Source of the DNA: Nitrososphaerales archaeon | GTDB taxonomy: Archaea; Thermoproteota; Nitrososphaeria; Nitrososphaerales; UBA213 | Assembly (NCBI GenBank): GCA_046759465.1 | Contig: JBHICH010000002.1 | Location: forward strand, 7,468 to 71,467 | Direction: 5' to 3' | Length of the DNA: 64,000 nucleotides | Shown: one piece after another, positions 1-64,000 of the stretch | How positions within the stretch are numbered: the stretch's first letter is position 1 | How the letters are laid out: each line of letters opens with the position of its first letter | Notes under the pieces: model-generated | Databases searched by the model: none | The model's input: only the letters and a program-made list of their open reading frames with translations | What the model was told of the DNA's origin: nothing | Position numbers and translations under genes: made by a program

Positions 1-239
1 TTGCCCTTATCTAGCTCATGTATGACTATCCTTATTCTCTTCTGACCGTCATCGCTCATACCAACCTATTCACAGACCTAGTATATTGATCTTATGCTTT
101 AACCGCAGTTTTGGTTCATCAAACTTTTAAAGCAATTTTTTGATTAAAAATCCTGAGATTAATTTTGGTCTAATAAATTTATTTTTTAGTTAACTTGACT
201 AATGCTCGTTGTTAATAATATGAAAGACAACTAGCAAGA

Positions 240-1172
240 GTGCAAAGAATCGCATCTATCGAACAGCCAAGGCAGGATTATTCTGGGCTGTCACTCGTAA
301 CTACGAAGGATTTTCAGCAGTTTGCAAAGAGGCATAAACAGGTGAGAATTGAAAATGCCTCAATTACGATAGGGCGTCACTTACCAATCAAAAAGCTTGC
401 TCCCCCTGAGGATTACAAGCAGGAGTCATTCACAGTATGGTCTTTTCCAGAGAGAGGTGACTGGGCTACGCACAATGGTAAGTATCGAGGCAACTGGAGC
501 CCATACATTCCTCGTAACCTGATATGGAAGTATACAGACAAGGGAGACCTCGTTCTGGACCAGATGATGGGAAGCGGTACTGCACTGATTGAGTGTAAAC
601 TTTTGGGCAGGAATGCTATTGGTGTTGATATCAATAGAGACGCAGTTATGGTTGCTCTAGACAGATTGAACTTTGAGTCTGACAACAAGGTTACGATCAA
701 GACATACGTGGGTGACGCACGCAATTTAGACAAGGTAGATGATGATTCAATAGACCTTATTGCAACACACCCGCCATATGCAGGGATGATATCATATTCA
801 AAAGCACAGATTAAAGCCGATCTTTCTGCACTATCAATTGATAATTATTTAAGAGAAATAAGGATAGTTGCAGAAGAGTGCTTCAGGGTTGTAAGGTCAG
901 GAAAACATTGTGCAATTCTCGTTGGTGATACGAGAAAGCACAGGCATTACGTTCCTATATCGCATAATCTTATGCACATATTTCTTGATACTGGTTTTAT
1001 TTTGAAAGAGGATATAATCAAAATACAGCATAAGACAAAGAGAACGAGGGAAGCGTGGCGTGGATCGAACTATGATTTCTACAAAATTGCACATGAGCAT
1101 CTTTACGTCTTTAGAAAACCTGCAAGAAACGAAAATATAAAACAGTTCAAGCACAGCAAGAATTTGCTTTAA
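240..1172 (+). CDS. SAM-dependent N-methyltransferase, (D/N/H)PPY family (DNA m6A/m4C-type or RNA m2G-type); GTG start
   Basis: 310-aa ORF. Motif I 'VLDQMMGSGT' is followed about 65 aa later by motif IV 'THPPY'. No restriction gene is adjacent. Confidence 0.6.
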   Translation: MQRIASIEQPRQDYSGLSLVTTKDFQQFAKRHKQVRIENASITIGRHLPIKKLAPPEDYKQESFTVWSFPERGDWATHNGKYRGNWSPYIPRNLIWKYTDKGDLVLDQMMGSGTALIECKLLGRNAIGVDINRDAVMVALDRLNFESDNKVTIKTYVGDARNLDKVDDDSIDLIATHPPYAGMISYSKAQIKADLSALSIDNYLREIRIVAEECFRVVRSGKHCAILVGDTRKHRHYVPISHNLMHIFLDTGFILKEDIIKIQHKTKRTREAWRGSNYDFYKIAHEHLYVFRKPARNENIKQFKHSKNLL

Positions 1173-1174
1173 AA

Positions 1175-1453
1175 TTATTTCATATCGTAAGCTCCCTTCC
1201 AGACCTTGGTACCTGGGGGAGTTACTACAATCCTTTCTTCACCAAGTCTTGCAATGTCGCCTTCAACTGACTGTGCAAACTTGTAAAGTTCCTCGACAGC
1301 TTTTCTTAATTCGTTAATATCTTTTTGTGCCAAGGGTGTAACTCTGATTATAACGACCATCTGCTTCTTTACATCCTGCTTTATTGCATCCAAGTCAGTT
1401 AGATCTCTAAGCGTTATAGCTTTGACGTACGTTGGCGGTTTATGGGTTTGCAT
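1175..1453 (-). CDS. sepF: SepF-like cell-division protein (DUF552 core only)
   Basis: 92 aa. 'QMVVIIRVTPL...EGDIARLGEERIVVTPPGTKV' follows the conserved SepF core pattern. An in-frame TAG 14 codons upstream fixes the ATG at 1453. Confidence 0.7.
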   Translation of the reverse strand: MQTHKPPTYVKAITLRDLTDLDAIKQDVKKQMVVIIRVTPLAQKDINELRKAVEELYKFAQSVEGDIARLGEERIVVTPPGTKVWKGAYDMK

Positions 1454-1526
1454 AACTAATTGACTGACACCTCCTTGAGCAGATATCCTTGGCTATCAAC
1501 ACTGGTTAACATGAAGCTTAAGAAGA

Positions 1527-2540
1527 CTAAATTCTATATAACTTTAGTTGTTCATCGCCTATCGATGAGACCAAAACTTTACGTGTTTTATCACTATTTT
1601 TTATTGTTACAGCACATTCTGCATCTTTTGGAGCATCTGAATATCTGTGCACGATGGAAGCTGATAATGCAAGTGTGTTATCATCATATTTGCCCCTTAA
1701 CAGTGCCAACGGTCCTTTATGATCTTTAACTTCAAGCAAAATATCATCTTGTATTGCTAATGAGCTTATAACATCATTTTCTTTTTCGTTTCTGCCAACA
1801 ATTAATTTGAGATCTTTGCAAATTCTAAAATGTCTTCCAACTTTTAATAGCGCAGTATCGTTCAAGGTTGGTTTTTCTGTATCTTCAAACAAATCCCTTA
1901 CCCTTTTTGCAAATTGAGGATCTGTCAACAAGCAACCGCCAGCAGAGTTCGGATAATCAGTTATTCCAAAATTTTTAGCGAGTCCGATCTGCACCTTCCT
2001 CGACCTTCCTTTGATGCTTAACAACTGATCTCTTTTTACCAAACCAGATTTTTCGGCTTCTGTTGGTGGAAGATGTTTTGCAGACAATGGTCTTAACACT
2101 TTACCCTGCAAACCAGACTCCCGCTCAATTATCTTCAACGCTCTTGGATTCTGGCTCATTGGCCTCTGTTCCAAAACTTCACCTGTAATTATAAACTCTG
2201 CATCGATCTCTTTCATGTAGTCCTTTGCAACCTTGAACATCATTTCTCGACAATCGATACATGGGTTCATACCGGTGCCGTAACCATGTCTTGGATTTTT
2301 TAACATCTCTAAATATTCGTCACCAAGGTAAAAAGTCCTTAATTCAACACCCAACTTTTCTGCAACTTCTTTTACTCTAAAGCCACAACCGTGTCCGCAG
2401 TCAAAATCACAAAATGGAGTTTTGATCGCAACTGCCTTGATATCAACACCACGTTCCATCATTAGTTTAACTGCCAGGGTGCTGTCCAATCCTCCAGACA
2501 ACAATGCTACAGCCTTTGGCTTTTCATCTTTCTCTTCCAT
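1527..2540 (-). CDS. PP-loop ATP pyrophosphatase, ThiI/MnmA-like (probable tRNA thiolation enzyme)
   Basis: PP-loop 'ALLSGGLDS'. 'CIDCREMMF...FIITGEVLEQRPMSQ' resembles the ThiI-type adenylation domain. No THUMP domain seen. Confidence 0.6.
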   Translation of the reverse strand: MEEKDEKPKAVALLSGGLDSTLAVKLMMERGVDIKAVAIKTPFCDFDCGHGCGFRVKEVAEKLGVELRTFYLGDEYLEMLKNPRHGYGTGMNPCIDCREMMFKVAKDYMKEIDAEFIITGEVLEQRPMSQNPRALKIIERESGLQGKVLRPLSAKHLPPTEAEKSGLVKRDQLLSIKGRSRKVQIGLAKNFGITDYPNSAGGCLLTDPQFAKRVRDLFEDTEKPTLNDTALLKVGRHFRICKDLKLIVGRNEKENDVISSLAIQDDILLEVKDHKGPLALLRGKYDDNTLALSASIVHRYSDAPKDAECAVTIKNSDKTRKVLVSSIGDEQLKLYRI

Positions 2541-2792
2541 TTGCTTTACTCCTCAAGCACCCTTATCTAAAGGTTGTACTGTTAGAAAGTTATAGAGAAT
2601 CAAGTACTTGCCAAAGGTTAATCAAATGTCAGAGATTCCCTGAACATTTCTTGCACTTGCTTCTGTTCTTTTTCTGTTAGAGCCTTCCTTCTTGGCATTC
2701 GCTTTCTTTTCTTCTTCTGTTTCTTCTTCATAGAATGTTACTCGGCAAACTAGCGATATAAGGTCCTTGGCATCTTCAAAACTTAAATGAGG

Positions 2793-3227
2793 TTATAAAA
2801 TGCGTGCATGTTTGCCAGCGTTTCGTTCTTTCACTTCTGAGCGAGTCTTTTCAAGATGACATGCAACACACAATGTCCAGAGATTTGACTCCTCAAACTC
2901 CTTTCCACCCTTAAACAAAGGTACCTTGTGATCGACCTGAAAGTTCCTCCGCATCCTTCCGTTTACCTTAACCCTGCTCCTCATGTCACCACACATCTGG
3001 CACACGAACCTGTCTCTTCTCATGATCCTGACCCTCAAAAGCCTCCAATTGTTCTTTACATAGAAATTCCATGAGCATGTATTAGAGCAGTACCTTGCGT
3101 TAGGGCGCCTGCCCACTACTGGTTTGCCACAGTTCAAGCAGAGTTTGTTATTGTTAAAATCATAATTATTCTTGTACGAGCGTAAAGGAATGTGACGTCT
3201 CCTGTACCCAATACCAGTAAGACTCAA
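2793..3227 (-). CDS. HNH endonuclease with N-terminal Cys-rich (zinc-ribbon-like) region; TTG start
   Basis: HNH core 'DHKVPLFKGG...NLWTLCVACHLEKT'. N-terminal 'CLNCG...CSNTC'. Confidence 0.7.
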   Translation of the reverse strand: MSLTGIGYRRRHIPLRSYKNNYDFNNNKLCLNCGKPVVGRRPNARYCSNTCSWNFYVKNNWRLLRVRIMRRDRFVCQMCGDMRSRVKVNGRMRRNFQVDHKVPLFKGGKEFEESNLWTLCVACHLEKTRSEVKERNAGKHARIL

Positions 3228-3367
3228 CGTCTAAGCAGTCAATAATAGCTATAAAAAATGAAAGATGCAAAATATCTTAGTATAAGCAAAAGAAACCTTC
3301 CCTTGTGATTACATACGCTGCCGGCAGTTGAGCAAAGCTAAAAAGCACACAATAATGATTCTCCTTT

Positions 3368-4432
3368 ATGGTAAAAAGGAGCGAAGCCTTGCTCGAAGAG
3401 GCTTCGAAGATCAAATGTAATAATCTAGTTGCCTTTGAACCAGAAAATGTATTCTACATCTCGGGCTTCTGGGGAGAAGTAATCGCTTTACTTAACAGCA
3501 GTGGTGCAAAACTAATTGCACCTAAGCTGGAAGCAGACAGAGCAAGGAAGGGCAACAAGAATTGTAAAGTAATACAGTCGGAGAGAGGGACTGATATGAC
3601 TGAATCACTTCTATTAAACTTAAACAAGGGCAATCTTTGTACAGACTGCAATGACTACTCAACAATGGAAAGGATGAAAAAAAAGATTGGAGAAAGATTG
3701 ATTCACTCAACCGACCCTTTTTACCAAACAAGGAAGATCAAGGACAGCAAGGAAATAGATACTATATCAAAGGCGAGCGCGATACTTGATAAACTATTTG
3801 AGATTTGTGAGACACACATCAAACCTAACATTACAGAAAAACAACTTCAGGCAAAGTTACTTTACGAGGCGATGAACCTAGGAGCATACCCTCCTGCATA
3901 CAAATTTACAATATCTCCGTTGATAGTAGCATCAGGAATAAACTCCACACTGCCACACGCAGAGCCGACGGACAGGAAGATAAAGAAAGACGATCTTGTT
4001 ACCGTTGATCTAACATTACGTTACAAAGGATACATTGCGGATGCAACAAGAACATTTGCGGTTGGAAAGATAGATGCAGAAAAGAGGAAGGTCTACGAAA
4101 TAGTAAAGGAAGCTCAAGAACAAGGGCTTGATGCAGCTCGAGCCGGAGCAGAATGCGCTACAGTTGACAATGCCTGCAGATCACTAATTGAAAAAGAGGG
4201 GTATGGAAAATACTTTGTCCATTCCACGGGGCACGGAATTGGATTGGAAGTTCACGAACCGCCATGGATAAGAGCTAAAAACACTGAAGTATTGACTAAG
4301 AACATGGCAATTACAATAGAGCCTGGAATATATTTGCCAAATAAATTCGGCGTTAGAATAGAGGACAGCCTGATAATATCTAACAAACCTAGGATATTGA
4401 ACAGGTACACTAGGGATCTCGTCCTGCTTTAG
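3368..4432 (+). CDS. M24-family Xaa-Pro aminopeptidase/dipeptidase
   Basis: Metal-ligand motifs 'HSTGHGIGLEVHEPP', 'ITIEPGIY', 'VRIEDS'. Confidence 0.85.
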   Translation: MVKRSEALLEEASKIKCNNLVAFEPENVFYISGFWGEVIALLNSSGAKLIAPKLEADRARKGNKNCKVIQSERGTDMTESLLLNLNKGNLCTDCNDYSTMERMKKKIGERLIHSTDPFYQTRKIKDSKEIDTISKASAILDKLFEICETHIKPNITEKQLQAKLLYEAMNLGAYPPAYKFTISPLIVASGINSTLPHAEPTDRKIKKDDLVTVDLTLRYKGYIADATRTFAVGKIDAEKRKVYEIVKEAQEQGLDAARAGAECATVDNACRSLIEKEGYGKYFVHSTGHGIGLEVHEPPWIRAKNTEVLTKNMAITIEPGIYLPNKFGVRIEDSLIISNKPRILNRYTRDLVLL

Positions 4433-4447
4433 ATGCAATCAAAAAGA

Positions 4448-5257
4448 TCAACCAACCAAAATATCCTTTAACTGCATCTGCATCATAGATTTCTCACTTC
4501 CCAGTGACCTATCAAGAACAACTTTGTAGCTTGCGGGTATGAGCGCTGGTGGCGGAACCATTGTAAACAAGATCAGCTTTTTACAATTGATCAGAAGATA
4601 GTCCTGTAAAGTCGCTCCCCTTCTTCCCTGATAAGCTACTTCTGACTCCTTGCACTCTATTAATGCATAAACCGGAAAGTTTTCATCTCCAGCATGCAAT
4701 CCATACTTAACAACTGAAGGGTCTTCCGTAGTTCTTACTTCGTCAACTATCATATAGATATTATTACCAAACCAAACTTCAAGCAGTTCTTTATGCACAC
4801 TACCATCTCCGTCCCTCAAAATGCGCCCAGCATCCATAAAATTTAACGTGAATTCTCCTTTTACGAGAAAGATGTCCGGTCTTATCCCTCCTAGATGGCT
4901 CTGAAACCTTTGAGGAACATAAGATTGATAAAAAATTGAAAGAGCAGAACCGTCAGAAAATCTTAGCACTGTGGCTGGAACAACTGAAATCAAAGCATCA
5001 TGCAAATTTTTTGCTTCCGCCACTGAACCAGTTCCAAGATTCAAGGAAAGAGTTTTCTTTTCACTGAACTTCATGCTTGTAGGATCCAATTCAAAATCTA
5101 TGCGATAAGCCTCAGAAGGTTTAAGTATTTCGATCAGATTGAAGAGTATCCAGACTTCATAACGAGATTTTATGCTTCCGATGTATGATGTGTTTATCCC
5201 TTCTGGAAACAGAGCCTTTAGCCGTGGGAACCAGACCAGAATCTCTTTCTCAGACAA
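4448..5257 (-). CDS. Hypothetical protein, weak PD-(D/E)xK nuclease-like motifs; TTG start uncertain
   Basis: 269-aa ORF. 'GGIRPDIFLV' and 'YALIECKES' lie about 75 aa apart. No other recognisable family. Confidence 0.35.
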   Translation of the reverse strand: MSEKEILVWFPRLKALFPEGINTSYIGSIKSRYEVWILFNLIEILKPSEAYRIDFELDPTSMKFSEKKTLSLNLGTGSVAEAKNLHDALISVVPATVLRFSDGSALSIFYQSYVPQRFQSHLGGIRPDIFLVKGEFTLNFMDAGRILRDGDGSVHKELLEVWFGNNIYMIVDEVRTTEDPSVVKYGLHAGDENFPVYALIECKESEVAYQGRRGATLQDYLLINCKKLILFTMVPPPALIPASYKVVLDRSLGSEKSMMQMQLKDILVG

Positions 5258-5299
5258 TGGACTCGATTAGCATCAATTCTATAATAAGATTTAGTCTAT

Positions 5300-6535
5300 T
5301 CATAGATAACTTGCCAATTCTTCGAGTAATAGTCTTGCAACACTCCGTTTAGTCTGAATTGGTAAATGTCTGACTTTTCTATTCTTACCAATTATGAAAA
5401 CTTCACTTGTATCTGAACCCATCTCTGAACCTTTCCTTCCAATATCATTTGCAACCATAAGATCTGCATTACATTCACGCATCTTGTCGTAGGCACATTT
5501 GATTAAATCATCATCGCTGACAGCGATGTCAGCTTTAAATGCAACCAGAAACGTTCCCGGACTTGCTTTTTTTATCTGATCTACTATCTTGCTTGTTGTC
5601 TTGAGCGTTATCGTTATTTGCTTGTTATCTCTGGTTTCTATCTTTACATCTTTAGGACTCACTGGCTTGAAATCTGATACAGCAGCAGTCATTATTGCAA
5701 TGTCATAATTACTACTCTTTAACTCATTAATCACAGCATCCATCATTTCATTGCTTGTTTTAACAGTGATTATTTTGGCACTGCGTGGTAGCTCAGCATA
5801 ACCATGCCCATAGATCAGTGTGAGATTTGCACCCAACATTGTCGCTTCCTTTGCTATTGCAGCTCCCAACTTCCCAGAAGCTGGATTCGTTACAACCCTT
5901 ATCGGATCTATAAACTCTATTGTTGCGCCAGCAGTAACAAGTATTTTCTTTCCTTTTAGCTTCGAATTGCTCCGCATCTTTGCCAGTACAGCATTGAGTA
6001 CGGTTTCAGGATCAGCAATCTTCGCTTTGCCTTCAACAAAATTTGGGTCTACGAATTCAACAAGTCCCTTCAAAGCTTCCATATTCTTCTGCAGAATTGG
6101 ATTCTCGTACATTGCTTCATGCATCGCAGGTGCAATCACTATTGGAATTTTGGATCCTAACGCAACGCTTGCAACCGAAGTAACAGGTGTATCATCTATA
6201 CCATTTGCAATCTTGCTTATTGTGTTTCCAGTGCAGGGATAAATGACAATCAAATCAGACCTGGCATAATGCGCAAGTTGAATATGCTCTAACTTCCATG
6301 TAAGTTCAGTAACCACATCTCTTCCAGTTGCCCACTGCATCAATTCTGGAGTTAAAAGCATCTTTGTGGATTTGCTCATAACGGCATAAACATCTGCAGC
6401 ATGCCTCATTAACAATCTCGCAAGGTCAACTGCCTTGTATGCCGCAACACTTGCAGTAACACATAACACAATCTTTTTGCCGTCTAACTCACTTCCATCA
6501 GAACCAACTATATCCTTAGATGGATGCTCTCTCAT
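5300..6535 (-). CDS. coaBC: Bifunctional phosphopantothenoylcysteine decarboxylase / synthetase
   Basis: Flavoprotein N-terminal half 'KKIVLCVTASVAAYKA' plus a C-terminal synthetase half. 411 aa. Overlaps panB by 20 nt. Confidence 0.85.
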   Translation of the reverse strand: MREHPSKDIVGSDGSELDGKKIVLCVTASVAAYKAVDLARLLMRHAADVYAVMSKSTKMLLTPELMQWATGRDVVTELTWKLEHIQLAHYARSDLIVIYPCTGNTISKIANGIDDTPVTSVASVALGSKIPIVIAPAMHEAMYENPILQKNMEALKGLVEFVDPNFVEGKAKIADPETVLNAVLAKMRSNSKLKGKKILVTAGATIEFIDPIRVVTNPASGKLGAAIAKEATMLGANLTLIYGHGYAELPRSAKIITVKTSNEMMDAVINELKSSNYDIAIMTAAVSDFKPVSPKDVKIETRDNKQITITLKTTSKIVDQIKKASPGTFLVAFKADIAVSDDDLIKCAYDKMRECNADLMVANDIGRKGSEMGSDTSEVFIIGKNRKVRHLPIQTKRSVARLLLEELASYL

Positions 6536-7403
6536 TCTTTATTTCACCCAACTCCTTCATCAACGCGTCTAGTTCGTTCTTTTCCATGTAGAAAGTGTTT
6601 TCTTCTCCAGGAAACTTTTCGCTAATAACATCATCCTTGAACGATGTCAATGCCTTGATCATTTCTTGCGACAATTCCGCATACCTCGTGACAAACTTTG
6701 GTTTTATCCGATCATAAAGTCCCAGCATATCATGTATTACCAGAACCTGTCCGTCACAAACATTTCCTGCCCCTATTCCGACTGTCGGCACATTTACCAT
6801 GTCAGTAATTATTTTTGCAACTTCGACAACAACTTGTTCAAGAATTATACAATAGACTCCAGCCTTCTCAAGTGTCCTCGCATCCCGTATCAGCTGTAAC
6901 GCCGCCTCCTTGTTCTTTCCTTGCACTTTGTATCCTTGCCAAAGCATGGCCGTCTGTGGTTTCAAACCTATATGGCCCATAACTGGAACTCCAGCCCTTA
7001 TGATTGCCTTGACAGTTTCAACCATCTCTTCTCCTCCCTCAATCTTTACTGCATCAACTCCAGCCTCCTTTACGAACCTGCACGCGTTTCTAACCGCTGT
7101 AGTAGCATCGACCTGGTACGACATGAATGGCATGTCAGCAACAACCATAGCTCGTCTGGTTCCTCTTGAAACTGCCTTACAGAAAAGCAGCATTTCATCC
7201 ATTGTTACCGGCGTCGTTGTTTGATATCCCAGCATGACCATGCCAGCGCTGTCACCAACTAGCAGTACGTCAATACCAGCGTCATCACAAATTGTTGCCG
7301 TTGTATAGTCATATGCTGTTAGCATCGTAATCTTCCTCTTTTTCTTCGTGGAGATGATCTCGTCTACAGTAACTTTCGCCTTGCCATTTTCCAATTTAAT
7401 CAC
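6516..7403 (-). CDS. panB: 3-methyl-2-oxobutanoate (ketopantoate) hydroxymethyltransferase; GTG start
   Basis: 'ITMLTAYDY', 'LLVGDSAGMVMLGY', 'VKIEGG' pattern. 295 aa. Confidence 0.85.
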   Translation of the reverse strand: MIKLENGKAKVTVDEIISTKKKRKITMLTAYDYTTATICDDAGIDVLLVGDSAGMVMLGYQTTTPVTMDEMLLFCKAVSRGTRRAMVVADMPFMSYQVDATTAVRNACRFVKEAGVDAVKIEGGEEMVETVKAIIRAGVPVMGHIGLKPQTAMLWQGYKVQGKNKEAALQLIRDARTLEKAGVYCIILEQVVVEVAKIITDMVNVPTVGIGAGNVCDGQVLVIHDMLGLYDRIKPKFVTRYAELSQEMIKALTSFKDDVISEKFPGEENTFYMEKNELDALMKELGEIKNERASI

Positions 7404-8154
7404 TTCCCTTCAAACCTTTCAAAATATACTGCAAACTTATAGCTAGGTTATTTTTGTTATCAAAACCGTATGCAATTTTTTGCAGTTTACTTTGTTGCAG
7501 ATTTACCATTTCCTTTGCAAGCTCAACCATTTTTGGAATTGTTCTAACAATATTATCAACTATAGTTACACTTGCTTTTTGCGATGTTCTTGACAATGGA
7601 TTTAGATCAATTGCGATTACCTTCTTGCCCATCTTTACAAGTGCCTCGGATCTGTCTCCATCTTCCAATGCCACCAATACAACATCAGCAATATAGATAC
7701 CATCTTGGTCAACCTTCCTCCTTTCGCTCATCAGTTCTGGTATATTTGCCAATGCACTGCTGCCTACCCCCAAAACTTGCTTTGCACCATTTGCCTTCAT
7801 CAATCTTTCGACGGCAACCTCTCTTTGGAAAGTTCTGTAAAACAGATTGACCTCTATACTTGCATTTGTAAGTTCGGCAAGTTCTACAATATCCTTTGCA
7901 CACAAACACGCAGTGTTGCCATTCACAGAAATGATTGGTCTTTCTGCAATAAGCATGAGGGCAACAGCCGAGTTCATAGCCTTCACTGCCTGTCTAGTGC
8001 TCCTCTCGCCAATGAGATAGTCAAACGCCTCGCCCCTTCCGTGCGCAATTAGACCCTCTTCTACAACTATGCCATTCCTGAACCCTTCGACCAGCAATTC
8101 TCGTATTTGAAGAGACTTGACCCTTGGATGATCTTCAGGAATATTTCTTAGCAT
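7396..8154 (-). CDS. Archaeal phosphopantothenate synthetase (4-phosphopantoate--beta-alanine ligase)
   Basis: 252 aa. 'GLIAHGRGEAFDYLIGE' N-terminal motif. Lies between pantoate kinase and panB with 7-8 nt overlaps. Confidence 0.7.
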   Translation of the reverse strand: MLRNIPEDHPRVKSLQIRELLVEGFRNGIVVEEGLIAHGRGEAFDYLIGERSTRQAVKAMNSAVALMLIAERPIISVNGNTACLCAKDIVELAELTNASIEVNLFYRTFQREVAVERLMKANGAKQVLGVGSSALANIPELMSERRKVDQDGIYIADVVLVALEDGDRSEALVKMGKKVIAIDLNPLSRTSQKASVTIVDNIVRTIPKMVELAKEMVNLQQSKLQKIAYGFDNKNNLAISLQYILKGLKGSD

Positions 8155-9047
8155 GGGATTATCCTTGCTCCTTGATAATCAATATCACAAACCAGTAACT
8201 TACCATCGTACTCTCGAAAAATTCCTTGCACATCTTTAATATCATCATTCTTGACAATTGAAAACACGGTTTCACCAAACATCGCCATCGAGCATTTGTA
8301 TCCCTTGCCGCGCATAGCATCAATAATGCACTGACACTTTTCGCTCACGAAGTCAATTGATTTTGCAAACTGCAATGACATCTCCATAAAATCATTAACT
8401 GATTTTGTTTTCTTTAACTTGTTTAACATCTTGCCTCCAAAACCATTTATCAACTGCATTTTGTTTCTAAGAAATTCCTTTGTTGAGATTGGAGCAATAC
8501 AGAACATAACCACTTTGTGATTGTCATCTAAAAGAATTTTTTCAAGAATACCAACTCCGGGTGCACCAGCATTTAATCGCATTTCGAAACCTCCATGAAA
8601 TTCTGCTAGAACTGTTCCCAATCCGCACCTGCAGACAAAATCTGCCTTGTGTGCTATTTGTGCAGCTTCTATATCACGTAAATTAGTTACAAGTGCCTTA
8701 TTAAGCGCCAAAGACAAACTTAACGCAGCTGCACCGCTCGACCCTAGACCATACCCTATTGGAATTTCTAGATCGTGTTCAACTCTAATACTAAATGGTT
8801 GCTTTACAAGTTTAAGGTATTCATCAACAACATAGCTAGATACCTCTGCATTATCAGCATACTTACCATTCATAACAATTAAGAAGTCATTTTTTTTGTT
8901 TCTTTCAGCATAAACTGTTGTTTTAACACCCTTGCTGATGCAGAAACCAGCACCCCTAGATCCCTTTAGAACAGGATTGTCTGGCAAGTTAGGGAATTCA
9001 ACGAATCCAGTGATATGACCTGGAGAAAATGCGCCAGCAACAGACAT
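8148..9047 (-). CDS. Archaeal pantoate kinase (GHMP kinase family)
   Basis: GHMP motif 'PIGYGLGSSGAAALS'. 299 aa. First gene of the CoA cluster. Confidence 0.7.
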   Translation of the reverse strand: MSVAGAFSPGHITGFVEFPNLPDNPVLKGSRGAGFCISKGVKTTVYAERNKKNDFLIVMNGKYADNAEVSSYVVDEYLKLVKQPFSIRVEHDLEIPIGYGLGSSGAAALSLSLALNKALVTNLRDIEAAQIAHKADFVCRCGLGTVLAEFHGGFEMRLNAGAPGVGILEKILLDDNHKVVMFCIAPISTKEFLRNKMQLINGFGGKMLNKLKKTKSVNDFMEMSLQFAKSIDFVSEKCQCIIDAMRGKGYKCSMAMFGETVFSIVKNDDIKDVQGIFREYDGKLLVCDIDYQGARIIPC

Positions 9048-9112
9048 TAATTCGAGTATTCTTGCTGCAAATATATATAAATGATGTATAAAATGTATAA
9101 ACTAGTATAAAC

Positions 9113-10084
9113 ATGACCAAGTATGCCAGACGCTTGCAAAGAATAGGAAGTAGCGTTCTCGTCTCGCTTCCAAAGGAGTGGATTACACGCAATAAGCTTG
9201 GCAAGGGCAACATAGTCGTTATCGAAATAGCCAGGGATAACTCAATTTCAGTTAATCCCTCTGGCACTGGACATGAAGAGGTCAAAGAAGCCATTCTATC
9301 TTACCCATCATCATATGCAGAGGGTCTTGTAAACGAAATTACTGGTGCATATTTGCTGGGTTACGACATAATAAAGGTCAAGGGGAACTCGCACATTTCT
9401 TACGACGACAGGGAGATGATCAAGGAAGTAATTGGCAAGATGGTTGGTTTGGAAATAGTTGATGAAGACGCATCTAACATGACAGCACAGTTTTTGCTTG
9501 ACGCATCAACACTCGACCCTGAAAAAATGCTCAAAAGAATGAGCTCGATCGTTTCTGGAATGTACAAGGACACTTTTTCATCACTGACAAGCAAGGATCC
9601 AAATTTACTGAAGATAATTGCAAGGAGAGATGATGAAGTCGATCGCCAGTACTTCTTGCTTGTCAGATTGATCAGAAGTACCATGATGGACCAGAAACTT
9701 GCGAGCAAGTTGACTCTTACCAATATCGACATTCTTGATTATAGGATCGCAGCCAACTTGCTCGAATCTGCTGGCGACGCAACTGTAGAACTTGCAAAAA
9801 CAGTTACATATGTCGATCAGTTCAAGAAAGTTAGCGATCTAATGAAAGCTGGAGAGCTGATAGAAACAATACAAGATGTAGCTGTAAGAGCATTCGCAAA
9901 TAAGAGTAGGAGTGATGCAATCAAGGCTGTAAGGCATTATGCAAAGTTCCACAATTTGCTCGAATCTGCTAAGCAGAACACAGCTGCAAATCTTTTGAAT
10001 GTAATTTATGTGATGGACAAGATTGCTAGATGCTGGGTTGATGTTGCTGATCTCGTTAAGCCCATCTATCCTGCGCTGAGATGA
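9113..10084 (+). CDS. AbrB/SpoVT-domain + PhoU-domain regulator (phosphate uptake regulator-like)
   Basis: N-terminal 'RLQRIGSSVLVSLPKEWI' swapped-hairpin pattern. Two PhoU-like helical repeats, including 'RRDDEVDRQY'. Confidence 0.7.
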   Translation: MTKYARRLQRIGSSVLVSLPKEWITRNKLGKGNIVVIEIARDNSISVNPSGTGHEEVKEAILSYPSSYAEGLVNEITGAYLLGYDIIKVKGNSHISYDDREMIKEVIGKMVGLEIVDEDASNMTAQFLLDASTLDPEKMLKRMSSIVSGMYKDTFSSLTSKDPNLLKIIARRDDEVDRQYFLLVRLIRSTMMDQKLASKLTLTNIDILDYRIAANLLESAGDATVELAKTVTYVDQFKKVSDLMKAGELIETIQDVAVRAFANKSRSDAIKAVRHYAKFHNLLESAKQNTAANLLNVIYVMDKIARCWVDVADLVKPIYPALR

Positions 10085-10196
10085 ACAATAAAACAAAGTC
10101 TACTAGATCGTCTTGCTAAACCGGAAGATGGAACGAACTCCGAAAGAGCCAAAGCCAGACTACGTCATAAAGCAATTGTCCGATCTTACAGAAATT

Positions 10197-12683
10197 TTAT
10201 CCCTTTAATTCTCTTTCAAGTTTGTCGATTCTTTGCACTAATTCAAGGTTCTGTGACTTTAATTTCTCAACCTCCTCCCTCATCTGGGCAACTTCCTTTG
10301 GTGTTCGCATAGCTTCTCTTATTGCCAGTGTACTTTCTTCTGCAATCCTTCTAACTCTCAGATCAATGTCACTCTTAGCTACCCATTCAATTTCTGGTAT
10401 TCCTTTCGGCTCCTGTGCTTCCACAAATGCCTTTATCGCATTTATTCTAACCCTGAACCATGGATCCTTTAACAATTGCTTAAGGTGATGAATTATCTTC
10501 TCGTTATCCTTTGCAAACTTGCCCAGTGCTAAAGTTGCAGCTTCCCTAATCCTATTGTGCTCGCCCAGTTTTGAATGCTCGACCAGAACATGCGTAGCAG
10601 TTTCATCTTTAAGCTCTCCAAATCCAGCTAATGCGTTAGAAGCTATCACTTCATTAAACGATCTTATGCGCAATGCTTTCAGCAGAAGTGCAAAGCTTTC
10701 CTTTGAGGCTGATTTGCCTAATGATACAGCAGACTCGGCCTGCACAAAGTAGCTTTCATCATTTTCCAGTAATGGTTGCAGCAGTGAGACGCTCTCCTTC
10801 TTTTTGAACTCCCCAATAGCTTTAACAACTGCCCTTCTAGCCTTTGGATGGCTTATTTGCAAGGCATCGGTAAGAACTTTGTATGCGTTTTCTGTCTTCA
10901 TGTTCGAGAGTGCCCTTGCAGATTCAGCAGAAACCCCCCAGAAAGAATCGTTCATCATTACTTCCTTTAACGCAAAAACCACATCATCAGAGCTGAAGTT
11001 TGACAGCGCCTTTGCTGCATAGATTCGCTCGACCATGTTTCCATTCCTCAACTGTTCCATTAACATCTGTTTAGATGCTTTTAGGTCCATCCTCTTAAGC
11101 AACTTATTCTCTGGATCGATGCTGAACCAAACTGGCTCAGAATCTAATGGGATCTGCAGTGTTTGATCTTTTGAATCAATATTGAACCTGAGCTGTTTCT
11201 TTCCCTGAGCAGTTATTATATTAACATCAAGCGAGAAATGATATACTGGTGTTTCATCTTCAGTATTTTGCATTTGTGTGAGCTTTATTGTTGATATTTT
11301 AGATGTGTGATCATAATTAAACTCAATTTTGAGCTCTGGATGCCCTATTTTGAACAACCACTGTTCAAAGAACTGTTGTAGACTCAAGCCGGAAGCTTCT
11401 TCAACACATTTTCTGAAATCATCTGTTTCCGCATTCTTGTTGCTGAACCTTTCAACATAAAGCTTCACAGCCCTTCTGAACAAGTTATCTCCTACGAAAT
11501 TTCTGAGCATGTGCAGAACGTATGCACCCTTTTCGTAAGTATGCCTGTCAAAGAGATCGTCTGGGTGCTTGTAGACATTGGTAACTATTGGTCTCTTGTA
11601 CCGTTTTGATACCTCTTCAAAGTACTCTTCAGCAAGTTGCATAATGTAATAGTTGAACTCATCCTCTCCCTTGCTGTTCAACCAGTATAGTGCTTCAAAG
11701 TACGTTGCAAACGATTCGTTGAGCCATAGGTGTTGCCAGTCCCTGCAAGTAACAAGATCTCCAAACCACTGATGTGCAAGTTCATGAGACACTAGATGTT
11801 CACTCGTAAAATCCAAATGCGCTTTTTTGTCATGCAGTGTATCCATCGTTAATGTAGTTGCGCTTACATTCTCCATTCCTCCATAAACAAAATCGTCAAC
11901 AGTTGTCTGTGCGTACTTGTCGAATGGATATTTTATGCCAATATACTCTTCAAAAAACTTCATCATGTTTATCGTATTTGAAAACGAAAGCGGTGCCTTA
12001 TCCACCTTATCGTCTGGAACATAATAAAGAAGGTCAACACCATCGTAGCTCTCCTTTATCTCTTCATACCTGCCAATTACCAAAGATTTCAAATACGCAG
12101 GATGTGGATGCTCTTCGACCCAATGATACCTTGCAACACCATCTTTTGTAATATCGAGAAGTTTGCCATTTGATATTACAACAAAATCCCTAGACACTTC
12201 AACAATCATTTCACTTGTAAATTTCATGTCTGGATGGTCAAAGCACGGAAACCAGTACTTCGATTCTCTTGCTTCACCTTGTGTCCATGCCTGCACATGT
12301 TTGTTTGGATAATTCTTATCTGGCTTCACAAAGTAGAAGCCTCTTCTTGGCTTTGCATCATAATTAATTGAAATGCTGACCTGTTCATTTTCATTTGCTG
12401 GTGTTGGAAGCTCAATTCGCAACTTGTCTTCGAGAACCTTGAAGCGTAAATCCTTACCATTTACCTGCACCGATCGGATGTTGAGCTCTGCAGCATCCAA
12501 AAAAATATTATCTAAATTATCCTTAATAACGTTAATCTCAAGAGTCTCCTTGCACTCTATGCTCTTTTCATCAAAGTCTGGCTTGATCTCAAGTTTCAAA
12601 TGCTTGATTGTAAACTGCTTTGCAGGGGGATAGTTCGCTTTGCTACCAGCTAGCTCGAACTTCTTGCTGGCTTGTGTAGACAT
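10197..12683 (-). CDS. M1-family aminopeptidase (aminopeptidase N / tricorn-interacting-factor-like) with C-terminal HEAT-like repeats
   Basis: 'GGMEN', 'HELAHQWFGDLVT', 'WLNESFATY'. 828 aa. Terminal coiled-coil tail. Confidence 0.9.
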   Translation of the reverse strand: MSTQASKKFELAGSKANYPPAKQFTIKHLKLEIKPDFDEKSIECKETLEINVIKDNLDNIFLDAAELNIRSVQVNGKDLRFKVLEDKLRIELPTPANENEQVSISINYDAKPRRGFYFVKPDKNYPNKHVQAWTQGEARESKYWFPCFDHPDMKFTSEMIVEVSRDFVVISNGKLLDITKDGVARYHWVEEHPHPAYLKSLVIGRYEEIKESYDGVDLLYYVPDDKVDKAPLSFSNTINMMKFFEEYIGIKYPFDKYAQTTVDDFVYGGMENVSATTLTMDTLHDKKAHLDFTSEHLVSHELAHQWFGDLVTCRDWQHLWLNESFATYFEALYWLNSKGEDEFNYYIMQLAEEYFEEVSKRYKRPIVTNVYKHPDDLFDRHTYEKGAYVLHMLRNFVGDNLFRRAVKLYVERFSNKNAETDDFRKCVEEASGLSLQQFFEQWLFKIGHPELKIEFNYDHTSKISTIKLTQMQNTEDETPVYHFSLDVNIITAQGKKQLRFNIDSKDQTLQIPLDSEPVWFSIDPENKLLKRMDLKASKQMLMEQLRNGNMVERIYAAKALSNFSSDDVVFALKEVMMNDSFWGVSAESARALSNMKTENAYKVLTDALQISHPKARRAVVKAIGEFKKKESVSLLQPLLENDESYFVQAESAVSLGKSASKESFALLLKALRIRSFNEVIASNALAGFGELKDETATHVLVEHSKLGEHNRIREAATLALGKFAKDNEKIIHHLKQLLKDPWFRVRINAIKAFVEAQEPKGIPEIEWVAKSDIDLRVRRIAEESTLAIREAMRTPKEVAQMREEVEKLKSQNLELVQRIDKLERELKG

Positions 12684-12820
12684 AATGCAGATTTCCCATT
12701 CAATGTATAATAAATATTTGCAAAATAATAGTTTGACGAGGCTTCAGTCGAGATGCATCTCTTCATATCCTGATATCCTAGGATCAGTATAGGGTAGTCT
12801 AATTAACAAATCATGCTAAC

Positions 12821-12845
12821 GCAAAAGTTGCAATTTAACTTTTGC
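12821..12845 (-). terminator. Perfect 9-bp stem / 7-nt loop hairpin immediately 3' of the Nudix gene
   Basis: gcaaaagtt-gcaattt-aacttttgc. Begins 4 nt after the Nudix stop at 12849 in the minus-strand sense. Confidence 0.3.
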
Positions 12846-12848
12846 TAA

Positions 12849-13364
12849 TCAGCTTTTTAGGATTGAATCGTATGTTAGCACAGCACATATCGTCTTTGCA
12901 TCTTCAATTTCGCCATTAAGAATCATCTTTATGGCGTCTTTAACTCTTACATTCACAATTGATATCTGTTCGTCTTCATCCATTCCACGACGACCTTCCT
13001 TCCTCAAATCTGTTGCCACAAAGATGTGTATTATTTCATTGCAGTAGCCAGGACTCATGTAGCATTTTGCAAGTGGCCTGAGGTTTGCTGCTCTGTATCC
13101 AGTCTCTTCGATCAATTCTCTTACTGCACAGTCTTCAGGCCGCTCTCCCTTTTCTAGCGTTCCAGCAGGGATCTCGAAAAGTTCCTTGCTAATTGCATGT
13201 CTGTACTGCTTTTCCATTATTATACTATCACCAATCAATGGCAGTATTGCAGCTGAACCATTATGCTCAACAAACTCTCTAATAGCTGGCTTCCCTTTGA
13301 TTGAGATTGTATCAACTCTAACACAGATTACCTTTCCCTTGTACACCTCCTTGCTTCCTATCAC
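12849..13364 (-). CDS. Nudix hydrolase (ADP-ribose pyrophosphatase-like)
   Basis: Nudix box 'GTLEKGERPEDCAVRELIEETG'. Confidence 0.85.
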   Translation of the reverse strand: MIGSKEVYKGKVICVRVDTISIKGKPAIREFVEHNGSAAILPLIGDSIIMEKQYRHAISKELFEIPAGTLEKGERPEDCAVRELIEETGYRAANLRPLAKCYMSPGYCNEIIHIFVATDLRKEGRRGMDEDEQISIVNVRVKDAIKMILNGEIEDAKTICAVLTYDSILKS

Positions 13365-13418
13365 ACCGACCGATCTTGTGGCACTACGCTTAAACGTATC
13401 TTTTGACGCACGAAGTGT

Positions 13419-13838
13419 ATGACTGTAATAACAAAAATGATGCGAATAAAAACTAAGGGAGAGCTGCAGATGATAAACATAACCGAAGAGGTATCAAGAG
13501 TTGTGGAGGACAGCAAAATTAAGGATGGGATTGCTACGGTATTTGTGCCAGGTTCTACGGCTGCAGTAACAACCATAGAATACGAGCCAGGACTGCTCAA
13601 GGACTTTCCAATCATGCTGGAACGAGTCGCTCCAAAGAATAGTGATTATGAACACGAGAACATGTGGCATGATGGAAATGGGCATTCACATGTTAGAGCA
13701 TCACTGGTAGGTCCATCGTTGATGGTGCCATTTACAAACAAGCAGTTGACACTTGGCACTTGGCAACAAATTGTACTTGTTGAGCTTGATATAAGAAGCA
13801 GGGACAGAAACTTGGTTGTTCAGGTGATAGGAGAATAA
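13419..13838 (+). CDS. YjbQ/UPF0047 family protein (secondary thiamine-phosphate synthase-like)
   Basis: 'GSTAAVTTIEYEPG' and 'GHSHVRASLVGPS'. The true start may be one of the Met residues a few codons downstream. Confidence 0.75.
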   Translation: MTVITKMMRIKTKGELQMINITEEVSRVVEDSKIKDGIATVFVPGSTAAVTTIEYEPGLLKDFPIMLERVAPKNSDYEHENMWHDGNGHSHVRASLVGPSLMVPFTNKQLTLGTWQQIVLVELDIRSRDRNLVVQVIGE

Positions 13839-13904
13839 ATCTAAAATGTTAGCTCTCACGGAAAGAAGTAAGGTTATATTGTATCTTGCCTAATGTGATA
13901 CAAT

Positions 13905-14303
13905 ATGGATGATAGAGAGATCGAAGTTCCAAAGTCCGTGCGCCCTATAATGCTTGATGATGCCGAAGAAACGCATCTGGGTGAAAAGAAGGGTGCAAAG
14001 AAACAGTATCGTTATGGCAATTTGCATATTAGAGAGTATGATGATAAGTATGTGGTTCATGTAGACAACGTAGATCCAAGAAAGGATCCGCTTGGTCACT
14101 TGCTAAAGGATTCACCAGAAACTCTTTTTGCAATTGCCTCTAGTATTTACTTCGGCAAAAAAGTTGGAAATGAAGTTTTCAATAAAAGGAAGGAAAAATC
14201 GAAATATGCTCTGCTTGAAAGTTTGCTCTTCGGCTCGCTTGCATCATTAACTGCGGGTTACCTTGGCTACAAATTTGGCAAACAGGTAAGGAAAACACTG
14301 TAA
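13905..14303 (+). CDS. Hypothetical protein with C-terminal hydrophobic segment, 2 nt upstream of ubiB-like gene
   Basis: 132-aa ORF with protein-like composition. Tight coupling to the next gene. Confidence 0.5.
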   Translation: MDDREIEVPKSVRPIMLDDAEETHLGEKKGAKKQYRYGNLHIREYDDKYVVHVDNVDPRKDPLGHLLKDSPETLFAIASSIYFGKKVGNEVFNKRKEKSKYALLESLLFGSLASLTAGYLGYKFGKQVRKTL

Positions 14304-14305
14304 AA

Positions 14306-15871
14306 GTGAGGCAAATGGCGTCAAATGAGAGGGGCAGGGCCATCAAGGTTGCGATCAGATTATTACCTGTAGCTGTTAGATTCAAAAGGGACAGAAAGGA
14401 ATGGGCCAGAAAAGAAGGAAAGAACATCAACGAAGAAAAGTTCAGAAAACATGCAAGGAAGGCCGTTAACACTTTCATAAAACTTGGTCCATCTTTTGTA
14501 AAGTTGGGACAATGGTTATCAACAAGAGCAGATCTTTTGCCAGAGACATATCTTATTGAATTTGCAAAATTGCAAGATGATGTCCCTCCAGCAGCATATG
14601 AGCAGGTCAAGGAGACTATTGAAGAAGAACTTGGACCTATAGAGCAGGTATTCGATTACTTTGACAGGAACTGCATATCTGGTGCGAGCCTCGGTCAGGT
14701 TTATCGAGCTAGATGGGATGGCAGGGAAGTTATCGTTAAGGTGAATAGACCTAAGATACACGATATAGTCGCCAAGGATATTGCTGCTTTAAAGCAACTT
14801 TTGCCACTTGCAATACGCTTTGTTGATCGCAACATAGCTTTTTCAGCAGAGTCGATGTTTGCCCAGTTCATAGAGACTATTTACGAGGAAATGGATTACA
14901 AGATCGAGGCTCAAAATCTGATTAGAATAAAGAAAAACCTTGCTGGTGAGAGGAATGTTATAATTCCAAATGTCATTCCTGAAAAGAGCACAGAGAGGGT
15001 TCTCACCCTCGAATATATTCCAGGAATAAAGGTAACAGATGTCAAATCGTTAGACGAGGCTGGGATAGACAGGACAAAAGTTGTGATCAGAGTTCACAGA
15101 CTATTCTTCAAGATGCTCTTGAGACACGATATATTCCACGCTGATCCACATCCGGGGAATATTTCGGTGACAAATGATGGTGCACTTATCCTTTATGACT
15201 TCGGCATGGTTGGCAAGCTCGATAACGAAACCAGACTAAAATTAGTTAGACTGTATCTGTCGCTTGTAGAAAAGGAGCCTGTTAGAACTGTTAATGTTTT
15301 TTACGACCTTGGATGCTTATCGCCAAACGCAAATCGCTATGTGGTTGAAAAAGGCATTGCATTGGCAATTCAGGACATGCACGGCAAAAAGGTTGACGAG
15401 ATGGAGGTAAAGGCATTGATTGAGCTTGCAAACAAGACAATGACAAAATTTCCATTCAGACTTCCAAAGCATCTTGCGTTGTATATGAGGATGGCGTCAA
15501 TCCTAGAGGGGATCTACTTTACACACAGAATTAATTTTTCTTTCGTGAAGGTCTTGAAGTCGTTGCTTGAAGAGGAAGGTTTGATGAAGGAAGCTTATAT
15601 TGAGGAGATGAAGGACACATTCAACAGGTTTACAAAAGCGCTTAACGATTCGATCACAGTTGCTCCACTGCTCAAGTCATATCTGGAGAATACAAACACA
15701 ATGAACGGAAGGACAAGTAAGCACTCACTTATTGCTGGTAGTGTTTTGTCATCGTCCGTAATAATTGGCTCCTCAATAATAATGCAATCAAATCCATTGC
15801 TCGGGCAGATGGGATTGATTGCATCAGCTGCAATTATGGGCGCGTCAATGATAATGAATCGAAGGCGTTGA
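14306..15871 (+). CDS. ABC1/UbiB-family atypical protein kinase
   Basis: 'ASLGQVYRA', 'HADPHPGNI', 'LYDFGMVG'. C-terminal transmembrane helices. Confidence 0.85.
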   Translation: MRQMASNERGRAIKVAIRLLPVAVRFKRDRKEWARKEGKNINEEKFRKHARKAVNTFIKLGPSFVKLGQWLSTRADLLPETYLIEFAKLQDDVPPAAYEQVKETIEEELGPIEQVFDYFDRNCISGASLGQVYRARWDGREVIVKVNRPKIHDIVAKDIAALKQLLPLAIRFVDRNIAFSAESMFAQFIETIYEEMDYKIEAQNLIRIKKNLAGERNVIIPNVIPEKSTERVLTLEYIPGIKVTDVKSLDEAGIDRTKVVIRVHRLFFKMLLRHDIFHADPHPGNISVTNDGALILYDFGMVGKLDNETRLKLVRLYLSLVEKEPVRTVNVFYDLGCLSPNANRYVVEKGIALAIQDMHGKKVDEMEVKALIELANKTMTKFPFRLPKHLALYMRMASILEGIYFTHRINFSFVKVLKSLLEEEGLMKEAYIEEMKDTFNRFTKALNDSITVAPLLKSYLENTNTMNGRTSKHSLIAGSVLSSSVIIGSSIIMQSNPLLGQMGLIASAAIMGASMIMNRRR

Positions 15872-16258
15872 CTATTCTATTTTTATTACACCAACGCCTG
15901 TTATTGGAATTCTGATCTCAAGAACTCCGTGCTTGTATATTGCCTTTCCTACAGCTTCTTCTCCTTCTTTTATCTTGATTGGTAGATGTATCTTTTTTTG
16001 AACCTGTAACGGTCTCTGCTCCCAGTAAGAAACACCAGCATGCTCAACTGGTTCCCTGGACGCACTTATTGTTAGAACATTATCACTTATCCTCAAGTTT
16101 ATGTCGCTCTTCTCAAATCCTGGCATATCGGCCCGTACCACAAGCTCGTCTCCATCCTCAACAATGTCCACTGGGGGCATGACAAACTCAAAAAACTCTC
16201 TTGACTTCTTCCCCATTTCCCTGATTAGTTCACGAGCCATATACCGCCCTAATCCCAT
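15872..16258 (-). CDS. Small heat-shock protein (Hsp20 / alpha-crystallin domain)
   Basis: 'DELVVRADMPGFEKSDINLRISDNVLTISA...HGVLEIRIP'. Confidence 0.9.
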   Translation of the reverse strand: MGLGRYMARELIREMGKKSREFFEFVMPPVDIVEDGDELVVRADMPGFEKSDINLRISDNVLTISASREPVEHAGVSYWEQRPLQVQKKIHLPIKIKEGEEAVGKAIYKHGVLEIRIPITGVGVIKIE

Positions 16259-16889
16259 GTGAACTATTTTAGTCTTTTTTGCGATATAAGTTTTTTATCT
16301 TCTAAACTACTTTGGTATAAATAACAGGTTCATTTTTCATAGATCGATAAATGGCAACTTTGTTCCAGCATTAATCTGCTTTCATGCTATAAGTAAATGA
16401 TCTTAAGTAGTGCAAATTTTTCATGTGAGTTTCACTTCTTTAGACTTCTTGTGTAAAGCATGTAAAATGTTAAATGCTTTGGAAACTAACTGATCTTATG
16501 CTGGCAAAGGGATGGGATAGGGAAAGGATAGATTCAAGTACCGTTGTTGATAGAAACAGATGATAGACCCATAACTAAAGGTAGGAATCAGATAGTTCGT
16601 TGATAATCGATAACAGAGCTTCAGGTTTAGCGTGGACGGCATTTGATGAAGATCATAATATTCTTGCATCAGGAGCAATGATTCCAAGATAATTGAGTTT
16701 ACTACAACATGAATTTCAGATACATATTCTAGAGATCAAAAATGACTAAATTAAATGCATTTACAGACAAAAATTATGCGTTGTAGCTTACTAAGTCCAA
16801 ATCAAATCCCTGAATTCCTCTAAAGATTTTTCTCAAATTAATTTGTATTTTAGAAATAGATTGTTGCTCCGCAACACTTATTATCTTAA

Positions 16890-17150
16890 ATGAGTGTTGG
16901 TGGTTCTAATATGAAGAATTTGAATATTAAACAGGAACATCGAGCTGCAAAACATGATTCGAATATTATTTTAGAGAACTCACTGACAGTAAGAACCAAT
17001 AAAAGTAACCGAATCGATAATCTTAAGACCGGCAATCTTTGCCATCATGCAAATATTGTATGGGATACGGATGGTTACGGCAATACAGTTGTGTACTGCG
17101 GCGATTGCCACGAAATCATTTATGATGGTGAAAAGTTGCTGATAACATAA
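16890..17150 (+). CDS. Hypothetical small Cys/His-containing protein
   Basis: 86-aa ORF with 'LCHH...YCGDCHEII'. No recognisable family. Confidence 0.3.
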   Translation: MSVGGSNMKNLNIKQEHRAAKHDSNIILENSLTVRTNKSNRIDNLKTGNLCHHANIVWDTDGYGNTVVYCGDCHEIIYDGEKLLIT

Positions 17151-17223
17151 CGCAGAAATGCTCCTTAACCACGATAAGTGGTAAAAAAGAAAGGAGTAAA
17201 CGTAGCTGTTGGTTGTAAAATAT

Positions 17224-17394
17224 CTATTTCTTAATTGCTGCCCTTGCCTTGGCTGCAAGATCTGCTGGAACCTGGTCCATATTATGAACCATCTTTGCAT
17301 GAATGGCAGCCATCTGCATAATCTCTTCCTCTGATGAAGCGCCCTTTATCTCGAAATCACAGTCTACACCGACATCTCTACACTTTAACTCCAT
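17224..17394 (-). CDS. DUF1059-like small metal-binding protein (56 aa, below ORF-track cutoff)
   Basis: Hand translation: MELKCRDVGVDCDFEIKGASSEEEIMQMAAIHAKMVHNMDQVPADLAAKARAAIKK. It shows the typical 'C.D.G.DC.F......EE....H....H' pattern. Confidence 0.6.
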   Translation of the reverse strand: MELKCRDVGVDCDFEIKGASSEEEIMQMAAIHAKMVHNMDQVPADLAAKARAAIKK

Positions 17395-17582
17395 ATCTAT
17401 TACCTAGATGATGAAAAACATCCATAATAATAAACATTTAACTTCTCACCTTTGACACGATTGATAGTAAAGCTCGAGCCTTATCCAATTGTGGTTGAGA
17501 TCAAATTTAACTTTGCTTGATCTAACTTAGAATGGCCAAGGTTATTCAAGTTGCTCTGTCAATGTCAAAGCCCAGCTAATTA

Positions 17583-17762
17583 TCACCTCAGCCACGGCTC
17601 GCGGCGCTCAATAGGAGCAAAGTGACTCTTCTTTCGCGCACCACACCTTCTCCTTGCTTTATGTTTCTTCAAGTTTCTTACAAACTTGCCACACACATCA
17701 CAAATGGGCATGAAATTACGGGACAATTGAGGACATTTAACGCTTGTGATCCCCTCTAGCAT
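17583..17762 (-). CDS. Hypothetical basic Cys-rich protein (59 aa)
   Basis: Hand translation: MLEGITSVKCPQLSRNFMPICDVCGKFVRNLKKHKARRRCGARKKSHFAPIERREPWLR. Confidence 0.3.
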   Translation of the reverse strand: MLEGITSVKCPQLSRNFMPICDVCGKFVRNLKKHKARRRCGARKKSHFAPIERREPWLR

Positions 17763-17974
17763 TGCACTGGATATTCTTGATCTTAATCTTTGCTAATTCA
17801 GGCTCTGTAATTTTACACACTCAAGGCAGTTAAGCTCGCTTGGAGTTAGATCGTTTGGAATATACAGATTACTACTAATGGCTGGCAGAAGTAGTATGAC
17901 AACTAGTACTGATGGTGCGAAAACATACAACCAAAGCACCAAAGTTGAATAATATCATCATCGATAGGCATTCC

Positions 17975-18508
17975 TTATGGTAGTAGATTGGCCAAAATAG
18001 TCTCCGATGCGAATGTTATAGAGACTGAGCTTATTATGGACCCCACAAGTACAACTACAAGAACCTTCCATTTGACGCCTAACATTCTTCCTATGACTGA
18101 AGCAGTAGCGGCCCCTGTGCCCTGGAATGGGATGATCATAAATAAAGTTAGTCCGATCCACCAGACATTACCTACCCATTTCTTGCCCACTATTTTCTTT
18201 GCCTTACTCTCTACCCTGTTTAAGGCCTTTGCCAAGTAAGGTACTTTCTTTATGAGATCATAATTCCAATATACAAATAATCCAGCAAGGAAATCTATGA
18301 TAATTATACTGGTAAGAAGTAATATTGGATCGATTCCAACGGATATTCCAAGTGGTATAATTGACTCCTTACCGAGTGGTGGGATTACATAGCCTGTAAG
18401 AAGAGACCATAACTTTTCTGCATGTTCATAGCCGAGTATCGCAGGTATATATAAATACAATCCTCCTATTACTGGAGGTAAAATGACCTTGAAGTGTTTG
18501 AATTCCAA
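17975..18508 (-). CDS. Integral membrane protein (4-5 TM helices), family uncertain
   Basis: 177 aa, strongly hydrophobic with regularly spaced helices. Confidence 0.6.
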   Translation of the reverse strand: MEFKHFKVILPPVIGGLYLYIPAILGYEHAEKLWSLLTGYVIPPLGKESIIPLGISVGIDPILLLTSIIIIDFLAGLFVYWNYDLIKKVPYLAKALNRVESKAKKIVGKKWVGNVWWIGLTLFMIIPFQGTGAATASVIGRMLGVKWKVLVVVLVGSIISSVSITFASETILANLLP

Positions 18509-18702
18509 CTCATTTCAACTCATTCCATCACAATCTTTAATTTAAAACTTATCGAGCCAGATATGATTCAATTCTTTAAAGCTAAAGCCAAAGAACAGAT
18601 GTTGTAATATGGCAGTATTCTATTTGACCGAGAAAGCTAAGCATTTAAACATATCACCTTTAAGATTGTGGATAATTTTTACTTATCACTGCTGACTCTA
18701 TA

Positions 18703-19491
18703 ATGTTCGATTACCAAAATCATTCTACCTTTTCCGACGGAGATGGCACAATTATCGAGATTTGTCAAGCAGCTGATGAAAGAAAGTTAAGAGAAATTTG
18801 CATTACTGACCACATAATATTGTTGAAAGGTTGGCCTTACAACATCAAAAATATTGATGCATATTTCAGAGCTATTGAAGAGGCCCAGGCTAACGTGAAA
18901 GTTAAAGTAAGAATTGGAGCCGAAATAGATTATTTCGAGGATAAAGAAAGGCAAATCGAAGAAATATTAAATGATTATGCTTTTGATTATATTCTAGGTT
19001 CTACACATTTCCTCGGTCCAGAAAATCTTGAACTTAACCATTGTGCTATTTACAAGAACAAATCACAGATAGAGACCTACAGAATATATTTTGCTAAATG
19101 GGAAAAAGCGGTAAGCAGTCAGCTATTTGATGCCATGGCCCATCCTGATTATGTTAGAAGGTGGGCAGTGCCATTCTATGGTAGCGAACTTGAATTTTCA
19201 AAATATAAAGAATTAGTTGAAAATACATGTCATTTCATTGCCGATAACGATTTAGGAATAGATGTAAATTGTTCCGGTTTTAGACATAATTTAAAGAGCA
19301 CATATCCGTCAAAAGATTTCTTGGAATTGTGCAAAAAAATAGGGGTGAAAAACTTTGTGCCTAGTTCTGATTCACATACACCCCCAGATGTTGGATCGAA
19401 TTTGGAGAAAGGTATGGAAATTTTAAAGCGTGTTGGAATAGATGAAATAACTACCTTTGGCAAAAGGAAACCCACCTATCATTATATATAA
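18703..19491 (+). CDS. PHP-domain phosphoesterase (HisJ-type histidinol-phosphatase-like)
   Basis: 'DYQNHSTFSDGDG', 'ITDH', 'GSTHF', 'AHPD' metal-ligand pattern. Confidence 0.75.
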   Translation: MFDYQNHSTFSDGDGTIIEICQAADERKLREICITDHIILLKGWPYNIKNIDAYFRAIEEAQANVKVKVRIGAEIDYFEDKERQIEEILNDYAFDYILGSTHFLGPENLELNHCAIYKNKSQIETYRIYFAKWEKAVSSQLFDAMAHPDYVRRWAVPFYGSELEFSKYKELVENTCHFIADNDLGIDVNCSGFRHNLKSTYPSKDFLELCKKIGVKNFVPSSDSHTPPDVGSNLEKGMEILKRVGIDEITTFGKRKPTYHYI

Positions 19492-19542
19492 AAAGTATCT
19501 TTCAGGAGAGAAGATAGGTATAGAGCAATGGATGCAAGATAG

Positions 19543-19899
19543 TTAAGGTTGCAACAACTCCCAATTCTCCGCCGAGTAAAGGAAAATCATATATTCTCCT
19601 ATTGAAGCGCCTCTTTGCTTACCATCACTTTGCCACGGTTGCACTGATGCTGAAACTGGAAGTCCGTTGATCGAATACGCATACATCTTTAACCTCGTGA
19701 TCTCTTCCGACTTGATATGTGGTGATTTCGTGCTTGCTTTAACTTGGATGCACCACACTCTCCCATCTTTATCTGCAATAATGTCAGCAGCACCTCTGCT
19801 GGATGGGCTAAACCTGATATTCCAGTCTTTCGATCTTAGATAACTTGCAACAACAAACTCCGCTTCTCTACCGAACTCACGCCAAGAATAGTTGCTCAT
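19543..19899 (-). CDS. Hjc-like Holliday-junction-resolvase-fold nuclease (PD-(D/E)xK) with QxK in place of ExK
   Basis: 'GREAEFVVASYLRSKDWNIRFSPSSRGAADIIADKDGRVWCIQVKAS' parallels the Hjc G..ER / SG..PDIIA / IE.KS blocks. Confidence 0.6.
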   Translation of the reverse strand: MSNYSWREFGREAEFVVASYLRSKDWNIRFSPSSRGAADIIADKDGRVWCIQVKASTKSPHIKSEEITRLKMYAYSINGLPVSASVQPWQSDGKQRGASIGEYMIFLYSAENWELLQP

Positions 19900-19953
19900 A
19901 TGTGATGAGTTTGTGTTATCATGGTTATAAAAACCGCATTAGATAGACATAAG

Positions 19954-20020
19954 GAAGAGGAGAGATCTGGGACGTGGGTTCCCTTGCTGCGACCGCGGGG
20001 TATACTGACCTCTCCTTTTC
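19954..20020 (+). ncRNA. GC-rich structured element closed by an 11-bp stem (candidate small RNA or protein-binding palindrome)
   Basis: gaagaggagag (19954-19964) pairs with ctctccttttc (20010-20020), with one G-U that is valid only on the + strand. Inner hairpin ggga-cgtgggt-tccc (19969-19983). Local GC is clearly above that of the AT-rich flanks. Confidence 0.25.
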
Positions 20021-20109
20021 GGGCCTATTGTATCAGGATAGTTTAAAACACTTTGTCGCTATAAAGAGCCCAGAGCTACTATGTCCAATCAGTTATAACA
20101 TCTTTAAAC

Positions 20110-20274
20110 TTACTTTTCCTTTTCGATGACGCTCCTGTACATTTCACTAATTAATAGACGCAACATCTCGCTATTTTCCGTTATACCGTAATGCTCTTTC
20201 AACTTCTGGAACTTCCTGAGAAGCGGATCGTCTACTCTGGTCCGCAATTCCATCGGGTCTGGTTCATTGCTCAT
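20110..20274 (-). CDS. Ribbon-helix-helix (CopG/Arc-like) small DNA-binding protein (54 aa)
   Basis: Hand translation checked codon by codon: MSNEPDPMELRTRVDDPLLRKFQKLKEHYGITENSEMLRLLISEMYRSVIEKEK. Layout is a beta-strand followed by two helices. Confidence 0.5.
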   Translation of the reverse strand: MSNEPDPMELRTRVDDPLLRKFQKLKEHYGITENSEMLRLLISEMYRSVIEKEK

Positions 20275-20340
20275 ATGACCAATTAACATATTGTTGTAGG
20301 ATGCATAAGTGCCTATCGTTTTACTCTATAATGATGATGT

Positions 20341-20589
20341 TTAGCAATAGGTAGCTGTATGAATTTGCCCTAAATGCTTCAACAGTACCTTCTGGTTTTT
20401 GAAGATCGAACTGCAATATGGACATGATATCTGAGGGACACCGGATTCTATTTCCTCAATAACCTTCAAAACTGATGTTTGGACAAGGTCGGTCTGTAAT
20501 GCAATAATATCTATAGGTATGCCTGAACAATAGAGGTTCTTAACCATTTCCTTCTTTCTAGGCTCGATAGTTTCCTTGGATACCGCCAT
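20341..20589 (-). CDS. Small protein with C-terminal C2H2 zinc finger
   Basis: 'CPYCSSIFKNQKVLLKHLGQIH' is a classical C2H2 spacing. 82 aa. Confidence 0.55.
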   Translation of the reverse strand: MAVSKETIEPRKKEMVKNLYCSGIPIDIIALQTDLVQTSVLKVIEEIESGVPQISCPYCSSIFKNQKVLLKHLGQIHTATYC

Positions 20590-21092
20590 ACAGCCTGAGT
20601 TTGTTGATCACTCTTAATAATATGTGTCAGAATGTTCCATAACACAATGTTATTTTTTATGGCATTCGAATATGCACACAGTATGATATAAACTGAGTAA
20701 AATCATATTCTTGCATTCTGCTCCCTCGTCGGTAAGCATCATCTCACTGATAATATGCCTGTAACATCTGAAACCTGTTATGCTACTAAGTTCGTTTCTT
20801 TACACCCACGTTAATTTAAACACATTTCAATAAATGTTGGGCATGCAGAAAACTATCACTTCAATCATCCGAACTCTCATATCACAAAACAATGTATGGT
20901 GTATTTCCTGCAAAAGGCCAGTAAGAAAAATTGAGATCAATTTCAAAGACCTCACACACAAAAAATGCCTAGATAGAGCCAGCACTGGGCAGCTTTTCGT
21001 ACCCCTTAAATCGTTATCATACGAGTCTAGAAACCAATCGAACTAATCTTTCATACTTAAACCATAAATGCATGTTAAACATGCTTTATAGT

Positions 21093-21248
21093 ATGGCAAA
21101 AAGGCAGGTTAAATGTCCCTCCTGCAAGTCAAAAGTTCGGCTTGATATCAAAGGAATGCAATCTAAGAACATAAAGAAATTTTTTATTTGCACTAGATGC
21201 TTTCGTAGATTCTGCATTTATAAGGATAATACGGTTATTCCTTTTTGA
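21093..21248 (+). CDS. Hypothetical zinc-ribbon protein (51 aa)
   Basis: MAKRQVKCPSCKSKVRLDIKGMQSKNIKKFFICTRCFRRFCIYKDNTVIPF, with CxxC...CxxC. Confidence 0.35.
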   Translation: MAKRQVKCPSCKSKVRLDIKGMQSKNIKKFFICTRCFRRFCIYKDNTVIPF

Positions 21249-21266
21249 CTATTCAGACTATCGACG

Positions 21267-21608
21267 CTATGTCTTTCTAAGCTCAACGAAGAGCGCCTCC
21301 CCAACTTTTGGAGTACCAATTCGTTCATAGATCTGCCTATTGATCGTTATATTCATCTGAATCGGTGAGAGAGCAATTTTTTGTCCGGCTGTCTGAACTG
21401 GTATTAAGGCTGGGAGGATTTTCTTCATCACTGTTCTTGTATCCTCATCAACATCTTTAATACTATCAATTCGCTGCCTGATCATTTCTACTGGATCTAT
21501 AGCTTCTGTCCTAATTTCTTGCCTTAGGCATAGTGTCAAGTATTGTCCTTGATCGGTTATCATCGTAACCATGAACTCCAAGATTTGCTTATTTTGAGAC
21601 ATTACCAT
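21267..21608 (-). CDS. Hypothetical protein
   Basis: 113-aa ORF with protein-like composition. No motif recognised. Confidence 0.45.
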   Translation of the reverse strand: MVMSQNKQILEFMVTMITDQGQYLTLCLRQEIRTEAIDPVEMIRQRIDSIKDVDEDTRTVMKKILPALIPVQTAGQKIALSPIQMNITINRQIYERIGTPKVGEALFVELRKT

Positions 21609-21764
21609 TGGGAGGAATGAAGCCAGTGAAAAGGATTGCTCTCATCTAATAATATGTCTGGTTATTGTATTCAGCATAGTCTATTGCCTTAGCAGCCCTC
21701 CTAATTCCTACAACCACGTCCGGTAGGGTGACTAAACCAATGAGTTTGATCCTTAAACACTAAA

Positions 21765-22577
21765 CTAGGCTTCCCATAACTCTTTCAATTTTTCTGCCGA
21801 CCTATTGGCGTCCTTTTTGCTCGTAAATACCTCCAATGTTATCCTACTTTCGTAGCCGATTTCTTTAAGCGCCTTGACTACTCGTCTATGATCGATTAAA
21901 CCAGCTCCAATCGGTAGGTGCTCATCAAACTCTCCATGATTGTCGTGCCAGTGAATATGGGCCAACTTATGCCTGAATGTTCTGATATAAGCCAGCACGG
22001 ATTTCATGCCACCAGAAGTAAATGCATGCGGGATATCCAAGTGTACCTGCAGGTCCGGCACATGCTTAACGATATATCTGAACTCATCCAGCTTGTGAAT
22101 TCCATTGCTGCTTCTTGGCATGTTTTCCAGCATAACTTCTATGTTCAAGTCCTTCGCGTACGAAACAATCTCCTGCAAACTAGTTATCGAATTATGCAGC
22201 ATCATCTTTCGCTTCTTTCCGTAAAACATTCCATTTGAGTTGGCATGAAAATTGATTTGAGAAAGTCCAAGCTTCTCTGCAATATGCAAAATCCTTCTGG
22301 ATTCGAGGATCCAGCCGCGACGCACATGCTCATAATCAGAACTAAGATCGATCCAATGAGCCGTATGGCCGATAGGTTTTGTTTTAAAAGCTTTAAGTAA
22401 TTTCATTATCTGTGGCATCTTTCTTTGAAGAACCTGAGGCTTGCCCTCTGGCGCCTCTATCCCGATCTCTACATAATCGATGCCCATTCTCTGGATGGTT
22501 CTTATCTCCTTCAGGATCTCAATCGATGGGTTCGTAGCCAACCCAAAACTTGGCGGCATAGGATAAACTCCACTCAA
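21765..22577 (-). CDS. Xylose-isomerase-like TIM-barrel protein (sugar-phosphate isomerase/epimerase or Endo IV-like fold)
   Basis: 'VMLENM', 'HLDIPH', 'HIHWHDNHGEFDEHLPIGAGLIDH', 'TLEVF'. The ORF-track start is TTG; an ATG at 22559 is more likely. Confidence 0.75.
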   Translation of the reverse strand: MSGVYPMPPSFGLATNPSIEILKEIRTIQRMGIDYVEIGIEAPEGKPQVLQRKMPQIMKLLKAFKTKPIGHTAHWIDLSSDYEHVRRGWILESRRILHIAEKLGLSQINFHANSNGMFYGKKRKMMLHNSITSLQEIVSYAKDLNIEVMLENMPRSSNGIHKLDEFRYIVKHVPDLQVHLDIPHAFTSGGMKSVLAYIRTFRHKLAHIHWHDNHGEFDEHLPIGAGLIDHRRVVKALKEIGYESRITLEVFTSKKDANRSAEKLKELWEA

Positions 22578-22591
22578 AAGTTCTTATAGTT

Positions 22592-22662
22592 ATCCGGATG
22601 ATATGAATAAGTTGCTGTACATAGAGCCACAGTCAGGGGTGTCGCGAATCATGCATCCGGAT
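22592..22662. promoter_or_regulatory. Two copies of the 8-bp palindrome ATCCGGAT (22592-22599 and 22655-22662) upstream of the TIM-barrel gene
   Basis: Exact duplicate palindromes 63 bp apart start to start. The proximal copy abuts a TATA-like 'ACTATAAG' about 25-32 nt upstream of the ATG at 22559. Confidence 0.35.
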
Positions 22663-22753
22663 TTGGGACACATATAAGATCTCTGGTCTGAAGCTAGTAA
22701 GATGTTGTCATAAAATTATTGAAATTTTTCTATGGAGCCACTAGTTGATATTT

Positions 22754-22927
22754 CTATTGCAGTTTCTTTTGTATCTCCGAACACAACATTTCATCTAATA
22801 TCTTCAGTTTATTGTCGGGTCTTCCTTCATACAATCGCCTTCTCAACACATTTTCATATGCAAGTAATTCTAGCAAGGACATTTCGCTATACGTCTTCTT
22901 GGCCTCTTCAATTATGTCGTCGATCAT
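22754..22927 (-). CDS. Hypothetical helical protein (57 aa), start overlaps upstream 63-aa ORF by 20 nt
   Basis: MIDDIIEEAKKTYSEMSLLELLAYENVLRRRLYEGRPDNKLKILDEMLCSEIQKKLQ. Confidence 0.3.
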   Translation of the reverse strand: MIDDIIEEAKKTYSEMSLLELLAYENVLRRRLYEGRPDNKLKILDEMLCSEIQKKLQ

Positions 22928-23099
22928 GCCATATCTCCTTGATTATGACCGCAGCTTCCACAAATGCAAGATGTTTCACAGCATTTGCTGCAGTGCTCAC
23001 AGCAAAAGCACCAGTGGTAAGCCCTCCAGATATGCCAACAGTAGTATGCGTGCTTTTGCGCCATAGTCCCCAAACGATTTGTTGAATCTTATAATTCAT
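22908..23099 (-). CDS. Hypothetical Gly/Ala-rich small protein (63 aa)
   Basis: ORF-track entry containing 'GISGGLTTGAFAVSTAANAV'. Paired with the downstream 57-aa ORF. Confidence 0.3.
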   Translation of the reverse strand: MNYKIQQIVWGLWRKSTHTTVGISGGLTTGAFAVSTAANAVKHLAFVEAAVIIKEIWHDRRHN

Positions 23100-23359
23100 A
23101 AGTATTGCTACAGAGAAGGCATCATATGAGCAGGAAAAACGGATTCAACGTCGCGCATAGTTGTATCGAATGCGTATGAGGCTCCTCTTTCAGCATATGT
23201 TCTTTATCATATCGGGTTCCCGAATGAAATTAGAGATGAAATAATCAAGCCCCTTGTTTTGGCAGTGTCGGAGCATTACTCTGAAGAGATTAAGATCAAA
23301 GAATATTCATGCTATACGTAAAATATTTGGAATCTTACTTTTAGCCTAATAGCTTAGGT

Positions 23360-23509
23360 TCAGATGAACCTTGGCTCGATGAAGTCTTTGCATAGTATTA
23401 TCCTTCCACCGCACTTACCGCAACTAGGAAAGAAACCTCTAAAGCTCAACCTCAGAACTTCTTCTCTACGAAGATACCTTCCGCAATTCACGCACTTGTA
23501 GAGCTCCAT
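23360..23509 (-). CDS. Zinc-ribbon protein with RNA polymerase subunit P (Rpo12)-like pattern (49 aa)
   Basis: MELYKCVNCGRYLRREEVLRLSFRGFFPSCGKCGGRIILCKDFIEPRFI. The Y-x-C-x2-CG ... C-x2-CG-x-RI pattern is similar to RpoP. Confidence 0.35.
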   Translation of the reverse strand: MELYKCVNCGRYLRREEVLRLSFRGFFPSCGKCGGRIILCKDFIEPRFI

Positions 23510-23745
23510 AATCTACATGCATGCTTGCAACAAGTTCTAATGCTTATGTATGTGCGATCTATTACATAATATCTCCGCTCGAAGGTTCTCTTTACAACCG
23601 GTTTTGAAATACGGTTATTGGAAGCTTCTTTTTCATATAAACTCAGCAAGATAGCGAATGAGGATTATTACATCGAATTACAGCCAGAATTGAAGGCAGG
23701 GAAGGAACTTGAAATAAAATTCATTTCAGATAACGAGTTGTAATT

Positions 23746-24120
23746 TTAGCTACCTAACATCTTACCAGCGGGATTCTTCTCACGTTCTATCCATTGTATC
23801 ATGGGCTTACTTTTGCACTTCTTCATAATTTCCCATGCCTGAAGGCATAGATTCCTTATATGATCTTCGTTAATTCCAAACCTTCGATTCAGCCAACCTA
23901 CAGCATTCTGAGAATCGCTATAGATGGTAACTTGCTCCGCTTGTTGTATAACTTGATCCTTGAATACCTCTATGAAGGCCATTAGTTCAGCTTCATGATT
24001 AGTTAGATTATCTCCTTTGAAATGTTTAACGTCTCCAGTTTCTTCGATGTAGTAACCGTAAATAGATTTAGGTTTCCCGGAACCATCAACATAGACACGC
24101 AGTTTCATACAGTCTAGCAA
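23746..24120 (-). CDS. rnhA: Type 1 RNase H (RNase HI-like), minimal form; TTG at 24120 or ATG at 24108
   Basis: 'RVYVDGSG' (Asp), 'TNHEAELMAFIE' (Glu), 'IYSDSQNAV' (Asp). Confidence 0.7.
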   Translation of the reverse strand: MLDCMKLRVYVDGSGKPKSIYGYYIEETGDVKHFKGDNLTNHEAELMAFIEVFKDQVIQQAEQVTIYSDSQNAVGWLNRRFGINEDHIRNLCLQAWEIMKKCKSKPMIQWIEREKNPAGKMLGS

Positions 24121-24300
24121 CTTGTTAAGTTCACTCTTTGCTTTAGCCTTATCGCTCTTGGCAGCGAGGTATTTTTAACAATTTCATTAGCTGTCCGCTG
24201 TCTGTAAGATTACGAATATTTGAGATAACATTCACGCTTAACTCTTAAAGGGCTGGAGCGAAGGTAATGGCTAGATGTTGAGAATGCGGATACAACCATA

Positions 24301-25140
24301 ATGAAGGGAAAAGTATGCATGATCACAGGTAGTAATTCAGGTATAGGCAAAGCAACTGCAATCGGATTGGCACAGATGGGTGCTACAGTTGTTATGGTTT
24401 GCCGTGATCGAAAGAGAGCTGAAACTGCCTCTGCTGAGGTTAAGGCAAAAAGTGGAAACGAGTCGGTCTCTTTAATGTTAACGGATCTTTCTTCACAAAA
24501 ATCTATACACCAACTTGCTAAAGATTTTAGCGATAGTTATCACCATTTAGATGTATTGATTAATAATGCTGGAGTTTTTCTTACGAGACGTTCTATGACG
24601 GTAGATGGGATCGAAACTACCTTTGCAACAAACCACCTGGGTCCCTTCTTATTGACAAATTTACTGCTTGATATGCTCAAGGCTAGTTCCCCTGCACGCA
24701 TCGTGAATGTTAGTTCATCAGCACATACTAGAGCAAAAGTGAACTTTGACGATCTTCAGGGAGAAAGGCACTACAACGGATTTCAGGCCTACAGCCAGTC
24801 AAAATTATGCAATATCCTTTTTACATATGCGTTGGCCAAAAGATTGAGCGGAACTGGTGTAACAGTAAATTGCTTTCATCCTGGTGTCGTCAGGACAAAT
24901 TTGGGCAGTGGTAGTCCTGGCCTTATTCCTTTTATCTTTGGCGTAATGAAACCATTCATATTGAGTCCAGAACAAGGAGCTCAAACATGTGTTTATTTGG
25001 CTTCGTCTCCAGAGGTAGAAAACATCAGTGGGAAGTATTTTATTAAAAAAGTTGAGTCCAGATCCTCTGACGATTCTTACAATCAAGATAGCGCAGAAAA
25101 GCTCCAGCAGATTAGTACACAGCTTACGGGATTAGCTTAG
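24301..25140 (+). CDS. Short-chain dehydrogenase/reductase (SDR)
   Basis: 'ITGSNSGIGKATA', 'NNAG', 'YSQSK'. Confidence 0.9.
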   Translation: MKGKVCMITGSNSGIGKATAIGLAQMGATVVMVCRDRKRAETASAEVKAKSGNESVSLMLTDLSSQKSIHQLAKDFSDSYHHLDVLINNAGVFLTRRSMTVDGIETTFATNHLGPFLLTNLLLDMLKASSPARIVNVSSSAHTRAKVNFDDLQGERHYNGFQAYSQSKLCNILFTYALAKRLSGTGVTVNCFHPGVVRTNLGSGSPGLIPFIFGVMKPFILSPEQGAQTCVYLASSPEVENISGKYFIKKVESRSSDDSYNQDSAEKLQQISTQLTGLA

Positions 25141-25240
25141 GGAGAAACATAGAACTCTCTGATCCACTATTGAAATTTACTGTCAACGCTACCTCTCTCC
25201 TCAACTATAATAATGATATTAGTACTCGAACTAAAGACTA

Positions 25241-25558
25241 CTAATCGTTACATGGCGGTTCGTTCTCAATTTTGATCTTAGCCTCAATTCGTTTCCTTTT
25301 TTGTTCAGTAGAATTTGGCATAGGATATATTGCTATATACAGGTTAGATTCTGAACCAGCTCTTTCGATCCAGCAATCACGCTTATGATGTGAGCTAATG
25401 CCTCGCTCATCGAGATTACTGCTTTCGCCAACATAGGCCAAATTCCAATTCCCTGTTTGTTTGTACAGGATAGAATATAATGCAGCTTGTCTAGGGACAT
25501 CCCAATTGCTTAACGAATATGGACCATCAAACAGGATACCACTAATTGCTATACCCAT
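25241..25558 (-). CDS. Small GIY-YIG-like domain protein
   Basis: 'ALYSILYK...LAYVGESSNLDERG...H' and a later 'IEAKI'. 105 aa. Lies 12 nt downstream of the DUF72 gene. Confidence 0.45.
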   Translation of the reverse strand: MGIAISGILFDGPYSLSNWDVPRQAALYSILYKQTGNWNLAYVGESSNLDERGISSHHKRDCWIERAGSESNLYIAIYPMPNSTEQKRKRIEAKIKIENEPPCND

Positions 25559-25570
25559 TTATCATCACTA

Positions 25571-26434
25571 TCAATGATACTGGTCTAGAGTCGGAGCCTT
25601 GCCTGACAATACCATCTCAACACTTTTCAAAACTTTTTTCTGTTCCTCATTTATCCTTCCAATCATCTCAGTAAACTGCAAGCAGTTTGCAACAGCCCAT
25701 GCAGAGAAATGATTATTGAAATATCCATATGTCTTTTTAGTCTCTTCAACTATCTTCTTCACCTTGTCTAGCCAGGGCACAAATTCTTCTTTCTTGTAGT
25801 AATAGTAATACCAACTCTCCTTCCCTCTTCCATGCCATCTGATAAAAGAATTTTCCGCTGTGACCGAAATCTCGGAGAGAAACTGAAGCTTTGGATCTGG
25901 ACAATCTGTGATAACGGCTGAGATGTTATAATGCTTCAAGAGCTCCCACGGACCCTCTGTCTGCCACGAACCATGTCTAAACTCGATCGCATAATCATAA
26001 TTGCTGGGCAATCTCTCCAGAAAGCTTTGAACGTTCCTGAACTCGCTGACACCGAAGCTCGGCGGCAACTGAATAAGAAGCGCTCCCAGCTTGTTAGTTG
26101 TCTTGAGCGGAGAAATTTTGTCTATAAATTCCTGAAAATCATCAAACGCACCCTTCCTAGCATCCAGCCTTTTCTTGTGGGTTATTGTTTCTGGCAGCTT
26201 GAGAGAAAAAAGGAAGCCCTCTGGCACAGCTTTGGAGATACCGATGAAAGTACCTTTAGTCATATTCGAGTACAACTTTTCATAAAAAGTTGAATCCATC
26301 TCAGCAGTATTGAAGAACTGTGAATAATGCTGCAGCATTTTAGTCTTCCTTGTAGGGTAGAATACTCCTAGCCAACCGTTAGGAGGTGGCTCAGGATAGT
26401 TCCATCCAGAGGTACCAAGATAAAGCTCTCCCAT
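25571..26434 (-). CDS. DUF72 (YecE/UPF0759) family protein
   Basis: Canonical N-terminus 'LYLGTSGWNYPEP...W.GVFYP' and 'FNTAEMDSTFY'. 287 aa. Confidence 0.8.
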   Translation of the reverse strand: MGELYLGTSGWNYPEPPPNGWLGVFYPTRKTKMLQHYSQFFNTAEMDSTFYEKLYSNMTKGTFIGISKAVPEGFLFSLKLPETITHKKRLDARKGAFDDFQEFIDKISPLKTTNKLGALLIQLPPSFGVSEFRNVQSFLERLPSNYDYAIEFRHGSWQTEGPWELLKHYNISAVITDCPDPKLQFLSEISVTAENSFIRWHGRGKESWYYYYYKKEEFVPWLDKVKKIVEETKKTYGYFNNHFSAWAVANCLQFTEMIGRINEEQKKVLKSVEMVLSGKAPTLDQYH

Positions 26435-26469
26435 TAAGGTAATATTTTACCTCGAGTTATAATAAGCGA
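26435..26469. promoter_or_regulatory. 35-bp divergent control region with crossed TATA-like boxes and inverted repeat GGTAA-N4-TTACC
   Basis: taaggtaatattttacctcgagttataataagcga. 'taatatttta' lies about 25 nt upstream of the + start (26470). 'ttataata' lies about 25 nt upstream of the - start (26434). Confidence 0.35.
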
Positions 26470-27468
26470 TTGCAAAACTGGGATATAAGAGGCAATCAGG
26501 GGATTATTCTGCACTACAAATCTAAAACCATTGCTCTTGACCCGAATAAGAGTGTAACATCCGATGTTACTTTTGTGTCGCATGCGCACCACGATCACAT
26601 GCACGAGCCCGTAACAAAAGAAAATCTTCTCATGTCAGAAGAAACCCGCAACATCGCTGAGGCACGGGGCTACAAGATCCTAGATGCAAAGCATGAACTT
26701 GAAGGCTTCGAGCTTGTCGACTCTGGTCACATTTTTGGCTCGAAGTCACTACTGATAGAAGGAGAAATTTTCTATACCAGCGATCTTTCAATAAGGAATC
26801 GAGCATATCTAAATGGCTGCATGCCGAAGAAGTGCAGAGCGCTGATAATAGAAGCAACCTATGGCCAGCAACAATTTGTATTTCCGAGCACGCATAAAAT
26901 AATAGAACAAACCAACAGGGCAATTGCAGATTGCTATGACAAAGGCCTCCCTGTAATTTTAATGGGTTATCCCCTTGGTAAGGCGCAAGAACTCACTTAT
27001 CTATTCAGTCACTGGTCGCCAATATACGTACATGATAGAGTCTACACTATGAACTGGGTTCACAAGCATATGGGTCTAGACCTGCCTGATGGCACTAGTC
27101 TTTCAGAAGCAAGAGAGAAAGGCCTGCTTGAGAAGAGTCCTTGGATGATGATATCGCCAATGGTCAGCAGAAGTAACCAACTGATCGAGGTGCTCAAGGA
27201 AAAATACAAGGCGAAGACAATAGGATTCAGTGGCTGGTCTTTGATCCAGCGTTACAGGCACTATCTTGGTTTGGATTACTCATTTCCTCTAAGCGACCAC
27301 TGCGATTATACCGAGCTTATGCAATTTGTCAAAGCCTGCGAGCCAGAATATGTCTATACCTTCCATGGTTATGCCGAGGAGTTGGCCCAAAGTTTAAGGA
27401 AACTAGGTTATGAAGCAGAACCCCTCAAGCCTTATCCTAAAATCACCGACTACTTTGCGGAGGACTAA
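26470..27468 (+). CDS. Metallo-beta-lactamase fold nuclease, short beta-CASP type; TTG start
   Basis: 'VSHAHHDHMH' (HxHxDH), 'DSGHIFGS', 'YTSDLS', 'IIEATYG', and C-terminal 'LSDHCDYTEL'. Confidence 0.75.
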   Translation: MQNWDIRGNQGIILHYKSKTIALDPNKSVTSDVTFVSHAHHDHMHEPVTKENLLMSEETRNIAEARGYKILDAKHELEGFELVDSGHIFGSKSLLIEGEIFYTSDLSIRNRAYLNGCMPKKCRALIIEATYGQQQFVFPSTHKIIEQTNRAIADCYDKGLPVILMGYPLGKAQELTYLFSHWSPIYVHDRVYTMNWVHKHMGLDLPDGTSLSEAREKGLLEKSPWMMISPMVSRSNQLIEVLKEKYKAKTIGFSGWSLIQRYRHYLGLDYSFPLSDHCDYTELMQFVKACEPEYVYTFHGYAEELAQSLRKLGYEAEPLKPYPKITDYFAED

Positions 27469-27471
27469 AGC

Positions 27472-28194
27472 TTGACGCAGGAAACATATATCGGAACTGG
27501 AGGGTGGGCCTACTATCCTGTCCCAAGAGGAAGAAACAAACTTTACGAGTATTCAAAAAAGTTTAATTTTGTAGAGGTAAATTTCACTGCAACCGAAATT
27601 CCGGACTTCGAGCAGGTTGCCTCTTGGAGAAAGACAGTTCATGATGATTTTTCTTTTAGCGTGAAATGTAATCAAGCTGTTGTTGCTTCACTACGGAGCA
27701 ACAAGGTTGATGATGCGCTTTTGGTTTACGAGACCATGCTCGACATCTGTAAGATCCTAGGAGCAAAAATAATGGTCATCCAGACTTTCCCTGACTTCCA
27801 ATTCAAACTAGATTTCATGAAGAATATGGATCAGTTCTTGAACGGAGCATATCTTGATGATGTAAAGCTAGCATGGGAAGTTAAGGGAGCAAGCCATTTC
27901 GCGAAAAATTTCGTTGAGCTGATTCAAGAATACAACGTTATTCATGCAGCTGATATTAGCCTGTTAATGCCTATCTATGAATCAGATGTTCTATACACAA
28001 GGCTGCATGGAAAATTGAAGGGAAGGTTGCATCACTTAAATGATCACGAATTAGAGATTGTCGCCCACAAAATAGCAAACAGCAAAGCGAGGAAAGTTCA
28101 TGTTGCGGGACATACTGTGAGTATGTACGAAGATTCGGAGAGGCTTAAGGAGATTCTAAAGAACTATTCACTTGAACAAACCAAGACAGCATAG
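27472..28194 (+). CDS. Divergent DUF72-like protein; TTG start 3 nt after upstream stop
   Basis: 'YIGTGGWAYYP...YSKKFNFVEVNFT' matches the DUF72 N-terminal pattern. 240 aa. Confidence 0.6.
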   Translation: MTQETYIGTGGWAYYPVPRGRNKLYEYSKKFNFVEVNFTATEIPDFEQVASWRKTVHDDFSFSVKCNQAVVASLRSNKVDDALLVYETMLDICKILGAKIMVIQTFPDFQFKLDFMKNMDQFLNGAYLDDVKLAWEVKGASHFAKNFVELIQEYNVIHAADISLLMPIYESDVLYTRLHGKLKGRLHHLNDHELEIVAHKIANSKARKVHVAGHTVSMYEDSERLKEILKNYSLEQTKTA

Positions 28195-28287
28195 GATAGA
28201 TCGATTCTGTAATCTGCCTTTTTCTAGGATAAAAGCTATACCTGCAAAGCATAAATATCATAGCATGAAAAGCAAGAATCGAACAAA

Positions 28288-28650
28288 TTGCTAGATAAAA
28301 TAGGATATGTAATTCTGTTTGTATCCAATATGAAAGAATCAATCAATTTTTACAAAAATCTCCTGCAGTTGCCATTGAAGTCAGAATCAGAGAACTGGAC
28401 TGAATTCCTGCATGGTGAAACGTTGCTGGCATTACATCTTTCAACAGAAGAGCATAAGATTACTGACAAGAGTCCAAAGATAGGTGTTTCCATAGGCTTT
28501 GTGGTAAGCAATTTGGATTCTTTATGTGATGAATTAAAAAGTAAAGGAGTTAAATTTCTTGAAGAGCCCAAGGATGAAGAATTTGGAAGGCATGCTGCAA
28601 TAGTGGACCTGGATGGATATGTTATATCATTGGCTCAACTAAAAAGTTAA
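28288..28650 (+). CDS. Glyoxalase/bleomycin-resistance (VOC) family protein
   Basis: 120 aa with beta-alpha-beta-beta-beta repeats. 'IGYVILFVSNMKESINFY' and 'AIVDLDGYVISL'. Confidence 0.75.
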   Translation: MLDKIGYVILFVSNMKESINFYKNLLQLPLKSESENWTEFLHGETLLALHLSTEEHKITDKSPKIGVSIGFVVSNLDSLCDELKSKGVKFLEEPKDEEFGRHAAIVDLDGYVISLAQLKS

Positions 28651-28760
28651 TGAGATTCAGGGGATAATAACATTGGCACGCTTATCTCTAGGGATCGAAG
28701 AAATTGGAAATTAAGTACCTTTGCTTGTTCGTTGCAATTCATGCATGTACCAGGATTGGG

Positions 28761-29012
28761 TTATTGTCTCTTAATGCCAAGTTCTTTATTGATGATCTCC
28801 CTTATCTGCTGTCTAAGCCTAGTTACTTTCTCAATGTCATTGCTTATTATCAAAGGTCCTATAGTGTAGTACTTCTCACTGCTGCCCTCTGCCTGTATGT
28901 CATTACTAAGATCCAATAACACATAATCCTTCTGATCAGCCTGCACCTTAACTTTTGCCAAGCCCTGTGCGAGCATCTGTATTATCTGGTTTGCATCATC
29001 CTTTGGTATCAT
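28761..29012 (-). CDS. Hypothetical protein
   Basis: 83-aa soluble-looking ORF, preferred over the overlapping low-complexity + ORF at 28704-28919. Confidence 0.4.
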   Translation of the reverse strand: MIPKDDANQIIQMLAQGLAKVKVQADQKDYVLLDLSNDIQAEGSSEKYYTIGPLIISNDIEKVTRLRQQIREIINKELGIKRQ

Positions 29013-29193
29013 ATATTCAATTACATTTCCGGAGTTTTAAAAATTATGCAGTTTCGGGACAAGTTTAAGCTTCACGAGCTCACGTGCTCTAGCCAATTCA
29101 ATGTATTACCAGATTCTTTTTATTAGAGAGGCTTCTTTATATGTCAAGATTTGTTCATATAAGTTTTTTATCTTTAAATGAATTAAAAGCTGT

Positions 29194-30099
29194 GTGCTTA
29201 AAGATATAATCGAGAAGGCGGTTTTGTCAAACGATGCTGAATTTTCAGCTCTTATCAGGAATGTCTTATCCATACAGAAGAAGGAGAGAAGCGATGCTGT
29301 TATGGGCGATTTAATAGTCAACGAAGGGCTGGTCAGGATGGTGCAGAGGCACAGATTAATTCTTGTAGGCGACCTTCATGGCGATCTTCAGAGTTTAGCT
29401 GTTATACTACAGAAAAGCAACTTTCTTGGCGATCTGTCAAGCAGAATTATCTTCTTGGGTGATTATGGCGATAGAGGCCAAGAGTCTGTTGAAGTATACT
29501 ATGTTATCCTCTATCTGAAATCAAGATTTTCCGATCGTGTTATACTTATGCGTGGAAATCATGAAGGACCAAGCGATATGCCATTTTATCCCCATGATCT
29601 GCCAGAGCAGATACTCGGAAAGTTTGGCAGTGTAGGCAACTCCATCTATCAAGCGCTAAGATCATTGTTTGATGTGATGTACCATGCCGTTCTGTTTGAA
29701 AATTCCTACCTGATATTACACGCAGGAGTGCCAACAAGTTTTAGTTCCATAAATCATATTGCAACTGCGAACAAGACACATCCAAATACCAGATACCTGG
29801 AAGAAATACTCTGGAACGATCCAAGAGAAATAAAGGGCTCTGAACCATCTGGAAGGGGCTATGGAAAGTATTTCGGCAAGGATATTACCGAACAGGCACT
29901 TAAAATAACAAACACAAAAGCATTGATTAGAGCCCACGAACCTTGCAACGGTTTCAAGTTAGATCACGATGGACTTGTTCTAACACTATTTTCCTGCAAG
30001 GCACCTTACGGCAACATGGACGCGGCGTATTTGGAAATCAACCGGGAGAGTTACAACTTGACTGCGGAAGACCTTGCCAAAATAGTAGAATTAATCTGA
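29194..30099 (+). CDS. PPP-family Ser/Thr protein phosphatase (metallophosphoesterase); GTG start, or ATG at 29302
   Basis: 'GDLHGD', 'GDYGDRG', 'RGNHE'. Confidence 0.85.
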   Translation: MLKDIIEKAVLSNDAEFSALIRNVLSIQKKERSDAVMGDLIVNEGLVRMVQRHRLILVGDLHGDLQSLAVILQKSNFLGDLSSRIIFLGDYGDRGQESVEVYYVILYLKSRFSDRVILMRGNHEGPSDMPFYPHDLPEQILGKFGSVGNSIYQALRSLFDVMYHAVLFENSYLILHAGVPTSFSSINHIATANKTHPNTRYLEEILWNDPREIKGSEPSGRGYGKYFGKDITEQALKITNTKALIRAHEPCNGFKLDHDGLVLTLFSCKAPYGNMDAAYLEINRESYNLTAEDLAKIVELI

Positions 30100-30139
30100 T
30101 AGTTTTAGTAATAGAATGAGGTGACAAGGCTGTAAGTGC

Positions 30140-30727
30140 ATGCTCATAGTAATAGAAGGAAGTGACAAGGCTGGGAAGGCTACTCAAACGCAGTTATTAG
30201 CAGACAGACTTGCAAAAGAGCGCTTCAGCGTCAAAACTTGTGCATTCCCAGACTACTCAACAAAGATAGGCAAGGAGATCAAGGCACTTCTTCATGGCAA
30301 AAGGGATTATCCTATCGAGGTTAGGCATATGCTACTCTCAGCCAACAGATGGGAGAAGAAGAGAGCGATCGAAGGTATGCTCAAGGCCAACAAGGTCGTC
30401 ATTCTGAACAGATACTATCAATCAAACTTGGTATATGGTCTGGCAAGCGGCCTGAAGCTGGAGTGGTTGCAGTCACTCGATTCAGGCTTGCCCAAGGAAG
30501 ATCTTGTTATAGTACTCGATGTTTCCCCAGAGGTTTCAATCAAAAGGAGGCAGAGAGAGGAAGACATTTTTGAGACGAACAATGATATAATGAACAACGT
30601 ATCAAGATTATACCGGGAGTTTGCTATCAAATACAATTGGATTTTGATTGATGGCGATCGCAGCGAGGAAGAAGTACATAAGGAAATTTTGAAAATCGTT
30701 GAAGAGAAGATAAAACAAAAACATTAA
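30140..30727 (+). CDS. tmk: Thymidylate kinase
   Basis: P-loop 'IEGSDKAGKATQ' and 'NRYYQSNLVY'. 195 aa. Confidence 0.85.
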   Translation: MLIVIEGSDKAGKATQTQLLADRLAKERFSVKTCAFPDYSTKIGKEIKALLHGKRDYPIEVRHMLLSANRWEKKRAIEGMLKANKVVILNRYYQSNLVYGLASGLKLEWLQSLDSGLPKEDLVIVLDVSPEVSIKRRQREEDIFETNNDIMNNVSRLYREFAIKYNWILIDGDRSEEEVHKEILKIVEEKIKQKH

Positions 30728-30752
30728 GTCAACATCCATCAATCTATCTGGT

Positions 30753-32045
30753 ATGGTATTTAGGCCAGTTGCGGAAATAAGCGATCCCATACATGGTTAC
30801 GTTTACTTGTCAGCAGTCGAACGAGATATTATCGACACATATACTTTTCAGCGGTTAAGGAGGATAAGGCAGTTAGCTGGCGCACATCTAATATATCCTG
30901 GTGCCCAGCACTCTAGGTTCGAACATTCACTAGGAACAATGCATTTAGCTGGTCTTGCTGGAAATGTGTTGAAGGACAAAGGATACATGGATGGTGATCA
31001 GATCCAGACTTTAAGACTTGCAGCATTATTACACGATATTGGGCATGGACCGTTTTCACACTTGTTTGAAGAGGTAATGGCAGAAAGAAGCAAAATAACA
31101 CATGAAGATATTGGCAGAAAGATAATACAGCAAACAGTGATCAGAGACATTCTTAGCAAGCACGGCTTCAGTGCAAAGTCGATAAGCACATTGTGCTTCG
31201 GCGAATCAAAAATGACATTTCTCAACGAAGTAATTGCTGGAGGTTTAAGTGCAGATATAATGGATTACCTGCTTCGCGATTCATACTTCACAGGTGCGAA
31301 ATATGGTAATGTTGATGCTGAACGAATAATAAGTTCCTTCGAGGTTGACAAAAACACGCTAGCTTTAGATAAAGCTGCGCTTTATTCGTTCGAATCATTG
31401 ATGATATCTCGATACGAGATGTTCAAGGCAGTCTACTTTCACAAAACTGTTAGATCTGCTGAGGTTATGTTACTGCGCTCAATGATACTTGCAGACGAAG
31501 AGCTAAAGCTTACAGAGAGTTCAATTGAAAACTATCTTGAACTTACAGACGATGCCACTATGGTTAGGCTCACATCGTTACATGCAAAAAACGACGATCT
31601 GAAACTCGCAGCAAAGCTTGCTAGAGACTACATGAATAGAAGATTACTGAAGTGCGTATTTGAAAAGATACTGCACAAGAGTGACAGCATTGTAAGAAGG
31701 CTCTTCAGCAAGAAGACGCTCGAGAGCCTGACAGACCAAATTGCAAGCAGTGCTAATGTTGATCCCAACAAGGTTTACATCGACGCCTCGAAAGCGCCTT
31801 CGGTTCCCTTAACGCCCGCCAAGCAGCAGCTAAGTTCAATAGTTCTTGTGGGCAAGGACTCTGAGGGCAAGAAGGTGCATTACACATTATCAATAAACGA
31901 CATTCCTGTAATAAGTTCGATTTCCGGTTTTATGGACATGATAAGGGTTTATACTACAAGTGAAAGTAGAACCAAGGTTGAAAGATCTGTGAAAAAGGTT
32001 TTAGGCGCAGGTGTAGAATCATGGTACCAAAAGGTGAGCATGTGA
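30753..32045 (+). CDS. HD-domain dNTP triphosphohydrolase-like protein (SAMHD1/dGTPase-like)
   Basis: 'HSRFEHSLGT', 'LLHDIGHGPFSH', 'DYLLRDSYFTG'. Confidence 0.8.
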   Translation: MVFRPVAEISDPIHGYVYLSAVERDIIDTYTFQRLRRIRQLAGAHLIYPGAQHSRFEHSLGTMHLAGLAGNVLKDKGYMDGDQIQTLRLAALLHDIGHGPFSHLFEEVMAERSKITHEDIGRKIIQQTVIRDILSKHGFSAKSISTLCFGESKMTFLNEVIAGGLSADIMDYLLRDSYFTGAKYGNVDAERIISSFEVDKNTLALDKAALYSFESLMISRYEMFKAVYFHKTVRSAEVMLLRSMILADEELKLTESSIENYLELTDDATMVRLTSLHAKNDDLKLAAKLARDYMNRRLLKCVFEKILHKSDSIVRRLFSKKTLESLTDQIASSANVDPNKVYIDASKAPSVPLTPAKQQLSSIVLVGKDSEGKKVHYTLSINDIPVISSISGFMDMIRVYTTSESRTKVERSVKKVLGAGVESWYQKVSM

Positions 32046-32719
32046 AGAAAAGAATCGTTATCAAACTAAGCGGAAGTGTGTTTTCTGAAAATTCAAGTGA
32101 AACATCACTGCTCAAGTATGCTACTATGCTAAAGTCGAACAGCAAAAAGGCACAGCTAGTGGTTGTTGCTGGAGGAGGGCATATAGCAAGGCATTACATA
32201 AACCTAGCGAGGAGCCTTGGTGTAGATGAATCCAGCCTAGATGAATTAGGGATCGAAGTCTCTAGGCTTAACTCACAGCTTCTTGTATATGCATTAGGCA
32301 CTGCAGCACACCCCCACATTCCCAAGAACCTGCATGATGTTGTTGAAGCTGTTGAGACGGGCAAGATCGTTGTTGCTGGTGGTTTGCATCCTGGGCAGAG
32401 CACAAATGCAACATCTGCACAGATAGCCGAAAAGATCAACGCAAGCATGTTCATTAATGCTACAGATGTTGATGGTATTTATGATTCGGATCCAAGGACT
32501 CACAAAAATGCCAGGCTCTTAAAAACGATCAAAATGCGTGCATTACGGAATATGCTTACACACGAAAGCACGATGGCAGGAGCATACGACCTTATGGACA
32601 TAGTCGCCCTAAAGGTAATAGAAAGATCAAAGATTCCTACAAGAGTGATCAAAGCAAATGTTAACACAATCAAGCGAGCACTTGGTGGTGCAGATGTTGG
32701 AACAAAAATAATCACTTAA
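32021..32719 (+). CDS. pyrH: Uridylate (UMP) kinase, archaeal type
   Basis: 'IVIKLSGSVF', 'VVAGGG', 'ATDVDGIYDSDP'. Overlaps the upstream gene by 25 nt. Confidence 0.85.
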   Translation: MVPKGEHVKKRIVIKLSGSVFSENSSETSLLKYATMLKSNSKKAQLVVVAGGGHIARHYINLARSLGVDESSLDELGIEVSRLNSQLLVYALGTAAHPHIPKNLHDVVEAVETGKIVVAGGLHPGQSTNATSAQIAEKINASMFINATDVDGIYDSDPRTHKNARLLKTIKMRALRNMLTHESTMAGAYDLMDIVALKVIERSKIPTRVIKANVNTIKRALGGADVGTKIIT

Positions 32720-33032
32720 CAGTCTTTGCTTCTCCCGTGAATTCTTTAAAACCATCCTTCAGCATCTTTTCATAAATCTTCTTTGCCTGTTCTAGTAGCA
32801 AGGGTTTTGTTTGTGCCTTTGCGTAACCATCAGCATCACAGATTATTACCAGAACTTTATCTTCACTACTTGTCATGGTTATCAAATCCTCGTCGCCAAC
32901 CGGCTCAAACTGTTCTCCAGACTGCTTTACAGTCTTTGTTAAAAATGCAAAACCAGAATATTCGAACAACTTATGCTGAGACTTCCTTGCTCTCTCCTGA
33001 CCGATATATGCTGCCTGATGATACTGCATCAA
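32712..33032 (-). CDS. Hypothetical protein
   Basis: 106-aa ORF with soluble composition. Confidence 0.45.
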   Translation of the reverse strand: MMQYHQAAYIGQERARKSQHKLFEYSGFAFLTKTVKQSGEQFEPVGDEDLITMTSSEDKVLVIICDADGYAKAQTKPLLLEQAKKIYEKMLKDGFKEFTGEAKTVK

Positions 33033-33137
33033 TCAAATTTCTTCTGTAGTATGTATAAGCCTTTTTGAAAAATCTAAAATCAAAAAACGTGAAATTTTAT
33101 GACAAGCTTTAAATGATAAACAAACTCAGTTTAATTT

Positions 33138-33662
33138 GTGGTTAACAAAGGGCTTGCAGGCGCTGCAGTTGGCGGTGCTAGTATTCTTGCAGCAGTAGCG
33201 TTTATGGCAATGTCGGGCTTTTTCCCAGGTCCAACATCACCAAGTGAAGCTACACCGCAGGAAATGAAGGAAGTGATTCTTAGTTTAACCAACATACAGG
33301 TTCAAAAGATAGATGCAGAGAATGTAAAGATCGAGGTGGTCTTTGATGTATTCAATCCAAATAGGCGCACATTGGTTCTTGAGGAGATAGAGTATAACTT
33401 GATTGCAAATGGCATCAGGCTCGCTCAGTCAGACATTGGTGAGCGGCTAGAAGGTTTGGTAACTGGCACTGGTGTATACTACGTTGTTCCAGACCTTCCC
33501 TTAACATTGAAAGATACCATTCAGCTAAGAAAGACGGAGCTCTTTTCACCAATTTGGAATGATTTGCAGAACGATAACGTTGACTGGAGAGTTTCAGGCT
33601 CATTCTTCATCACCGATCCAATCGGACCTGGAGGAGAAAACATGTTTGACTTTAATTTGTAA
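33138..33662 (+). CDS. LEA_2/WHy-domain protein with N-terminal TM anchor; GTG start
   Basis: 'VFDVFNPNRRTLVLEEIEYNLIANG' is typical of the LEA14-like fold. Confidence 0.6.
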   Translation: MVNKGLAGAAVGGASILAAVAFMAMSGFFPGPTSPSEATPQEMKEVILSLTNIQVQKIDAENVKIEVVFDVFNPNRRTLVLEEIEYNLIANGIRLAQSDIGERLEGLVTGTGVYYVVPDLPLTLKDTIQLRKTELFSPIWNDLQNDNVDWRVSGSFFITDPIGPGGENMFDFNL

Positions 33663-33714
33663 GTCTTTACAAATCATAATTCTAAATATTTATGAATTGA
33701 TTTACCGATAGAGT

Positions 33715-35814
33715 CTAGGGCTGTTCTAATTCCACTTTTCCCTTTTTACGTCGCAATATGGGTGCATATTTTACTTTTTTCTTGATCGCTGGTTGCACCG
33801 TCTTCTCCAGTTCGTATTGTTCCACGGTAAACTGTCGGGCAGTCCCGAAAGGCCTGAATGGTCTGCCTCGTCCATGAAAGAACTTTGAGAAGTATTCAAC
33901 GTAAATCAATCGTGCTCCTTGAATACCAGGCTCGAAAATCCCTATGATATTGTTGAAGAAATGACCCACCAGCAGTATCACGGCTCCGGTGATAATTAAC
34001 AACTCACTTTTGTGCAAGGCTTTCAGGAATATATAATCAATCAGATGAGCAAATATCACCGAGGCTACAAGTATCCCCACAATTCGCGTATAGGAGAGAA
34101 TATGGCTGATGATTGATGGAAGCTCCATGAGAGCTCGAACTCCCTCACCAAGAAACATCAAACCTATGCCTGCAAAAATCATGCCGAAGTAGCTACCAGC
34201 AACAAGATCTTTCATGGGATTAATGGTTTGGCCACCTATCAGTGCCAAGCCCAATTGAGCGATTCCCCAGGCAAATACGAGCCATCCGATCTTTCCCAAC
34301 ATTCCTCGTTTCTCCTTCTGCCAGTAATGATTCACAATGCCCAAAACTAACCCAAAAGATACCAGAATTAGTCCGATATACCCGCTGATAAGGAGGAGCT
34401 TACGTAGCCCGAAGCTGCTTATGGGATCAAAAAAGGTGCCATTGGAGGGAAGGTTTAGGCCAAATTGGGCATTTAGTAATCCAAATAGATAACCATTAAG
34501 GTGGAATCCGAAGTACAGATTGAAGAGAAAGCCTAAACCAATTGCAACGATGCAACCAGGAATCATAGCCTTGGCCAACTTGACCATCCTTGGTGGAGAG
34601 AGTATCAGCTTGGCAAATTTGATCAACTTCCTTGGCATGATTGTTTTCCCACGCTTTCCTCCCTCCACACGTTGTATCACCCATAGCGAGCCAACAAGTA
34701 TTACTAAACCATAGCCTACGTCTCCAAGCATCATTCCGAAGAATATAGGGAAGACAATAGCGAAGATCAGAGTAGGGTCGAACTCGTTAGAAGATGGAAG
34801 GGAATAGAATCTGATGAACGATTCAAAGAGCCTGAATTTCTTGGGATTCGTAAGGAGTGTTGGAGGAAGTTCTTCACTTTCCAGCTCGTAGACTTCGGTG
34901 ATTCCTGGAGCATATCTATCTAGGGTCTTCTTAAGCTGCTCAAGCTTAGGGACTGGCACCCATCCTTCCAAGGCGAACACATCGTGGGTAACACCAAGAT
35001 TAGCGGCCACTTCTAGCTTTCTACTTTCGATCGCTAGTTGTTCCTCGACAACTAGTATAGTAGCGAAGTGTTGCTTCGAGATCTCCTTCAGTTGCTGATC
35101 TATCCCCTGGAGTGTCTGCGTAAGTTCATTTCGTTTCTTCTTTAGCTGCTCCACAAGCTCCGTTGGCTTGCCGTAAAGCCGAGGCACAGGTTCCAGTTTA
35201 GCTCCGTAGGTCTGGATCACTGTAGCAAGCGCATGGGAAGGAAATTCCGGTAAAACAACAAGAACGAAGCGGGTGATATCCTTATCTTGTTGAAAATAAA
35301 GAACCATATCTTGGAAGTCTACTTGCAGAGCTTCTTTAAAGGCTGCAAATTTTTCAGATTCAACCCGTCCAAAGAATGAATGAGCCAACCTCAACTCAAG
35401 GAGGCTCAGGTCTTCGGGGAAGAACGAAAACTCCTTCACTAGTCGTAGGTTTTCGTCGATCTCCTTCAGCTTGGTAAGCAGATCTTCTTTCTGTCTTTCA
35501 AGGGAAGCAACCTTTTCGTCGATAGTAATGGATTGGGCAGTCTCTATTAGCTCATCCAAGGATGTAAAGCGACAGCACTCTGAAACCAACTGAGCAGGAA
35601 GAACACTCTTTAGAGCCCTAATTCTGAGCAGCTGGTCTGAAACCTGTCTATTCAGATCGTCGTCCCGCTCATTTCGAAGCATCCCAGCAACGCTTTTCGA
35701 TAAGGGTTCTAGATGCACAACGCCCAAGTCATGAAGAATAGATACAACGTTTTGTCTGTTCTCCCGCAAACCCAGAACAGCTATCTGCTTCATCGCAACA
35801 GGCTTTAACATCAA
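33715..35814 (-). CDS. atpI: A/V-type ATPase subunit I (membrane stator a-subunit)
   Basis: 699 aa. N-terminal coiled-coil cytosolic half plus a C-terminal polytopic membrane half. Last gene of the operon. Confidence 0.9.
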   Translation of the reverse strand: MMLKPVAMKQIAVLGLRENRQNVVSILHDLGVVHLEPLSKSVAGMLRNERDDDLNRQVSDQLLRIRALKSVLPAQLVSECCRFTSLDELIETAQSITIDEKVASLERQKEDLLTKLKEIDENLRLVKEFSFFPEDLSLLELRLAHSFFGRVESEKFAAFKEALQVDFQDMVLYFQQDKDITRFVLVVLPEFPSHALATVIQTYGAKLEPVPRLYGKPTELVEQLKKKRNELTQTLQGIDQQLKEISKQHFATILVVEEQLAIESRKLEVAANLGVTHDVFALEGWVPVPKLEQLKKTLDRYAPGITEVYELESEELPPTLLTNPKKFRLFESFIRFYSLPSSNEFDPTLIFAIVFPIFFGMMLGDVGYGLVILVGSLWVIQRVEGGKRGKTIMPRKLIKFAKLILSPPRMVKLAKAMIPGCIVAIGLGFLFNLYFGFHLNGYLFGLLNAQFGLNLPSNGTFFDPISSFGLRKLLLISGYIGLILVSFGLVLGIVNHYWQKEKRGMLGKIGWLVFAWGIAQLGLALIGGQTINPMKDLVAGSYFGMIFAGIGLMFLGEGVRALMELPSIISHILSYTRIVGILVASVIFAHLIDYIFLKALHKSELLIITGAVILLVGHFFNNIIGIFEPGIQGARLIYVEYFSKFFHGRGRPFRPFGTARQFTVEQYELEKTVQPAIKKKVKYAPILRRKKGKVELEQP

Positions 35815-35821
35815 TACACAC

Positions 35822-36154
35822 CTAAAGATGGTTTAACAATATCTCTTCTATAATAGTACGCACGATTTTTGCATCCACCGGTTTAGAAGATATCCCAGCC
35901 GCTTTTTTCTTTGCATCATCCAAGATCTTCCTTTCTTCCTTCTGAGCCTCCTGTCTGGCTTGTTCAACTTTCATTTCCACCATGTGCTCACCTTCCTTTC
36001 GCGCCGCTTCTACCTCTGATTCCATGGCAACCTGTAGATTTTGAACTTCTTCTTGAACTACCTTCCTGCGGGCCTCAACCTCCTTCTCTACCGTCTCCTC
36101 CGCCTCTTTAATTTGCTTCAGCGATTTCACGTATTTTTCTTGTGGTTCCATCAT
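35822..36154 (-). CDS. atpH: A/V-type ATPase subunit H (peripheral stalk, G-like)
   Basis: 110-aa Glu/Lys/Ala-rich helical protein located between atpD and atpI. Confidence 0.6.
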   Translation of the reverse strand: MMEPQEKYVKSLKQIKEAEETVEKEVEARRKVVQEEVQNLQVAMESEVEAARKEGEHMVEMKVEQARQEAQKEERKILDDAKKKAAGISSKPVDAKIVRTIIEEILLNHL

Positions 36155-36274
36155 CCTTAATCTCCTAAGACAGATCTTCGTATAAACAATAGTACAATAG
36201 GGGCAACTGCAATGTTGAGAATTTTGAATATGCTCTTTATCAAGTAAAACTTTCTCTGCGGGGGATCCACGAAC

Positions 36275-36925
36275 TTATGCCTTACGAGCATCCTTCCGCT
36301 CTCCCATATTTCGCTTTACAGTCTTCAGCATGATGAATGTATCTCTTTCCATCTCATCGAACCTGAACTTGATATACTTCACAGCTGCCTCCAACCTAGG
36401 TATTAGCACGTTCTCAATAGCATTGGATCGGCGTTTCGTTTTTTCGATCTCATAAAGAAGCTTCCTCAGAGCAGTCTCTTTTTCTGCCACATCCAATACT
36501 ATTTGATGGATTTGCCGGAATGTCTTGATCGCCTCGTTAATCGAGGTGGGAAGCTCCAAGAACATCTCTGGATAGTCAGCCATGCCTTCCCCACCTTCTA
36601 ATTGAGGAATTCGAACACCCATCACATTCTTTGGCAGTATCTGAAGCTTACGAAGCTTGGGGATCTTCATCGCCTCGTTTTCCAGTCTCAGTGCTCCTGC
36701 CAGCATCTCAGCCATCCTTATACTCTCATAGCCCTGCAACAATCTAGTATGAAGCCCACCTCGGAGAGTTGCTGCTTTCTTACTTATAGCAAAGAATTCT
36801 AGAATCAAGGCTTGACGTTTCAGTTTAAGAAGGTTAAGCCCCTTTGTGGCCATCACAATTCTGCGCTTAGTGCGAATGTATTCCATACGTGTCGGGCGAA
36901 TGTCGATGGAGACTGGCATGTCCAA
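36275..36925 (-). CDS. atpD: A/V-type ATPase subunit D
   Basis: 'IRPTRMEYIRTKRRIVMATKGLNLLKLKRQAL' is the typical subunit D N-terminus. Confidence 0.9.
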   Translation of the reverse strand: MDMPVSIDIRPTRMEYIRTKRRIVMATKGLNLLKLKRQALILEFFAISKKAATLRGGLHTRLLQGYESIRMAEMLAGALRLENEAMKIPKLRKLQILPKNVMGVRIPQLEGGEGMADYPEMFLELPTSINEAIKTFRQIHQIVLDVAEKETALRKLLYEIEKTKRRSNAIENVLIPRLEAAVKYIKFRFDEMERDTFIMLKTVKRNMGERKDARKA

Positions 36926-36930
36926 CCACG

Positions 36931-38334
36931 CTACCTTACTTCCATAGGCTCAGCGACTCCCTGCTTCTTTCTGTATTTGGCTATGAACTCGGGTCTGATT
37001 CGCTTCATCTCTGATTCCGAGAGCTCATCGAGGACCTCCCACCCAATATCAAGAGTCTGTTCTATAGACCGATCCTCGTCCAATGCTTGGTTTACGAACT
37101 TGCCCTCAAAGATGGAAGCTATTCTCAGGAACTTTCTATCGATTTCACTAAGTGCCTCTTCACCAACGATGGCCGAGAGAGCCCTAGAGTCCTTGCCTTG
37201 AGCGTATGATGCGTAGAGCTGATCCGCCAGACCTCTATGTTCCTCTCTTGTTTGTCCCCTACCTATACCTCGATTCATAAGACGAGAAAGGCTGGGCAAA
37301 ACATCAACAGGCGGATAGATGTCGGACCTATGCAGTTCTCTGCTCATTACCAGTTGTCCTTCTGTGATGTAACCAGTCAGATCAGGAATAGGATGGGTGA
37401 TATCATCAGCTGGCATCGTGAGGATGGGGATCTGAGTAATCGAGCCTTTCCTACCCTTTATCCTACCAGCGCGTTCATAAATAGTTGCCAAGTCTGTGTA
37501 CATATAGCCTGGATAACCACGCCTTCCAGGCACTTCTTCACGAGCTGCGGAAATCTCTCTTAGGGCTTCGCAGTAATTGGTCATATCCGTCAATATAACA
37601 AGAACATGCATTTCGCGTTCATATGCTAGAAATTCAGCAGTTGTCAAAGCCATTCTTGGAGTAAGAATACGTTCCATCGATGGATCGGATGATAGGTTAA
37701 GGAATAGAACCGTTCTCCCCAGGGCCCCTGTTTCCTCAAACTGCCTTATGAAGAAGTTTGCCTCCTCGCTTGTGATTCCCATTGCAGCGAAAACAACAGC
37801 AAAGCTCTCCGAGGTTCCAAGAACCTTGGCTTGCCTCGCAATCTGAGCTGCAAAGAGATTATGTGGAAGACCTGATGCCGAGAATATTGGAAGCTTCTGA
37901 CCCCTTACCAAGGTATTCATTCCATCAACGTTAGACATTCCTGTCTGTATGAACTCCGAAGGCTCTTCCCTTGAGTATGGATTTATCCCTGAACCAACCA
38001 AGTCATGCTTCTCCTTAGATATGATCTTAGGTCCAGCATCTCTGGGGTTACCCAGACCATCGAAGACCCTTCCTAGCATCTCATCCGAAACCGCCAGTCG
38101 AGCGGTCTCGCCAAGGAACCTTACTGAGGTTCCAGCAATGCTCATCCCCAAAGTCGGCCCAAAGACTTGGACCACTGCTAATCCTTGTCTCGAATCTAGA
38201 ACCTGACCTTGGCGCCTCTCCCCACTAGGAAGCTTTATTTCTACCATCTCACCAAAAGCTGCATTCTTCACACCCTCTACAAAAACCAGGGGACCTGCGA
38301 TATTCGATATAGTCTTGTAGGCTATCGATGACAT
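36931..38334 (-). CDS. atpB: A/V-type ATPase subunit B
   Basis: 467 aa, non-catalytic B-subunit pattern '[19 protein letters not shown]'. Confidence 0.95.
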
Positions 38335-40109
38335 CAGGCAGCCACCTCCTGTAGTAGCTTGCCAAGCTGCTCTTCCATATCCTTCCTGATCAGATTAACC
38401 AACTCTTCCGTCTCCTCTTCACGAGTCCACTTGATTCTAGATATCTTGTTTTTTACCTCCAACGCACTAACTTGTGACGCCTGAGCACCCTGCTTTATTG
38501 CCTGCATCTCCTTCCTACCGAACTCAAGAATTGTGGAGAGCATCAGATACTGTTTTTTGATCGATGTATACGTGTCTACCTCGTCATAAGCACTCTGTTG
38601 CAAGTAGTCCTCTCTTATCGAGCGAGCAGTATCTAGAATCCCCTTCTGGGGTTCTGGTAACGCATCAAATCCTACAAGCTGAACAATCTCTTGGAGTTCA
38701 GATTCCCTCTGCAGTATCTCCAAAGCTTCCTTACGTAGATCTATCCAGTCCTTGGCAACACCCTTCCTGTACCAATCACTCATCTCGTCCACGTAAAGGG
38801 AATAGCTTGTCAGCCAGTTGATGGAAGGAAAGTGTCTCCTAGAAGCCAAACTCGCATCAAGTGCCCAAAATACCCTTGTCACTCTGAGAGTGTTCTGCGA
38901 TACAGGCTCAGAAAAGTCCCCGCCGGGAGGTGAGACTGCTCCAACTACGGTCACGGAGCCTATGCGTTCCTCTGGCGAAATGACCACAACTTTGCCTCCC
39001 CTCTCATAAAATTCGGCCAGTCTTCGCCCCAGATAGGCTGGATATCCTTCCTCGCCAGGCATCTCTTCCATCCTTCCAGAGATCTCCCTCAGTGCTTCAG
39101 CCCACCTAGAGGTGCTGTCGGCCATCAGTGCCACATCAAATCCCATGTCCCGATAGTATTCGGCCATTGTTATTCCCGTATAGATACTCGCCTCCCGGGC
39201 CGCAACTGGCATATTAGAAGTATTAGCGATAAGAATTGTACGCTCCATCAACGGACGTTTTGACTTGGGGTCTTCGAGCTCTGGAAATGTGGCAAGAACC
39301 TCAGCCATTTCATTTCCTCTTTCGCCACATCCTACATATACGATCACGCTGCTATCGGCCCACTTCGAAAGCTGCTGCTGAGTGACCGTCTTGCCACTGC
39401 CAAAGGGACCTGGGATCGCGGCATTACCACCTTTAGCAACCGGAAAGAACGTGTCAAGGATACGTTGTCCAGTTACAAGTGGAGCTTCTGGCGGAAGTTT
39501 TCGCAAAACTGGTCGAGCAGTACGAACCCGCCACCGACTAGACAAACCAACATCCACCTTTCCATTAGCATTTTGGATTGTTGCCACAGTCTCCTTCACC
39601 GTAAACTGCCCTTCCCTTATATCTACAAGCTGACCCTTAACAGCAAAGGGAACCATGATCCTGTGCCTAATGAGAGGAGTTTCCTGAACCTCCCCCAGAA
39701 CTTCTCCAGGGGAGACATCTTCACCCTTCTTCTTAACTGGAATGAATTCCCATCTCTTCTCCTCATTGAGAGCAGCGATAGCATATCCTCGGCTGATGAA
39801 GTCCCCACCTTGCTTTCTCAAAACATCAAGCGGTCTTTGAATCCCATCATAGATTGAGGTAAGAAGTCCAGGTCCCAATTCGAGAGAGAGGGCTTGCTTG
39901 GTATTGACAACCCTATCTCCCGGTCTCAAACCTGTCGTATCTTCATATACCTGAATACTTGCTCTACTCCCTTCCAGGCGGATTATCTCTCCTACGAGAC
40001 CAACTTCGCCGATCCGCACTACGTCGTACATCTGCGCTCCCTCGAGACCACTGGCGATTACCACCGGCCCTGAGATTCTATTTACTATCGAGTCCATTAT
40101 TTCATTCAC
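38334..40109 (-). CDS. atpA: A/V-type ATPase catalytic subunit A
   Basis: Walker A 'GPFGSGKTV'. 591 aa and contiguous, with no intein-sized insertion. Confidence 0.95.
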
Positions 40110-40464
40110 CCATTTTGATATCTACTCCGAGAACCCGCCTCGCCAGATCTGATATAGATTCTTCCTTTATACCTTCCCGAAGTGAAGGCATAAAGATCAC
40201 CAGTGGCTCTATTGATGCCTCAACTTTAGCCCTGAAGGCTGGGGAGAGTGCATCGCGGACGGATTGGCTCGCCACGATAAGACCGAAGTCATTTGAATAA
40301 AAAAGTTTCTGCATTACCTGAACGGCTTCTTCCCCTGCAGCAATATAAGTATCGTCTATCCCCAAAAGACGATACCCTATCACCAGCTCCCGGTCTCCCA
40401 CTACAGCTATCCTTCCAGTTCCAATGGTTTTGGGTTTGGCAGGCATTTTCTCACCCAAATACAA
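40102..40464 (-). CDS. atpF: A/V-type ATPase subunit F
   Basis: 'IAVVGDRELVIGYRLLGI'. 120 aa. Confidence 0.85.
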   Translation of the reverse strand: MYLGEKMPAKPKTIGTGRIAVVGDRELVIGYRLLGIDDTYIAAGEEAVQVMQKLFYSNDFGLIVASQSVRDALSPAFRAKVEASIEPLVIFMPSLREGIKEESISDLARRVLGVDIKMGE

Positions 40465-41518
40465 GTATGGAGCTTATGCGCTCCACTGGCAGATTATAAT
40501 GCTTTCCATAAACTATCTTACGAATATTCTCCCGCTCTAGCTCTGCCAACATAACGAAATAAAATATAGTTCCAATAGAAAGAGGAAGGGTCTTCAACCT
40601 CTTGAAGTACATCTCACTTATAACTTTGTCAACAGCTGCCTCAAAGTCAGTTAACCTTCTGGTCTTCTTATACTGCTCGAATCCTTCTCCCAACTTGTAA
40701 AAGGTGTCAATATTTCTAGCAAGTTCCTCTACGTTCTTAGCCATGTACATTTCTCCCAATTGGCCTGTAGGAATGTTTCCGCCTTCGATAAGGTGTTGAA
40801 TGACTACTTCCTTTTCTAGGTTAGTCTCTTTAGCCTTCAAAAGGCTAAGAATATTCTTCTTGTCTATTTCGGCCCTAATCAGCTCCCTAATGACAGCCTC
40901 ATCGCCTTGAAAGAACTTGAGAGCCTCAAGAAGTGTAGAGTAATAGTAACCTTGTAAGGCCGCCATCATTGGACCAAGATCAGCAGTTTTTTGATACTGT
41001 CCCAAGTACTGCATCAATACAGTCCCGTAGCCATACCGAACCAATTGGTTAACTACGGCTTCGACAGAAGGTTGGGATAGCAGGATCTTGATCTCGTCAT
41101 GGGGAATATTTCCACCTGAAACTCCAGCAGGTAAGTTACGATTAGACACCAAAAAATGTTCCGTCTCTGTAATGGTCTTTCCCAGACTCTTTGACGAGAG
41201 AACAAGCTCAATGTTTTGAATGTCCCACTTGGCCAAGTAGGCCCTGATTGCAGATTTCCCGCTAAAAGGTGAAGCCTCCATAGCGATCCTGTTGACTCCC
41301 ACCAGATGACGATTGAGGGCTACCTCAACAAGCTCTGGGGGTTTGTAGAGTGATGCAGCCTTCTCGATTTCAGGGCCATACCAAGTGGACGCCAACTGCT
41401 TAACAATTTCACTGACATCTCTAGCTCGAAGAAGATTCTGCATGTAGTCCTTAGAGAGAAAGTTTAGGGAGAGCGCCTGCAATCTACCAAAGGAGGCAGA
41501 ATATGGAGATGTAGGCAC
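40451..41518 (-). CDS. atpC: A/V-type ATPase subunit C (d-like)
   Basis: 355-aa all-helical protein located between atpE and atpF. Confidence 0.85.
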   Translation of the reverse strand: MPTSPYSASFGRLQALSLNFLSKDYMQNLLRARDVSEIVKQLASTWYGPEIEKAASLYKPPELVEVALNRHLVGVNRIAMEASPFSGKSAIRAYLAKWDIQNIELVLSSKSLGKTITETEHFLVSNRNLPAGVSGGNIPHDEIKILLSQPSVEAVVNQLVRYGYGTVLMQYLGQYQKTADLGPMMAALQGYYYSTLLEALKFFQGDEAVIRELIRAEIDKKNILSLLKAKETNLEKEVVIQHLIEGGNIPTGQLGEMYMAKNVEELARNIDTFYKLGEGFEQYKKTRRLTDFEAAVDKVISEMYFKRLKTLPLSIGTIFYFVMLAELERENIRKIVYGKHYNLPVERISSILVFG

Positions 41519-41521
41519 TGG

Positions 41522-42079
41522 CTATCCCTTCCCAAGAAGATTAGCTCGAAGCTCTTCTTCATGCGTTCGGAGAAGTTCTTCAAAAGTGAAATTGAGCTCC
41601 AAAGTCCTTTGCTTGTTCTCCACTATTATTCCTCCTAGAGTCTGAATAGGATTGTTGCTTACAGTGACACCGATACCTTTCAGAAGGTGGCGATCCTCTT
41701 GTCTGCAGTGAACCAACACATCTTGACCCAGCCTCTTCTTGGAGACATTAATCATTTCTTCGAGCGTCCTTTTGTACTGGGTATTTTTAGTATAATTCTT
41801 GAGATCCTGTCTGATCACACCGAAGGCAGAATCCAAGTTTGCATCAATAGCCTGAAAGATTATTCGTTTTGCCTGCAGACGTGCTGCCTCTACGATCCTA
41901 GTCGCCTCCCTTTCTGATTTAAGGTGAGCCTGCCTCTTATAACGTTCATTTAACTCCTGAACCCTTGCATTCCTGTCTCGAAGCAAAGCCTCCTTCCTTT
42001 CAGCTAATTCCCTATCCAGTGCTTCTAACTCTCTTCTCTTGCGATTCTCGATCTCTCTAAGGAAGGTCTCCGAGCTCAA
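41522..42079 (-). CDS. atpE: A/V-type ATPase subunit E
   Basis: 185 aa. N-terminal long charged helix plus a C-terminal globular domain. Confidence 0.85.
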   Translation of the reverse strand: MSSETFLREIENRKRRELEALDRELAERKEALLRDRNARVQELNERYKRQAHLKSEREATRIVEAARLQAKRIIFQAIDANLDSAFGVIRQDLKNYTKNTQYKRTLEEMINVSKKRLGQDVLVHCRQEDRHLLKGIGVTVSNNPIQTLGGIIVENKQRTLELNFTFEELLRTHEEELRANLLGKG

Positions 42080-42091
42080 TACAATTTCACT

Positions 42092-42310
42092 TTAAAGTAT
42101 GTCAAGCAGGAGGATTATTCCCAACACGAAACCAATGATCCAGAGGGTTTCAGGAATGACGAAGAAGAACAAAACCTGACCAAACTTTTCTGGTTTCTCC
42201 GCTATTATGCCCATACCGGCGGCACCAATGCCTTGCTGCGCGTTACCTGTACCTATCAACCCTCCGGCTATCGCAATAGCTGCTGCAACTGCTAATAATG
42301 GGTCTGCCAT
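42092..42310 (-). CDS. atpK: A/V-type ATPase proteolipid c/K subunit, single hairpin (ATG at 42310; ORF track uses TTG at 42322)
   Basis: Two TM helices with 'GNAQQGIGAAG' and 'VIPETLWIIG' (carboxylate in helix 2). Confidence 0.9.
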   Translation of the reverse strand: MADPLLAVAAAIAIAGGLIGTGNAQQGIGAAGMGIIAEKPEKFGQVLFFFVIPETLWIIGFVLGIILLLDIL

Positions 42311-42334
42311 TCCAGATAGCAATTTTTGTGAGCC

Positions 42335-42343
42335 TTATATTAA
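42335..42343 (-). promoter_or_regulatory. TATA-like box (TTAATATAA on the minus strand) 25-33 nt upstream of the atpK ATG
   Basis: The spacing fits a leaderless or near-leaderless archaeal promoter. Confidence 0.35.
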
Positions 42344-42524
42344 TTTTTAGTATACCAATTCTTACAATACTAGAATCTTAATAATGGCTGTGTCAAGTTT
42401 GGTGATGTCAAAAATAGATGTTAAAGTTGCCGTGCTTTTCTGGTAAGTTTGGGAATTTAGAATAATACAAATTTATGAAAAAAGCAGTCAATTTATTAGT
42501 TGGATATCAAACGATATTGTCGTA

Positions 42525-42767
42525 TTGGAAATAAGATGCCCGCGATGTTTGTGCAGAAAATATCGTGTAAGGTCTGCTTACTTTGCGATATGTTATGACT
42601 GCGGTAAGTGGTACCTAACAACCCCTAGCAGGATGCTCTTCAGACCTAAGTTCGTGAACCCCCAGCAGAGAAAGTTTTACTTGATAACGAGGGTATTCAA
42701 GATTGTCAACATTACAGTTGCTGTTATAGTACTGTTGTTCATACTAAGATCCGTCTTGGGAGATTGA
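42525..42767 (+). CDS. Hypothetical zinc-ribbon + C-terminal TM protein; TTG start
   Basis: 'CPRC...CYDCG' followed by the hydrophobic 'ITVAVIVLLFIL'. Confidence 0.35.
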   Translation: MEIRCPRCLCRKYRVRSAYFAICYDCGKWYLTTPSRMLFRPKFVNPQQRKFYLITRVFKIVNITVAVIVLLFILRSVLGD

Positions 42768-42818
42768 AGTTATCGTAGTTTTCCTTCAAAACGCCTATTT
42801 ATCTAAGATAATCTTTCA

Positions 42819-43310
42819 TTAGTAAATTAGTTCGCTAACATTCAAAATCCTAGAACAGTATCTGCACTTCAAAGTTTGTTTTGACTTGTCTATAACATCT
42901 ATAATTACAACGATGTCTTCCTTGCTGTTTGTAACACACTTTGGGTTCGAGCACTTGAAGATTCCTACAAATGTGTCTGGGAGCTCAACCTTCCTCTTTT
43001 CAACCACCTTGTAATCTCGTATTATATTGATTGTAGCCTTTGGTGCTAGAAGTGCGAGTTTGTTTGTTTCATTTGACTCCAGGAACTTGTTTTCTACCTT
43101 GATTATATCCTTTCTCTTAAGCTTGCTGCTGGGCACATTCATGGCGACCGTAATCACACTACCTTCCTTTCCAGTAATGTTTAATGCCTTGAGGACAATG
43201 AGCGCCATCCCAGCGTCTATGTGATCGATCACAGTGCCACCCTTAATTCTTCTCACAAGAAGTTGAGCTTCAGACATGGGAATACTTTGTATATGTCCGT
43301 TTATAACCAT
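42819..43310 (-). CDS. pyrI: Aspartate carbamoyltransferase regulatory chain (likely start at Met12, 43277)
   Basis: 'GTVIDHIDAG' and the C-terminal Zn site 'CSNPKC...CRYC'. Confidence 0.9.
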   Translation of the reverse strand: MVINGHIQSIPMSEAQLLVRRIKGGTVIDHIDAGMALIVLKALNITGKEGSVITVAMNVPSSKLKRKDIIKVENKFLESNETNKLALLAPKATINIIRDYKVVEKRKVELPDTFVGIFKCSNPKCVTNSKEDIVVIIDVIDKSKQTLKCRYCSRILNVSELIY

Positions 43311-43326
43311 ATTGTAGGTAGAAGCT

Positions 43327-44256
43327 ATGAAGAACCCCTTCTATGGTAGGGACGTAGTTTCGATCAAAGAGTTCAAAAGAGAAGATCTGAATTTTCTTTT
43401 CAAATCAACTGAAAGATTGAGCAAATTGAAGGCGAATGAAAAAGGGGAACTTGCTATAGGAAGGATCCTAGGATACCTGTTCTTTGAGCCGAGCACAAGA
43501 ACGAGATTAAGTTTCGAAGCTGCAATGGCATCTATAGGGGGCAGCTCACTTGGAATCACAGATGTAAAATCGTCATCCCTGGAAAAAGGAGAGAGCCTTT
43601 CAGATACGGTTAGAGTGATTGATCATTATTCAGATATCATACTGTTAAGACATCAGTTGGATGGTTCGAGCAGGTTTGCTGCCGAAGTAGCGCAGAAGCC
43701 AATGATAAATGCTGGTAGTGGAACCGAAGAACACCCTACACAGGCGATGGTCGACCTCTACACAATATCAAAGGAGAAAAATAGGATAGATGGGTTGAAG
43801 ATTGGTATAATTGGAGATCTAAAGTATGGTAGAACCGTTTACTCCTTGCTGTATGGTTTAACAAATTACAGCGTAGAAATTCATCTTATTGCTCCTCCAT
43901 TATTGAAGATAAGGAAACAATCAATTTACGAAATAGAGAACAAGATCAAGATCCAAGATCACGAAGTTCTTAGCGATGTTTTGAGCAAACTGGATGTGAT
44001 CTATGTTACAAGGATTCAGCGAGAAAGGTTCCCAGATGCGCAGGAGTACGAAAAGGTGAAGGGAAGTTACATAATAGATTCAAAGGTGCTGGAGGGTGCA
44101 AAAAGCGATGCTATCGTAATGCACCCACTGCCCAGACTGGATGAGGTGGGGCATGATGTTGATAGTAAATCAAGTGCAAAGTACTTCAAGCAGGTAGCTT
44201 ATGGTAAGGATGTTAGAGCAACACTGCTTGCAGTTGTGCTTAATGAAGAAGTTTAA
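43327..44256 (+). CDS. pyrB: Aspartate carbamoyltransferase catalytic chain
   Basis: 'STRTRLSFE', 'EHPTQ', 'HPLPR'. Confidence 0.95.
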   Translation: MKNPFYGRDVVSIKEFKREDLNFLFKSTERLSKLKANEKGELAIGRILGYLFFEPSTRTRLSFEAAMASIGGSSLGITDVKSSSLEKGESLSDTVRVIDHYSDIILLRHQLDGSSRFAAEVAQKPMINAGSGTEEHPTQAMVDLYTISKEKNRIDGLKIGIIGDLKYGRTVYSLLYGLTNYSVEIHLIAPPLLKIRKQSIYEIENKIKIQDHEVLSDVLSKLDVIYVTRIQRERFPDAQEYEKVKGSYIIDSKVLEGAKSDAIVMHPLPRLDEVGHDVDSKSSAKYFKQVAYGKDVRATLLAVVLNEEV

Positions 44257-44273
44257 AACAAAATCAAGGCAGA

Positions 44274-46940
44274 TTAACCAGATACGCAGCTGCTCCAGCC
44301 ACACTCAACACAGCTGCTGCATCCTTCTATGTATATGACTTTTCCATTACACAATGGACACGGTTCTATCTCTGTTTGTGCTTGTGGTTTCATCACTCTT
44401 TGCACATACTCTTGACCGTTCTTCCTTTCTGCCACCTTGATCACTTTCTCTACTTCTTTGTAGATAAACTCATCCTTGATATTGTTCTTTATGTAATCTA
44501 CAACGTAATCACTTGGCAGAATATCGAATCTTTTCTCTTTCGAATCACTTGTTATATGCAATACCTGCTGGTGTCTTGATCCGTCCCTAAATACAGTGAC
44601 TCCCTTTAGGCCTAGCTCGTGCGAAAGTAAGTATGAGCACTTGACATCATCTGCAGTTACATCATTCGGCATGTTTATCGTCTTTGCAATTGCATTGCTT
44701 ACCCACCGCTGCCAAACAGCTTGGGCCATCAAGTGATCTGCCCAATGAACATCGATCGCAGTAACGAATACTCTCTGTATCCATTCTGGTATGCCATCTA
44801 AAGCTCTTATTGAGCCATAATTCTGTGATATTTTCTCCAGCAATTCATCGCTGTAAAGTCCTTGCACCTTGAGCATATCTTCGAACACCTTGTCTGTGTA
44901 GAAAAATCTGCCTACTGTAACTCTCTTTTCATAAACCAATGCAAACATAGGCTCCACTCCGTTTGATGTATCTGCAATCATAGAAAGTGTTCCAGTTGGA
45001 GCAACTGTAGTTGTTTGCGAGTGCCTCATTCCAAAGCGCATTATCTTGTCTATCAAAGAGTCCCAGTCATACGAGTGCTGGCTCTTTGGAACTTCGTAAT
45101 AACCAGCTATTGGTATCTTTCCATACACATATTCGGATTCGTTGAACAACGGAAATGCACCTCTGTTCCTAGCAATCTGAACGCTCTCCTCGATGCTATA
45201 GTATGACAACGCTTCTGCAAGCTTTGACATAAACTCGTATCCTTCTTTTGAGTTGTATGGTATCTTCAGTATGTAAAATAGATCTGCGAGTCCCATTATC
45301 CCCAAACCAATTCTTCTTGTTAATTTGCTTGCAACATCGATTTCTGGAACGGGATACTTGTTCGAATCAATAATGTTGTCAAGGAATCTTGTTGTAAGTC
45401 TTATTACTTGCTCATACCTCTGCCAGTCAAATTCAAATTCTCCATCAGCTCTTCGCTTGACAAAGTTTGCCAAATTAATCGATCCAAGGTTGCATGATTC
45501 ATATGGATACAGACTTTGCTCTCCACACGGATTTGTTGCTCTGATAAATCCTTGGGCTCTCTTCATGACATTGTACCTGTTCATGATGTCAAAGAACAGA
45601 ACGCCGGGCTCTGCGCTCTGCCATGCACTTAATGCAATAAGATCGATCAACTGGTTTGCATCGATGAAATTTACGATCTGCCCAGTTCTCGGGTTCTTTA
45701 ATGGATACTTACTCTTGTTCTTTATAGCGTCCCACAAGTCTTCCCAGATACCAACGCTTACATTGAAGTTTTCAAACACACCTGGCTTTGTTTTTGCAGT
45801 GACAAACTTTTCGATGTCTGGATGCCAAGCCTCTAGTATTCCCATGTTGGCTCCTCTCCTCTTCCCGCCTTGCTTCACAACTTCTGTTACAGTATCTATG
45901 ATCTGCATGAATGATGTTGGTCCCGACGCAACGCCAGATGTTGATGCAACAATGTCACCTTCAGGTCTTAGGTTGGAGTAGTTGATACCAACACCTCCTC
46001 CAGATTTGAAGATCAGCGCAGCATCTGTCGATGACTTCATTATGCTGTACATATCATCTCTCATATCTAGCACAAAGCATGCAGACAGTTGTCCAAGCCT
46101 TGCGCCAGCATTCATAATAGTTGGTGAATTTGGTAGAAAGTCCCTGTCTACCATTAGACTATTGTATTCCTCTACTCTTTTTGCATAATCATCGAACTTG
46201 CCGTCTTCAAACATTCTTAGCAATTCGCTTACGCTTACCTTCATCTGACCCTGCCCTGATAGATCCTTGTAGATCATAAGCAGAGATTCAATATGCCATT
46301 TGTTCAGAGTGTATGGTCCGATCTTGAACCTCTTATCCAGTTCATTTAATCTGCCTAGATAGTCGTTAAGCTCTTCGATACTCTGCTTTACACCTGCCTT
46401 AAGACCAAATACCCTCTGGTCCCTCATTACATCTGGCAAGGTTACCAGAATTGCTACGCGTTCAAATACTTGCTTTGGACTCTCAACTATCCTGCCATTT
46501 TCATCTCTTAGCAGGTATCTCGATGCAAGCACACGCAAGGAGTTTACATCGAAGGCCTTGTCTACCTCATCTAGAGAGGTTCGCTCAAGGACCTTCATCT
46601 TCTCCTCCCTTACCTTTCTCCTTTCGTGCCTGTAAAGGATGTATGCCTTTGCAGTTTCCGATAGACCTTCTTCGATCAAGACGGATTCTACGATGTCCTG
46701 AACATCTTCAACACTTGGCACATCGGCCTCGTCATAGCCCTGCTGAACAAGCCTTTGCACAGTTTTGCTTGTTAGCCTATCCGCCAACGGATAGTCAGCT
46801 CTATTGGTTGCAACAAGTGCTTTGTAAATAGCGTTTGATATCTTCGATGCTTTAAAGTCGACAACCCTGCCATCCCTCTTTCTTATCTTGTTTATTACAG
46901 TAGATACGTCTGATCTGAAAGTATCAGTAGTTCCCGCCAT
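44274..46940 (-). CDS. nrdJ: Class II (adenosylcobalamin-dependent) ribonucleotide reductase with N-terminal ATP-cone
   Basis: ATP-cone 'IRKRDGRVVDFKASKI...'. 'TNPCGEQSLYPYESCNLGSINL'. C-terminal CxxC...CxxC tail. 888 aa with no intein-sized insertion. Confidence 0.9.
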   Translation of the reverse strand: MAGTTDTFRSDVSTVINKIRKRDGRVVDFKASKISNAIYKALVATNRADYPLADRLTSKTVQRLVQQGYDEADVPSVEDVQDIVESVLIEEGLSETAKAYILYRHERRKVREEKMKVLERTSLDEVDKAFDVNSLRVLASRYLLRDENGRIVESPKQVFERVAILVTLPDVMRDQRVFGLKAGVKQSIEELNDYLGRLNELDKRFKIGPYTLNKWHIESLLMIYKDLSGQGQMKVSVSELLRMFEDGKFDDYAKRVEEYNSLMVDRDFLPNSPTIMNAGARLGQLSACFVLDMRDDMYSIMKSSTDAALIFKSGGGVGINYSNLRPEGDIVASTSGVASGPTSFMQIIDTVTEVVKQGGKRRGANMGILEAWHPDIEKFVTAKTKPGVFENFNVSVGIWEDLWDAIKNKSKYPLKNPRTGQIVNFIDANQLIDLIALSAWQSAEPGVLFFDIMNRYNVMKRAQGFIRATNPCGEQSLYPYESCNLGSINLANFVKRRADGEFEFDWQRYEQVIRLTTRFLDNIIDSNKYPVPEIDVASKLTRRIGLGIMGLADLFYILKIPYNSKEGYEFMSKLAEALSYYSIEESVQIARNRGAFPLFNESEYVYGKIPIAGYYEVPKSQHSYDWDSLIDKIMRFGMRHSQTTTVAPTGTLSMIADTSNGVEPMFALVYEKRVTVGRFFYTDKVFEDMLKVQGLYSDELLEKISQNYGSIRALDGIPEWIQRVFVTAIDVHWADHLMAQAVWQRWVSNAIAKTINMPNDVTADDVKCSYLLSHELGLKGVTVFRDGSRHQQVLHITSDSKEKRFDILPSDYVVDYIKNNIKDEFIYKEVEKVIKVAERKNGQEYVQRVMKPQAQTEIEPCPLCNGKVIYIEGCSSCVECGWSSCVSG

Positions 46941-47046
46941 CCCCTCTTACTTAGTTATGATCAGCTTCTTAAGGCTTACTAAATTTTTATGAACTCATAG
47001 CGGTCAAAAAAGTTTGCTTCCACATCTATTGACAAAAAGATGAATG

Positions 47047-49152
47047 TTAGGCATATCCTTGCAGGATATGTGGAGATCTGCATGAGCCACACTTGTCTAT
47101 AACTTCTAAGCTCTTCTGACCGCAGTTGCCGCAAACAAAAACCTTCATTCTTGCTCTAAAGAATGTTAGCATATCTGCCGCACTTTCTATTGCTGCCTTG
47201 ACATCGGTGTTGTTCATTGTATTGTTTACATCCAGAGTTACAGAAAGTCCACCATTAAGCAACTTTTCCATAGCATTGCACTCCTTTATTATCGGAGAAT
47301 CCTTCTTAATCTCTATCATATCGGCAGCAGGTATGACCATTCCTTGCGAATATGCATTATTGCTCGTTTGTAGCAAGATCTTGCCATACCTTCCTGTATC
47401 TAGAGCAGCAAATCTGGTAGCGCTATCATCAATTATCATCGCTATACCAACATCGTCTCCAGTCTGTTTCCCCTTTTCTATTGCAACATCAACTGATGTC
47501 CTGATTACTTTTTGGACTACATCCAAGCAACTATTTGTGTCGTCGTAGCCGAGTATGTTTGCAACAGATTCGTGTAAACCAACCAAGTTTACAACCATGT
47601 TTGCACTTCCTCTCTGCATGAACTGAGTGCTGTCTGCAAGTGTAGGAATAAGGCCCTTCCTTGTTAGATCGGTTATTGTCTTCTTCCTAATAGAAAGTGC
47701 GGTTATTGCGGGCTTTATCAGAAGCGCAAGCCTAGCTCTGAAGTATGTTTCGTCCTTGTTTGATTCATAGGCAAGTCTGGGCAGGTTTATTGCTAGTGAT
47801 TGCAATAACATCACAGTGTTGGCGCTTTGTCCATTACCCAAGCTCCTTGATACACCCATGGCACTCCTTACCTGATTTGGATTGCCCAGCAATGTTATTG
47901 CACCTCCAGCACGCACGATGTTGGAGATCTTGTCAGCATAATCATTTACAGCACCGTTGCTGTATGTCAAGACCAGTCCTATCCTGGGCATTGGGGTTGC
48001 ATGCACATACGTCTCATACCCCTTCAGCACAGCATCGACATACTTCTTTTCCGAACCATCTAGATTGACGTTCAAGGACATGTTTGGAGATGTTGGTGAA
48101 TGCGATGGAGCGCTGGAACCTATTATGAGAGCCTTCGCAAACTTGTTCGCCAACGAGCTATCGCTTCCACACCTTTGAATAAGCGGTATTATCTCATCTA
48201 CAAAGACTTCGGTTGAAGCTTCCCTGCTCAGCAGACTATTGAGCAGTGCAAGACAAGAGCAGAAATCATCTACGCTCTTGATAGAGCTTATTCTTGACAC
48301 GTTCAGGAACTTGCCCTTTAGGTTTATTCCTTCTTCAGCAAGCTCGTTTATATTGATAAATATGGAATCGGGTATAAGACCCCAGGTTCCAGGATTTGAT
48401 ATGTGTATATCGCCAGCTAAATACGAATCGGCTATATCCTTTGGAAGCGTGTTGAAGACAAGGTATTCGGAGAAAACTGTTTGAGCTGTCTTTGCTAGCA
48501 CACTTTCAATTCCGTTTTTGACCTCATCTACGCTGTTCATCATCTGAGCGATATCAAAGACTGGCATACCTAGTCTAGCCAATTTATGTCTATACTCTTC
48601 ATGGCCATGTTCAATCAAAACTGAATTTACCATTTCCCGTATCAAGGGAGCGGTTAGGTATGCAGTTTGGAACTTGTAGATCTTGTTTTCAACCTCCTCT
48701 GTTATCTTCTGCGCAAGTTCCAATGGTACACTTGCTTCCCTAACCAGAGACTGGATTATTTTGTGGGAGTTGAACTCCTCTATCATTTGATTTGAAGTTC
48801 TAACGTACATCTTTCCACTTTCAATTATAGACCGCTCCTCGATCTGCCTAGCAAGGCTTAGCACCAGTTTGCCCAAGTTTGTAATGGTGTACCTTCTTTC
48901 AGCCTTGTTCAGAGCAACAAGTGACTGCCTGAGTAACTTCCTCAAGTGGTAGGCGAACTTGCCACTCTCCTTCTTTGACTTGAACCCTGCTAGTGCCTTT
49001 AGTTCTGAATATGTTAATGGACCCTTTGAATTCAATATTCTAAGAATATCTATCCTGTTTGGGCTTGCCATCACGGAGAAGATCATCCGAACCCGCTTTG
49101 AAGCTGACTCCAGAACACCACCCTTCTTCGCTTCAACATGACTCAATTCCAT
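47047..49152 (-). CDS. Fusion protein: ArsR-type winged HTH + ATP-cone + class III RNR (NrdD)-like body + C-terminal zinc ribbon
   Basis: wHTH 'ASPNRIDILRILNSKGPLTYSELK'. ATP-cone 'MYVRTSNQMIEEFNSHKIIQSL...'. NrdD-like 'YLAGDIHISNPG' and 'AINLPRLAYES'. Ends 'CGNCG...CGSCRSPHILQGYA'. Confidence 0.7.
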   Translation of the reverse strand: MELSHVEAKKGGVLESASKRVRMIFSVMASPNRIDILRILNSKGPLTYSELKALAGFKSKKESGKFAYHLRKLLRQSLVALNKAERRYTITNLGKLVLSLARQIEERSIIESGKMYVRTSNQMIEEFNSHKIIQSLVREASVPLELAQKITEEVENKIYKFQTAYLTAPLIREMVNSVLIEHGHEEYRHKLARLGMPVFDIAQMMNSVDEVKNGIESVLAKTAQTVFSEYLVFNTLPKDIADSYLAGDIHISNPGTWGLIPDSIFININELAEEGINLKGKFLNVSRISSIKSVDDFCSCLALLNSLLSREASTEVFVDEIIPLIQRCGSDSSLANKFAKALIIGSSAPSHSPTSPNMSLNVNLDGSEKKYVDAVLKGYETYVHATPMPRIGLVLTYSNGAVNDYADKISNIVRAGGAITLLGNPNQVRSAMGVSRSLGNGQSANTVMLLQSLAINLPRLAYESNKDETYFRARLALLIKPAITALSIRKKTITDLTRKGLIPTLADSTQFMQRGSANMVVNLVGLHESVANILGYDDTNSCLDVVQKVIRTSVDVAIEKGKQTGDDVGIAMIIDDSATRFAALDTGRYGKILLQTSNNAYSQGMVIPAADMIEIKKDSPIIKECNAMEKLLNGGLSVTLDVNNTMNNTDVKAAIESAADMLTFFRARMKVFVCGNCGQKSLEVIDKCGSCRSPHILQGYA

Positions 49153-49268
49153 TTAACCTCTCTACTAATTTTGTTTGATTAAAAGAACCTTGTAAAATAA
49201 TATTGCCTAACTAGGATAATAATTTATTGCTTGCAAATTGCGCGGAGAGCTCCTATCTCCTTTAAATA

Positions 49269-49877
49269 CTAAGTTTCTATCGGAACTCTATCCTTTGCCT
49301 TGGTTTCTGGCAGAGTTGGGAATTTGTGCTTCAACTCGTTTTCCACAACGCTGCTGGCCTCTTCAAGTATCTGTATAGCATCATCCGTCACCTTGCTCGG
49401 ACTGGGTCCATCTGTTATATCAAGAGCGATCAGTGTATTGGAAAATGTGTCGGACATATTTACAAATGTCTCCCTTGCAGCTGGCACAACCTGTGCTAGA
49501 TCATTCTGCAATTCCTTCAAACTTGTGACTGCAGGATTTACTGCATCAAACAGCTCGTTGTAATCCTTTATAGTGCCTATTCTCACGATCAAAGTTTCAA
49601 AAACTACCTTAATATCCGATACAAGTTTCAAGACTTTCCTTATAATGACAAGTTCATTGGCAAGCATATTCGCGTGCACTTTTTCACCGCTAAATACATC
49701 AACAACGACTTGCTCCTGTAGATTCCTCTCTACACTGCCAAGCCTTGTTTCTACTGGTGCCAACTTTAGAACCTCTGCATACAGTGTGGTTCTCGCTTTA
49801 TCAATATCAAGTCTAAACTGCTCATGCCTATGCATAAGAACCAGCAGCATATGGATCGGATAGAAGGTAAAACACAT
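49269..49877 (-). CDS. cdvB: ESCRT-III/Snf7-family cell-division protein CdvB (true start probably an internal Met, e.g. 49835)
   Basis: 'LANELVIIRKVLKLVSDIKVVFETLIVRIGTIKDYNELFDAVNPAVTSLKELQ' has the helical-hairpin pattern of thaumarchaeal/crenarchaeal CdvB. Acidic C-terminal tail. Confidence 0.7.
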   Translation of the reverse strand: MCFTFYPIHMLLVLMHRHEQFRLDIDKARTTLYAEVLKLAPVETRLGSVERNLQEQVVVDVFSGEKVHANMLANELVIIRKVLKLVSDIKVVFETLIVRIGTIKDYNELFDAVNPAVTSLKELQNDLAQVVPAARETFVNMSDTFSNTLIALDITDGPSPSKVTDDAIQILEEASSVVENELKHKFPTLPETKAKDRVPIET

Positions 49878-49979
49878 AGTTTACTTGCATACACAAGCAA
49901 CTTCACTTGAGCTTATCATGAACGAGATTAGCAGAAGGTTTATAATTATTGCAGTGAGCTTAATGTTAAGCGAACCTGT

Positions 49980-50594
49980 ATGGTAAAGAAATCAAGCAAG
50001 AGGAGTAATCCATCGATGTCAATAAGTAACAAAGATGTAGTTGCTGTGCAAGTGGTAGAGAAAGCTGGTGTTAATGTCAAGAAACTTGTTGATATGCTGA
50101 TCGGGGGAGTAGGAGCAGAGTTTACAACTTACTATTATTACACTATACTAAGGATGCACTGCACCGGGCTCGAGGGCGAGGGCATAAAGGAAATTGTCGA
50201 AGATGCAAGAATTGAAGACAGGAACCATTTTGAAGCAATGACACCAAGAATATATGAGCTCGGTGGTTCGTTGCCAAGGGACATAAGAGAGTTTGCTGAT
50301 CTTTCAGCATGTCCCGATGCTTACTTGCCAAAGGACTGGACTGACATTAACGAAATTATCAAAATTCTACTCGCTGCTGAACAGTGTGCGATCAAATCCT
50401 GGGGTCAAGTTTGTGAAATGACATATGGCAAGGATCCGAGAACATATGATATTGCACAAAATATAATGCAGGAAGAAATTGAGCATGAGGCTTGGTTCCT
50501 AGAGTTACTGTATGGCAGACCATCAGCACACTTCAGAAGGAGATTCATCGGAGAATCTCCGCATGTCCATAAACAGCTACATACAACGCACTAA
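49980..50594 (+). CDS. Dps-like (DPSL) ferritin-superfamily diiron protein
   Basis: Four-helix-bundle ligand pairs 'EDRNHFE' and 'EEIEHEAWF'. 204 aa. Confidence 0.75.
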
Positions 50595-50609
50595 ACCCCT
50601 TTTTTTGAT

Positions 50610-50969
50610 ATGACCTTGGTAACTGTTTGCAAGGTTGACGATGTAAAGGACAACTCACTTGGACTTTTTAATGTTAATAGTGTTGAAATTGTTGTTGGAA
50701 AAAGGAAGGGAAAGATGTTTGCATGTGTAGCGCACTGTCCACATAAAGGTTCTTACCTGCATAAGGGCTGGTTTAATGGCGATAATCTTGTTTGTCCCTT
50801 GCATAACTACGAGTTTAATATCTCAACAGGTAAGTTAGAAAGGATGACATCATGGAAGGAAGAACACCCAACATGGATAGAGCAGGATCCTGAATGGAGA
50901 AAGTCTGGTGACTTGATACTTTATGATGTTAAGGTTCGTAATGGTTATGTCATTGTAGATTTACCATAA
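50610..50969 (+). CDS. Rieske [2Fe-2S] ferredoxin-like protein
   Basis: 'CPHKG' and 'CPLHNYEF' (CxH ... CxxH). Confidence 0.85.
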   Translation: MTLVTVCKVDDVKDNSLGLFNVNSVEIVVGKRKGKMFACVAHCPHKGSYLHKGWFNGDNLVCPLHNYEFNISTGKLERMTSWKEEHPTWIEQDPEWRKSGDLILYDVKVRNGYVIVDLP

Positions 50970-50972
50970 CTT

Positions 50973-51164
50973 ATGGTTGAATTACGTTTGGGCAAAGAGT
51001 TTGGAACGAAAGAGTACATGGTCGAGGTATGGGAAGGAGGTAGGATAGTTGCTCTCATACATTCAACTGGCAATGGAATAACCATCTCAAGCAGAAAACC
51101 CATTAGTGTAGATGCAAACCAAGCTCGCACTGAAGTTTACATAAGTTTTGAACTTCCAGTTTAG
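50973..51164 (+). CDS. Hypothetical 63-aa protein, third gene of the DPSL-Rieske unit
   Basis: Starts 4 nt after the Rieske stop. Confidence 0.4.
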   Translation: MVELRLGKEFGTKEYMVEVWEGGRIVALIHSTGNGITISSRKPISVDANQARTEVYISFELPV

Positions 51165-51328
51165 ATCTTGGTCACAGATACACTGAAGTCAGAGGAAGTA
51201 AGTGTCTGTCCACACGCCTGGCACTTGTTGTTTGTCTTCAGCACATCTTTGATTGGTTTTAGGATACGCATTGTATAGATCAAAGAGCCACACTTGCCAC
51301 AAGTTACTTCGACTGGCACATTCTCCAT
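51161..51328 (-). CDS. Hypothetical zinc-ribbon protein (55 aa)
   Basis: MENVPVEVTCGKCGSLIYTMRILKPIKDVLKTNNKCQACGQTLTSSDFSVSVTKI. Confidence 0.4.
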   Translation of the reverse strand: MENVPVEVTCGKCGSLIYTMRILKPIKDVLKTNNKCQACGQTLTSSDFSVSVTKI

Positions 51329-51456
51329 ATATTAGCAAGTTATAAAAAGTTAGGTTTGAATTATTTTTAATAAAACTGATAATTTTGATTTATCTGAGGT
51401 TTTGTTAATTGAGTCTATAACCGATAAGAGTTTTTTAAAACAGCTAATATTTTGAT

Positions 51457-51876
51457 CTACTTATCTCTTTCTAATAAGATGCCTCTTTCGTCATAATCAA
51501 CTATCTTTACTCTCGCATTGATCGGAAGGTTCCTTGCAGAATCTACTCCCGGTAAAAATCCAGAAACGTTGAATCCAGCGTCGAGTCGCACAACAGCCCA
51601 TGCATATGGTGCATACTTTTCATACTCTAATGGTGCAACGTTCTGTATTGTATAAGTGATTATCTTGCCCTTACCTTCCACTTCAACAACTTCTAGGTCA
51701 TGCGAGCTGCATTTGCTGCAAAAGACCGTAGTTGCTAGCTGCATATTACCACACTTTTTACACTTGTATGCCAGAACCTTACCATTCTTTACTGTTGCAA
51801 TAAACTGTTCCCTTCTTATCAATTTGCTAAACCCTTCTGAATATATGCACCGCACAGCTTGCACCGGTTGCACCAA
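51457..51876 (-). CDS. DUF35 OB-fold/zinc-ribbon protein (thiolase/HMG-CoA synthase scaffold family); alternative TTG start at 51812
   Basis: 'CKKCGN...CSKCSS' Zn ribbon followed by an OB-fold. Immediately downstream of the thiolase. Confidence 0.8.
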   Translation of the reverse strand: MVQPVQAVRCIYSEGFSKLIRREQFIATVKNGKVLAYKCKKCGNMQLATTVFCSKCSSHDLEVVEVEGKGKIITYTIQNVAPLEYEKYAPYAWAVVRLDAGFNVSGFLPGVDSARNLPINARVKIVDYDERGILLERDK

Positions 51877-53023
51877 AGTTGTGTGTTAAAGCAGTTCCAG
51901 CATTCTTTACCTGTCGCGCTCCGGCTCTTCCTAGTAACTGCTCGTAAACTTCAACAATCTGCCCAATACCAGTTGCACCAATTGGATGACCCTTTGACTT
52001 TAAGCCTCCAGACGGATTGATTGTAATGCCACCGTTGTTCAACTTTGTTAAACCTTCTCTAACTGCTTGTGCAGCCATTCCTTTTTCGAAGAATCCTAAA
52101 TCTTCGGTGTCTATCATTTCTGCTATCGTAAAGCAGTCATGCACCTCTGCAAAGTCTATGTCTTTAGGAGTTAAATTTGCTTGATTGTATGCCTGCTGGG
52201 CAGCAGCCCTTGTGCTTGGAATAGTTGTTACGTCCTCTCTACCCTGTAGCGCTGCTGGAGACGCTCCCCTTCCAGAGCCGATCACTTCTATGTAATCGAC
52301 ATGCTTTTTTGCATAGTCTTCTGAGCAAAGTACAACCGCACTTGCACCGTCAGAAAATGGGCAGCAGTCAAGAACCTTCAACGGGCTTGCAACAAGTGGG
52401 GAGTTCAAAACATCTTCAACTGTGATCCTCTTCTGCAAATGTGCCTTTGGGTTAAGAATTCCGTGTTCATGGTTCTTTACAGCAACCATTGCGAGGTCTT
52501 CCTCTGTTGCCTTGTATCTAGTCAAATAAGCTCTTGCCATGGTTGCAAACAATCCTGGGAATGATGCTCCACTGCCTCCCTCATAGAAGAAGTCTGAGCA
52601 GTATGAGAAAAGCGTAGTTGACCGGCCCGTTCCAGTTTGCGTTACCTTTTCAACGCCAACAGCTATAACAACATCATAAAATCCCGCTGCAACATTCGCA
52701 TAAGCTTCTCTAAATGCGATCGAGCCACTGCCGCATGCTGACTCAACTGTCAACCCTGGAACGTGAGCTATACCAAGATTACTCATTACAACTGGTGCCA
52801 AGTGCACTTGGTTGTCTGCAATACCAAACACGTTTGAAACAAAACCATACTGAATCTCTTTTGGCTCAATCTTCGCACTTAAGATTGCATCATTTGAAGC
52901 ATTAACCGCAAGCTCGATCACGCTTTCTTCTAATTTTCCATATTTAGTGCTGCCAGAACCGATAACACAAACCTTGTTCACGTAAACGCAATCTCTTCCG
53001 CTATATAAAAACGTAAAGAACAA
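51827..53023 (-). CDS. Archaeal acetyl-CoA acetyltransferase (thiolase); likely GTG start at 52981
   Basis: 'VESACGSGS' nucleophile Cys, 'GHPIGATG', 'NFGATGAS'. A TATA-like 'TTTATATA' (53002-53009) sits inside the ORF-track N-terminal extension. Confidence 0.9.
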   Translation of the reverse strand: MFFTFLYSGRDCVYVNKVCVIGSGSTKYGKLEESVIELAVNASNDAILSAKIEPKEIQYGFVSNVFGIADNQVHLAPVVMSNLGIAHVPGLTVESACGSGSIAFREAYANVAAGFYDVVIAVGVEKVTQTGTGRSTTLFSYCSDFFYEGGSGASFPGLFATMARAYLTRYKATEEDLAMVAVKNHEHGILNPKAHLQKRITVEDVLNSPLVASPLKVLDCCPFSDGASAVVLCSEDYAKKHVDYIEVIGSGRGASPAALQGREDVTTIPSTRAAAQQAYNQANLTPKDIDFAEVHDCFTIAEMIDTEDLGFFEKGMAAQAVREGLTKLNNGGITINPSGGLKSKGHPIGATGIGQIVEVYEQLLGRAGARQVKNAGTALTHNFGATGASCAVHIFRRV

Positions 53024-53044
53024 ATCCGCTAAAACTCTTTAAAG
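53002..53044. promoter_or_regulatory. Divergent promoter pair: TTTATATA (for thiolase, minus) and CTTTAAAG (for topA, plus)
   Basis: Each box ends 20 nt before the respective GTG start (52981 and 53065). Confidence 0.35.
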
Positions 53045-53064
53045 TTGGTTGCGCTAAAGTTGAT

Positions 53065-55158
53065 GTGTCGCTACGAGTAAAAGATTATACTCTAACCATA
53101 TGTGAGAAACCGGATGCTGCTAGAAGGATAGCAAGAGCGATTGGTATCGATGATTTCAGAGAAGTTACAATTGATGGCGTTGAAGTCTATGTGTCAAAAA
53201 ATGGTAGAAAGACTTATGTTGTATGTCCAGCGCTAGGACATCTTTATACGCTTGAAGATCCAACAGGAAAGAGACACATCTATCCTGTCCTTGATGTCGA
53301 ATGGATCCCATCGTCAGGTGAAAAGGAAAAGGAAAGAATTGCAAGGATACTTGATACTATAAGCAAACTTGCGAGGAATGCTGTTGACTTCATAAATTCA
53401 TGTGACTTCGACCAGGAAGGAGAGGTAATAGGTTACAACATTCTGAAGTACGCGTGCAACAACAAGCATGATGAAGCATTCAGGCCCAAGTTTTCCACGC
53501 TCACGGAAGATGAATTAAGGTCTGCGTTTGAGAGTATGAAGAAAGGAACTGGAAACGATCTGGCTGATGCTGGAAGAGCAAGACACATGCTTGATTTCAT
53601 CTATGGTATTAATCTGTCAAGAGCATTATCAGAATCGGTTTACCAAAGTAACAAACGCTTTAGAAATCTTACCGTTGGAAGAGTGCAGGGACCAACGTTA
53701 TCATTTGTGGTTGACAGAGAGATAGAGATCAGAACGGACTTGCCAACACCGTTCTGGGTTTTAACTGCAAGATTTGAAAAAGATGATCAAGCGTTTAATG
53801 CGCAGTACGAAAAGAAGAAGATCTTCAAACTTGCAGAAGCAAATCAAGTGATAATTGCCTGCAAGAGTAAGGATGCAAATGTTAGCGATATCAATAAAAC
53901 TATTGTTAGGCAAAGTCCTCCAACGCCGTTCAATCTTGGTGATCTGCAAAGAGAAGCTTACAGGTTGTTCAGATTTTGTCCAAGCTTTACCTTGTCGGTT
54001 GCAGAGAGAGTCTACCTCGATGCGTTGATATCTTATCCAAGAACATCAAGCCGGAAGTTGCCACGCTCTATTGATTATAAAGGAATAATCAGAAAGTTGG
54101 CAGGAATTAGAGCATACAGAAGCTTAGCAAGTGATCTCCTGAAGGGAAAGTTGGTTCCAAATGAAGGTATCACAGACGATCCAGCACATCCAGCAATCTA
54201 TCCAACAGGTGAGGTACCAAGGCATCAATTGGAGGGTGTTAAATGGAAACTTTACGATCTTATCGTGAAGAGGTTCTTTACAACATTTGGTGATGCTGCA
54301 GTAATGGAAAGAATTGCAATCCTTATCCACCTTGATGGTTACAACTTCAGGGCTAGCGGTAGAAGAACGATCTATGAAGGCTGGACTAAATACTATAGCT
54401 CGTATGCTGAAATAGAGGAAGTTGAATTACCTACATTAAAAGTTGGAGACGCGCTCGCAAACAGGGAAGTAAAGAGTGCAGAGAAGTACACGCAAGCATC
54501 AGCCCGTTTCAATCAAGCAAGCTTGCTTGACAGGATGGAGAAGGAGAAGATAGGCACCAAATCGACCAGAGCAGAAATAATCAAGACACTAATTGATCGA
54601 GGCTACATAACTGGCGAGAGCATAGAGGCTACTGATCTTGGGTTTGCTGTTGTAGAATCGATGCGCAGTTACATGTCAAACATCATGTCAACGGAACTAA
54701 CAAAGAATATGGAAGAGCAACTTGAGGAAGTTGAGTGTGGCAGGTTGAACAGTGATAGTGTTGTTGATAATGCTGCAGAAAAGTTGATCGATGCACTAAT
54801 TTTATTCAAATCAAAAGAACGAGAGGTTGGAAAGTTGATGAACGACGCAATAATCAGGACAGTGATGGTGCAGAAAAATGTTGGCGCATGTCCATTATGC
54901 GGTGATGGTCAGCTAAGAATAATCAAATCGAAGCAGAGCAGCAAGAGATTTGTGGGTTGTTCGAACTTTGGGAAAGGATGCAAGGGAGCTATGCCATTAC
55001 CACAGAAAGGTCTTGTAAAAACAACAAAGAAGGTTTGTGGTGTTTGCAAGTGGCCAATAGTTCATGTTAGATTCATGGGCAGAAGATTTTCATGGAAGTT
55101 GTGCATAAACATTTCATGCCCAACTAAAAAGGGAAAGATCAAGAGTTCAATTCATTAA
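53065..55158 (+). CDS. topA: Type IA DNA topoisomerase with C-terminal zinc ribbons; GTG start
   Basis: Toprim 'LTICEKPDAA' and 'DQEGEVIG'. Active-site 'ISYPRTSS'. C-terminal 'CPLCG...' and 'CGVCK...' ribbons. Confidence 0.9.
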   Translation: MSLRVKDYTLTICEKPDAARRIARAIGIDDFREVTIDGVEVYVSKNGRKTYVVCPALGHLYTLEDPTGKRHIYPVLDVEWIPSSGEKEKERIARILDTISKLARNAVDFINSCDFDQEGEVIGYNILKYACNNKHDEAFRPKFSTLTEDELRSAFESMKKGTGNDLADAGRARHMLDFIYGINLSRALSESVYQSNKRFRNLTVGRVQGPTLSFVVDREIEIRTDLPTPFWVLTARFEKDDQAFNAQYEKKKIFKLAEANQVIIACKSKDANVSDINKTIVRQSPPTPFNLGDLQREAYRLFRFCPSFTLSVAERVYLDALISYPRTSSRKLPRSIDYKGIIRKLAGIRAYRSLASDLLKGKLVPNEGITDDPAHPAIYPTGEVPRHQLEGVKWKLYDLIVKRFFTTFGDAAVMERIAILIHLDGYNFRASGRRTIYEGWTKYYSSYAEIEEVELPTLKVGDALANREVKSAEKYTQASARFNQASLLDRMEKEKIGTKSTRAEIIKTLIDRGYITGESIEATDLGFAVVESMRSYMSNIMSTELTKNMEEQLEEVECGRLNSDSVVDNAAEKLIDALILFKSKEREVGKLMNDAIIRTVMVQKNVGACPLCGDGQLRIIKSKQSSKRFVGCSNFGKGCKGAMPLPQKGLVKTTKKVCGVCKWPIVHVRFMGRRFSWKLCINISCPTKKGKIKSSIH

Positions 55159-55960
55159 GATATTTGGAATAAATATCATTGCGTCTATTCTTAAGCAGAG
55201 GCAACTTGCTCCTAACGTTCTTGACCAGATCAGCATCCAAGTCGACCACTTCAAGTCCTTCTTTGTCTCCCATATCTAGGACAATTTTTCCAAAAGGATC
55301 GACAGCTATACTTCTTCCGACATAAATATTACCAACCTGATCCGGTGCAAGAAGATAGCAACCATTTTCTATTGCCCTTGCTTTGAGCATTGTCTGCCAG
55401 TGCTCGACCTTCATATCACCTTCAACCCATGCGGATGGTAGCAGGAATGTATCAGCTCCCATCAAGGCGAGAATTCTAGGCATCTCTGGAAAGCGTATGT
55501 CGTAGCAGATCATCAGACCAATATTACCCACATTTGTTTTTATTGGCTTGACCAAATCATTACCAGCAACGAATTTATCAGACTCCTTAAAGCCTAGAGC
55601 ATCATACAGATGTAATTTTCGGTAAACAGAAGATAAGCTACCTTTGCTATCTATCAGTAGTACGGTGTCGTAAACTCTATTTGGTATCTCGCTCTTTTCA
55701 TATATAGTTGCCGCAACATTTATGCAAATTGCTTTTGCAGCATTCCTTAATGATGAGGCAAACTCTCCTTTAATATCTTCAGCAATTTTTGCAAGTTCAT
55801 CAGCTGATTGACTTGCTGGAGAGTATGCCATAAGGAACTCTGGAAATGCAACAAGATCAGCTTTCTCTGTTTTAGCTTCTTTAAGGTAGCCAATTGCGGA
55901 CTTGAGGTTTTCATCTTTATGCATTGATGCCTTCAACTGCACTATCGCTACTCTGTTCAT
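55139..55960 (-). CDS. Carbon-nitrogen hydrolase (nitrilase superfamily)
   Basis: 'VAFPEF', 'YRKLHLYD', 'LMICYDIRFPE' (Glu-Lys-Cys triad contexts). Confidence 0.85.
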   Translation of the reverse strand: MNRVAIVQLKASMHKDENLKSAIGYLKEAKTEKADLVAFPEFLMAYSPASQSADELAKIAEDIKGEFASSLRNAAKAICINVAATIYEKSEIPNRVYDTVLLIDSKGSLSSVYRKLHLYDALGFKESDKFVAGNDLVKPIKTNVGNIGLMICYDIRFPEMPRILALMGADTFLLPSAWVEGDMKVEHWQTMLKARAIENGCYLLAPDQVGNIYVGRSIAVDPFGKIVLDMGDKEGLEVVDLDADLVKNVRSKLPLLKNRRNDIYSKYLNELNS

Positions 55961-55991
55961 ACTTGGATGATGATTGAATCAAAATAAAAAG

Positions 55992-56171
55992 TTACGTTAG
56001 CAGGTTGCCAGCAACGTACCAGTTCTCTTTTGGCGTGTCTTGGTACACCACTATTACATGCTCACGCTTTGATCCTAGCAGCTCGACTATTGTGTCTGTT
56101 ATAGCCTTCGCCAGCTCTTCTTTCTTCTCTGGCGTTCTACCAGGCCATAGAGATATTGTTACTAGAGGCAT
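55992..56171 (-). CDS. 4-oxalocrotonate tautomerase-family protein (59 aa, below ORF-track cutoff)
   Basis: Hand translation checked codon by codon: MPLVTISLWPGRTPEKKEELAKAITDTIVELLGSKREHVIVVYQDTPKENWYVAGNLLT. Pro-1 follows the Met and the beta-alpha-beta pattern is typical. Confidence 0.7.
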   Translation of the reverse strand: MPLVTISLWPGRTPEKKEELAKAITDTIVELLGSKREHVIVVYQDTPKENWYVAGNLLT

Positions 56172-56361
56172 ACGCTATTTTGCGCTGACAATCTTTTATA
56201 GATTACACACATAAATTTCTGCTGCAAATGCTTTGTAAAGCTGGCTTGACAGTAGTAGGATCAAAAATTACCCAACTATTGGAAACAAGTAGAAGTTCAA
56301 TAACAGATTCTAGTTACTAAACCTTAAATAACAAGAATCAAGTCCTAAAATTGAGCTGGAC

Positions 56362-57105
56362 ATGGAAGCAAGTGCTCTAAAAGCAAGGTCAGGTATTCAT
56401 GGTTTTGACGAGATTCTGCTTGGTGGATTCCCAAAAGGTCGTTCAATCATACTATCTGGTCCTCCTGGTAGTGGAAAGACCACGTTTGCGATGCAATTCC
56501 TGTACAAGGGTGTTAAAGACTATGGGGAACCAGGGGTTTATGTTACGCTTGCAGAAAGTCCCGCGGAAATCAGGAAAAATATGAAGTCATATGGCTGGGA
56601 TATTCTAAAGCTAGAAAGAGATGGCAAGTTTTTTTTGATCGATGCTCAACCATTTTCTGTCGCCGAAGAAGGTTTTGTATCTCCCAATGAATCCCTTTAC
56701 AGAGGTGAATCTATGCCATTTTCGCATCTAACAGACATGATTCTTGCTGGAATACGGAGAATCGATGCCAAAAGGTTAGTAGTTGATTCAATAACCATCT
56801 TGGCCATGCAATACGTTAATAGGTTTTACATCCGTCAAGGTTTAATGGGTATGGTGCACGCACTTTCAAACCAGGATTGCACCTGCCTGCTAGTTTCTGA
56901 ATTAACACAAGAAGAGGGGAAAATACCTACTGAGTGGTACATCGCTCCGGGAGTGATACTGCTTCATTATACCAGGAAGGGAGACACCATGGAAAGGGCC
57001 GTACAGGTAATAAAGATGAGGGGAACGAGGCATGGAGAACAGATCTATCCTGTGAAGCTGAGCGAAACTGGATTTACAGTGCTCCAGCCTAGAGTGGTTC
57101 CCTAG
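56362..57105 (+). CDS. KaiC/RadA-like single-domain RecA-superfamily ATPase
   Basis: Walker A 'GPPGSGKTTFAMQF' and Walker B 'RLVVDSIT'. 247 aa. Confidence 0.8.
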   Translation: MEASALKARSGIHGFDEILLGGFPKGRSIILSGPPGSGKTTFAMQFLYKGVKDYGEPGVYVTLAESPAEIRKNMKSYGWDILKLERDGKFFLIDAQPFSVAEEGFVSPNESLYRGESMPFSHLTDMILAGIRRIDAKRLVVDSITILAMQYVNRFYIRQGLMGMVHALSNQDCTCLLVSELTQEEGKIPTEWYIAPGVILLHYTRKGDTMERAVQVIKMRGTRHGEQIYPVKLSETGFTVLQPRVVP

Positions 57106-57121
57106 TTATAAAAACAAGAAA

Positions 57122-58081
57122 TTACAGCCTTTTTACAGCCTCTTCATATGCAACAGAGTTTTTCCAGAGTTCCGAGAACAGTATATGCATTGCTTCTATG
57201 AATGGTTTGCAATCTGTCCACATGGCCAATATTCCTTTGTTGTCTGTTCTGCTGTTCTTTATGAAGAAGAGCAATTCAGAACGGTCGATCATTACAAAGC
57301 ATAACGGTGCATTTACGGTATTGGGGATGTGTTTTATTGCGTTTGAATTAACTCTCTCGAAAATTTCAAGCGAGTTAGATGAGAATGTTGTTAGGAGTTT
57401 TACTGTCACTCCAACGTTCATCAATTCGTTAAGACCGTCCATAAAATCATAATGGTAAAGTTTCATGTAATCTTTTTCATAGCCAAGAACAAGAACCTCC
57501 TGTCGCGCCTTTGTTCGCATATCTTTTGCTCTGGAATACACCTGCACCTGTCCCTCTAGTATTTGGAACTTTTCCTGATCAGAACCATCGTCTTCAATCT
57601 TAAAGTCTGGTATAGAACCCCATAATCTTAGCAGATCCTTTTCCTTTGTTTCGAATGTTCTTAACCGCTCCTTTTCTATATCTATCAGTATGTTCAGTGC
57701 CTTATCAAAAGGCACAGCATTGAATTTGATCGGATGCTGAAAAGTTGCTGTAACCAGACCCTTGTTCTGTAAACTCGATAGCAAATGATAGGTTTCTGTT
57801 CTTGGTATGTGAATCGACTTGGCAATCTCTACTGCGCGCTTGTGTCCATATTTCGCAAGGTAGATGTAGACTTTGGCTTCATTTGGCGTTAGCCCAAATT
57901 TTACGAGCTCACCTTGTACTTTGCTGGCTGGAGAATTGTTATCGACAGTCTCTTCCTCGGGTAACTCGTACACTTCACTTATAGGTCCTGACATATTGTC
58001 ATATGACACCATTTCTTGATTATAAGTACTTGTCAGGTTATTTAGTGACAGATAGTTTAAAGATCTAATAGGTCTGGGCAA
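57122..58081 (-). CDS. TrmB-family transcriptional regulator
   Basis: wHTH 'LTPNEAKVYIYLAKYGHKRAVEIAKSIHIPRTETYHLLSSLQNKGLV' plus a C-terminal effector-type domain. Confidence 0.75.
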   Translation of the reverse strand: MPRPIRSLNYLSLNNLTSTYNQEMVSYDNMSGPISEVYELPEEETVDNNSPASKVQGELVKFGLTPNEAKVYIYLAKYGHKRAVEIAKSIHIPRTETYHLLSSLQNKGLVTATFQHPIKFNAVPFDKALNILIDIEKERLRTFETKEKDLLRLWGSIPDFKIEDDGSDQEKFQILEGQVQVYSRAKDMRTKARQEVLVLGYEKDYMKLYHYDFMDGLNELMNVGVTVKLLTTFSSNSLEIFERVNSNAIKHIPNTVNAPLCFVMIDRSELLFFIKNSRTDNKGILAMWTDCKPFIEAMHILFSELWKNSVAYEEAVKRL

Positions 58082-58237
58082 AAATCTTCGATATCCTTCA
58101 AAATCAGGTTAATAAAAATAGTTTAGCATCCATGTAAATGGGTTTATTAGATATCTCATTGTTGCCAATGAACAAATGATCTATCGCAAGTATCTCATCA
58201 AATATTATATAGTTTAAGCAGGCAAACAGAATATCTC

Positions 58238-59248
58238 ATGTTTCCATTATACGATGAGAATCCAAGAGCGACAACCCCTTACGTGAACTATACGCTGCTA
58301 GCGATAAACTTTGCAGTATTCATCTGGGAAGCTGTGGTAACAGGTTTCTTCACGAATGTGGAGGCAACTCTGAGATTGTTCCTCGATTATGGTTTCGTAC
58401 CTGCCAAGTTCCTTGAAGGTGCTACGAGCATGAGAATAGATGCTTACTCTCCAATCATGAGTTCCATGTTCATGCATGGCGGAATAATGCACCTTCTTGG
58501 AAACATGCTCTTCCTGTGGATATTCGGAGATAACATCGAGGACAGGTTTGGTCATGGAAGGTATCTTGCTTCTTACCTGTTCTGGGGCTTTATTGCCACC
58601 ATGGCTCACATGGCATGGGCAATGAATGTTGGAGGTCAACAACTTCTCATACCGACGGTAGGTGCCTCGGGAGCAATATCAGGAGTTTTAGGTGCCTATG
58701 TCTTGATGTTTCCAAGAGCGAGAATTGTGACTCTGCTGTTCTTCTTCTTCATCACGACAACAAGGATACCTGCTTACGCTTACATCCTTATGTGGTTCAT
58801 TTTTCAGGTATTTTCAGCATCGTTTGGTGCTGGTGGAGGAGTAGCTTATCTGGCTCACATTGGTGGCTTTGCAATTGGTGTTGCCTTTGGTTTAAGTTAC
58901 AAGAGCTTAGCCAAGATAAGGCTGAGACTTGCATACATTCCAAAAGAATCTTACAAGAGAGAAGAAAAACCAATAGAGCCTAAAGAAACACAACAAATAG
59001 TAAGACCCTTACGAATGGAGGGAATCACAACAAGAGAGTATGTTGAGATATTGGTTGAGATGCCAGGAGTTAAGGAGAGAGACATATCGATCAACGTTTA
59101 CGACAACACTGTCTACATAGAAGCAGTAACAGAAGATGGCTACAGAAGGTACAAAGGCAAAGCAATTTTAAGGGCTGATGTAAGGCAAGAACCGGAGTTT
59201 ACGCATTACCTTAATGGCATCTTAAGGGTTAGATTGAAAAGAATATAA
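58238..59248 (+). CDS. Rhomboid intramembrane serine protease fused to a C-terminal alpha-crystallin (Hsp20-like) domain
   Basis: Rhomboid motifs 'HGGIMHLLGN', 'GASGAISGVLGAY', 'AHIGGFAIG'. C-terminal 'YVEILVEMPGVKERDISINVYDNTVYIEA...NGILRVRLK'. Confidence 0.8.
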   Translation: MFPLYDENPRATTPYVNYTLLAINFAVFIWEAVVTGFFTNVEATLRLFLDYGFVPAKFLEGATSMRIDAYSPIMSSMFMHGGIMHLLGNMLFLWIFGDNIEDRFGHGRYLASYLFWGFIATMAHMAWAMNVGGQQLLIPTVGASGAISGVLGAYVLMFPRARIVTLLFFFFITTTRIPAYAYILMWFIFQVFSASFGAGGGVAYLAHIGGFAIGVAFGLSYKSLAKIRLRLAYIPKESYKREEKPIEPKETQQIVRPLRMEGITTREYVEILVEMPGVKERDISINVYDNTVYIEAVTEDGYRRYKGKAILRADVRQEPEFTHYLNGILRVRLKRI

Positions 59249-59391
59249 TAAAAAATTTTTATCAGAATTCTCTATAGGAACCTCCGTATTTTCTGTGGCA
59301 AAATCTGGCCTGAACTGGAACTTGCCATTTTTTGTTTTTCTTGCGGTACTATCTAACATTTAAGAGCATGGTGAATTTTCTAACTTGGCAA

Positions 59392-59485
59392 TGGTGCGGT
59401 CGCCGGGATTCGAACCCGGGTCGCGGGCTCCCTTCGTTCTAAACATGGAAGGCCAGCGTCCTAGACCAAACTAGACGACGACCGC
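59392..59485 (-). tRNA. tRNA-Gly (anticodon UCC) with 16-nt intron at the canonical 37/38 position (59430-59445) and encoded CCA
   Basis: Hand fold. Acceptor GCGGTCG/CGACCGC. D-arm GTCT/GGAC. Anticodon loop CU-UCC-AA after splicing. T-arm CCGGG-TTCGAAT-CCCGG. The bulge-helix-bulge motif has bulge CAT, helix CTTC/GAAG and bulge GGA. Confidence 0.9.
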
Positions 59486-59507
59486 TCACAAATGCACAAA
59501 ATAAGCC

Positions 59508-60182
59508 CTACTTAAAAAGTATCTTTTCGCATTCATACAAAATTCTAGATATGACAAGATGAGCTTCTAAAGCACGATCGCTAATGGAATATGTATAATT
59601 TAATCTGTCAGAAACATTTTTGGAGAAACTACCTTTTGGGAATCCACCAATTACAATCGCAGTATGGTCGTCGAGCTGCTTTGCAACTTCTTCAGCACTA
59701 GATCTCGTGCCAGTTCTAGACAGACCCATTACTCTGGTGAGTTTTATCTTTTCTAAAAGCTCGCAAAATCCTATGCTCTTTATCTCCATCAGAACGCTGC
59801 TTTCAGTTTTTATCTGCCCCTTTTTGAACAGATCTTCGAGCAAACCCTCAAATCTGAAGTATGATTTGGGTACTCTGACATTTTCACCAACAAATATTAC
59901 CTTGTTTGCTACAGTGTGCAAATAAACTGCCAGCATATTTTTCTGATAGAGCGGAGTTGACGTAGCTTCAAGAATAGCAAAATGAATCAAGTCTGGCCTG
60001 CCTCTCTTAACAGCGTCTTTGAGCTTTAACATCGCAGCATGATGGTAACTTCGATCCAGCAGCATCTCATCTACAGACTTGCCTCTCTTGGAAGCTTGCT
60101 TCACGACTGAAGGATGCTTTGAAATAGCCTTTGGAACTGTTTCCAATGCAGCTTCAGCAATTATTAGTGACAGCAACAACAC
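59508..60182 (-). CDS. nep1: Nep1/Emg1 SSU rRNA pseudouridine-N1 methyltransferase (SPOUT)
   Basis: 'LIIAEAALETVP', 'LLDRSYHH', 'KRGRPDLIHFAILE'. Confidence 0.85.
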   Translation of the reverse strand: MLLLSLIIAEAALETVPKAISKHPSVVKQASKRGKSVDEMLLDRSYHHAAMLKLKDAVKRGRPDLIHFAILEATSTPLYQKNMLAVYLHTVANKVIFVGENVRVPKSYFRFEGLLEDLFKKGQIKTESSVLMEIKSIGFCELLEKIKLTRVMGLSRTGTRSSAEEVAKQLDDHTAIVIGGFPKGSFSKNVSDRLNYTYSISDRALEAHLVISRILYECEKILFK

Positions 60183-60215
60183 AATTTATGTAAGCAGTTA
60201 TGTATAGTTTGCATC

Positions 60216-60515
60216 GTGAAAAAATCACAAAAGGATCTAGTATTGCAGAGAATAGAGATACTTGTTCGCAATGCGCTCGAGACTGTACAGTATAATGCTG
60301 ATCTCGCACAAAAGCAAGCTATTTTGGCAAAAAGCATGAGCACGAAATTTAGAGTAAGACTGCCGTACAAAATAAGACAACTCTATTGTAAGAAGTGCAA
60401 GAGATTCATTGTGCCGGGTGTAAATGCAAGGATAAGAATTGGCAGAGCAAATGTTAGAGCCGTAAGAATAACTTGTTTAAACTGTGGACATGTTTATCGC
60501 AAAATAATAAAATAG
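60216..60515 (+). CDS. rnp4: RNase P protein component 4 (Rpp21/Rnp4)
   Basis: N-terminal helices plus Zn ribbon 'CKKCKRF...CLNCGH'. Confidence 0.85.
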   Translation: MKKSQKDLVLQRIEILVRNALETVQYNADLAQKQAILAKSMSTKFRVRLPYKIRQLYCKKCKRFIVPGVNARIRIGRANVRAVRITCLNCGHVYRKIIK

Positions 60516-60547
60516 CATTTATAAGGGATTGTCAAAAGTGGTTTGTG

Positions 60548-61003
60548 ATGGTAAAGGCATACGATGTACCAGCAGATCTGCTGATAGAAAGACTAGCCGA
60601 AGTGTTGAAGAAGGATTCAAAGATCGAACCACCACAATGGATATCATTTGTAAAGACTGGCTCACATACAGAGCGCGTTCCAGAAGATAAAGATTGGTGG
60701 TATGTTAGATGTGCCTCTCTATTGAGAAAGGTATACATAAATGGTCCAATTGGATTGTCGGATTTAAAATCTGCATATGGAGGAAGAAAGAAAGTAGGTT
60801 ATTCATTGGCACACCATCGTGATGCAGGTGGAACAATAATTAGAAAGGCCCTGCAACAATTGGAAGCTGCTGGTTATGTTGTGAAGGCAAATGGCAAGGG
60901 AAGGATGCTTACCCGCGAAGGTATGAAGAAGTTAGATGCGTTAAGCAAGGATATATACAAACAATTAGTAAAAACATCACCTGAGCTAAAGAGATATGCA
61001 TAG
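60548..61003 (+). CDS. rps19e: Ribosomal protein eS19 (start trimmed to ATG 60548; ORF track starts at 60473)
   Basis: 'VKAYDVPADLLIERLAEVLK', 'VKTGSHTERVPEDKDWWYVRCASLLRKVY', 'LQQLEAAGYV'. Confidence 0.9.
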   Translation: MVKAYDVPADLLIERLAEVLKKDSKIEPPQWISFVKTGSHTERVPEDKDWWYVRCASLLRKVYINGPIGLSDLKSAYGGRKKVGYSLAHHRDAGGTIIRKALQQLEAAGYVVKANGKGRMLTREGMKKLDALSKDIYKQLVKTSPELKRYA

Positions 61004-61288
61004 GTGATGCAGCTGGGACAAAACAACCAGGATGAAGAAAAAACAAAAGAGATGGAAGCTAAGATAGTGCGCGAACGTGTTCTGCGCGTCTTGCTAACCC
61101 CTGAAGCAAGGCAGAGACTGACTAATGTAAAGATAGTGAAGCCCGAACTCGCGAAGGCCGTTGAAGATTATATTATTTCGATGGGCTCGCAGGGAAGGCT
61201 GAACAAGGCACTTACTGATGATGAGTTGAAGCAGATACTTTCTTCGATACAGCAACCAAAGCGTGATTTCAAGATAAACTGGAAATAG
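61004..61288 (+). CDS. PDCD5/TFAR19-like dsDNA-binding protein (GTG 61004 or ATG 61007)
   Basis: 'LRVLLTPEARQRLTNVKIVKPELAKAVEDYII'. Confidence 0.75.
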   Translation: MMQLGQNNQDEEKTKEMEAKIVRERVLRVLLTPEARQRLTNVKIVKPELAKAVEDYIISMGSQGRLNKALTDDELKQILSSIQQPKRDFKINWK

Positions 61289-61291
61289 GTT

Positions 61292-61468
61292 CTAATGTCC
61301 CAACGCCTTGAATCTTATTGCTAATGCAATCAAAATCAGTCCAGTTATGATCAACATCATGCCCCTGGTGAATGCCCACACATCCACAGACAGAAAGATG
61401 GATAGACCACCTATAACTAGGAGTGCAATGCCAACCGCAAATCCTATGACGTAGAACTTGATTGCCAT
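61292..61468 (-). CDS. Hypothetical two-TM small membrane protein (58 aa)
   Basis: MAIKFYVIGFAVGIALLVIGGLSIFLSVDVWAFTRGMMLIITGLILIALAIRFKALGH. Confidence 0.4.
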   Translation of the reverse strand: MAIKFYVIGFAVGIALLVIGGLSIFLSVDVWAFTRGMMLIITGLILIALAIRFKALGH

Positions 61469-61586
61469 ATTCAGGCTACATGAAAAATTAATTTAAATAT
61501 TGTTATACACCAAATTTCTAAACTCTTTTGCACCTTGATTCTTTGCGCATAAAGTATATTAGTTCTTTTAACTTGGTTATTTTGCT

Positions 61587-62633
61587 ATGAGAGCAGTAGT
61601 ATTCAGAGAGCATGACAAAGATCCTCACAAAGTGCTAAAAGTTGAAGATATCGATATGCCAAGGATAAAGCCTGATGAGGTGCTGATAAATATTAAAGCA
61701 GCTGCATGCAACTACAACGATCTTTGGGCAATATGGGGCGAGCCTATTAAAGTGCCAATGCCGCACATTTCTGGAAGTGATGCAGCCGGTGAAGTGGTTG
61801 AGGTTGGCGAAGATGTAACTACATTCAAGAAAGGCGACAGAGTTGTTTCTCATTCGAACATGAGCTGCAGGGTTTGCTATGCATGCACATCTGGAAGGGA
61901 ATACGACTGCCCCAACAGGATTATATGGGGTTTCCAGACGGGTCCACTTTGGGGCGGCTTCTCGGAATATACTCATTTGCCAGAAGTTAACGTGGCTCAT
62001 ATGCCGAAGAACGCAACATTTGAGGAAGCAGCAGCAGTATCGATGGTTGGAATGACCGCATGGCACATGCTTGTTGGAAGGGCAAAGATACATCCGGGAC
62101 AGACAGTACTGATAATGGGAGGCAGCAGTGGAGTCGGATCAATGGGAACTCAGATCGCAAAGATCTTCAACTGTACTGTGATCGCAACAGCAGGGAATGA
62201 CGAAAAACTGAAGAAATGCAAGGATCTTGGTGCTGATTATGCAGTAAATCATAACGATCCAGAATGGTTCAAGAAGATTAGAGAAATTACAAATAAGCAG
62301 GGCGTTGATGTGATATTCGAGCACATAGGTCAAGTCGTTTGGGATAAAGAAATAGCGTTGTTGAAGTCGGGTGGCACGCTGGTAACAACAGGTGCTACTA
62401 CAGGGTACGATGCAAAGACAGACCTGCGATACGTCTTCTTCAAGGGTCTGAACATACTGGGCTCGACACAGGGCACGAAAGCTGAACTCATCGATGTATT
62501 GAGCTGGGTTGGGAATGGTAAGATCAGACCTGCGATAGATACTAAATTCGCGTTCGAAGAAGCTCCCAAGGCACACGAAAGGATGATGAGTAGACAGGCG
62601 TTTGGCAAGATCTTGATTGTGCCCACAACCTAA
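61587..62633 (+). CDS. Zinc-containing medium-chain dehydrogenase/reductase (MDR) family oxidoreductase
   Basis: 'GSDAAGEVVEVG', structural-Zn cluster 'CRVCYACTSGREYDC', and 'GGSSGVG'. Confidence 0.85.
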   Translation: MRAVVFREHDKDPHKVLKVEDIDMPRIKPDEVLINIKAAACNYNDLWAIWGEPIKVPMPHISGSDAAGEVVEVGEDVTTFKKGDRVVSHSNMSCRVCYACTSGREYDCPNRIIWGFQTGPLWGGFSEYTHLPEVNVAHMPKNATFEEAAAVSMVGMTAWHMLVGRAKIHPGQTVLIMGGSSGVGSMGTQIAKIFNCTVIATAGNDEKLKKCKDLGADYAVNHNDPEWFKKIREITNKQGVDVIFEHIGQVVWDKEIALLKSGGTLVTTGATTGYDAKTDLRYVFFKGLNILGSTQGTKAELIDVLSWVGNGKIRPAIDTKFAFEEAPKAHERMMSRQAFGKILIVPTT

Positions 62634-62822
62634 TTTTTTATTTCAGGTTCCGTAGTATAGTGTGTGTTTCGCTACTTTAGCAGTAGTAACGTGCAACTTG
62701 TCTTATCAGCCCATCATCTTTTGAGTCGTTCGCCACTTCATCGCAGCACCGCTCGAGGTGGATCAAAGATGCATCAGAGCTTTTCATAAATAATTTAACT
62801 ACCACTATCATTAGATCGCGTT

Positions 62823-63689
62823 ATGGCTAGACTACTTAGGGGCTTCCTATTTGTTCCCGGTAACAATAGACGCTTTATAGAAAAGGCAAAAACGCTCAAG
62901 GCAGATGTCATATGTTTAGATCTAGAAGATTCAGTTCCGTCGAATGACAAGGAGCATGCGAGACAGATGATCAGTGAAGTATTGAAAGCAGATTTAGAAT
63001 CTTCTAGCGAAGTTTATGTACGAATAAACTCGTTTGATTCAGGCTTGGCACAGGAAGACCTAAAGGCTGTTGTGCAAAATGAAATCAATGGTGTTGTAAT
63101 TCCAAAGGTCAACACTGAAGAAGAAGTTTGGGGGCTGTCAAAATTGATAACGACCCTGGAGCATCAAAGAAAAATCAAAGATGGCACAGTAGAAATGATG
63201 CCATCTATAGAAAATGCAAAAGGTGTTATCAACGCATTTAAAATTGCAGGTGCAAGTCCAAGAGTTTCAGCACTTATCTTCGGCGTTTTCGACTTTCTTT
63301 TTGATATGGGCCTTGAATATGTTGAAGGTGGCATCGAGTATAGTTATGCTAGGGCAAAGGTTCCTCTTGATGCGAGGGCTGCTGGTGTTTATGCAATTGA
63401 TTCAATATGGCAGAAGATTCAAGACATCGATGGTTTGATCAGAGATGCTACCATGGGCATGAGATTAGGGTACAAAGGAAAGAGCATAATTCATCCCTCT
63501 CAAATCGAGCCCGTGCATAAGATCTTTCTTCCAAACAAGGAAGAAGTAGAATGGGCAAGGAAGATCGTAGACGCTCTGTCCGACGCAATGAGCAAGGGCG
63601 TTGGTGCAATTAGGTTAGAAGGAAAGATGGTAGACAGGGTACATTATAAGAGGGCAAAAGCTTTGCTAGATGCTGTTACAATTAAATGA
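62823..63689 (+). CDS. HpcH/HpaI aldolase / citrate-lyase beta (CitE, malyl-CoA-lyase-like) family protein
   Basis: 'FVPGNNRRF', 'ICLDLEDSV', 'GKSIIHPSQI'. Confidence 0.8.
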   Translation: MARLLRGFLFVPGNNRRFIEKAKTLKADVICLDLEDSVPSNDKEHARQMISEVLKADLESSSEVYVRINSFDSGLAQEDLKAVVQNEINGVVIPKVNTEEEVWGLSKLITTLEHQRKIKDGTVEMMPSIENAKGVINAFKIAGASPRVSALIFGVFDFLFDMGLEYVEGGIEYSYARAKVPLDARAAGVYAIDSIWQKIQDIDGLIRDATMGMRLGYKGKSIIHPSQIEPVHKIFLPNKEEVEWARKIVDALSDAMSKGVGAIRLEGKMVDRVHYKRAKALLDAVTIK

Positions 63690-63854
63690 TAATAAATACC
63701 ATGTTAGTAAAAGAGATGGTGAAAGCAGTTGCAAGAGCCTAACAGTAATTTCTTTATAACTAAGACTGAGTTTTTGTTTGGTCTTAATGGAAACGACAGA
63801 CTTTCACTGTTCAAAGGTGAAGATTCATTCAATTAATAAGGAGTTTGTCAATGA

Positions 63855-64000
63855 ATGTTCACAGGCATAGTTCAAGGCCTTGGTAAGGTAGAGGCGATAG
63901 AGAAGGCTAAGGGAAATGGTAGATCTGCCTTCCTAAAGATCGACCTAGGCAAACTTGCTAAGAGTCTAAAGAGTGGTGATAGCGTTTCAATAAATGGGGT
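63855..64000 (+). CDS. ribE: Riboflavin synthase alpha chain (bacterial/eukaryal type), 5' partial at window edge
   Basis: Hand translation: 'MFTGIVQGLGKVEAIEK...GDSVSINGV'. This is the typical N-terminus. Confidence 0.6.
   Translation, partial: MFTGIVQGLGKVEAIEKAKGNGRSAFLKIDLGKLAKSLKSGDSVSING

What the first reader, a model, noticed from the sequence alone, without database searches (positions are those of the whole stretch)
25241..28194. Divergent four-gene cassette: GIY-YIG-like + DUF72 | beta-CASP metallo-beta-lactamase + DUF72-like
Seen: two 2-gene units are arranged head to head with only 35 bp between their start codons (26434 and 26470). On the minus strand, DUF72 (287 aa) is followed after 12 nt by a 105-aa GIY-YIG-like protein. 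On the plus strand, a 332-aa MBL/beta-CASP nuclease (HAHHDH ... SDHCDYTEL) is followed after 3 nt by a second, divergent DUF72-like protein (240 aa). The 35-bp spacer carries crossed TATA-like boxes and an inverted repeat GGTAA-N4-TTACC, which suggests co-regulated leaderless transcripts. Established: GIY-YIG and beta-CASP domains are nucleic-acid nucleases. DUF72 is an uncharacterised TIM-barrel family; as far as I recall, the Thermotoga TM1631 structure was predicted to be endonuclease-IV-like and DNA-binding. Inference: the cassette may be an undescribed DNA (or RNA) damage-processing or repair module in which paired DUF72 proteins work with two different nucleases.
Basis: partly seen in the sequence, partly recalled or inferred. 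Interest (0 to 1): 0.65.

Follow-up and report, generated by a model that had tools for sequence, protein, structure and literature searches.

The report
Split DUF72 gene pair plus nucleases
The four genes are real, but only the two DUF72 genes form a module conserved across archaea (adjacent, once fused, often beside a damage-tolerance DNA polymerase operon), while the two nuclease genes sit next to them only in this lineage.

Summary
All four ORFs, the 35-bp head-to-head spacer and the 12-nt and 3-nt gaps are exact. Both DUF72 calls are solid. The 332-aa protein is a beta-CASP metallo-beta-lactamase with every catalytic motif. The 105-aa protein has a GIY-YIG fold (AlphaFold2 pLDDT 92.7; top 18 Foldseek hits are all GIY-YIG).

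The two DUF72 genes belong to two old paralogue subfamilies, A (canonical) and B (divergent). In 80 archaeal loci found with B, an A gene lies directly beside it in 63: 44 tandem (mostly 4-bp overlap), 17 divergent, 1 convergent and 1 fused. The PolB2-iRadA-PPB2 translesion polymerase operon recurs next to the pair. The nuclease links are not conserved. None of 84 distinct loci carrying relatives of the beta-CASP gene hold a DUF72 gene. The small GIY-YIG-like gene sits in five unrelated contexts elsewhere. Only two related Bathyarchaeia loci place a beta-CASP gene of the same family beside the pair.

The most likely reading is an A/B DUF72 heterodimer acting on damaged DNA. Here it is split by a lineage-specific insertion of an "Exo"-family beta-CASP nuclease that is probably co-transcribed with B. 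The function remains inferred.

The parts
25571..26434 (-). DUF72 subfamily A, the canonical type (287 aa). It is the orthologue of the second gene of archaeal DUF72 tandem pairs.
   Evidence: Pfam PF01904 E 8.1e-54. TM1631 (PDB 1vpq) E 6.1e-28. It is 40-43% identical to the second gene of the pairs and about 25% identical to the window's B. It keeps the equivalents of TM1631 pocket residues S7, E42, K72, H79, Q114, E143, R145, R191 and N239, and has Asp (D47) at the N44 position. It has Cys in place of the D-E-P Glu that is 100% conserved in A-type sequences.
27472..28194 (+). DUF72 subfamily B, the divergent partner (240 aa, TTG start). It is the orthologue of the first gene of archaeal DUF72 pairs. 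It is a short, degenerate member.
   Evidence: Pfam PF01904 E 1.9e-26. It is 36-41% identical to the first gene of the pairs. The AF2 model is of moderate confidence (pLDDT 65.7); its best Foldseek hits are DUF72 structures 1ztv, 1vpy and 1vpq at E 6e-9 to 5e-8. It has lost the B-family-conserved F-Y and T-H motifs and lacks the roughly 80-aa C-terminal tail. Its best identity among 1.84 billion representatives is 39%.
26470..27468 (+). Compact beta-CASP metallo-beta-lactamase nuclease (332 aa, TTG start). It is related to the 'Exo' protein of bacterial Exo-Lig-Lhr-MPE repair clusters and sits 3 nt upstream of DUF72-B.
   Evidence: TIGR04122 E 1.1e-38, 132.9 bits, below the 325-bit equivalog cutoff. 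RMMBL E 8.6e-6. Motifs D24, H38-x-H40-x-D42-H43, H87, D105, E128, H277 and H299 are invariant in 120 orthologues. The orthologues are from Nitrososphaerota and reach at most 55% identity.
25241..25558 (-). Small stand-alone protein with a GIY-YIG fold (105 aa), 12 nt downstream of DUF72-A.
   Evidence: 11 orthologues at 47-80% identity, 104-109 aa long. AF2 pLDDT 92.7. The top 18 Foldseek hits are GIY-YIG nucleases: the UvrC N-terminal domain and R.Eco29kI. Pfam GIY-YIG is only sub-threshold. The orthologues sit in five unrelated contexts.
26435..26469 (.). 35-bp AT-rich divergent intergenic spacer, presumed to be a bidirectional promoter. It holds the AGGTAA-TATT-TTACCT inverted repeat at 26437-26452.
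   Evidence: Sequence read. The inverted repeat is not beyond chance. Divergent A<>B pairs in other archaea have similar spacers of 14-145 bp.

Best explanation
**Core unit.** The functional core of this locus is a two-paralogue DUF72 module. DUF72-A (25571-26434) is the canonical type and DUF72-B (27472-28194) is a divergent partner. In other archaea the two are almost always encoded side by side and occasionally fused.

**Likely function (inferred).** The most probable product is an A/B heterodimeric TIM-barrel enzyme that replaces the homodimer predicted for TM1631. It would recognise or incise damaged DNA, in the manner of its nearest DNA-repair fold relative, UVDE. It would work upstream of, or alongside, damage tolerance by the PolB2 translesion polymerase, next to whose operon the pair often sits.

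**This genome's arrangement.** The ancestral divergent A<>B arrangement has been modified. A catalytically intact beta-CASP nuclease of the Lhr/ligase-associated 'Exo' family now sits between the shared 35-bp promoter region and B. It is probably co-transcribed with B, given the 3-nt gap. A small GIY-YIG-fold gene lies 12 nt behind A. Both additions are specific to this lineage, so the four genes are not a conserved system. If the beta-CASP nuclease does cooperate with the pair, the simplest scheme is incision by DUF72 A/B followed by exonucleolytic processing from the nick.

**Shown versus inferred.**
- Shown: gene structure, family and fold assignments, A/B orthology, conservation of pairing, one fusion, PolB2 adjacency, and non-conservation of the nuclease links.
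- Inferred: heterodimer formation, DNA as the substrate, co-transcription, and any cooperation with the beta-CASP nuclease.
For: **A/B orthology.** W_B is 36-41% identical to the first genes of the pairs. W_A is 40-43% identical to the second genes. A and B are only about 25% identical to each other.

**Pairing.** Of 80 loci found with the B profile, 63 have an A gene directly adjacent: 44 tandem (typically a 4-bp overlap), 17 divergent with 14-145-bp spacers, 1 convergent and 1 fused. Seven more had no room on the contig. The fusion in L061 carries two DUF72 domains. All six word-index homologues of B whose context was read lie in such pairs.

**Taxonomic spread.** Bathyarchaeia, Asgard phyla, Methanoperedens, Nanoarchaeia and Nitrosopumilales.

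**PolB2 link.** PolB was found in 27 of the 80 loci, the Rad51-like iRadA in 24 and a 90-aa PPB2-like gene in 17. These sit immediately next to the pair in about 15 loci, in at least three different arrangements. The literature independently reports DUF72 enrichment near polB2 and a UVDE-like fold (PMC11791011).

**Pocket conservation.** The B family keeps most of the putative TM1631 pocket residues: the equivalents of E42, N44, F/Y47-48, K/R72, H79, Q114, E143, R145 and R191.

**Dimer precedent.** TM1631 is predicted to form a homodimer (PMC3828134).

**Beta-CASP nuclease.** All catalytic motifs are invariant. The family is tied to Lhr helicase in L002, L137, L146 and L174, and perhaps L147, and to the Exo-Lig-Lhr-MPE cluster (PMC7826289). 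A member of the same family abuts the pair in L040 and L036.
Against: - No DUF72 protein has a measured activity.
- The fold is shared equally with sugar epimerases and isomerases. In the Foldseek search with the B model they rank alongside UVDE.
- TM1631 crystals show no active-site metal (PMC3828134).
- The window has no PolB2 or iRadA gene.
- Both window copies deviate at positions that are otherwise invariant. W_B has F-Y changed to A-T and T-H changed to V-A, and has no C-terminal tail. W_A has the D-E-P Glu changed to Cys. The module may therefore be relaxed or repurposed here.
- Seven B loci lack an adjacent A gene despite having room.
- Many of the 80 loci are Bathyarchaeia, so the counts are not phylogenetically independent.
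- The beta-CASP motif C is His (H299), the type classically called RNA-type, and Pfam prefers RMMBL over DRMBL. An RNA substrate is therefore not excluded.
Confidence: 0.55

Rival explanations
1. One reading: all four proteins form one dedicated DNA or RNA damage-processing module, in which the paired DUF72 proteins work with both nucleases (beta-CASP and GIY-YIG).
For: The spacing is tight: a 35-bp divergent spacer and 12-nt and 3-nt gaps. All four are nucleic-acid-enzyme folds or candidates. The beta-CASP motifs are intact. A TIGR04122-like beta-CASP gene abuts the DUF72 pair in L040 and L036.
Against: None of 84 distinct loci carrying relatives of the beta-CASP gene contain a DUF72 gene or the 105-aa gene. 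The 105-aa orthologues occupy five unrelated contexts. Only 2 of the 80 B loci have the beta-CASP gene; they come from related genomes (B proteins 68% identical) and the gene is convergent, so it is not co-transcribed with B. The Arg and Glu equivalents of the GIY-YIG catalytic set vary among orthologues; the Glu position is Q, A or V in 6 of 12.
Confidence: 0.12
2. The DUF72 A/B pair is a metabolic enzyme, for example a sugar or sugar-phosphate isomerase/epimerase-like or phosphoesterase TIM barrel. Its neighbours, including PolB2 and the nucleases, reflect lineage synteny rather than function.
For: Foldseek with the B model ranks D-tagatose and D-psicose 3-epimerases and L-rhamnose isomerase at the same level as UVDE. 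Many recurrent neighbours in Bathyarchaeia are plainly syntenic housekeeping genes: TrmI, DHDPS/Fae, an ABC transporter and an RNase J-like gene. There is no biochemical evidence for DNA activity.
Against: The PolB2-iRadA-PPB2 operon lies directly beside the pair in several different arrangements and in different phyla. This was reported independently (PMC11791011). Some B and A orthologues carry extra C-terminal tails, which are unusual for sugar enzymes: DUF2795-like on B, and a CxxW..CKH motif on A. The TM1631 pocket is electropositive and resembles a phosphate-binding site (PMC3828134).
Confidence: 0.18
3. The pair is decaying or being repurposed in this lineage. After it was separated from A by the beta-CASP insertion, B became a non-catalytic remnant or an accessory subunit of the beta-CASP nuclease, and the locus no longer encodes the ancestral A/B activity.
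For: W_B has substitutions at about 10 positions that are at least 95% conserved in 73 B sequences, including a Tyr conserved in 100% of them. It lacks the C-terminal tail and is at most 39-41% identical to any relative. W_A has lost the invariant D-E-P Glu. In this genome B is coupled by position to the beta-CASP gene rather than to A.
Against: Both ORFs are intact and full length across the TIM-barrel core. W_B keeps E35, N37, K65, Q104, E136, R177 and H214. Short B forms of about 220-240 aa exist elsewhere. The whole genome appears divergent from sampled relatives, since its beta-CASP protein is also only 55% identical to its best relative.
Confidence: 0.15

Closest known systems
DUF72 / UPF0759 family (PF01904; Thermotoga TM1631, PDB 1vpq; Enterococcus EF0366, PDB 1vpy/1ztv; E. 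coli YecE)
   Same: Both window proteins pass the Pfam threshold. A aligns to TM1631 at E 6e-28 and keeps its putative pocket residues. The B model's best structural matches are the DUF72 crystal structures.
   Different: The known structures are of single-gene proteins predicted to form homodimers. Here, and in at least 63 other archaeal loci, two paralogues of about 25% identity are encoded together, and once fused. B forms a small distinct subfamily, with 176 clusters at 50% identity at E<=1e-30. It carries its own signature: Gly for TM1631 Ser7, Phe for His193, and no N-N motif. It often carries a DUF2795-like tail.
DUF72 genes enriched near archaeal and bacterial PolB2-iRadA-PPB2 operons (Timinskas and Venclovas 2025, PMC11791011)
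   Same: The same family and the same association. PolB, Rad51-like and a 90-aa gene flank the pair in about a quarter to a third of the B loci.
   Different: That paper mentions a single 'DUF72 family protein', not an A/B pair. The window has no PolB2 operon and instead carries a beta-CASP nuclease in the B transcription unit.
UVDE and endonuclease IV (DNA-repair endonucleases with a xylose-isomerase-like TIM barrel)
   Same: Same fold class. SacUVDE (4gle) and UVDE (3c0l) appear at E 1e-4 to 4e-4 with the B model. Published modelling puts DNA in the TM1631 groove (PMC3828134).
   Different: There is no sequence-level relationship and no demonstrated metal site. Sugar epimerases score equally well. 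Nothing has been tested biochemically.
'Exo' beta-CASP protein of the bacterial Exo-Lig-Lhr-Core-MPE repair gene cluster (TIGR04122; Ejaz and Shuman 2018, cited in PMC7826289)
   Same: It is the best family match (E 1e-38, full length 20-320 of 326). All MBL and beta-CASP motifs are present. Some relatives sit next to Lhr helicase.
   Different: The score is well below the equivalog cutoff (133 against 325 bits). No ligase, Lhr or MPE/PdeM gene lies beside it in the window. The nearby metallophosphoesterase at 29194-30099 matches ApaH-like phosphatases, not PdeM. The bacterial Exo is itself only a 'putative exonuclease'.
GIY-YIG nuclease domain (UvrC N-terminal domain, R.Eco29kI)
   Same: Same fold (TM 0.52-0.64, probability 0.95-1.0) and the Y...Y-x-G...R...E...N pattern. 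In the window copy these are Y28, Y42, R52, E92 and N104.
   Different: The protein is a stand-alone 105-aa domain with an extra N-terminal beta-hairpin. Pfam is sub-threshold. The Arg and Glu positions are not conserved among orthologues. It has no link to UvrB/UvrC-type partners or to introns or mobile elements, and nothing was found in viral contigs.

Membership tests
DUF72 (PF01904) | Match to the Pfam model above the gathering score | tested here: met
   A scores 183.4 bits and B 93.9 bits; the cutoff is 25.3.
DUF72 (PF01904) | TIM-barrel fold like TM1631/EF0366 | tested here: met
   A aligns by sequence to 1vpq at E 6.1e-28. The B model (pLDDT 65.7) has 1ztv, 1vpy and 1vpq as its top hits at E 6e-9 to 5e-8.
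DUF72 A/B paralogue pair (defined here) | One A-type and one B-type gene adjacent in the same locus | tested here: met
   W_A is orthologous to the second genes of the pairs and W_B to the first genes. The two are divergent here and separated by the beta-CASP gene. 63 of 80 reference loci have an adjacent pair.
DUF72 A/B paralogue pair (defined here) | B-subfamily signature residues and the C-terminal DUF2795-like tail | tested here: not met
   W_B lacks the tail and has A-T for F-Y, V-A for T-H and H-H for Y-Q, among others. About 10 of the positions that are at least 95% conserved are changed.
PolB2-associated DUF72 | PolB2-iRadA-PPB2 operon in the neighbourhood | tested here: not met
   tblastn with PolB, Rad51-like and 90-aa queries finds nothing in the 64-kb window.
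beta-CASP metallo-beta-lactamase nucleases | MBL motifs 1-4 (D, HxHxDH, H, D) and beta-CASP motifs A (D/E), B (H) and C (H/V) | tested here: met
   D24, H38/H40/D42/H43, H87, D105, E128, H277 and H299 are all invariant in 120 orthologues.
TIGR04122 ligase-associated DNA damage response exonuclease | Score above the equivalog cutoff | tested here: not met
   132.9 bits against a cutoff of 325.
TIGR04122 ligase-associated DNA damage response exonuclease | Clustering with an ATP-dependent ligase, Lhr-Core helicase and MPE/PdeM | tested here: not met
   None lies beside it in the window. Lhr is adjacent in only about 5 of 84 related loci.
aCPSF1 / aRNase J (characterised archaeal RNA beta-CASP enzymes) | Match to the family model with KH or N-terminal domains, or RNase J architecture | tested here: not met
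   aCPSF1 scores 33.5 bits against a cutoff of 580.2. The protein is 332 aa with no extra domains. The best PDB hit by sequence is CPSF73 at E 9e-7 over about 100 residues only.
GIY-YIG nucleases | Match to Pfam GIY-YIG above threshold | tested here: not met
   13.7 bits against 22.6. Five of 12 orthologues give weak hits, the best at E 0.042.
GIY-YIG nucleases | GIY-YIG alpha/beta fold | tested here: met
   The model has pLDDT 92.7. Its top 18 PDB hits are all GIY-YIG domains.
GIY-YIG nucleases | Conserved catalytic Tyr, Tyr, Arg, Glu, Asn (UvrC Y19, Y29, R39, E76, N88) | tested here: inconclusive
   The window copy has Y28, Y42, R52, E92 and N104. Across 12 orthologues Y28 and N104 are invariant, Y42 is Y or F, R52 is R, K, N or S, and E92 is E in 6, Q in 4, A in 1 and V in 1. 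The mapping to UvrC rests on my recollection of its sequence.
UVDE / endonuclease IV | Metal-binding His/Asp/Glu set and DNA-lesion incision | not testable with these tools
   Only fold-level similarity was found (E about 1e-4), no better than to sugar epimerases. No metal was seen in the DUF72 crystals (PMC3828134).

The most novel reading that the evidence does not exclude
Archaeal DUF72 A and B form an obligate heterodimeric, lesion-recognising DNA endonuclease that has not been described. Its job would be to start an excision or gap-forming pathway that hands damaged templates to the PolB2-iRadA-PPB2 translesion machinery. In some lineages, including this Nitrososphaerota genome and one Bathyarchaeia clade, it would have recruited an Exo-family beta-CASP exonuclease as its resection partner. 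That would give archaea lacking UvrABC a missing damage-incision step.
Probability: 0.2. Interest if true: 0.75.

Novelty: new variant of a known kind. Interest (0 to 1): 0.45.

Why it matters
DUF72 is a large, structurally solved family with no known function. How most archaea recognise and incise bulky DNA lesions is still unsettled. In many archaea DUF72 turns out to come as a conserved, sometimes fused, two-paralogue unit sitting beside the damage-inducible PolB2 operon. That gives a concrete experimental handle: co-express A and B rather than one protein alone, and test damaged DNA. It may also explain why single-protein work has not produced a function. For this window, the result narrows the four-gene cassette to what is really conserved. 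The two nuclease genes are lineage-specific neighbours, of which only the beta-CASP gene has even weak independent support for a link.

Tried and rejected
- **Conserved four-gene cassette: rejected.** Four close beta-CASP orthologues and 80 metagenomic relatives (676 kb of sequence) have no DUF72 gene and no 105-aa gene nearby. Five contexts of the 105-aa gene show no DUF72 or beta-CASP gene.
- **Spacer palindrome as a regulatory site: not supported.** Comparable inverted repeats occur in 9-10% of controls. Other lineages carry different palindromes, so there is no shared motif.
- **A wider repair island: rejected.** The metallophosphoesterase at 29194-30099 is not PdeM/MPE; it is ApaH/PP-like. 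The AP_endonuc_2 TIM barrel at 21765-22577 is more like a sugar epimerase than Nfo. The PHP protein at 18703-19491 is a HisJ-type histidinol phosphatase.
- **The 105-aa gene as a viral or mobile homing nuclease: no support.** No relatives were found in viral contigs.
- **The RNase J-like beta-CASP gene recurring near the pair in Bathyarchaeia (16 loci).** This is a different family (TIGR00649) lying 4-5 kb away, and I judged it to be synteny.
- **The public 278-aa gene call for the beta-CASP gene: rejected.** It removes the HxHxDH motif.
- **The structure model of B.** It reached only moderate confidence (pLDDT 65.7), so I used it only for fold class.
- **Promoter and terminator scan: not run.** The tool covers bacterial sigma-70 promoters only.

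Full report
**1. The observation**

All four ORFs exist exactly as described: 25241-25558(-) 105 aa, 25571-26434(-) 287 aa, 26470-27468(+) 332 aa and 27472-28194(+) 240 aa. The divergent start codons are 35 nt apart (26435-26469). The minus-strand genes are 12 nt apart and the plus-strand genes 3 nt apart.

Pfam confirms DUF72 for the 287-aa protein (E 8.1e-54) and the 240-aa protein (E 1.9e-26). The 332-aa protein hits RMMBL (E 8.6e-6). In NCBIfam its best match is TIGR04122, "ligase-associated DNA damage response exonuclease" (E 1.1e-38, 132.9 bits, below the 325-bit equivalog cutoff). The GIY-YIG hit for the 105-aa protein is sub-threshold (E 0.079).

The window is chromosomal DNA of a Nitrososphaerota (Thaumarchaeota) archaeon. 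The hit taxonomy and the housekeeping context (A-type ATPase, ribonucleotide reductase, topoisomerase, thymidylate kinase) both point that way.

The inverted repeat in the spacer is real (AGGTAA-TATT-TTACCT, 26437-26452) but unremarkable. About 9% of shuffles of the spacer, and 10% of AT-rich 35-mers in the window, contain an inverted repeat with arms of at least 6 bp.

**2. The beta-CASP protein**

An alignment with 119 homologues, all from Nitrososphaerota and at most 55% identical, shows every catalytic motif to be invariant: D24, H38-x-H40-x-D42-H43, H87, D105, E128 (motif A), H277 (motif B) and H299 (motif C).

TTG at 26470 is the only possible start. The public 278-aa gene call removes the HxHxDH motif and is wrong.

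The protein is not an orthologue of a characterised archaeal RNA-processing enzyme. It scores 33.5 bits against aCPSF1, whose cutoff is 580. The best PDB match by sequence is CPSF73 at E 9e-7, over about 100 residues only. Its nearest described relative is the "Exo" component of the bacterial Exo-Lig-Lhr-Core-MPE cluster, which is itself only a putative exonuclease (PMC7826289).

Its neighbourhood is not conserved with DUF72:
- The four closest orthologues have no DUF72 neighbour.
- One of them (L002) sits directly upstream of an Lhr helicase.
- In 80 further metagenomic loci (676 kb in total), tblastn finds no DUF72-A, no DUF72-B and no 105-aa gene.
- The recurrent neighbours are PurN, FolD, 5-formyl-THF cyclo-ligase and PurD, which is lineage synteny.
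- Lhr is adjacent in about five loci.

**3. The 105-aa protein**

It is a real gene. Eleven orthologues of 104-109 aa share 47-80% identity with it. An AlphaFold2 model built on that alignment is confident (pLDDT 92.7, pTM 0.85). Its 18 best PDB matches are all GIY-YIG nucleases, namely the UvrC N-terminal domain and R.Eco29kI (probability 0.95-1.0, TM 0.52-0.64).

I mapped the residues onto UvrC from my recollection of the T. maritima sequence, where the catalytic set is Y19, Y29, R39, E76 and N88. On that mapping the window copy has all five equivalents: Y28, Y42, R52, E92 and N104. Across the orthologues the Arg position is R, K, N or S. The metal-binding Glu position is E in six, Q in four, A in one and V in one. 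Canonical nuclease activity is therefore not clearly under selection.

Five different genomic contexts were read for orthologues. None contains a DUF72 or a beta-CASP gene. No relative occurs in viral contigs.

**4. The DUF72 pair: the real finding**

The 240-aa protein (B) has only six word-index homologues, at 35-41% identity. For the three whose context I read (covering six contigs), each is the first gene of a DUF72-DUF72 tandem.

Pairwise BLAST shows two orthology groups:
- W_B matches the first genes of those pairs at 36-41% identity.
- W_A matches the second genes at 40-43%.
- A and B types are only about 25% identical to each other.

A scan of one genome per GTDB species with a B profile found 147 relatives, of which 80 loci were retrieved. 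They come mostly from Bathyarchaeia. Others are from Asgard lineages (Promethearchaeota, Sifarchaeum, Borrarchaeota, Hodarchaeota), Methanoperedens, Nanoarchaeia, Nitrosopumilales and Geothermarchaeales.

| Arrangement of A relative to B | Loci (of 80) |
|---|---|
| Tandem B then A, mostly a 4-bp overlap | 44 |
| Divergent A<>B, spacers 14-145 bp | 17 |
| Convergent | 1 |
| Single B-A fusion protein with two DUF72 domains (L061) | 1 |
| No room on the contig for an A gene | 7 |
| No A gene although there was room | 7 |
| A gene nearby but not adjacent | 2 |
| B gene fragmented | 1 |

All the Asgard loci use the divergent layout with 14-48-bp spacers, the same architecture as the window apart from the inserted beta-CASP gene.

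An exhaustive profile search of 1.84 billion cluster representatives finds only 176 B-type representatives at E<=1e-30, against 7377 DUF72 hits in general at E<=1e-3. None is more than 39% identical to W_B. B is therefore a small, old subfamily, and the window's copy is an outlier within it.

**5. What the pair is associated with**

I clustered all neighbouring ORFs in the 80 loci. The most frequent functional neighbours are:
- a family-B DNA polymerase, in 27 loci;
- a Rad51-like protein, in 24 loci;
- a 90-aa protein, in 17 loci.

Together these are the PolB2-iRadA-PPB2 translesion operon. It lies immediately next to the pair in about 15 loci, in at least three arrangements: divergent from B, co-directional downstream of B, and downstream of a lone B.

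This agrees with a published note that DUF72 is "enriched to some degree" near polB2 and has a UVDE-like TIM barrel (PMC11791011). That paper does not describe a paralogue pair. Among the 12 papers in the library that mention DUF72, none reports an activity. The only functional proposals are computational, modelling Endo-IV-like DNA binding by TM1631 (PMC3828134 and PMC4939058).

A TIGR04122-like beta-CASP gene (141 bits) abuts the pair in L040, and as a split ORF in L036. These two Bathyarchaeia genomes are related (B proteins 68% identical), and the gene is convergent with B. This is one weak, independent hint of a link between the pair and this nuclease family.

**6. Residue-level view**

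I aligned 63 A-type and 73 B-type sequences with TM1631.

The B family keeps most of the residues proposed to line the TM1631 pocket: the equivalents of E42, N44, F/Y47-48, K/R72, H79, Q114, E143, R145 and R191. It has its own fixed differences: Gly for S7, Phe for H193, and no N239-N240.

The window's B has lost several positions that are nearly invariant in the B family: F-Y to A40-T41, T-H to V71-A72, and Y-Q to H187-H188. It also lacks the roughly 80-aa tail, which is weakly DUF2795-like (Pfam E 0.002).

The window's A has Cys at the D-E-P Glu, which is 100% conserved in A-type sequences and in TM1631.

The AF2 model of B is only of moderate confidence (pLDDT 65.7), but it shows the beta/alpha repeat of a TIM barrel. 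Its best matches are the DUF72 crystal structures (E 6e-9 to 5e-8). These are followed, at similar significance to each other, by sugar epimerases and isomerases and by UVDE. Fold alone therefore cannot separate a DNA-repair function from a sugar-metabolism function.

**7. Explanation**

The best-supported reading is that the conserved unit is a DUF72 A/B module, most likely a heterodimer. The evidence for a heterodimer is adjacency with overlapping stop and start codons, one fusion, and the predicted homodimer of TM1631. Its role is probably tied to DNA-damage processing, through the PolB2 context.

In this genome an ancestral divergent A<>B pair appears to have acquired two additions. An Exo-family beta-CASP gene lies between the promoter and B, 3 nt from B and so probably co-transcribed with it. 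A small GIY-YIG-fold gene lies behind A. Both additions are lineage-specific.

Three things remain inference: cooperation between the beta-CASP nuclease and the pair (incision followed by resection), the identity of the substrate, and even whether DUF72 has catalytic activity.

The rival readings are a true four-protein module, a metabolic enzyme with syntenic neighbours, and a decaying or repurposed pair. They are listed with their evidence in the rival-explanations section.

**8. Verdict**

- Observation: confirmed.
- Interpretation: partly supported. The paired DUF72 genes and the DNA-damage flavour hold. The four-gene nuclease cassette does not.
- Novelty: a new variant of a known but uncharacterised kind. 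As far as the searchable literature shows, the A/B pairing of DUF72 has not been described.
- Interest: moderate. The window locus itself is a lineage-specific rearrangement, but it pointed to a testable and widely conserved archaeal module.

Noticed in passing
L061:10001-11980 (Bathyarchaeota MAG contig CAVZKL010000017.1): A single 659-aa ORF fuses a B-type and an A-type DUF72 domain. Pfam finds two DUF72 stretches, and the BLAST scores are A 462 and B 421.
   Followed up: partly
L013, L022, L023 (Promethearchaeota), spacers between divergent DUF72 A and B: The 46-bp divergent spacers carry a palindrome with 7-bp arms, CCAAATA-TTC-TTATTTGG. The Borrarchaeota spacers (L033, L034) carry CTTATAAG. 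These sequences differ from the window's AGGTAA-TATT-TTACCT, so no shared operator motif was found.
   Followed up: partly
L007:6972-8147, L009:4582-5778 (A-type); P0122, P0124-P0127 (B-type): Many A orthologues carry a C-terminal extension of about 110 aa with an HDCEDW...CKH motif and no Pfam hit. Most B orthologues carry a tail of about 80 aa (FPxTKxxL...LPExxY) that is weakly DUF2795-like (E 0.002). Both window proteins lack these tails.
   Followed up: partly
window 26470-27468: The public gene call for the beta-CASP protein (P0001, 278 aa) starts at an internal Met and removes the HxHxDH metal-binding motif. The true start is TTG at 26470.
   Followed up: yes
window 59392-59485 (-): ARAGORN reports a tRNA of unknown type with a 4-base anticodon. 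Rfam scores it as a tRNA (46.8 bits) spanning 91 nt. It is probably an intron-containing archaeal tRNA.
   Followed up: no
window 47047-49152 (-): A 701-aa ORF combines an N-terminal HTH_20/DUF7347, an ATP-cone and an NrdD-like C-terminal region. It lies next to a class II-like ribonucleotide reductase at 44274-46940 (-). The architecture is unusual.
   Followed up: no
window 29194-32719: A run of nucleotide-metabolism genes lies just downstream of the cassette: an ApaH/PP-like metallophosphoesterase (29194-30099), thymidylate kinase (30140-30727), an HD-domain dNTPase-like protein (30753-32045) and an amino-acid-kinase-fold protein that overlaps it (32021-32719). An RNase HI-like gene lies upstream at 23746-24120 (-).
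   Followed up: partly
L093-L099, L180-L182 (Nitrososphaerales contigs): The 105-aa GIY-YIG-fold protein is 70-80% conserved across Nitrososphaerales. That is more than the beta-CASP protein (at most 55%) or DUF72-B (at most 41%) from the same window. Yet it sits in a different neighbourhood in each of the five lineages examined.
   Followed up: partly
L002:6001-9935; L137, L146, L174: Relatives of the compact beta-CASP gene sit directly beside an Lhr-type helicase in a few archaeal and bacterial-like contigs. This echoes the bacterial Exo-Lig-Lhr-MPE cluster.
   Followed up: partly
window 25571-26434 (residue C178 of DUF72-A): The Glu of the D-E-P motif is invariant in 63 A-type DUF72 sequences and in TM1631 (E170). 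In the window's protein it is Cys.
   Followed up: no

Follow-up and report, generated by a model that had tools for sequence, protein, structure and literature searches.

A predicted NrdD-derived pseudoenzyme with an ArsR-like winged helix-turn-helix as a candidate regulator of archaeal ribonucleotide reductase genes

Organisation of the locus and of the encoded protein

We analysed a 64-kb stretch of Nitrososphaerales DNA (hereafter the window) and focused on an ORF that begins with an ATG start codon and encodes a 701-aa protein, identical to a protein encoded by a public Nitrososphaerales MAG. This regulator-like gene lies upstream of nrdJ, the two genes share the minus strand and 106 bp separate them (Table 1). 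The nrdJ product was recognised by TIGR02504 (733 bits) and PF02867 (495 bits) and carries its own canonical ATP-cone (78.5 bits); its position, the gap and this cone were all as the initial annotation gave them. The same annotation had divided the 701-aa protein into four successive parts, i.e. a winged helix-turn-helix (wHTH), an ATP-cone, an NrdD-like body and a ribbon, an order that was borne out by Pfam matches and residue positions.

Table 1 Features of the regulator-like gene, of its nrdJ neighbour and of the adjoining non-coding regions
Feature	Coordinates	Strand	Basis
Whole gene: wHTH, ATP-cone, dead NrdD-fold body, Cys4 ribbon	47047..49152	-	ORF, 701 aa
Winged helix-turn-helix, residues 24-104, ArsR-like HTH_20/DUF7347	48841..49083	-	Pfam, AF2
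ATP-cone, non-canonical, residues 115-190	48583..48810	-	Pfam, AF2, alignment
NrdD-fold body, 10-stranded barrel scaffold, residues 191-665, catalytically dead	47158..48582	-	Foldseek, TIGR02487
HxHD in degenerate form, H250-I-S-N253	48394..48405	-	Alignment to genuine NrdDs
P261-D262-S263, Ser at the universal RNR Cys position	48364..48372	-	Alignments
Finger-loop-equivalent segment, residues 423-446, without cysteine	47815..47886	-	Alignment columns
Cys4 zinc ribbon, NrdD C-terminal type, kept	47071..47157	-	Alignment columns
7-residue C-tail and stop, glycyl-radical domain missing	47047..47070	-	Alignment gaps
Gap between regulator-like gene and nrdJ, candidate nrdJ promoter	46941..47046	-	Conserved blocks; function predicted
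nrdJ, class II (B12-dependent) RNR, presumed target	44274..46940	-	TIGR02504, PF02867, ATP-cone
Region 5' of regulator-like gene, BRE/TATA-like promoter	49153..49268	-	Conserved block

The N-terminal domain matched two Pfam DNA-binding families in the region of residues 24-98, i.e. DUF7347 (40 bits, cutoff 27.6) and HTH_20 (32.9 bits, cutoff 27). The metalloregulator model NF033788 reached 23.7 bits there, under its cutoff of 55, and the solved proteins closest by sequence were ArsR, SmtB and MarR, with weak similarity (E 0.19-0.6). The AF2 model of the whole protein (pLDDT 87) displays a wHTH topology, composed of helices 31-43, 48-55 and 60-75, a wing formed by strands 79-82 and 87-90, and a last helix at 92-111.

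The ATP-cone was matched by PF03477 over residues 115-187 (43.7 bits, cutoff 25.8) and was modelled as three short strands (116-118, 124-126 and 165-167) and four helices. It was aligned with the canonical nrdJ cone and with the cone of a Bathyarchaeal NrdD. Residues Y187-R188-H189 are retained and align with the YRH of the canonical nrdJ cone; the near-invariant V117-R118-T119-S120 stands where a canonical cone has KRDG. The phosphate ligands of canonical cones are the N-terminal Lys-Arg, i.e. Lys7/Arg8 in PcNrdD (PMC11226230). As VRTS lacks this pair, binding of ATP or dATP by the cone is not assured.

For the body, YLAGDIHISNPG occupies residues 244-255, AMGVSRSLG residues 430-438 and AINLPRLAYES residues 453-463. 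Searches of PDB sequences with the whole protein and with the isolated cone returned marginal matches only, hence the need for a fold search. When the AF2 model was submitted to Foldseek, the best 36 PDB matches were all class III RNRs (NrdD), with E values from 2.6e-19 to 3.8e-11 and TM scores of 0.5-0.66; these exclusively class III top matches agree with the ancestry that the initial annotation had proposed for the body.

Loss of catalytic residues and unequal conservation of domains

The body passed the Pfam NRDD model (PF13597, 76 bits against a cutoff of 26.2) and scored 64 bits with the curated NrdD equivalog TIGR02487, whose cutoff is 326; every NCBIfam NrdD equivalog model gave a score far under its cutoff. 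We examined the catalytic positions in alignments in which the universal-Cys column and the radical-Gly column (RITGY) were both anchored to P. copri NrdD. At the universal RNR Cys, genuine NrdDs read RP[YF]C and the 701-aa protein reads IPDS, i.e. Ser263; none of the 33 wHTH-fused representatives has a Cys in this column. The residue corresponds to T4 C79, E. coli C175 and tmNrdD C125 and is conserved in all RNRs (PMC4493059). The columns of the thiyl-radical/redox Cys, in the motif MGCR in T4 and SCCR in NrdDh, are occupied by R, S or A among the wHTH-fused representatives; tmNrdD is inactive as a C329A or C330A mutant. The catalytic residues lost here are described as essential (PMC4493059, PMC11226230).

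The substrate site is altered as well. The substrate-triphosphate motif HxHD is HIHD or HIHN in genuine NrdDs and HISN here, and its third position is S or T in 15 of the 16 tier-1 representatives; the NxN flap is missing, NSVDEVKN replacing ENANLQ (roles of both motifs from PMC11226230). The finger-loop-equivalent segment has residues 328 and 542 as its closest cysteines, with none between them. The initial annotation had stressed the missing finger-loop Cys. This absence stood, although it is not diagnostic by itself since the finger-loop tip of the active T. maritima NrdD is Ile359, not Cys (PMC4493059); the decisive losses are those of the other residues.

At the C-terminus, the ribbon (C674-x2-C677-x10-C688-x2-C691) is retained, with all four Cys present in 32 of the 33 wHTH-fused representatives. 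The glycyl-radical RxxGY is absent, the protein ending 10 residues past the ribbon, and the Gly-radical columns are gaps in 16/16 tier-1 representatives, which are those of ammonia-oxidising archaea (AOA), in keeping with the earlier remark that no room is left for an RxxGY loop. The protein does end in ILQGYA, with a single residue after QGY rather than the two first reported, and this GY is not conserved: the tail shows 12 % identity and reads HVFRTQ, YLLMI or YILN in homologues.

The absence of nrdG from the window was likewise upheld, no CxxxCxxC radical-SAM motif being found in any credible ORF of its 64 kb, and no nrdG was detected in the flanks (+/-8-10 kb) of related loci. The catalytic Cys and Gly positions that the initial annotation had singled out for alignment to NrdD are lost family-wide. 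Judged from these alignments, the gene product is a pseudoenzyme, i.e. an NrdD paralogue without any of the radical, redox and substrate-site residues. Barrel fold, zinc ribbon and ATP-cone have been retained, and an ArsR-like wHTH has been acquired at the extreme N-terminus.

Conservation is uneven along the protein. Mean pairwise identity is 69 % for the wHTH, the best-conserved part, 63 % for the ATP-cone and 26-29 % for the body. Purifying selection is stronger on the wHTH and the cone than on the body.

Distribution, gene neighbourhood and promoter regions

A total of 4861 related proteins were retrieved, and the family was found in at least 568 AOA genomes at species level. Every ammonia-oxidising archaeal lineage retains the architecture. 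In 65 of 75 AOA loci the next gene downstream, on the same strand, is nrdJ, with gaps of 93-577 bp; RNR adjacency is missing in the other 10. The linkage to nrdJ noted in the window extends to most of the AOA loci. The neighbourhood as a whole is syntenic, with thiolase-OB genes upstream and pyrB/pyrI downstream, so part of this linkage may reflect gene order passed on by descent and not a functional tie. In the window clade and in Nitrososphaeraceae, the neighbour conserved on the upstream side is a Snf7/ESCRT-III-like cell-division gene, which is retained even in the subclade whose nrdJ is non-adjacent; it is absent from Nitrosopumilaceae, where thiolase-OB directly precedes the regulator-like gene.

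Bathyarchaeia carry a wHTH-fused sister form with a vestigial C-tail. Among the 74 tails scored, the radical-Gly position is Ala in 45, Ser in 16 and Gly in none. TIGR02487 gave 509-521 bits to genuine Bathyarchaeal NrdDs and 301 to the wHTH-fused paralogue. Of 50 loci, 28 have this paralogue upstream of a genuine nrdH-nrdD pair and one further locus has it upstream of nrdJ (29/50 RNR-adjacent); 21 have no adjacent RNR gene. The paralogue occupies the same slot flanked by pyrB(-)/pyrI as the AOA gene. The genuine NrdD beside it carries the unusual VRTS cone seen in the 701-aa protein.

With the sister form standing beside nrdH-nrdD in the same slot, the linkage to RNR outlived a change of RNR class. 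The shared slot and the sister form indicate that, after duplication, one nrdD copy became catalytically inactive, acquired a wHTH and remained beside the RNR gene, even when the class III RNR gave way to a class II enzyme. The degeneration series is unusually clear, from genuine NrdD (about 520 bits) through the Bathyarchaeal paralogue with its Gly-to-Ala change (about 300) to the truncated AOA form (64). The swap of an oxygen-sensitive class III enzyme for a B12-dependent class II enzyme beside a fixed candidate regulator may be read as a record of the move to aerobic life.

Both non-coding regions contain conserved blocks. In the nrdJ upstream region, the T-run block AAACTTTTTTGACC (47002-47015) is accompanied by a TTAA box and a GAGGGG SD, all conserved within the window clade as judged by alignment. 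The region 5' of the regulator-like gene holds the block TTTTACAAGGTTCTTTTAATCA (49176-49197), which is almost the same from the window clade to Nitrososphaera.

Several candidates for an operator shared by the two promoters were tried and rejected. The related 12-13-mer ACAA(A)GTAGYTTT had 30 matches in 2.6 Mb, of which 26 fall at regulator promoters and just two at nrdJ promoters, both of Nitrososphaera. The PWM built from the regulator-promoter block gave 483 scattered matches against one at an nrdJ promoter, which is not above background. A GTCAA-N5-TTGAC dyad 5' of nrdJ was limited to three sequences and a TTGACC-N4-GGTCAA dyad 5' of the regulator-like gene to six, in few loci of different clades. 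GGTGT-N8-TTGA, with an exact 8-nt spacer, was found at -63 to -101 in 32-33 of 67 nrdJ upstream regions and is a real footprint; it was rejected as a common operator, being confined to Nitrosopumilaceae, present in 0/83 regulator upstream regions and absent near the window nrdJ. Enrichment of 7-mers in both promoter sets of both archaeal classes yielded as shared words only generic AT-rich BRE/TATA-like ones. Taken together, dyads, PWM and k-mers revealed no operator common to the regulator and RNR promoters or to all clades. An Rfam scan detected no riboswitch or other RNA near nrdJ, and one tRNA elsewhere.

Proposed function and alternative explanations

We propose that the protein is probably a nucleotide-responsive transcription factor for the RNR gene of the cell, i.e. 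nrdJ in AOA and nrdH-nrdD in Bathyarchaeia, and its best reading is that of a functional analogue of NrdR, not a homologue. The initial annotation had suggested a dead NrdD-derived sensor joined to a DNA-binding domain and acting like NrdR; the computational checks that it had listed all spoke for this, and the regulation itself, including DNA binding, ligand, target and the sign of the effect (repression or activation), is inferred. The NrdD-type body would dimerise and thereby place two wHTH domains on promoter DNA, and ATP or dATP on the cone may alter the oligomeric state or the exposure of the wHTH, by analogy with NrdR and with ATP-cone-bearing NrdD enzymes, so that RNR transcription would follow the (d)NTP pool. 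In favour of this proposal we counted the dead-enzyme residues, the fold, the selection on wHTH and cone, the wide distribution, the RNR linkage, the VRTS ancestry and the rarity of NrdR in archaea (PMC9110341); against it we counted the missing operator, the VRTS cone, the losses of adjacency, the synteny and the weak similarity of the wHTH to solved proteins.

The likeness to NrdR, the RNR-specific repressor of bacteria, lies in the combination of an ATP-cone with a DNA-binding module, in the presence of a Cys4 ribbon, in a gene position next to RNR genes and in the expected coupling of RNR transcription to ATP/dATP. The differences are nevertheless marked. NrdR is a protein of about 150-170 aa with an N-terminal Zn ribbon followed by the ATP-cone, whereas the order here is wHTH, cone, 475-residue barrel and C-terminal ribbon; NrdR binds DNA via its ribbon, whereas binding is here predicted via the N-terminal ArsR-like wHTH. 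Moreover, no NrdR model was among the NCBIfam matches of the 701-aa protein, and the cone has VRTS instead of KRDG. NrdR acts on RNR operons through operator boxes conserved at their promoters and often at its own; no NrdR-box-like operator common to both promoters was found here. With NrdD, especially the thioredoxin/NrdH-dependent NrdDh-like type encoded beside the Bathyarchaeal paralogue, the protein has in common the fold, the NLPR strand motif and the Cys4 ribbon, and this genuine neighbouring NrdD shares the unusual VRTS N-terminal cone; NrdD differs in having the radical Gly with its domain, the NxN flap and HxHD as well as the cysteines of the universal and SCCR/MGCR positions, and in lacking the wHTH. 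ArsR/SmtB repressors resemble the N-terminal domain in the HTH_20/DUF7347 matches, the closest solved sequences and the AF2 topology, but the metalloregulator cutoff was missed and some 600 further residues are fused here.

In regulators derived from or fused to enzymes ('trigger enzymes' such as PutA, BirA and NadR) and in pseudoenzyme sensors, a metabolite-recognising enzyme scaffold is combined with a DNA-binding domain and the cognate pathway is regulated. These examples mostly keep catalysis, whereas the present protein has lost it and is built on an RNR catalytic subunit. We know of no precedent for such a scaffold in a regulator; if the proposal is true, this would to our knowledge be the first RNR catalytic subunit recycled in this way. 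No description of the combination of wHTH, ATP-cone and NrdD was found in the searchable literature, which leaves out most subscription journals.

Other explanations were weighed against the same evidence. That the protein is a genuine anaerobic RNR as annotated, relying on unusual radical chemistry or on a radical domain encoded by another gene, is suggested by the source annotations, by the above-cutoff NRDD match and by the active tmNrdD, which is also without a finger-tip Cys. We rejected this possibility on the residue losses outside the finger tip and regard it as close to refuted: equivalog scores are far too low, the universal Cys is a Ser and no Cys lies between residues 328 and 542, neither HxHD nor the NxN flap is preserved, the deletion of the Gly-radical domain leaves 106 bp before nrdJ, the window has no radical-SAM ORF, and the hosts are aerobic ammonia oxidisers equipped with nrdJ. 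It is unlikely that the effect is exerted mainly at the protein level, by a nucleotide-binding pseudoenzyme that modulates the active RNR or replication proteins by direct contact, or buffers or senses dNTPs, and uses its wHTH for protein interaction or nucleic-acid tethering. Pseudoenzyme paralogues often regulate active relatives, the barrel and the ribbon are under selection, and heterodimers with the genuine NrdD coexisting in Bathyarchaeia are conceivable; however, the AOA locus offers a class II NrdJ and no NrdD partner, no domain is better conserved than the wHTH, which exceeds the cutoffs of two Pfam DNA-binding domains, and evolution of the body is about 2.5 times faster than that of the N-terminal domains, unlike a conserved interaction interface.

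A DNA-binding regulator might also have a regulon that is not, or not mainly, RNR, i.e. the Snf7/ESCRT-III-like gene, pyrB/pyrI, or a replication or cell-cycle programme, adjacency to RNR then being a relic of tandem duplication. The Snf7-like neighbour conserved in the window clade and Nitrososphaeraceae even when nrdJ is not adjacent, the pyrB/pyrI flanks in both archaeal classes, the AOA (10/75) and Bathyarchaeal (21/50) loci lacking an adjacent RNR gene, and an nrdJ promoter having no operator in common with the regulator all point that way. We nonetheless consider it improbable: Nitrosopumilaceae do without the Snf7-like neighbour, the RNR gene is the sole neighbour whose function matches the ancestry and the ATP-cone of the protein, and the slot has held RNR genes of different classes, which inertia after tandem duplication alone does not predict. 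A broader version of the NrdR-like proposal, in which the RNR-derived factors of Nitrososphaeria and Bathyarchaeia are the archaeal counterpart of NrdR and also control a programme of replication and cell division comprising the neighbouring ESCRT-III/Snf7-like gene and pyrBI, making them in AOA a master S-phase/dNTP regulator, seems doubtful to us; the nucleotide pool would there be read via the inherited ATP-cone and perhaps also via remnants of the NrdD allosteric sites.

The family provides a concrete candidate regulator of archaeal RNR expression that spans two abundant and ecologically important groups, i.e. the AOA, which drive global nitrification, and Bathyarchaeia. Its members are named 'anaerobic ribonucleoside-triphosphate reductase' in the source database, and thousands of entries bearing this label can falsely suggest anaerobic dNTP synthesis, in AOA genomes as well as in MAG-based metabolic reconstructions.

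Domain organisation and active site of the NrdD-like protein

The protein encoded upstream of nrdJ was found to combine four parts, i.e. an ArsR-like winged HTH (wHTH; residues 24-98; Pfam HTH_20, 32.9 bits, and DUF7347, 40 bits), an ATP-cone (residues 115-187; Pfam, 43.7 bits), a body with a weak yet significant match to Pfam NRDD (76 bits) and a C-terminal Cys4 ribbon (C674-x2-C677-x10-C688-x2-C691). It falls far under every cutoff of the NCBIfam NrdD equivalog models, e.g. 64 bits versus 326 for TIGR02487. All the strings quoted in the initial annotation were recovered in this protein; it ends one residue past QGY, not two as had been stated, and the GY near its C-terminus is not conserved among relatives. 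The reported 106-bp separation from a downstream nrdJ with its own ATP-cone was borne out.

Features of the window and genuine Bathyarchaeal NrdD genes (L085, L087 and L088, contigs of relatives)
Feature	Position	Strand	Remarks
Probable A/V-type ATPase operon	33715-42079	-	Same-strand ORFs of 699, 216, 467, 591, 355 and 185 aa; G+C 0.45-0.49 versus ~0.40; called by synteny with the compared loci L001 and L088
nrdJ, class II RNR	44274-46940	-	Strong: TIGR02504, 733 bits; own canonical ATP-cone
wHTH + ATP-cone + NrdD-like body + ribbon ORF	47047-49152	-	701 aa
Regulator promoter block	49176-49197 and orthologous positions	-	TTTTACAA(A/G)GT..TTTTAATCA; very conserved
Snf7/ESCRT-III-like ORF	49269-49877	-	202 aa
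Ferritin-like gene and 119-aa ORF	49980-50969	+	Ferritin-like: 204 aa, PF00210, 80.9 bits; 119-aa ORF: CxH...CxxH pattern, Rieske-like by eye only
tRNA	59395-59485	-	Sole Rfam match in the window; 91 nt versus a 71-position model, a span that suggests an intron-containing archaeal tRNA
Genuine NrdD	L085:10709-12919		TIGR02487, 509-521 bits for the three
Genuine NrdD	L087:10922-13093		
Genuine NrdD	L088:10499-12598		

Foldseek was run with an AlphaFold2 model of the protein (pLDDT 87, pTM 0.79). The top 36 matches were exclusively class III RNRs (E 2.6e-19 to 3.8e-11), including the structures from S. thermophilus, T. maritima, P. copri and T4, and class I RNRs came next, only at E ~1e-7. This bears out the NrdD scaffold proposed earlier, and the fold itself is predicted to be intact.

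The absence of a Cys from AMGVSRSLG had been read as a sign of a dead enzyme. The observation is correct, but as sole proof it fails, since the active T. maritima NrdD (tmNrdD, subclass NrdDh) also lacks the finger-loop-tip Cys and has Ile359 instead (PMC4493059). Because this absence is not sufficient alone, residues that are essential also in the NrdDh subclass were scored. Genuine enzymes, i.e. the database protein P0213 and three Bathyarchaeal NrdDs (TIGR02487 509-521 bits), served as controls in alignments A1 and A4, where they display RP[FY]C, QCC/MCCR, HIH[DN], ENANLQ and SR[IV]TGYY; the Cys and Gly columns were anchored on the solved P. copri enzyme. In the window protein, Ser263 occupies the column of the all-RNR Cys (T4 C79 / tmNrdD C125), the MGCR/SCCR columns hold no Cys (none occurs between residues 328 and 542) and the HxHD triphosphate motif reads HISN. 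Nothing similar to the NxN flap was found in the alignment to genuine NrdDs, and the glycyl-radical domain is entirely absent from the protein. The roles of HxHD, the NxN flap and Gly711 were taken from PMC11226230; the tmNrdD mutants C329A and C330A are inactive (PMC4493059).

With radical, redox and substrate-motif residues gone in this alignment, the window protein is judged CATALYTICALLY dead, and the suspected loss of the catalytic Cys and Gly is confirmed. Clustering at 50% identity gave 33 wHTH-fused representatives; the universal Cys is kept in none of them, the SCCR-column Cys in one and the Gly in one; the four ribbon cysteines are retained in 32. The claim that the window holds no nrdG activase also stood, no radical-SAM (nrdG-like) ORF being found within the 64 kb.

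Distribution, genomic linkage and Bathyarchaeal sister form

A word-indexed protein search retrieved 4861 relatives, and the best 120 of these all share the four-part architecture. With each species represented by a single genome, relatives were present in at least 568 genomes, the best 80 belonging to Nitrosopumilaceae, Nitrosotalea, Nitrosotenuis, Nitrosarchaeum, Nitrososphaera(ceae) and Nitrosomirales; the closest among the matches listed (80% identity) is from a Ca. Nitrosomirales MAG. Given this spread of at least 568 genomes across those lineages, the gene belongs to the core gene set of ammonia-oxidising archaea (AOA). Mean pairwise identity reaches 69% in the wHTH, 63% in the cone and 44% in the post-cone helices, against 26-29% in the barrel, 33% in the ribbon and 12% in the tail; selection is therefore strongest in the DNA-binding module and the nucleotide-binding one rather than in the part that was once an enzyme.

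Of the AOA loci, 75 extended 1.5 kb or more downstream, and the expected linkage held in 65 of them, with nrdJ immediately next on the same strand. The gaps (93-577 bp, median ~215) leave room for a separate nrdJ promoter. The ten remaining loci fall in one Nitrososphaeraceae subclade. As the neighbourhood is broadly syntenic, the linkage may in part be inherited gene order.

The Snf7-like gene lies directly upstream on the same strand. The window clade and Nitrososphaeraceae both conserve it as the upstream neighbour, even in the Nitrososphaeraceae subclade whose nrdJ is not adjacent; Nitrosopumilaceae loci lack it. The gene gave a weak Ist1 match in the window (E 0.074) and its Nitrososphaeraceae orthologue a weak Snf7 Pfam match; cell division may be linked to dNTP supply. 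The ferritin-like gene and the 119-aa ORF, between the Snf7-like gene and an OB/thiolase pair, look like a clade-specific insertion, because L008 is the one locus where tBLASTn detects the two at the equivalent position; L005 adds a match to the ferritin-like gene.

When only the barrel was used as query, an exhaustive search of the representatives revealed a second tier, from Bathyarchaeia (2761 proteins at E <= 1e-20). These proteins of 740-800 aa carry wHTH, cone, barrel and ribbon as in the AOA form and end in a vestigial tail, a homologue of the glycyl-radical domain. Of 81 complete metagenomic ORFs, 74 had their tails scored at the radical position, which holds Ala in 45, Ser in 16 and other residues in the remainder, with no Gly among them; some proteins break off exactly at the glycyl-radical motif. 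Four long Bathyarchaeal contigs share the order wHTH-fused paralogue, NrdH/thioredoxin-like, genuine NrdD, pyrB(-), pyrI. The slot flanked by pyrB/pyrI is thus common to both groups, holding genuine NrdD in Bathyarchaeia and nrdJ in ammonia oxidisers. Where metagenomic loci extended far enough, a genuine-type nrdD was directly downstream in 28/50 and nrdJ in 1/50. The paralogue and its genuine NrdD neighbour also share the cone peculiarity (VRTS...APLIRE...).

In the simplest history, nrdD would have been duplicated in tandem in the common ancestor of these Thermoproteota, and one copy would have acquired the wHTH and lost catalysis; later, in aerobic ammonia oxidisers, class II would have replaced class III in situ while the paralogue decayed further. 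TIGR02487 scores fall from 520 bits (genuine NrdD) to 301 (Bathyarchaeal paralogue) and 64 (window protein). The genuine NrdDs of L085, L087 and L088 have a cone-like N-terminus with VR(T/R)(S/T) in place of KRDG, in which precomputed Pfam annotation called no ATP-cone, and YQCCAY replaces SCCR in L085 and L087; they may form an undescribed NrdD subgroup using an NrdH-like or thioredoxin-like partner.

Promoter elements

An operator common to the regulator and RNR promoters was sought by four approaches and none was defined, which is a weak point of the regulator proposal. TTGAC/GTCAA dyads occurred only sporadically, and unbiased k-mer enrichment returned generic promoter words only. The block in front of the regulator-like gene is near-identical between orders whose proteins share only ~60% identity, a conservation beyond what a generic BRE/TATA would require; its recurrence at nrdJ promoters was not above background.

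GGTGT-N8-TTGA, whose spacer is exactly 8 nt in 32 nrdJ upstream regions of Nitrosopumilaceae, forms a convincing nrdJ-upstream footprint and a candidate cis-element: 33 of its 58 matches in 1.3 Mb are nrdJ-upstream (shuffle mean 0.3), and it sits 63-101 nt upstream of nrdJ in L013, L017, L021, L027, L034, L040, L069 and others, with an outlier in L078 (-463). It was rejected as a shared operator, being confined to Nitrosopumilaceae and absent from the window and from every regulator promoter. Just 5' of it, dyads overlapping GGTGT (CACCATT...AATGGTG, TATGAA...TTCATA; L013, L021, L034, L036, L017) differ in sequence with pairing conserved; the changes seem compensatory and point to an RNA hairpin, which may lie in the regulator-gene 3' UTR, rather than to a protein site. 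In Nitrososphaera only (L016, L019, L023, L063, L077), the Snf7-like stop is separated from the regulator promoter by a perfect palindrome, TTGACC-(TTTT/AAAA)-GGTCAA, ~100 nt ahead of the regulator start. The strict form TTGAC-N3-8-GTCAA makes up 6 of 14 matches over all loci; the palindrome may represent an operator or else a terminator hairpin.

Proposed function and related systems

Starting from the established anatomy, dead site, fold, selection pattern, distribution and RNR linkage across a class change, we favour, with moderate confidence, a nucleotide-responsive mechanism in which paired wHTH domains would act on promoter DNA and the cone would answer ATP/dATP. An NrdD-type dimer would offer two wHTH domains to the promoter, and ATP/dATP at the cone would shift the oligomeric state or wHTH availability, NrdR (PMC9110341) and ATP-cone-bearing NrdD (PMC11226230) being the models for such a response. 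A further weak point of ATP/dATP sensing is the lack of the canonical Lys-Arg pair in the window cone (VRTS instead of KRDG); its C-terminal YRH motif lines up with the canonical nrdJ cone.

That the protein is a DNA-binding regulator with another regulon, e.g. the Snf7-like gene, pyrBI or the cell cycle, seems unlikely to us, and we consider a protein-level modulator or nucleotide buffer just as improbable. A genuine RNR is hardly credible: NrdD is the closest system by structure, yet of the features that define the enzyme and were tested, six are lacking. By function the closest is NrdR, the bacterial RNR-specific repressor, from which the protein differs in architecture, in giving no NrdR profile match and in its ribbon, which is of the NrdD C-terminal type. 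Enzyme-derived regulators offer a conceptual likeness. The nucleotide-responsive regulator we favour would embody the idea of an ATP-cone-based RNR regulator, here built from a recycled RNR catalytic subunit. NrdR itself is rare in archaea (PMC9110341).

The wHTH-cone-NrdD family is real and conserved, and apparently undescribed: within the searchable full-text literature, neither such a fusion nor a dead NrdD was found described for these archaea. Source annotations of P0001, P0015, P0016, P0051, P0273, P0278, P0289 and other database proteins read 'anaerobic ribonucleoside-triphosphate reductase' or 'ribonucleoside-triphosphate reductase (formate)'; the dead paralogues are thus systematically mis-annotated as active anaerobic RNR, with thousands of entries affected.
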